Below, in pieces: positions 1 to 21,831 of a stretch of DNA of 21,831 bases (within the stretch, counting starts at the first letter, position 1; each line of letters opens with the position of its first letter). Below the pieces are notes generated by a model that worked only from the letters and a program-made list of their open reading frames with translations, did no database searches and had not been told where the DNA came from. Position numbers and translations under genes: made by a program. The DNA comes from Gemmatimonadales bacterium (lineage in GTDB: Bacteria > Gemmatimonadota > Gemmatimonadetes > Gemmatimonadales > GWC2-71-9). The DNA lies in contig DASTUP010000100.1 of assembly GCA_035759585.1 (NCBI GenBank), positions 1-21,831 on the forward strand, read 5' to 3'.

Positions 1-1
1 C

Positions 2-937
2 CGGGTGCGGCCGCCCCGCGGGCCGAAGCCCCCACGCGTGCGCGGCGCGGGCGACTGCGACGACGAGGACGACAGCCGCATCTTCGCCATCCAGGCGCTG
101 ATGCACAGCAACAGCGAGCGGGCGGTCCCGCTGCTGCGGAAAGTCATGGAGCGCCGCGATTCGGCTTCGGTATGCCTCCGCCGCTTCGCGACGATGGTCG
201 CGGCCCAGCAGCGCAGCGCGGAGGCCACCGACCTCCTGCTCACGGCCGCCCGCAACGATCCCGACAGCGAGGTGCGGACGCAGGCGATCTTCTGGCTCTC
301 GCAGGTGAACGATCCCCGCGTCGTGCCGATCCTCGATTCGGTGATGCGGAGCTCGAACGACGAGGACCTGCAGCGCTCGGCGATCTTCGCGCTCTCGCAG
401 CAGCGGAGCCCGGAGGCGCGGCGGCTCCTCCGGAGCTACGTCGAGCGCGACGACATTGCCGACGAGGCCCGCTCGCAGGCGCTCCACTTCCTGGCGATGG
501 GCAACGACCCCGACGACATGGCCTTCCTCCGGAACGCCTACGCGAAGGTGAAGAGCCCGGAGGTCAAGCAGCAGATCATGGCGGGCATGCTGTCGAACCG
601 CTCGCCCGAGCATGCGAAGTGGCTCATCGGCATCGCGAAAGACCGGAACGAGGACATGGAAGTGCGGAAGCAGGCGCTCTTCTTCGCCGGGATGGCGGAG
701 ACGAGCACCGAGGACCTGCTCGACGTCTACAACTCGCTGCCCGACGATCCCGAGCTCCGCGAGCACATGCTCGTGGTCCTGGGCCAGCGGTCGAGCGATC
801 CGGCGGCGGTGACGCACCTGCTCGAGATCGCACGGACGGAGAAGGATCCCGAGCTCAGGAAGATGGCGGTGTTCTGGCTGAGCCAGTCGGACGATCCGCG
901 GGCCACGAAGCTGCTCGAAGACATGCTGGAGGAATGA
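2..937 (+). CDS. HEAT-repeat (PBS-lyase HEAT-like) protein; 5' end probably truncated by the window edge
   Basis: The ORF runs in from position 5 with no upstream context. It has repeated 'AIFWLSQ..DPR..PIL' and 'AIFALSQ..RSPEARRLL' units typical of PBS-lyase HEAT-like repeats. There is strong GC3 bias. The stop is TGA at 935-937. Confidence 0.6.
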   Translation, partial: RVRPPRGPKPPRVRGAGDCDDEDDSRIFAIQALMHSNSERAVPLLRKVMERRDSASVCLRRFATMVAAQQRSAEATDLLLTAARNDPDSEVRTQAIFWLSQVNDPRVVPILDSVMRSSNDEDLQRSAIFALSQQRSPEARRLLRSYVERDDIADEARSQALHFLAMGNDPDDMAFLRNAYAKVKSPEVKQQIMAGMLSNRSPEHAKWLIGIAKDRNEDMEVRKQALFFAGMAETSTEDLLDVYNSLPDDPELREHMLVVLGQRSSDPAAVTHLLEIARTEKDPELRKMAVFWLSQSDDPRATKLLEDMLEE

Positions 938-941
938 TCCC

Positions 942-1685
942 ATGCGCGCCATGACCATCACCTTGCTCCTGGGGACGCTCGCCTCGCCGGCGGCGGCGCA
1001 GTCGATCGCCCGGCGCGTCGCCGCCGCACCCGATGGAACCGTCCGGATGAGCTTCGCCTCACGCGAAGGGGTCTGCGGGACGGGAGACAACATCACGATC
1101 CGCGATCACGATGATTCCGAATGGGAGAACGATTGCGAGGAGGGCCCCGTCCACGTCGCCCTCACGGTCGACGACCACCGCGTCATGGACGTGAAGACCC
1201 GCGTCGGCGGCCGGTGGCGTTCCTCCTCGAGAGCTACAGATCTCGGCACCGTGGGAGCGCGCGAGGCGGGCGAATACCTCCTCGCGCTGGCCGAGTCGAA
1301 ACATCCTGCCGCGGAGGACGCCATCTTCGCTGCGACGATCGCCGACAGCTTCACGGCGTGGCCCGGCCTGCTCAGGATCGCGCGGAACGAGTCCGCGAGG
1401 GACGACGCCAGGAAAGGCGCGATCTTCTGGCTCGGCCAGGCCGCAGGCGCCGCGGTGACGCCCGCGCTCGATTCGATCGCGACGAACGACGGCGATCGCG
1501 AGGTGAAGGAGTCGGCCATCTTCGCGCTCTCCCAGCGGCCCGCCGAGGAAGGCGTGCCGGCCCTCATCCGCATCGCCCGCACCAATCGTGACCCGGACCT
1601 GCGGCGCACCGCACTCTTCTGGCTCAGCCAGTCGAAGGACCCGCGCGCCCTCGACCTCTTCGAGGAGCTGCTGACGGACGGCTGA
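942..1685 (+). CDS. Secreted HEAT-repeat protein, a paralogue of the upstream gene
   Basis: ATG at 942 lies 8 nt after a GGAGGA. The N-terminal signal peptide is MRAMTITLLLGTLASPAAAQS. The C-terminal half repeats the 'AIFWLGQ', 'AIFALSQ', 'ALFWLSQSKDPRALDLF' HEAT-like units seen in the upstream gene. The stop is TGA at 1683-1685. Confidence 0.6.
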   Translation: MRAMTITLLLGTLASPAAAQSIARRVAAAPDGTVRMSFASREGVCGTGDNITIRDHDDSEWENDCEEGPVHVALTVDDHRVMDVKTRVGGRWRSSSRATDLGTVGAREAGEYLLALAESKHPAAEDAIFAATIADSFTAWPGLLRIARNESARDDARKGAIFWLGQAAGAAVTPALDSIATNDGDREVKESAIFALSQRPAEEGVPALIRIARTNRDPDLRRTALFWLSQSKDPRALDLFEELLTDG

Positions 1686-1690
1686 CAACC

Positions 1691-1777
1691 CTTCCGGCCC
1701 GGCGCGTGTCTAAACCTTTCGACCGCACTTCCCGTAGGGAACCGGAGACCGAAAGGGGCGGCACGCGCCGCCGGAAG
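1691..1777. promoter_or_regulatory. Long imperfect inverted repeat, a 16-bp stem with a 2-nt bulge and a ~53-nt loop, spanning the whole intergenic region and 5'UTR of the downstream gene
   Basis: cttccggcCCggcgcgtg at 1691-1708 pairs with cacgcgccgccggaag at 1762-1777. The loop contains the AT-richer segment tctaaacctttcgacc. The repeat ends 5 nt before the ATG at 1783. Confidence 0.3.
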
Positions 1778-1782
1778 ATCCC

Positions 1783-4455
1783 ATGGCCACTGCCGCACTC
1801 CTCCTCCTGCTTTCGGCCGCTTCACAGGGCCAGGCACAGGAACCAGACACGCTGCGCCGGCTCGCCGCCGCCCGGACGCCAGCGAGCATCGCTCCATCCA
1901 CCGCCCCGGCTCCCAACCGCGTCACCGCTGCCCGCGCCTCGAGCGGCATCGCGCTCGATGGACTGCTCGACGAGCCGATGTGGCGGTCGGCCACGCCGGT
2001 CACCGGATTCACGCAGAAAGATCCGAACGAGGGCCAGCCTGCGACGCAGCGCACCGAAGTGAGAGTGCTCTACGATGAAGGCGCGCTCTACATCGGTGCA
2101 GAGCTCTTCGACACATCGCCCGATTCCATCGTGGCCCAGCTCGCGCGGCGCGACCGGTTCATCACGGCCGATCGCTTCTTCGTCTTTCTCGATCCCTACA
2201 AGGATGGGCGGACGGGCTTCTACTTCGGCGTGAACGCCGCGGGCACGCTCTACGACGGCACGCTCTACAACGACGACTGGGACGACGATACCTGGGACGG
2301 CATCTGGGATGCGACGGTCGAGCGCACGGAGCGCGGTTGGACCGTGGAGATGCGGATTCCCTATTCGCAGCTCCGGTTCCAGGAGCGGCCCGAGCACCTC
2401 TGGGGCGTCAACTTCCGGCGCGACATTCCGCGCAACAACGAATCCGCCTGGCTCGTCTTCACGCCGAAGAACGGGAGCGGCTTCGTCTCGCGCTTCCACG
2501 AGCTCGGCGGCATCTCCGGCGTCCGGCCGCCGCGGCGGCTGGAGATCCTCCCGTACGTCACGGGCAAGGCGGCATTCCTCGATCATGCCGAAGGCGATCC
2601 GTTCAACGACGGCTCGCGCTACTCGCCGAGCGCCGGCGTGGACGTGAAGCTCGGACTCGGCAGCAACCTCACCGTGGACGCGACGGTCAACCCCGACTTC
2701 GGACAGGTCGAGGTGGACCCGGCCGTCGTCAACCTGAGCGACGTCGAGTCGTTCTTCGACGAGAAGCGCCCCTTCTTCATCGAGGGCGCCAACATCTTCA
2801 ACTTCGGCTCCGGCGGCGCGAACAACTTCTGGGGCTTCAACAACCCGACGCCCGACTTCCTTTATACCCGCCGCATCGGCCGCGCGCCGCAGATCGGCGC
2901 CGACGTCCCGGCGGGCGGCTATGTCGACTCACCCGAGGGCACGCACATCCTCGGCGCGGCCAAGCTCTCCGGCAAGATCGGCGACTGGAGCCTCGGCACC
3001 CTGAGCGCGTTCACCAAGCAAGAGTCCGCCACGATCGACGACGGCGCCGGCGAGCGGTTCCGCGCCGAAGTCGAGCCGTTCACCTACTACGGCGCGGCGC
3101 GCATGCAGAAGGACTTCAATTCCGGCCGCCAGGGGCTCGGCTTCCTCTCGACGGCCACGATGCGCCGGCTCGACGACGCGAGCCGGGACCAGCTGAGCAG
3201 CGGCGCGTATGCCCTCGCGATGGACGGCTGGACCTTCCTCGACAGCGACCGCATGTGGGCGCTGACCGCATGGGCCGGCGCGAGCCACGTGCGAGGCTCC
3301 GCGCTGCAGATGGAGCGGCTCCAGCGGAACTCGATCCACTACTTCCAGCGCCCCGACGCCGACCACGTCGAGGTCGACCCGACGGCGACGGGCCTGACCG
3401 GCTTCGGCGGCCGAGTCACGCTGAACAAGCAGAAGGGCAACTGGTACACCAACACGGCGGCGGCCTTCCTCACCCCGGGCTTCGAGGTGAACGACCTCGG
3501 CTTCCAGTGGACGAGCGACGTGATCAACGCGCACCAGGTGGTCGGCTACCGCTGGCGCACGCCGACCGACTGGTACCGCCAGATCAACGTGAACACGTCG
3601 GTGTCGGCGAGCTGGGACTTCGGTGGGAACAAGGTGCACCACATGCACTGGTTCAACTCCAACATCCAGCTGCCGAACTACTACTGGTTCTTCCTGGGCG
3701 GGAACGCGCTGCCCGACCGCATCAACAACCGGCGCACGCGCGGCGGCCCGCTGACGGTCAATCCGTCCGGGTATTCCCTGTTCGGCGGGTTCGATTCGGA
3801 CGACCGGAAGTCCGTCTTCTTCGGGATGGAGGGATCGATCGGGCGCTTCTCGCAGGAATCGGAGCGGAGCTGGAGCCTGTCGAGCTACATCGAGTGGAAG
3901 CCGATGGACCGCCTCTCCCTTCGGGTGAGCCCGTCGGTGGAGAAGCTGAAGGCGGGAGCGCAGTTCGTCGGCACGCTCGACGATCCGGCCGTCATCTCGA
4001 CGTTCGGCCGCGAGTACATCTTCGCGCCGATCAACCAGACGACCTTCTCATCGTCCGTGCGGATGAACTGGATCTTCACGCCGAAGCTGAGCCTCGAGCT
4101 CTATGCCCAGCCGCTCATCTCGTCGGTGGATTACGGCGACCTCCGCGCGCTCGAGGCGCCGCGCACGTACAGCTTCATCCCGACCGACGGTGTCGGCCCT
4201 GACCCAGACGGCGCCGGACCGGAGCAGGCGGCGCAGGTGACGGCGAATGACTTCACCTTCGCCTCGCTTCGCGGCAACGCCGTCATGCGCTGGGAGTACC
4301 TGCCGGGGAGCACGCTCTTCCTCGTCTGGACCCAGAGCCGCGCCGCCACCGAAGACCTCGGCAGCTTCCGGTTCCGCGAGTCGTTCGACCAGCTGATCGG
4401 GGCGAAGGCGGACAACATCTTTCTCGTGAAGTTGACGTACTGGTGGAATCCGTAG
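1783..4455 (+). CDS. Large secreted or outer-membrane protein with a CBM9-like N-terminal domain and a DUF5916-type body
   Basis: The signal peptide is MATAALLLLLSAASQGQAQEP. The motif 'IALDGLLDEPMW..ATPVTGF..' resembles the CBM family-9-like module. 'FFVFLDPYKDGRTGFYFGVNAAGTLYDG' and the long Gly/aromatic-rich beta-strand-like C-terminal region ending in an aromatic residue ('LTYWWNP') match my recollection of DUF5916 proteins. It is 890 aa and the stop is TAG at 4453-4455. Confidence 0.5.
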   Translation: MATAALLLLLSAASQGQAQEPDTLRRLAAARTPASIAPSTAPAPNRVTAARASSGIALDGLLDEPMWRSATPVTGFTQKDPNEGQPATQRTEVRVLYDEGALYIGAELFDTSPDSIVAQLARRDRFITADRFFVFLDPYKDGRTGFYFGVNAAGTLYDGTLYNDDWDDDTWDGIWDATVERTERGWTVEMRIPYSQLRFQERPEHLWGVNFRRDIPRNNESAWLVFTPKNGSGFVSRFHELGGISGVRPPRRLEILPYVTGKAAFLDHAEGDPFNDGSRYSPSAGVDVKLGLGSNLTVDATVNPDFGQVEVDPAVVNLSDVESFFDEKRPFFIEGANIFNFGSGGANNFWGFNNPTPDFLYTRRIGRAPQIGADVPAGGYVDSPEGTHILGAAKLSGKIGDWSLGTLSAFTKQESATIDDGAGERFRAEVEPFTYYGAARMQKDFNSGRQGLGFLSTATMRRLDDASRDQLSSGAYALAMDGWTFLDSDRMWALTAWAGASHVRGSALQMERLQRNSIHYFQRPDADHVEVDPTATGLTGFGGRVTLNKQKGNWYTNTAAAFLTPGFEVNDLGFQWTSDVINAHQVVGYRWRTPTDWYRQINVNTSVSASWDFGGNKVHHMHWFNSNIQLPNYYWFFLGGNALPDRINNRRTRGGPLTVNPSGYSLFGGFDSDDRKSVFFGMEGSIGRFSQESERSWSLSSYIEWKPMDRLSLRVSPSVEKLKAGAQFVGTLDDPAVISTFGREYIFAPINQTTFSSSVRMNWIFTPKLSLELYAQPLISSVDYGDLRALEAPRTYSFIPTDGVGPDPDGAGPEQAAQVTANDFTFASLRGNAVMRWEYLPGSTLFLVWTQSRAATEDLGSFRFRESFDQLIGAKADNIFLVKLTYWWNP

Positions 4456-4487
4456 GGACGGTCGGCAGGAGACGGCAGGCGGAATGA

Positions 4488-4585
4488 TGTCATCCTGAGG
4501 GAGCGAAGCGACCGAAGGATCTCGCCGGTGAGTTCCGGGGACCGGTGAGTAGATCCCTCGGTCGCGATGCTCCCTCGGGATGACA
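4488..4585. repeat. REP/MITE-like palindromic intergenic element with two ~34-bp inverted arms and a 30-bp spacer
   Basis: Arm 1 is tgtcatcctgagggagcgaagcgaccgaaggatc (4488-4521). The reverse complement of arm 2 (4552-4585) is tgtcatcccgagggagcatcgcgaccgagggatc. The spacer holds the direct repeat ccggtgagt twice. The arm core GTCATCCTGAG..GCGAAGGATC is a dispersed repeat type I recognise. It mistranslates to '..ILRFAQDD..' or '..SEAKDL..' in several phyla. A partial third copy, ctcggggatgacc, lies at 4599-4611. Confidence 0.55.
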
Positions 4586-4650
4586 GCGTCGCGTCGCCGC
4601 TCGGGGATGACCCCGCCTACCGCCTGCCGCTTCCCGCCCTACATTCCATC

Positions 4651-5703
4651 ATGCGCCCCCATCTCATCGTCCTCGCCCTCCTCGCCGCCTGCACCGACCC
4701 TGCTCCGATCCCCGCAGCGAGGCTCGTCCCCGGGCCGGACACGCTCCGCCTCCCGATCGTCGAAGCGACCGATGGCGCCTGGCTCGGCGGAAGCCGGTTT
4801 GCCCTGCTCTCGCCGGCCGACAACGCCGTGGCAGTCGTGGACCTCGATGGCGGGACGTTCCGCATCATCGATCAGTCGTCGGGCGAGCTGCAGCATCCCA
4901 CGGGCCTCTTCGCGCTCGGCGACACCCTCTTCATCAGCGACTGGGCACGCCGCCGCGCGACCGCGTGGACGGCGGATGGATCGATGGTGCGATCGATGCC
5001 GGCCGTCGATGCGCTCCGGGGTGCGCTGCCCCGGGCCATCGACGCGCGCGGCGCGCTCTACTACGAAGTGCCGCCACTCGCGGGCCGCGATGGCAGCGGC
5101 AATCGCGACAGCGCCGCGGTGGTGCGCGTCGATCGCGCGGGGACGATCGACACGATCGCGCGGCTCGCGCCGCTCGACATCGCCGAGGTGGCGGGCGAGC
5201 GGGGAGCTCGCTTCGAGCGCCGTGTCTTCAGCGGCGACGACGAGTGGGGCGTGCTGCCCGACGGGTCGCTCTGGGTCGCCCGCACGTACCAGAACCGCGT
5301 GGACTGGATCGACTCGGCGGGCGTGCACGAGGGAGAGCGGCTCGTCGATCGCGTGCTGGAAGTGACCCGGACCGACCGCGAGCGTTTCGTCGAGCGCTTC
5401 CCGGCCGAGCTCCGCGCGTCCGCCGAGCGCCTGCCCTTCTCGCCGATCAAGCCGCCCTTCGTGCGCGGCTTCACCGTCCTGCCGGGCGAGGTCTGGCTCG
5501 AAAAGAGCCGCTCGATCCTCGATTCCATGCAGCTCTACCACCGTGTCGGCCGCGACGGCGAGCTGATCCGCGAGCTCCGCCTCGAAGGTTGGCCTCGCAC
5601 CCTCGCGGCCTCCGATCGCCAGGCACTCATCGTCCTGGCCGACTCGATCGGCATCCGCGTCGTGGCAGGCGAAAGCAGGGACGTAACCACTGCCGGGGAG
5701 TGA
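4651..5703 (+). CDS. Hypothetical lipoprotein
   Basis: The ORF-track start at 4567 lies inside the palindromic repeat. The in-frame ATG at 4651 gives a classical lipoprotein signal, MRPHLIVLALLAAC|TDP. GC3 bias is strong. The stop is TGA at 5701-5703. I recognise no confident family; 'LFALGDTLFISDW' and repeated Gly/Asp turns hint at a beta-propeller-like fold. Confidence 0.55.
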   Translation: MRPHLIVLALLAACTDPAPIPAARLVPGPDTLRLPIVEATDGAWLGGSRFALLSPADNAVAVVDLDGGTFRIIDQSSGELQHPTGLFALGDTLFISDWARRRATAWTADGSMVRSMPAVDALRGALPRAIDARGALYYEVPPLAGRDGSGNRDSAAVVRVDRAGTIDTIARLAPLDIAEVAGERGARFERRVFSGDDEWGVLPDGSLWVARTYQNRVDWIDSAGVHEGERLVDRVLEVTRTDRERFVERFPAELRASAERLPFSPIKPPFVRGFTVLPGEVWLEKSRSILDSMQLYHRVGRDGELIRELRLEGWPRTLAASDRQALIVLADSIGIRVVAGESRDVTTAGE

Positions 5704-5715
5704 TTTTTTTCTGGA

Positions 5716-5763
5716 CGCGAAGGCACGAAGAGAGAAGGACTCCTCTCCCTTCGTGACTTCGCG
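5716..5763. terminator. Imperfect ~22-bp hairpin between convergent genes, preceded by a T7 run
   Basis: cgcgaaggcacgaagagagaagga pairs with tcctctcccttcgtgacttcgcg, in 7+7 perfect blocks plus a partial block. The TGAtttttttc run at 5704-5710 is very unusual in this GC-rich DNA. The hairpin lies between the + gene ending at 5703 and the - gene ending at 5792. Confidence 0.4.
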
Positions 5764-5791
5764 GCTTCGTGTCTTCGTGTTCCAGTAAGAG

Positions 5792-6517
5792 TCAGTCCAA
5801 TATCGGCGGATCTTCGTTCGGCGGTGTGTTGGGTCCCGGCCGGTCGGTGCGGCGGCGGTCGCGGCGCTGGCCCGCTTCGTACCAGCGGCGGGTTACCTCG
5901 CCCGCGAGCTCGCGGTTGCCGAGGCCGAAGGCGAGTCCCACCGCGAGCGCCACGGCGCCGAGAATCAGCGTGAACGCCGCCGTCACGATCTCCTCTGCGA
6001 CGCCGACCTGCTGCAGCGCCATGAAGATCGCGATCATGATGACCGCGCCCTTCGCGAGCTTGGCGAGGGTCGGAACTCCTTCCACCGTTCCCGCCGACGC
6101 GAGGATCAGCCCGCGCACGAACTCCCCCACGATCATCCCCAGGATCACGACGACGATCGCCGAGATGAGCGTCGGGATGTAGCCGAGCATCAGGCCGAAC
6201 ATCTCGTTGATGCTCTCGAGCCCGAGCGCGGTGCTCGAGAGGAGGATCACCACGAGCATGACCAGCCAGAAGACGAGCTTGGCGAGCGTGCGGATCGGAT
6301 CGAGCCGCGACCCCGTCCGGCCGACGACCTCATCGAGGCCGCCTGCCGCCGCCATCCGGTTGAAGTCCATCCGCTTGAGCGTATCGTCCGCCCACCGCTG
6401 CATCTGCCGCGCGAGGAAGTATCCCGTCAGCAGGATGAGGAGCGCGCCGAGGAGCGCGGGAAGCACGCTTCCGATCTCGCTCGCACCGATCCAGACCCGT
6501 TCCCACAATTCGTTCAC
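5792..6517 (-). CDS. Membrane protein with conserved TM-helix repeats, related to mechanosensitive channels
   Basis: It has several predicted TM helices in two similar halves ('SEIGSVLPALLGALLILLTGYFLAR..' and 'ESINEMFGLMLGYIPTLISAIVVVILGMIVGEF..'). This matches my recollection of the Pfam 'Conserved TM helix' repeat found in MscS-like proteins. The C-terminal tail is charged and Pro-rich. The GTG start at 6517 overlaps the upstream stop as GTGA. Confidence 0.4.
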   Translation of the reverse strand: MNELWERVWIGASEIGSVLPALLGALLILLTGYFLARQMQRWADDTLKRMDFNRMAAAGGLDEVVGRTGSRLDPIRTLAKLVFWLVMLVVILLSSTALGLESINEMFGLMLGYIPTLISAIVVVILGMIVGEFVRGLILASAGTVEGVPTLAKLAKGAVIMIAIFMALQQVGVAEEIVTAAFTLILGAVALAVGLAFGLGNRELAGEVTRRWYEAGQRRDRRRTDRPGPNTPPNEDPPILD

Positions 6518-7551
6518 GACGACACCTCGATCACGAGTTTACCCGACTGCTCTCCGCCGGCGAGAAGGCGGAATGCTTCCACGGCGGAGGCGAGCGGGAG
6601 GACACGATCCACGTGCGGCCACAGTTTTCCCGAATGGGCGAGCGCCACGATCTCGCGGAACTCGGCGCGCGATCCCATCGTCGACCCGAGGAGCGACCAC
6701 TGGTGCCAGAAGAGCCGCCGCACGTCGATGTCCACGATCGGGCCGCTGGTGGCGCCGCAGGTCACCAGTCGGCCGCCGCGCGAGAGGCACCGGAGCGACC
6801 GCTGCCACGTCTTTTCGCCGACGCTGTCCACGACGACCTGCGCACCGCGCCTTCCTGAAATGCGCTTCACCTCGGCCACGACATCCTCACTCGCATGGTT
6901 CACCACGTGGTCGGCGCCGAGCCGCCGCGCGAGCTCGAGCTTGGCGGGCGCGCCGCTCGTCGCGATCACCACCGCGCCGAGGTGCCGCGCGATGCGGATC
7001 GCCGCCTGCGCCACGCCACCGCCGGCGCCCCAGACGAGGACGGTCTCGCCGGCGCGGAGCCGCGCGCGCGTCGTCAGCATCCGCCACGCGGTGAGCGTCG
7101 ACAGCGGAAAGGCGGCCGCTTCGGCCCAGCTCATTCCCTCGGGAACCGGCGCGGCGTTCACCGCCGGGATCACGACATGCTCGGCGATCGTTCCCGCCCG
7201 GTGCTCGCCAAGAATGGCGTAGCGCTCGCAGAGCGGATGATCGCCCCGCCTGCAGGCGTCGCATTCGCCGCACGAGACGCCGGGGTCGAGCATCACCCTG
7301 TCGCCAACCTGGACGCCCTGCACCGCGGATCCGACCGATTCGACCACCCCGGCCGCATCCGACCCGACTACGTGCGGAAGCGGGAGCGAGAATTTCGGCA
7401 GGCCGTTCGCGACGAAGATATCGAGCCGGTTGAGCGCGGCGGCGCGAACCCGGACACGGATCTCGTCAGGCGCCGGGATCCCGGGATCGGGAACTTCGGC
7501 CACCGCGAGATGCTCGATCCCGCCGAGCGCGGCGAGCGTGAGCGCCCGCAT
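6514..7551 (-). CDS. Zinc-containing medium-chain alcohol dehydrogenase or quinone oxidoreductase (MDR family)
   Basis: The N-terminus MRALTLAALGGIEHLAVAEVPDPGIPAPDEIRVRV.. is GroES-like. The structural zinc motif is CGECDACRRGDHPLC. The Rossmann motif is VLVWGAGGGVAQAAIRIAR. The ORF-track N-terminal extension to 7812 is rejected. The ATG at 7549-7551 sits after a GGA, and the upstream gene ends at 7568. Confidence 0.8.
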   Translation of the reverse strand: MRALTLAALGGIEHLAVAEVPDPGIPAPDEIRVRVRAAALNRLDIFVANGLPKFSLPLPHVVGSDAAGVVESVGSAVQGVQVGDRVMLDPGVSCGECDACRRGDHPLCERYAILGEHRAGTIAEHVVIPAVNAAPVPEGMSWAEAAAFPLSTLTAWRMLTTRARLRAGETVLVWGAGGGVAQAAIRIARHLGAVVIATSGAPAKLELARRLGADHVVNHASEDVVAEVKRISGRRGAQVVVDSVGEKTWQRSLRCLSRGGRLVTCGATSGPIVDIDVRRLFWHQWSLLGSTMGSRAEFREIVALAHSGKLWPHVDRVLPLASAVEAFRLLAGGEQSGKLVIEVSS

Positions 7552-7567
7552 CAGGATCCGGCCGCCG

Positions 7568-9817
7568 TCAGAACGATGGCGTGGCGACCTGGTCGCCGGG
7601 CGCGAGGCGCAGCGCGGTCGACGCGGCGCCACCCTCCAGCGGCTGCACCACGAGGCGGTACTCGATCCGTGAGCCGCCGCGGTCGAGCATCCTCCCCGCG
7701 ACGTACGCGATGCGACGGCCATCCGGCGCCGCCGCGAGCGAGAGGATCGGGTCGGGGGATTCCACGACCGGCACCGCTCCGGCCGGACCGAGCCGCATGA
7801 TGACCGCGCCACGCTGCCGCGAGGAGACGTAGAGCAGCGAGCCGTCCGGAAGCCAGCGTGGCGACTGGTCTCGCGCGTCGTCGTTCGTGACGCGCCGCTG
7901 GTTTCCGCCGTCCGGGCCCATGCGATAGATCTCGGCGTTCCCGTCGCGCGCGCTCACGAAGGCGACGCTCCGCCCGTCGGCAGAAACCGACGGCGACCGG
8001 TTGCCCCCCGACGAAGCGGTCAGCACGCGCAGATCGCTTCCATCGAGCGCCACGCTCGCGACCTGCGTCCCGCCGGGCCGGTCCGCCGTGAAGAAGATGC
8101 GCATGCCGTCGGGAGACCAGGCCGGCGCACCCTCGCTGCCCGGCTCGCTCGTGAGCCGGGTGACGTTCGCTCCATCGGCATCCATCACGTAGAGATCGAA
8201 CGTGCCCCCGCGATCGGAGCTGAAGGCGATACGGCTCCGGTCGGGCGAGTACGCTGCTTCGATGTTGGCGGCGCTGTCGGCGAGGATCGGGACGAGCTCG
8301 CTCTCGCCCGGCGTGAAGTGCTGGATGGCGAGCGCCTGCGGAGCGGAGCCGCTCCGGCTCGCCGAGACGAGCAGGTCTCCGGTCACGAACACTTCGGCGG
8401 CGGCGCTCCGAGCGGATGGGCTCGCGGCGGCCACCGTCGCGCGGCCGAGCGCGCGCGCCTCGATCTCTCCGCCGTCGCCGATGGAGACCGCAGGCGAGGA
8501 AGACGACCAGGTGAGCGGCGGCTCGAGGCCGGGAACCAGCGCACCCTGCTCATCGACCACGGTCGCGCGGAGCCGGGTGCGCCCCCCGCGCGCAAGCCCG
8601 ATGCGCGTCCGATCGAGCGAGAGCGCCGCGGGAATCACTTCGACGGTCCACGTGGTCGCTTCGAATCCGTCGAGCCGGGCAGTGAGTGTCGCCGTGCCGG
8701 GCTGCCGCGCCTCGAGGAGTCCCGACTCCGGCGAGAACGTCGCGATCGACGAATCGGGCAGCGTCCACACGATTCCCGCTTCCGCGACCGGCGTCGAGTC
8801 CGCTGAGAGTGCCAGCACCTCGAAACGGCGTGAGGCCCCCGGGACGAGCCGCACGGGTCCCGCGCTCGACCGCGGCGTGATCGTGAGCGAATGCACCGGG
8901 CGGTGCACGAACACCTCCGTCCGCCCGGTCATGCCGTATCCGCTCACCGTCACCACTGCCTCACCGGGGATCCGCGCACGGATCTCCCCGTTGCCGCCGG
9001 CAGTCACGACTGCCGTATCGCTGGACGTCCAGGTGAGGCCCGCGCCAAGTCGCCGTCCGTTCTGCGCGGGGACGCTGGCGATCAGTGTATCGACCGCTCC
9101 GGGCGCCAGCGACGCGCGCTCGAGCGTGGTGAAGAGCGCGGTGTCCACGGACACGAGCACCGTATCGGCCGGCCCCGCAGCCGTCGCCGCTTCGACGAGC
9201 GTCTGGCCGGGGCCGGTGCCGACCACGAGGCCATCCCGGTCCACCGTCGCCACCTTCGTGTCGAGCGTGCGCCAGCGAATCCGTGCGCCGACGGCGGGCG
9301 AACCGTCCGCGAGGCGCGGCGCAACCGAGAGGCGGGCCGGCTCGAGCGGAAGCAGCCAGACGGCGCGCGGCTCGACGCGGATCGACGCCACCGCGACCGT
9401 GGGCGCCCCACCGGTCACGGTCACGGTCGTCCTGGCGGTGAGCGTTCCGGCCCGGGCGACGACTTCGGCGGTTCCCCGGGCAATCGCGAGCACGGTCCCG
9501 TCCTTCGAGACGGTGGCGACCCCGGAATCCGACGATGTAAAGGAGATGCCTGCCGATGTGACCAGGTTCCCCTGCCGATCGTACGCGGCGGCATATATTG
9601 CCTGCCGCTTCCCCGCTTCGAGTGTCAGCGTTTCGGGCGTGAGCTGCAGCTCGGCGGCCTGGGCGACGAGCCGGGCCGGACCGAGCGCCAGCGCGAGCGC
9701 AACGCCGGCAAGCCGGGCCGACCGGGCGAGGAACCTATATATGAAAGGAAGGCCGGCCCGGGCCCGGGCGGGCAAAGCCTCGGTCCGGCCCGTTAACCTC
9801 AAGGGCTTCAACGACAT
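7568..9817 (-). CDS. Secreted multi-domain protein with N-terminal tandem bacterial Ig-like (Big_2-type) domains and a C-terminal TolB-like beta-propeller (PD40 repeats)
   Basis: Big_2-like units include 'SSDSGVATVSKDGTVLAIARGTAEVVARAGT', 'TLDTKVATVDRDGLVVGTGPGQTLVEA', 'SSDTAVVTAGGNGEIRARIPGEAVVTV' and 'LPDSSIATFSPESGLLEARQPGTATLTA'. The C-terminus has 'IAFSSDRGGTFDLYVMDADGANVTRLT..APAWSPDG' PD40/TolB-like repeats. The start is uncertain. The ATG at 9815-9817 (MSLKPLRLTG..) is the only canonical start before the hydrophobic signal segment LAGVALALALGPARLVAQA. Confidence 0.65.
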   Translation of the reverse strand: MSLKPLRLTGRTEALPARARAGLPFIYRFLARSARLAGVALALALGPARLVAQAAELQLTPETLTLEAGKRQAIYAAAYDRQGNLVTSAGISFTSSDSGVATVSKDGTVLAIARGTAEVVARAGTLTARTTVTVTGGAPTVAVASIRVEPRAVWLLPLEPARLSVAPRLADGSPAVGARIRWRTLDTKVATVDRDGLVVGTGPGQTLVEAATAAGPADTVLVSVDTALFTTLERASLAPGAVDTLIASVPAQNGRRLGAGLTWTSSDTAVVTAGGNGEIRARIPGEAVVTVSGYGMTGRTEVFVHRPVHSLTITPRSSAGPVRLVPGASRRFEVLALSADSTPVAEAGIVWTLPDSSIATFSPESGLLEARQPGTATLTARLDGFEATTWTVEVIPAALSLDRTRIGLARGGRTRLRATVVDEQGALVPGLEPPLTWSSSSPAVSIGDGGEIEARALGRATVAAASPSARSAAAEVFVTGDLLVSASRSGSAPQALAIQHFTPGESELVPILADSAANIEAAYSPDRSRIAFSSDRGGTFDLYVMDADGANVTRLTSEPGSEGAPAWSPDGMRIFFTADRPGGTQVASVALDGSDLRVLTASSGGNRSPSVSADGRSVAFVSARDGNAEIYRMGPDGGNQRRVTNDDARDQSPRWLPDGSLLYVSSRQRGAVIMRLGPAGAVPVVESPDPILSLAAAPDGRRIAYVAGRMLDRGGSRIEYRLVVQPLEGGAASTALRLAPGDQVATPSF

Positions 9818-9936
9818 GGCTTCGACAACCGGCCAGGACAGTGCCGTCCGGCCTGCTCCAGTCGCCTTCCGGGCCGCCGCGGGGGGCCGGAGATCCATCG
9901 TTGCCATCCTGTAGGTTGGGAGTTTCGGCACAGAAC

Positions 9937-9969
9937 CTTGCACAACGGTGGCGGATGTGCAAGTTATAT
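9937..9969. promoter_or_regulatory. Perfect 8-bp inverted repeat (operator-like) abutting a TTATAT box in the divergent intergenic region
   Basis: The sequence is cttgcaca-ACGGTGGCGGA-tgtgcaag at 9937-9963, followed immediately by ttatat at 9964-9969. It sits between the divergent gene starts at 9817 (-) and 10048 (+). TTGCAC also resembles a -35 hexamer. Confidence 0.35.
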
Positions 9970-10047
9970 CCATACAACGCCTTCACCACGGCCCCGGGGG
10001 GCCTGAACCGGCGGCGGGTCACGCCGCGCTGCGAGCAAGGAGCTCCA

Positions 10048-10479
10048 ATGTCAGGGCTAGACGATATGGAGACCGGCTGGACGAGTGGTGGGTGGATGGA
10101 AGACAACCCCATGTCGGAGCCTCTGCCGCCCCCCGTGCCTCCGTCGCCGGCATTCTCGGCCCCGGCCAACATGCCGGAACCCTCGGGCCGGAGCGACAAC
10201 GGGTCGTCCGCGCCGGCCCGGCGTGCCGCAGCAGCGCGCCCACGGAAATCCGCGAAGAAGGCGTCGAAGAAATCCGCCGGGAACGGATCGAAGAAATCCG
10301 CGCGGAAGACCGCGAAGAAGGCGGCCAGGAAGTCGACGAAGAAGTCCGTGAAGAAGTCCGCGAAGAAACCAGCTCGCAATTCGTCGGCGCGGAGACCTGC
10401 CAAGAAGAAGGCATCGGCGCGGAGCGCGGCCAGCCGCAGCTCGCGGAAGCGGCCGGCCAAGAAGCGCGGGCGTCGCTGA
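10048..10479 (+). CDS. Histone H1-like / AlgP-like lysine-alanine-rich nucleoid-associated protein, with an acidic N-terminus and a KKSAKK-repeat C-terminus
   Basis: A strong AAGGAG RBS lies 8 nt upstream of the ATG at 10048. The C-terminal ~85 aa are K/A/S/R-rich repeats ('KKASKKSAGNGSKKSARKTAKKAARKSTKKSVKKSAKKPARN..'). The DNA shows degenerate ~15-nt tandem repeats (gaagaagtccgc...). The upstream in-frame GTG at 9841 is rejected. Confidence 0.6.
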   Translation: MSGLDDMETGWTSGGWMEDNPMSEPLPPPVPPSPAFSAPANMPEPSGRSDNGSSAPARRAAAARPRKSAKKASKKSAGNGSKKSARKTAKKAARKSTKKSVKKSAKKPARNSSARRPAKKKASARSAASRSSRKRPAKKRGRR

Positions 10480-10493
10480 AGCGATGATCAATC

Positions 10494-10541
10494 CGAAGCG
10501 CGACGTTGGGGCGGCATTCGCCGTCCGGACGTCGCGCTTCG
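10494..10541 (+). terminator. Perfect 12-bp GC-rich stem-loop downstream of the H1-like gene
   Basis: cgaagcgcgacg at 10494-10505 pairs with cgtcgcgcttcg at 10530-10541. The 24-nt loop contains a nested 4-bp stem. There is no U-tract, as is common in GC-rich genomes. It lies between the stop at 10479 and the next start at 10568. Confidence 0.35.
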
Positions 10542-10567
10542 CGCACCGAATCACACGGAGACCATCG

Positions 10568-11035
10568 ATGTCACGCTGCGGAAAGCTGCTGCTTGCCGGG
10601 CTGGCTCTTGCCGGTGCCGGCGGGTGCAGCCGCGCAACCAGCTCGGCCGGCGCGCCGGACGCCGGATTACAAGCCGAGATCGAACGGACCTTCGATCGCT
10701 CGGCGCGCGACTGGAACGCGGGCGACCTCGACGGCTTCATGTCGGATTACGCCCGCGATTCGACCACCTCCTACGTATCGGGCGGGCGGGTGCGCTACGG
10801 CTACGATCAGATCCGAGACAACTACGCGTCCCGCTTCGCTCCCGGCGCTTCGCGTGACAGCCTGCGGTTCGAAAATCTCGCGGTGCGCGCCCTCGGCGAG
10901 TCGCATGCGCTCGTGACCGCACGCTTCATTCTCCACCGCGACGGCCGGACCACTGCGAGCGGCCCGTTCTCCGTCATCATGGAGCGCCGCGCCGACGGCT
11001 GGAAGATCCTGCACGACCATACTTCATCCGACTGA
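10568..11035 (+). CDS. Lipoprotein with an NTF2-like / SnoaL-like (DUF4440-type) fold
   Basis: The ATG at 10568 follows a GGAGA. The signal and lipobox are MSRCGKLLLAGLALAGAGGC. 'RDWNAGDLDGFMSDYARDSTTSYVSGG..LVTARFILHRDGRTTASGPFSVIMERRADGWKILHDH' is typical of nuclear-transport-factor-2-like DUF4440 proteins. The ORF-track start at 10484 is rejected. Confidence 0.55.
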   Translation: MSRCGKLLLAGLALAGAGGCSRATSSAGAPDAGLQAEIERTFDRSARDWNAGDLDGFMSDYARDSTTSYVSGGRVRYGYDQIRDNYASRFAPGASRDSLRFENLAVRALGESHALVTARFILHRDGRTTASGPFSVIMERRADGWKILHDHTSSD

Positions 11036-11039
11036 GCAC

Positions 11040-12410
11040 ATGCGACGCACGAGCTGGCTGCGCGGATCGGCGGCTTCCCTGGTCCTGCTTCTGCTCCTCG
11101 CGGCAGCGTGCCGCGATCGCGGGCCGGAGGGAATCGCGCTCGTCGGGGGCACCGTGTTCGACGGGTCCGGCGGGCCGCCGCTCCGGGACGCGGTCATCAT
11201 CGTGCGCGGCGCGCACGTCGAGACCATCGCCCCGCGGGCCGGCTTCGACATGCCCGGCCGGATGGAGGAGATCGACATCAGCGGGAAGTGGGTGATTCCC
11301 GGGCTCATCGACGCGCACGCGCACGTCGAGCCGTGGGCACTCGACCGGTACCTCGCCTACGGCGTGACGTCGGTGCGCAACCTGCACGGCCCGCTCGACT
11401 CCATCCTCGCCCTGCGCGACCGCGTGAAGGCCGGCACGCAGCGCGGCCCGCGGATCTACAGCACCGGTGCGATGATCGACGGCGATCCGCCGACGTATCC
11501 CGACGCACTCGGCGTGAGCGATGCCGGCGAAGCCCGGCGCGCGGTGGACAGCCTCGTCCTGCGCGGCGTGGACGGGCTCAAGCTCTACAGCCGCATGGAT
11601 TCCTCGCTCCTCGCGGCCGCGCTCGACGAGGCGCGCACGTTCAACCTCCGCACTACCGCACACCTCGGGCTGACCGACGCGCTGACGGCCGCAGCGCTCG
11701 GCCTTCGGTCGATCGAGCACCTGAGCGGCATCCCGGAAGCGACGCGCGGCAATCGCGAGCCGCTGATGGCAGCGCACCGCCGCGGCTTCTTCGCGGGCTG
11801 GACCGCCTTCGCGCGGAGCTGGGCCACGCTCGACTCGACCGAGCTCGCGCGGGTAGCGCAGGGGCTCGCCGAGCGGCAGGTGGTGCTCGTGCCCACGCTG
11901 GTCGTCCACGAGACGTTCAGCCGCCTCGGCGATTCCGCGCTCTACAGGGATCCGGCCCTCCGTGCCGTTCCCTCGCGCGTGGTGGCCGACTGGGATACGC
12001 CCGACATGATCCGGCGCGCCGGCTGGACGCAGGCGGATTTCGACGCATTCGCCCGCTCCCTTCCCGCCATGGACCGTTTCATCCGGATGTTCCGTGCTGC
12101 CGGCGGAATCGTCGCCGTGGGGAGCGACGCCGTGAACCAGCAGCTCATCCCGGGTGAGAGCGCACACCGTGAGATGGAGCTCCTGGTGCGCGCGGGTCTC
12201 GCGCCCGAGGACGCGCTCCTGGCCGCCACGCGGAACGGCGCCCTTCTCATCGGCGCCGACTCGATCGGGACGATCGCTCCCGGCCGCGTCGCGGACCTCG
12301 TCGTGCTCGGCGCCGATCCGCTGAGCAACATCCGGAACACGAAGGAAATCGAGCGCGTGATGGTGCGAGGCGTTTTCGTTCCGCTGGATTCGATCCGCGC
12401 CGGCTGGTAG
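11040..12410 (+). CDS. Metal-dependent amidohydrolase family protein, secreted or lipoprotein
   Basis: The N-terminal signal is ..LVLLLLLAAAC. 'GKWVIPGLIDAHAHV' is the amidohydrolase HxH metal-binding motif. 'IVAVGSDA' is the downstream metal ligand region. It is 456 aa. The ATG lies 4 nt after the previous stop. Confidence 0.75.
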   Translation: MRRTSWLRGSAASLVLLLLLAAACRDRGPEGIALVGGTVFDGSGGPPLRDAVIIVRGAHVETIAPRAGFDMPGRMEEIDISGKWVIPGLIDAHAHVEPWALDRYLAYGVTSVRNLHGPLDSILALRDRVKAGTQRGPRIYSTGAMIDGDPPTYPDALGVSDAGEARRAVDSLVLRGVDGLKLYSRMDSSLLAAALDEARTFNLRTTAHLGLTDALTAAALGLRSIEHLSGIPEATRGNREPLMAAHRRGFFAGWTAFARSWATLDSTELARVAQGLAERQVVLVPTLVVHETFSRLGDSALYRDPALRAVPSRVVADWDTPDMIRRAGWTQADFDAFARSLPAMDRFIRMFRAAGGIVAVGSDAVNQQLIPGESAHREMELLVRAGLAPEDALLAATRNGALLIGADSIGTIAPGRVADLVVLGADPLSNIRNTKEIERVMVRGVFVPLDSIRAGW

Positions 12411-12413
12411 CCG

Positions 12414-12776
12414 ATGCAGCTGACCGCCGTCCTGGCGGCCTGGGGTCTCGTCTCGCTCTGGTTCCTGCTCTGGGAGGTTCTCGCTGCGAGGCTCGACCGG
12501 CGCGGAAACGCCGGCGGCTGGTGGCGCGCGCCGGCGCAGGTCTATGTGGCCGAAGCGCTGCTCGTGACGCTGCTCGGCACCCTCTGGTTCGCGAGTCTCG
12601 GATCGGGTGGGTGGTGGCTCGTCTTTCCGCTGCTCGGCGTGCTCATGGAGTGGCCGGGGCCGGTGCGGCACGGCTTCCACGCGCCGGATGGTTCGCGTCA
12701 CGCCGCGCTCCGGGTGGCGGCCGGAGCGCTTCGCATCACCGGTGCCGGAGCGATACTCTGGTGGTGGGTGGGCTGA
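12414..12776 (+). CDS. Small hypothetical integral membrane protein (3-4 TM, Trp-rich)
   Basis: The ATG lies 3 nt after the amidohydrolase stop. GC3 bias is very strong. Hydrophobic segments include LVSLWFLLWEVL, LLVTLLGTLWFASL, WWLVFPLLGVLM and GAGAILWWWVG. I recognise no family. Confidence 0.5.
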   Translation: MQLTAVLAAWGLVSLWFLLWEVLAARLDRRGNAGGWWRAPAQVYVAEALLVTLLGTLWFASLGSGGWWLVFPLLGVLMEWPGPVRHGFHAPDGSRHAALRVAAGALRITGAGAILWWWVG

Positions 12777-13463
12777 TCAGCCGAGCGCGCGCGCCATCCA
12801 GAAGGCACCGGTGAAGATGCCCGCCACGCCGACGATGGCAGCGGCCCACCGGCCGAGCGCGAGCGAGCGGGCGTGCGCGCGCTGCATCAGCAGGGCAGCG
12901 ACCATCGCGAAGAGCGTCATGGCGAGCGTCACGCCCAGGCCGAAGGCCGCGAGATAGCCGAGCCCCGCCCGCATGTCCGCCATGAGCGTCACGGGCACCA
13001 GCGCCACGACCGCGCTCGTGCCGGCGAGACCATGGAGGAAGCCGACGGCGGTGATTCCGCCATGCGAGTGGTCCCGGGCGGCCTCGCCAGCGAGATGCGC
13101 GTGGGAGTGCTCCGCGCCGGCACCGTGCACGTGCAGGTGCGAATGGCCATGCTCCCGCTCGGTGTGCAGGTGCATCCGCCGCGCCGACACGAGCGCCCAC
13201 GCGCCGAGCCCGACGAGCATCGCACCCACGATCGCCTCGCCGAGCGCATCCCACTGCTCGGGCCAGCGGACGCCGAGGAGGAGGAGCGCACCGCCGGCGG
13301 CCAGCACGGCGATCGAGTGCCCGAGGCCCCAGCGGGCGCCGAAGCGCGCGGCGAGCGGGACGCTCGGTCTCCGGCTCACGAATGCCGTGACCGCGAGCAT
13401 GTGGTCGATCTCGAGGGCATGCAGGAAACCGATCATCCCCGCGGTGAGCAGCAGTATCAGCAT
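12777..13463 (-). CDS. NicO/RcnA-family nickel/cobalt transporter with a His-rich loop
   Basis: 'FLHALEIDHM' fits the H-x4-D-H NiCoT/NicO signature. The central loop HTEREHGHSHLHVHGAGAEHSHAHLAGEAARDHSHGG is His-rich as in RcnA-type Ni/Co efflux proteins. It has 6 predicted TM helices in two halves. The ATG is at 13461-13463. Confidence 0.55.
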   Translation of the reverse strand: MLILLLTAGMIGFLHALEIDHMLAVTAFVSRRPSVPLAARFGARWGLGHSIAVLAAGGALLLLGVRWPEQWDALGEAIVGAMLVGLGAWALVSARRMHLHTEREHGHSHLHVHGAGAEHSHAHLAGEAARDHSHGGITAVGFLHGLAGTSAVVALVPVTLMADMRAGLGYLAAFGLGVTLAMTLFAMVAALLMQRAHARSLALGRWAAAIVGVAGIFTGAFWMARALG

Positions 13464-13526
13464 GGGTGGATTCTAGACGTATCGCCTGCGAGTTCCTAAC
13501 GCCTGGTTCTCTTCCCGGAGTCGAAC

Positions 13527-14588
13527 ATGACAGACCAGCGCCCGCGCATCCGCCTCACGTCGCTCTCCCACGGAGCCGGGTGAGCGTGTAAACTCGGCAG
13601 CGCCGAGCTGGCGCAGGTCCTGCGCCTTCTGCCCGCCGTCGAGGATGCCCGGGTCCTCGTCGACGCAGCCACACGGGACGACGCGGCGGTCTTCCGCCTC
13701 TCCGACGATCGCGCCCTCGTGGCGACGGTGGACTTCTTCACGCCCGTCGTCGACGACGCCGCGTCGTGGGGTGCGATCGCCGCGGCGAATGCCCTGAGCG
13801 ACATCTACGCCATGGGGGCCACACCGCTCTTTGCCCTCAACCTCGTGGCGTGGCCGCGATCCGGCGTGCCTTTCGAACTGCTTGGGGACGTGATCAGCGG
13901 CGCGGTGAAGGTGATGCGCAAGGCCGGCTGCCTCATGCTCGGCGGCCATTCGATCGACGACAACGAGCCGAAATTCGGCATGGCCGTCATCGGCGAGGTC
14001 CATCCCGACCGGATGCTGACCGTCGGCGGCGCCAGGGCGGGCGATCTGCTCGTCCTCACCAAGCCGATCGGCACCGGCATCCTGAGCACCGCGCTCAAGC
14101 GCGAAGCGCTCCTCGAGGGAGGCATGTCCGAAGCGATCCAGGCGATGAGCACGCTGAACGACGGTGCCGCGCGCGCCGCGCGCGAAGCCGAGGTTCACGC
14201 CTGCACCGACGTCACCGGCTTCGGGCTCCTCGGCCATCTCGGCAACATCCTGGCGGCGAGCGGGAAGGGCGCGGAGATCTGGCTCGAGGAAATTCCGGTC
14301 TTCCCGCACGTACGGAACCTCGCTGCGCGCGGCCTGGTCCCGGGTGGCACCGAGCGGAACCTCGAGGCCGCCGGCGACGTGCGGTGGGATCCGTCGCTCG
14401 ATCCCACGGAGCGGATCATCTGCGTCGACGCGCAGACCTCCGGCGGCCTCCTCATGGCGGTCGCGCCGGACCGGCACGATGCGCTCATCGACGCCCTTCG
14501 GCGCGAGGGGACGCCGGCGGCCGCCACGATCGGGAGGGTGACGGGCGCAGCGGGCATCGTGCACGTGAGCCGCAGAAGGAACCAATGA
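13527..14588 (+). CDS. selD: Selenide, water dikinase (selenophosphate synthetase) SelD, a selenoprotein with in-frame UGA (Sec) at codon 19
   Basis: The ATG at 13527 lies 6 nt after a GGAG. The protein begins MTDQRPRIRLTSLSHGAG-[TGA 13581-13583]-ACKLGSAELAQVL.., matching the SelD 'SHGAG(C/U)xCK' motif. The downstream frame (ORF-track 13719..14588) aligns along its whole length with E. coli SelD ('DAAV', 'DFFTP', 'GGHSID', 'TDVTGFGLLGHL', 'VPGGTERN', 'QTSGGLL'). The ORF caller lost the first 64 codons at the TGA. Confidence 0.9.
13610..13626 (+). promoter_or_regulatory. Candidate bacterial SECIS apical hairpin for the selD UGA
   Basis: ggcgca-GGUCC-tgcgcc is a 6-bp stem. Its GGUC-containing loop closely resembles the E. 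coli fdhF SECIS apex (..GCAGGUCUGC..). It lies 27-43 nt downstream of the UGA. A second small hairpin, ctcggcAGCgccgag, lies at 13593-13607. Confidence 0.5.
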
Positions 14589-14812
14589 AGAAGTTCCGCT
14601 GGACTCCCTCGCAGATGGATCGCCTGGAGCACGCCGTCCGCAAGGGGCTGCGCGTCGCGGTATCGCGGCGCGGCACCGAGTTCATCGTCGTCGCCATGCG
14701 GCTCACGCAGAAGGACGGCGACGACGCCCTCGTGGGCCACCTCCCGATGACCGGCGACGAGCTCGTCTTCCGCCTGCAGGATCTGGAGTCGTTCCAGGTC
14801 ATCGGCGACTAG
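14585..14812 (+). CDS. Small hypothetical protein (75 aa, no Cys), translationally coupled to selD
   Basis: Its ATG overlaps the selD TGA as ATGA at 14585-14588, and a GAAGGA RBS lies inside the selD 3' end. The sequence MKKFRWTPSQMDRLEHAVRKGLRVAVSRRGTEFIVVAMRL.. has good GC3 bias. I have no confident family assignment. Confidence 0.5.
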   Translation: MKKFRWTPSQMDRLEHAVRKGLRVAVSRRGTEFIVVAMRLTQKDGDDALVGHLPMTGDELVFRLQDLESFQVIGD

Positions 14813-14817
14813 GGCCG

Positions 14818-15465
14818 ATGCCGCAATCCCGATCCGGCTCGATCGCCATCGTGCATCTCGACGAAAGCTGCCTCGGCAACGGGCGCGAAGGCGACAATCC
14901 CGGCGGCGCAGGCGGGCTCATCGAGGTCCGCACCCGGAGCGGGATCCAGCGCCGCGACATCTATCTCTCCGCTCCCGCCACCACCAACAACCGGATGGCC
15001 CTCGCCGGCGCGGCCGAAACGCTCGAGGTCCTCGCCGCCAAGGGAGGGCGGCTCTCCGTCCTGGTCGTGTCCGATTCCGAGTACCTGGTGAAGGGCATGC
15101 GGGAGTGGGCGCCGGGATGGGAGCGCCGAGGCTGGGTCCGGAAGGGCGGCGCGATCGAGAATCTCGCACTCTGGCAGCGGCTCGTTGCCGCGGCCCGGCT
15201 GCACGAGACGCAGCTCACCTGGGTACGCGGGCACAAGGGTCACGCCAAGAACGAGTACGCAAACGACCTTGCCATCCTCGCCGCGCGCGAGCTGCGCGAC
15301 TCGAAGGGAGCGGTCGAATCCGGTTTCCTCGCGTGGCTGGAGACCAAGCGGAAAAGGAAGCTCTATCTCGCGTACGACCCCGACGAGGCCTTTGCCGCGC
15401 TCGAGCAGCGCATGGCTCGCGGCGAGCGCTTCCCGCATTCGGATGCCGCCCTGCCGCTCCGCTAG
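14818..15465 (+). CDS. rnhA: Ribonuclease HI homologue with a ~60-aa basic C-terminal extension and an Ala at the conserved catalytic Glu (E. coli E48 equivalent)
   Basis: It aligns with E. coli RNase HI: 'VHLDESCLGN' (D10), 'TTNNRMALAG' where E. coli has NNRMELMA (E48→A), 'VVSDSEYL' (D70), 'WVRGHKGHAKNEYANDLA' (H124, D134). Confidence 0.75.
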   Translation: MPQSRSGSIAIVHLDESCLGNGREGDNPGGAGGLIEVRTRSGIQRRDIYLSAPATTNNRMALAGAAETLEVLAAKGGRLSVLVVSDSEYLVKGMREWAPGWERRGWVRKGGAIENLALWQRLVAAARLHETQLTWVRGHKGHAKNEYANDLAILAARELRDSKGAVESGFLAWLETKRKRKLYLAYDPDEAFAALEQRMARGERFPHSDAALPLR

Positions 15466-15498
15466 GGTGTCGCCGCCGGCCTGCCTATCTTCCACTGC

Positions 15499-16161
15499 AT
15501 GAGCGATCTCCACCGCCTCTTCTCGCTGATCGTCACCAACATCGCCGCAACCGACGCCTCCCGGCTGCATTCACCGATGACGATCGGCGACCTGATGCAG
15601 CGCGTTGCGCCGTATCGCTCGAGCCGGCGGCACCTCGACGTCGTGACGAGCGAGGAATACGAGCTGCTCATCCTGCGCCTCGCGGCCGGCGAGGAAGGGC
15701 TTGCACGCCTGGAGCCGCCCGAGACGCTGGCGCGGTTCCGGAAGGAGCTGGCAGGTCTCCATCCGGACCTGCACATCCTCACATTCGACGAAGCCGCGAC
15801 GCTCACGCTCTCGCGTGATGCGGTCGCTCACGTCCTTGGCGGGCACGCGGAGCGCGGGTATGCCCCACCGGCCGAGCGAGGCACGCCAGCGGACGCGGCA
15901 CCGCCTGACCACGCAGCCCCTGCCGAGCCGCCCGCGCCGATCGAGGAAGTCGAGATCCTCGAGTGGGAAGCGCCCGGCGAGGTCCATACCGACCGGTGCG
16001 GCTTCTGCGGCGGGACGCTGCCGGTCGGGCGCGCCGTCAACTTCTGCCCGCATTGCGGGCAGTCGCTCCGCGCGCTTCATTGTCCGCAGTGCAACGAAGA
16101 GATCGAGCTGGGGTGGCGCCACTGCGTCGCCTGCGGCGCGGCGCTCGCGGAGCCCTCATGA
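15499..16161 (+). CDS. Hypothetical protein with a C-terminal double zinc-ribbon
   Basis: The C-terminus has four CxxC pairs: CGFCGG..(14)..CPHCG..(8)..CPQC..(11)..CVACG. The N-terminal ~130 aa are unassigned. A Pro/Ala-rich linker joins them. The stop overlaps the thiolase start as ATGA. Confidence 0.5.
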
Positions 16162-17366
16162 CCCTGCCGTCCGTCGTCTTCCTCTCCGGCGTCCGCACCG
16201 GCTTCGGCGCCTTTGGCGGGACCCTCCGCGACATTTCCGCGACCGACCTGGCCGTCGAGGCCGCCACCGCGGCGCTCGCCCGCGCGCAGGTCCCGGCCGA
16301 CCTGGTCGATCACGTCGTCATCGGCAACGTCATCCAGACCTCCGCGGATGCCGCGTACCTCGCCCGGCACGTCGCGCTTCGCGCCGGATGTCCCGTGGAG
16401 ACGCCGGCGGTGACCGTGAACCGCCTCTGCGGCTCCGGCTTCGAGGCCGTCATCAACGGCGCGCAGCAGATCCGGCTCGGCGAGTCGCGCGTCGTGCTCG
16501 CCGGCGGCACCGAGTCGATGAGCCAGGCGCCTCACGTGGTGCGCGGCGCGCGGTGGGGGCTTCGCCTGGGGCCCGCCGCGCCGTTCGAGGACACGCTCTG
16601 GGAAGCGCTGCGCGATTCGCAGTGCGGCCTGTCGATGGCGGAAACGGCGGAGAACCTCGCGACCAGGTTTCAGCTCGGGCGGGAAGACGTGGACGCGGTG
16701 GCGCTCAGGAGCCAGCAGCGCGCCGCGGCGGCGTGGCAGCGCGGGGATTTCGCCGAGGAGGTCGTGCCCGTGCCGGTGAAGAACCGGAAGACGAAGATCG
16801 TCGAGCCGTGGGCGGCGGACGAGCACCTGCGCCCCGACACCTCCAGGGAAGGGCTCGCGCGGCTCCCGCCATACTTCAAGGCGGACGGCGTCGTCACGGC
16901 CGGGAATGCTTCGGGGATCTGCGACGGTGCCGGGGCACTCGTGCTGGCGGACGAGACCGCAGCACGCGAGGCGGGATGGGAGCCGATCGGACGGCTCGTG
17001 TCGTGGGGCGTTGCCGGCGTGGATCCTTCGATCATGGGATTCGGCCCGGTGCCCGCCTCCCGGCTTGCGCTCAGCCGCGCAGGGCTCGGCCTTGCCGAGA
17101 TGGACCGGGTCGAGATCAACGAGGCCTTTGCCGCGCAGTATCTCGCGGTGGAACGCGAGCTCGGCCTCGATCCGGAGCGGACCAACGTGGAAGGCGGTGC
17201 CGTCGCCATCGGGCATCCGCTCGGCGCGAGCGGCGCGCGAATCACGGCGCACCTCCTCCACGCCCTGCGCCGCACCGGCGGCCGTTACGGCCTCGGCAGC
17301 GCCTGCATCGGCGGGGGCCAGGGCGCTGCCGTCATCGTCGAAGCGTTTCCTGCAGCGAAGGAGTGA
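16158..17366 (+). CDS. Acetyl-CoA C-acetyltransferase (thiolase II family)
   Basis: The N-terminus is [21 protein letters not shown]. The active-site Cys is in '[12 protein letters not shown]'. The C-terminal '[13 protein letters not shown]' and '[13 protein letters not shown]' are thiolase signatures. The ORF-track 5' extension (15963) is rejected. The ATG at 16158 overlaps the upstream stop. Confidence 0.85.
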
Positions 17367-17368
17367 CC

Positions 17369-18286
17369 ATGGAAATCGCACTCACGGCGCTCGCCCTTGC
17401 CGTCGCGTACACGTTCGCGAGCATCCGCGTGATCCGGCAGTACGATCGTGCGGTGACGTTCTTCCTCGGCCGCTTCTCCGGCACCAAGGGGCCGGGACTC
17501 ATCTTTCTCCCCGCGTTCTTCGCCGGGATGAAGCGGGTCTCGCTCCGGATCGTAGCGATGGATATCCCGCCGCAGGACGTCATCACGCGCGACAACGTCT
17601 CGGTACGGGTCAATGCGGTTCTCTACATGCGGGCGAGCGATCCCGAGCGTGTCGTGATGGAAGTCGAGGATTACCTCTATGCGACGAGTCAGCTCGCGCA
17701 GACCACGCTTCGATCGGTGCTTGGCGAAGTCGAGCTGGACGAGCTCCTCTCCGACCGCGAGAAGATCAACGCCGTCCTCAAGCGGATCATCGACGAGCGG
17801 ACCGACCAGTGGGGCATCCACGTTTCCGCCGTCGAGGTGAAGGACGTGGATCTTCCGGAGCAGATGAAGCGCGCGATGGCCCGCCAGGCCGAGGCCGAGC
17901 GGGAGCGGCGGGCCAAGGTCATCGCGGCCCAGGGAGAGCTGCAGGCGTCGGAGACACTGGCGCAGGCCGCCCACACGCTGGCCACCGAGCCGATGTCGCT
18001 CCAGCTCCGGTACCTGCAGACCGTGATCGAGATCGCGTCGGAGAACAACTCCACCACGATCTTCCCGATCCCGATCGACATGATCAGGCCGTTCATGGAT
18101 ATCGCCGGGGGGGCTGCCGCAGGCGTGGCCGCGCGCGCTTCGCGCGGCAGTGAGATCACCGCCGGCTCGAAGACGGCTGCCCTGCCTTCGCCGGACCCGA
18201 CACTGCCGCAGTTCCGGATCGAGGAGCGCGCACGCGAGCGGGCCGCCGCGGAGGAGAAGAAGAACGGAGGAACGGAAGCCGGATGA
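17369..18286 (+). CDS. SPFH/band-7 (stomatin/prohibitin-like) membrane protein
   Basis: A GAAGGAG RBS sits at 17357-17363. The N-terminal TM helix is [19 protein letters not shown]. '[28 protein letters not shown]' and '[27 protein letters not shown]..' are typical SPFH. A coiled-coil Ala/Glu-rich segment follows ('[29 protein letters not shown]'), and the C-terminus is 'IFPIPID'. Confidence 0.8.
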
Positions 18287-19152
18287 CCGGAGGCCCTCCC
18301 GCCCGGATCGACCGCGCAGCGCTGGAGCGCATTCTCCAGCGCGCCGCGGAGCTGCAGGCGTCCGAGCACGAAGGGGAGCACCTCTCCCCCGACGAGATCC
18401 TGACGCTCGGCAAGGAAGTCGGCATTCCCCAGCGCCACCTGCAGCAGGCAATCCTGGAGGAGCGGACGCGCGTGAGCGTGGCCGATCCGTCGGGCCTGAT
18501 CGACCGCATGGCAGGACCTGCGACCGCCACGGCGCAGCGTGTGGTGCAGGGTGACGTCGAGCGCATCGAGGCGGCGCTCGTGGCGTACATGGAGGAGCAC
18601 GAGCTGCTCTGCATCCAGCGCCGCCAGCCGGGACGCGTCACGTGGGAGCCGATCGGCGGCTTCCAGGCAACGATCCGCCGCTCGACTGCCGCCTTCGGCT
18701 CGGGAAAGCGGCCGTTCATGCTCGACCGCGCAAAGGTCGTCTCCGCCACAGTCGTTCCGCTCGAGGCGGGATACGTCCACGTGACGCTCGTCGCCGATCT
18801 CCGGCCGACGCGCGCCGGGTTCATCGGTGGCGCGGCCGCGCTCGGCTCGGCGGGCGTGGCGGGGGCGGCGGTGCTCCTGGCGCTCGGCGCTTTTCCGTTG
18901 ATTGCGATCGCCCCCGTCGCACTCGGCGCGGGCCTCGGCTTCGGCACGATCCGGCAGTATCCGCCCCGCGTGGAGCGGGTGCTCCTCGGCCTCGAGCGCG
19001 CGCTCGATCACGTCGAGCAGGGAACCGTGAAGGCGCGCCATCAGCTGCCGCCGCGGACGCCGGGCCTCGCGTCGCTGATCACCGACGAGATCCGCAAGGC
19101 GATCACTTCCGCGTCGGAGCGTGAGCGCGGCAAGCACGGAGGGAAGCCGTGA
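18283..19152 (+). CDS. Hypothetical membrane protein (soluble N-domain plus a C-terminal pair of TM helices), translationally coupled to the SPFH gene
   Basis: It overlaps the upstream stop as ATGA at 18283-18286. GC3 bias is strong. A Gly/Ala-rich double TM segment, [42 protein letters not shown], is followed by a ~60-aa tail. I recognise no family, and it is not NfeD-like. Confidence 0.5.
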
Positions 19153-20216
19153 AGCGCAACACCTGCGTCGTGGTCCTGCTGCTGGCCGCCTGCTCGCTCT
19201 CCACGAGCCGGCCGCCGTTCCAGCCGATGCCGGAAGCGCGCGTCGGCGATCTCGAGGTCGAGGTCCCCCAGGCCACCGAGCGGATGGCGAAGGCGCTCAC
19301 CGACGCCGGCATTCCGGTCGAGCGCGTGTGGCCACAGGACGGCTACTTCGAAACCCCCTGGTTCGACACGGCAACCGGACGACCGGTCGGGGGGCGGCCG
19401 CTCGGTGCGGACGTGGTTCGGGTGCGGGGCTGGGTCACGCCGTCGGCGCACGGCTCGAGCGAGATCAAGGTGGAGACGGTGTACCGGCCGATCGCGGATC
19501 CGTCGCGCCCGCCGCGCGAGCTCGAGCGCAGCGTGCCCTGGTCGCACCCGGTCCGCATCCTGGTGCGGAACGCCTACCGGGCTGCCGGAGCGCGGATTAC
19601 GGTGGAGGAGCCCGACGCGATTACGCTGAGCGCGCGCCGTGCCGCGGCTCGCCCCGCACCTGCAGCCAGAGACTCGGTGCTTCCCGACAGCCTGCAGGCA
19701 GACTCCGTACCGGCCGATTCACTGCCAGCCGATTCACTCGCACCCGCGGCGCCGATCGTCACGGCCGACACCGCGCGCGCGCCCGCACCGCCACAGCCGC
19801 CGGCCCGGCAGGCGCGAGACTCCGCCCGAGCGGCGGCGGCGCGCATGACACCGCGTGACACGGCGCGCACACCCGCGCCGGCTCCCATCAGTCGGGACAC
19901 GGCGCAAGAACCTGCTCGACCGGCAGCCGATACCACACGCCCGGTACCCGCCCAGCCGGCACCGGTGCGCCCCGTTCAGCCTCGGCCCGCAGCACCGGCA
20001 CCGCGCGGCTTCACCGTCCAGGTCGCAGCGACGGCGGACTCCGCCGTCGCCTCGCTCGCCGCGCGCCGCCTGGGTGCGATGGGAATCGAGGCGAATGTGG
20101 TGACGGAAGACGGGATGCTGAAAGTGCGGAGCGGAGCCTACCCGACTCGCCAGGCGGCGCAGACGGTGCTGGGGAGGGTGCGGCGCAGTTTTCCGGATGC
20201 GTTTGTGGTGAGGTGA
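19149..20216 (+). CDS. Lipoprotein with a C-terminal SPOR (peptidoglycan-binding) domain and a Pro/Ala-rich linker
   Basis: The GTG overlaps the upstream stop as GTGA. The lipobox is LLAAC|S. The linker carries 15-nt tandem repeats encoding ADSLP. The C-terminal 'GFTVQVAATADSAVASLAARRLGAMGIEANVVTEDGMLKVRSGAYPTRQAAQTVLGRVRRSFPDAFVV' is a typical SPOR domain. Confidence 0.65.
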   Translation: MKRNTCVVVLLLAACSLSTSRPPFQPMPEARVGDLEVEVPQATERMAKALTDAGIPVERVWPQDGYFETPWFDTATGRPVGGRPLGADVVRVRGWVTPSAHGSSEIKVETVYRPIADPSRPPRELERSVPWSHPVRILVRNAYRAAGARITVEEPDAITLSARRAAARPAPAARDSVLPDSLQADSVPADSLPADSLAPAAPIVTADTARAPAPPQPPARQARDSARAAAARMTPRDTARTPAPAPISRDTAQEPARPAADTTRPVPAQPAPVRPVQPRPAAPAPRGFTVQVAATADSAVASLAARRLGAMGIEANVVTEDGMLKVRSGAYPTRQAAQTVLGRVRRSFPDAFVVR

Positions 20217-20225
20217 GCGATAGGG

Positions 20226-20332
20226 GCGGTAGGCGGTAGCTAGGTAGACGGAAGGCAGTCTGCGGTACAAGGGAGGCATCACCCGCCGACTCGCTTCAAG
20301 GTGACGCCCATCTACCTAGCTACCGCCTACCG
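20226..20332. repeat. 25-bp near-perfect inverted repeat (one G:U-compatible mismatch) with a 56-nt loop, lying between convergent genes
   Basis: Arm 1 is cggtaggcggtagctaggtagacgg (20227-20251). The reverse complement of arm 2 (20308-20332) is cggtaggcggtagctaggtagatgg. The arms are AT-richer than the surrounding DNA. Arm 2 overlaps the last 4 codons of the minus-strand gene ending at 20320. Confidence 0.6.
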
Positions 20333-21129
20333 TCCCCCACCACGTAGCTCTTCACCCACTCCTCCAGCTTCGGCAAGTCCAGCAGCGCGTCCTTGCACGG
20401 CCCCGACGGCAGCGTCATCGTGAGGCCGAGCACCGGGACCTTCCCCGCCACGTCGTGCAGGCCGCTCACCATGTCCCGTTCGCACGCTACGGCCACCACG
20501 GCGCGCGGACGCCGCTCGCGGATCACGCGCCGCGCAAGCTGTCCGCGCGTGGCGACGAAGACTGGAACATTGTACCTGCCCGCCACGCCGAGCACGCCGT
20601 CGAGCGTTTCCTTGGAGAGGCAGCGCGGAATGAGCAGGAGGAGCTCCCCCGTGCCGACCTTCCGTCCGCGCCGGGATGCCAGGCCATTGTAGACCTTGAC
20701 CGCCGCGTTCTCGACCCAGTCGCGCCAGCCGAACCGCTCGGCGACGCGGGATGTGAGCCGCATGAGTCGAAGGAAGGGTCCGCGCTCGGCGAGACGCTCG
20801 GGAAGGAGCGGCCTGCCCAGCAGCGACGATGCGAGGAGAATACCCCACCAGAGCCAGAACGCGGCGGCGGCGGCACCAAGCGCAATCCAGAGCGCACGCG
20901 GCACCAGCGGATGGAGCAGCCCGAGGCGGGGCCCGAGCAGGTAGATGAAGAGCGCGGCGGCAGCGAAGAGGACGAGCAGCGCGGCGGCGGACCAGCCGAA
21001 GAAGAGCGAGGGCGGAGCGTCGTAATTGCCGGCGTTGGGCAGGGGCCGGCCGTCCCACTCGTCCCATTCGTGTCCGAGCCGGCGGTCGACGTCGATGTGG
21101 ATCAGCTGCGCCCGCGGGGAGTCCGCCAT
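20320..21129 (-). CDS. Integral membrane protein, possibly DUF116 family
   Basis: The ATG at 21127-21129 is preceded by an AT-rich stretch. It has two N-terminal TM helices followed by a soluble domain carrying 'LLLIPRCLSKE', 'VAVACERDMVSGL' and 'TLPSGPCKD'. These are conserved-Cys motifs that I tentatively associate with DUF116. The family call is low-confidence. Confidence 0.4.
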   Translation of the reverse strand: MADSPRAQLIHIDVDRRLGHEWDEWDGRPLPNAGNYDAPPSLFFGWSAAALLVLFAAAALFIYLLGPRLGLLHPLVPRALWIALGAAAAAFWLWWGILLASSLLGRPLLPERLAERGPFLRLMRLTSRVAERFGWRDWVENAAVKVYNGLASRRGRKVGTGELLLLIPRCLSKETLDGVLGVAGRYNVPVFVATRGQLARRVIRERRPRAVVAVACERDMVSGLHDVAGKVPVLGLTMTLPSGPCKDALLDLPKLEEWVKSYVVGDGRR

Positions 21130-21157
21130 GGTGGGAAAAAGTAACTACTTTGTCGGC
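21130..21157. promoter_or_regulatory. AT-rich divergent promoter region
   Basis: ggtgggaaaaagtaactactttgtcggc is one of the few AT-rich stretches in the window. It contains 'TAcTTTG', which resembles a TAnnTTTG-type -7 element. It lies between divergent starts at 21129 (-) and 21158 (+). Confidence 0.3.
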
Positions 21158-21831
21158 ATGCCGCCCTCGCCCAGACTGCGTGGAACGTACCGGACGGACC
21201 TCCCGGCGCGCGCCGTGTACGCGGAGGGCGCCGGCATCTATCGAATCGTTCCCGCCGCCATCGCCATCCCGGCCGATATCGCCGACCTCGCGCACCTCGT
21301 CCGCTGGGCCGGCGCCGAAGGCATTCCGCTGGTCCCGCGCGGCGCCGGGAGCGGCATGGCCGGAGGCAACGTGGGCGACGGGGTCGTCGTCGACCTCGCG
21401 CGCATCGGCGATCGCCGCGTCTCGATCCATCCCGAACAGAGACGTGCCTCAGCCGCGGCATCCGTGACGCACCTCGAGCTCAACCGCGCCGCGGGCGCGC
21501 ACGATCTCCGCCTTCCTCCCGATCCCTCCAGCGGCCGCTTCGCGACGCTCGGCGGGATGCTTTCCACCAATGCCGCGGGCGCACGGACCGTCCGCTACGG
21601 CAGCGTGCGCCGGTGGGTCGAAGCGGCGGAGCTCGTCACCGCCGATGGCGATGTCGTGCGGCTCGCGCGAGGGCAGTCCCCCCGGGGAGGCTCCTCGCTT
21701 GCCGATCGCTTCGACACCAGCGTCGCCCCGCGGATCCGCGCGGCCGCCGGCACGATCGCGGAGGTATTCCCCGGTACGCGGAAGAATTCCTCCGGCTACG
21801 CGCTCGACGCCTGGCTCGCGAGCGGCGACCT
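21158..21831 (+). CDS. FAD-linked oxidase (GlcD / D-lactate dehydrogenase-like FAD-binding PCMH domain), with the 3' end beyond the window
   Basis: I translated this frame by hand: MPPSPRLRGTYRTDLPARAVYAEGAGIYRIVPAAIAIPADIADLAHLVRWAGAEGIPLVPRGAGSGMAGGNVGDGVVVDLARI..ATLGGMLSTNAAGARTVRYGSVRRWVEAAELVTADGDVV.. These are classic FAD-binding-4 motifs. There is no stop before the window end. This frame is not in the supplied ORF track. Confidence 0.75.
   Translation, partial: MPPSPRLRGTYRTDLPARAVYAEGAGIYRIVPAAIAIPADIADLAHLVRWAGAEGIPLVPRGAGSGMAGGNVGDGVVVDLARIGDRRVSIHPEQRRASAAASVTHLELNRAAGAHDLRLPPDPSSGRFATLGGMLSTNAAGARTVRYGSVRRWVEAAELVTADGDVVRLARGQSPRGGSSLADRFDTSVAPRIRAAAGTIAEVFPGTRKNSSGYALDAWLASGD

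Follow-up and report, generated by a model that had tools for sequence, protein, structure and literature searches.

In an uncultured, soil-type, Gemmatimonadales-like bacterium, the selD gene very probably encodes a selenoprotein, in which an in-frame UGA at the catalytic position is read as selenocysteine (Sec). The gene lies on the forward strand of the stretch of DNA analyzed here (hereafter the window; 21,831 nucleotides with a G+C content of 70%). Its full-length coding sequence occupies positions 13527..14588 and comprises 353 codons including Sec19, from the ATG at 13527-13529 to the TGA stop at 14586-14588. The only interruption of this open reading frame is a TGA at 13581-13583, the predicted Sec codon (residue 19). 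Translated in frame from the ATG at 13527, the sequence reads MTDQRPRIRLTSLSHGAG-TGA-ACKLG, and beyond the TGA the frame continues as ACKLGSAELAQVLRLLP and stays open until the stop codon at 14586-14588. An RBS, GGAG, was read from the sequence at 13517-13520 on the same strand, with a 6-nt spacer before the ATG, and GGAG or GGAGG was found in the same position upstream of selD in related loci (L001, L004, L007, L019, L025, L026, and L042), showing that the start context is kept in relatives. We propose that translation would start at the ATG at 13527, that Sec would be inserted at residue 19, in the glycine-rich catalytic loop (SHGAG-U-ACK), through presumed binding of SelB, and that translation would then go on to the stop at 14586-14588 to yield a 353-residue selenophosphate synthetase with selenium putatively incorporated at residue 19.

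The family identity of the product includes its N-terminus. For profile searches, the TGA was read as Cys in the 353-residue product, and this sequence matched the NCBIfam model TIGR00476 (selD) with a score of 374.8 bits, above the cutoff of 125, and residues 9-316 covered profile positions 1-310. Since the match begins at position 1 of the profile, the N-terminal extension belongs to the SelD family match. A second model, NF002098, was matched with 353.4 bits (cutoff 299), and a phmmer comparison with the E. coli SelD structure 3u0o gave an E value of 6e-70 over residues 7-327. In the alignment, SHGAG-[TGA]-ACK was paired with E. coli SHGAGCGCK, placing residue 19 on the catalytic Cys17 and Lys22 (AAA codon at 13590-13592, forward strand) on Lys20 of the catalytic N-terminal loop. 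Residue 19 also aligned with the Sec13 position of the Aquifex SelD, which is Cys in the crystallized form. The ORF caller, by comparison, chose as start a GTG at 13719-13721 on the same strand, which is residue 65 of the real protein and an artifactual start; the codon for Lys22 lies between the TGA and this GTG and is therefore encoded only in the read-through product. The original prediction had the gene start at the ATG at 13527 behind a GGAG RBS, put the UGA on the catalytic Cys/Sec site, assigned the 64 codons upstream of 13719 to SelD, and noted that the ORF track began at 13719, where the GTG indeed stands in the mechanical ORF list; all of this was borne out, and its coordinates were correct throughout.

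We compared the codon at the catalytic site across relatives of the gene. A protein search returned approximately 95 full-length relatives with approximately 70% identity, all of which read SHGAGCACKLG with Cys at the site; many full-length Cys-type relatives are named Gemmatimonadales by their source. At the nucleotide level, six syntenic loci (L001-L006), whose sources are soil-type metagenome scaffolds in ENA and three MAGs at NCBI, carried the same TGA behind the upstream peptide M-A-DQRPRIRLTSLSHGAG. A scan of species-representative genomes contributed 80 further loci, giving 87 sequences in all, in which the aligned catalytic codon was TGA in 27 cases, TGC or TGT in 54, and TAA or TAG in none. 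The TGA-type selD was found in Gemmatimonadales, Longimicrobiales, Actinomycetota, Marinimicrobia, and Chloroflexi MAGs, and a neighbor-joining tree showed Sec-type and Cys-type genes interleaved inside Gemmatimonadales. The reading frame is also constrained around the codon. Over the 13 codons 5' of the TGA, we counted 3-9 synonymous differences from relatives and 0-1 nonsynonymous ones, and the 45 codons from the TGA to the caller's start at 13719 were likewise conserved at the protein level; strong purifying selection thus acts on both sides of the retained TGA.

Downstream of the UGA, the window contains a hairpin, hereafter H2, with the sequence GGCGCAG-GUC-CUGCGCC (positions 13610-13626, forward strand; +30 to +46 counted from the U of the UGA), in a stretch that encodes L-A-Q-V-L-R. 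It was present in the MFE fold of 13581-13650, with a free energy of -11.3 kcal/mol for the 17-nt hairpin; the extended fold reached -29 to -32 kcal/mol. The bacterial SECIS model of Zhang and Gladyshev (Fig. 2) describes an apical loop of 3-9 nt on an upper stem of 4-16 bp, a G at loop position 1 or 2, usually followed by G or U, a distance of 16-37 nt from the UGA to the apical loop, and an MFE no higher than -7.5 kcal/mol (PMC13188914). H2 has a 7-bp stem with a 3-nt loop (or 6 bp with 5 nt), its loop reads G-U-C, the loop lies 33 nt from the UGA (32 if the loop is taken as GGUCC), a distance close to the upper limit of the range, and its MFE is well within the limit. The SECIS-like GGUC hairpin at 13610-13626 that the original prediction described is thus present and agrees with the published model on all four counts. 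The loop residues G37 and U38 were invariant in 21 Sec-type sequences, although a conserved Val codon begins with these two bases, so that their invariance is confounded with constraint on the protein. At the whole-window level, a search of Rfam at the gathering threshold gave no hits, and a permissive Rfam search of 13480-13760 returned only noise (E values of 0.28 or higher and at most 22 bits, against cutoffs of 45-99).

Taken by itself, H2 is statistically ordinary in DNA of 70% GC. The fold z-score of the region was -1.69, and 48 of the 400 TGA triplets in the window (12%) precede a hairpin that passes relaxed bSECIS-like rules. The significance of H2 therefore comes from the comparative data and not from the lone hairpin. 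In 20 unique Sec-type sequences, the helix formed by +30..+36 and +40..+46 had on average 6.75 of its 7 pairs and a mean free energy of -11.3 kcal/mol, compared to 3.8 of 7 pairs and -4.1 kcal/mol at the same positions in 54 Cys-type sequences (Mann-Whitney p=3e-10 for pairing, uncorrected for phylogeny; because the Sec-type sequences share ancestry, p-values of this kind overstate their independence). Across an alignment of 21 sequences (A2), 96.6% of the H2 cells were paired and changes on both sides were seen at five of the seven pairs, while the pairing in slid controls was 31-56% and none of 500 shuffles reached the observed values by any measure. RNAalifold independently predicted the helix. 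Compensated stems were found in L066 (GACGCAG/CUGCGUC), L076 (GGCUCAG/CUGAGUC), L077 (GGCGCAA/UUGCGUC), and L084 (CGCCCAG/CUGGGCG, with the loop GUG in the same register), and the register of H2 was constant in Sec-type genes of several phyla. A search of approximately 1.37 Mb, both strands included, gave 28 sites at which the core motif is accompanied by a paired stem; 24 of these were selD sites with a TGA exactly 30 nt upstream. The encoded peptide followed the same division: LAQVLR was kept in nearly all Sec-type genes, while the Cys-type genes varied (LAEVLR, LSQVLR, LRTVLG). Together, these results identified a conserved, covarying hairpin that is specific to Sec-type genes and fits the published bacterial SECIS model.

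A second, smaller hairpin (H1, CUCGGC-AGC-GCCGAG; positions 13593-13607, forward strand) lies between the UGA and the SECIS, and we considered it as a further part of the element. In Sec-type genes, 80.8% of its cells were paired and three of six pairs covaried. However, the Cys-type relatives were nearly as well paired (3.85 of 6 pairs, compared to 4.85), and RNAalifold did not predict H1. We therefore did not retain H1, which is not convincingly Sec-specific and is possibly a by-product of the codons.

Three of the collected loci deviated from the common pattern. In a Chloroflexi MAG (L084:4472-4531, WHTR01000001.1), the Sec-type selD has the loop motif HCAG-U-ASK in place of HGAG-U-ACK, together with extensive compensation in its SECIS stem. 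In an Actinomycetes MAG (L078:10049-10108, JAGXFW010000024.1), the catalytic TGA is present and the hairpin is absent from its usual register, with 4 of 7 pairs; this gene may have a different SECIS or a genuine defect. Finally, the selD of a Gemmatimonadaceae MAG (L016:10049-10108, CAZASU010000028.1) has TGC at the catalytic site together with a hairpin of 7/7 pairs (GGCGCAG-GUU-CUGCGCC), and this Cys-type gene is nested in a Sec-type clade of the neighbor-joining tree. We read it as an apparently recent change from Sec to Cys that has left a fossil SECIS behind.

We also searched for the Sec decoding machinery. ARAGORN detected no tRNA-Sec in the window or in the 86 related loci, and E. coli SelA, SelB, and the C-terminal portion of SelB produced no tblastn hits in the window or in any locus. 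The searches covered ±10 kb around selD in these 86 loci (1.35 Mb) and yielded neither selA nor selB nor tRNA-Sec; the window contains no tRNA gene of any kind. As the machinery is absent from the window and the flanks searched, its existence is deduced from selD itself, and it is reasonable to expect selA, selB, and tRNA-Sec elsewhere in the genome of this organism. This absence is one of two observations in favor of a different reading, in which the UGA is decoded by other means, either by a near-cognate Trp or Cys tRNA or through a lineage-wide reassignment, and the hairpin acts as a generic stimulator of read-through; the other is that stem-loops after a UGA can promote read-through without Sec in some eukaryotic SPS genes (PMC4561486). 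However, TGA is an ordinary stop elsewhere in the window, where it ends 14 of the 19 likely genes, so the code is standard and the recoding local. Furthermore, the UGA falls precisely on the catalytic Cys/Sec residue, the hairpin, which has a G-U loop and shares its core with fdhF, matches the SelB-type bSECIS model, and SelD is well documented as a bacterial selenoprotein (PMC13188914). We consider decoding without Sec improbable, although it is the strongest of the alternatives to Sec insertion.

A less probable alternative is that the short protein made from an internal start (the GTG at 13719 or a similar codon) is the functional product, the upstream 18-codon ORF being a leader peptide or a regulatory uORF. 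This is what gene callers report for the window and its 24 nearest homologs: these homologs, with identities of 83-99%, are without exception called at a reduced length of 287-318 amino acids, with starts after the TGA position. The called lengths vary among relatives, however (288, 308, 309, and 318 amino acids), and such inconsistent internal starts are expected of artifacts. A product of this kind would be without the glycine-rich loop, the catalytic Sec/Cys, and Lys22. It would also leave out the 45 codons that separate the TGA from 13719, a stretch conserved at the protein level and aligned to the SelD profile; we regard this alternative as very unlikely. Least credible of all is a pseudogene, or a Cys-type selD in which the stop arose through an error of sequencing or assembly. 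A single TGC-to-TGA change would be enough for this, and it would fit the treatment of selD as truncated by automatic callers, but it is contradicted by the recurrence of the same TGA, and never TAA or TAG, in 27 loci that were assembled independently and represent several phyla, by the strong purifying selection on both sides of it, and by a hairpin that is restricted to TGA genes and covaries with the TGA. Conservation of the TGA, coding constraint on both sides, and the standard code together effectively exclude a pseudogene, an assembly error, and a reassignment of the code, and leave Sec insertion at residue 19 as by far the best explanation.

The original prediction had also recommended reinspecting any gene of the window that appears truncated at a TGA. 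We did so and found no other TGA-interrupted gene in the window. An in-frame stop at 18151-18153, in the frame of the ORF at 18154-19152, was considered as a second recoding site and rejected, since the frame upstream of it is Arg-rich junk. A GC3-based scan for a two-sided coding signal flagged one site only, a TGA at 6856 on the forward strand, which is antisense to a well-supported zinc-dependent alcohol dehydrogenase gene (6514-7812, reverse strand) and proved to be a frame-mirroring artifact.

The genes around selD are shared among relatives of both types. Directly 3' of selD is a 75-amino-acid ORF (14585-14812, forward strand), whose ATG overlaps the selD stop codon (ATGA). The same ORF follows selD in 56 related Gemmatimonadales-type loci, at 47-97% identity, next to Sec-type and Cys-type genes alike; it had no hit in NCBIfam and no significant hit in Pfam, and it may be a lineage-specific SelD-linked protein. 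It is followed by genes for an RNase H (14818-15465), a double-zinc-ribbon protein (15499-16161), and a thiolase (about 16170-17366), and this order from selD to the thiolase (13527-17366) was seen in most of the Gemmatimonadales loci fetched, with either type of selD. In L001 (10864-11814), as well as in L002 and L003, an extra 316-amino-acid gene without a Pfam family is inserted between selD and the small ORF; this gene belongs to the ROVI19-1 metagenome scaffolds and occurs neither in the window nor in L004-L006. On the other side, divergent from selD, lies a gene for a 228-amino-acid membrane protein (12777-13463, reverse strand), and the same divergent neighbor accompanies selD in 18 other loci, Sec-type and Cys-type ones among them. 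No significant NCBIfam or Pfam family was assigned to this protein, whose only family signal was subthreshold: Pfam DsbD_2 matched with an E value of 1.6e-4 and a score of 22.1 bits, below the cutoff of 24.9. It is conceivably a transporter with a link to the handling of selenium or sulfur.

The main value of this analysis is a correction of annotation. The selD of the window and its 24 closest database relatives are recorded as truncated at the N-terminus, with the catalytic loop missing, and are in fact full-length selenoproteins. The gene also marks a Gemmatimonadales lineage as a user of selenocysteine, so that selA, selB, and selC are to be expected elsewhere in the genome, possibly along with further misannotated selenoproteins. 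In addition, the loci provide a clean comparative set, in which Sec and Cys orthologs are interleaved within one order and the SECIS is essentially confined to the Sec type, with L016 as the Cys-type exception. The result leaves the understanding of Sec decoding unchanged: the locus is an ordinary member of the known Sec-type SelD class, in a lineage for which we found no specific report, our literature search on Gemmatimonadota selenoproteins having returned nothing specific. A more far-reaching reading joins four points: that the SECIS of selD is one ancient element, held at +30 to +46 in Gemmatimonadota, Chloroflexota, Actinomycetota, and Marinimicrobia and forcing LAQVLR on the protein; that Gemmatimonadales switched repeatedly between Sec and Cys, leaving the fossil SECIS in L016; that SelD is the main or only selenoprotein sustaining the Sec trait in these soil lineages; and that the translationally coupled 75-amino-acid ORF is an unrecognized partner in selenium handling. 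We offer these four points jointly as a speculation, and think it rather unlikely that all of them hold.

Sec-type SelD proteins are known from, for example, Haemophilus influenzae, Aquifex aeolicus (Sec13), many Deltaproteobacteria, and Clostridia, and the original prediction placed Sec16 of the H. influenzae enzyme at the catalytic Cys/Sec position studied here. Like bacterial Sec-type SelD in general, the selD of the window belongs to family TIGR00476, has its UGA at the catalytic site, and carries its SECIS within the coding sequence just downstream. It differs from the known examples in that its host is an uncultured Gemmatimonadales-like bacterium and that its closest database entries are all miscalled as truncated. 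Compared to the Cys-type SelD of most Gemmatimonadales, the protein is approximately 70% identical and the gene neighborhood is the same, but the Cys-type genes have TGC or TGT for TGA and the conserved hairpin is absent; the E. coli SelD is likewise of the Cys type (Cys17). SelD is the second most widespread selenoprotein family in prokaryotes, with Sec in an N-terminal flexible loop (PMC13188914), and Sec/Cys exchanges in SelD have been documented (PMC1794560; PMC4561486). The patchy Sec/Cys distribution observed here is the pattern described for this family (PMC1794560, PMC4561486, PMC13188914).

The likeness of the hairpin to the apical stem-loop of the E. coli fdhF SECIS, which had been part of the original prediction, was confirmed. 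The fdhF reference used for this comparison was verified against annotated fdhF genes, with which it agreed at 100% identity along 480 nt. Both elements are stem-loops in the coding region 3' of the UGA, with G-U in a small apical loop, and they have the core GCAGGUC..UGC in common (fdhF, GGUUGCAGGUCUGCACC; window, GGCGCAGGUCCUGCGCC). However, the upper stem of fdhF has a bulged U, while the stem of H2 is perfect, and the loop is GGUC in fdhF and GUC in H2 (or GGUCC if the closing G-C pair opens). The two also differ in their distance from the UGA, with 18 nt to the loop in fdhF and 32-33 nt in H2, so that the loop G-U is at +23/+24 and +37/+38, respectively, about 14 nt further from the UGA in the window. 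This longer spacer is possibly filled by the extra small hairpin at 13593-13607. H2 has neither the bulged U nor the loop G-U approximately 20 nt after the UGA that mark the fdhF type specifically; the SECIS of the window resembles that of fdhF without being a copy of it.
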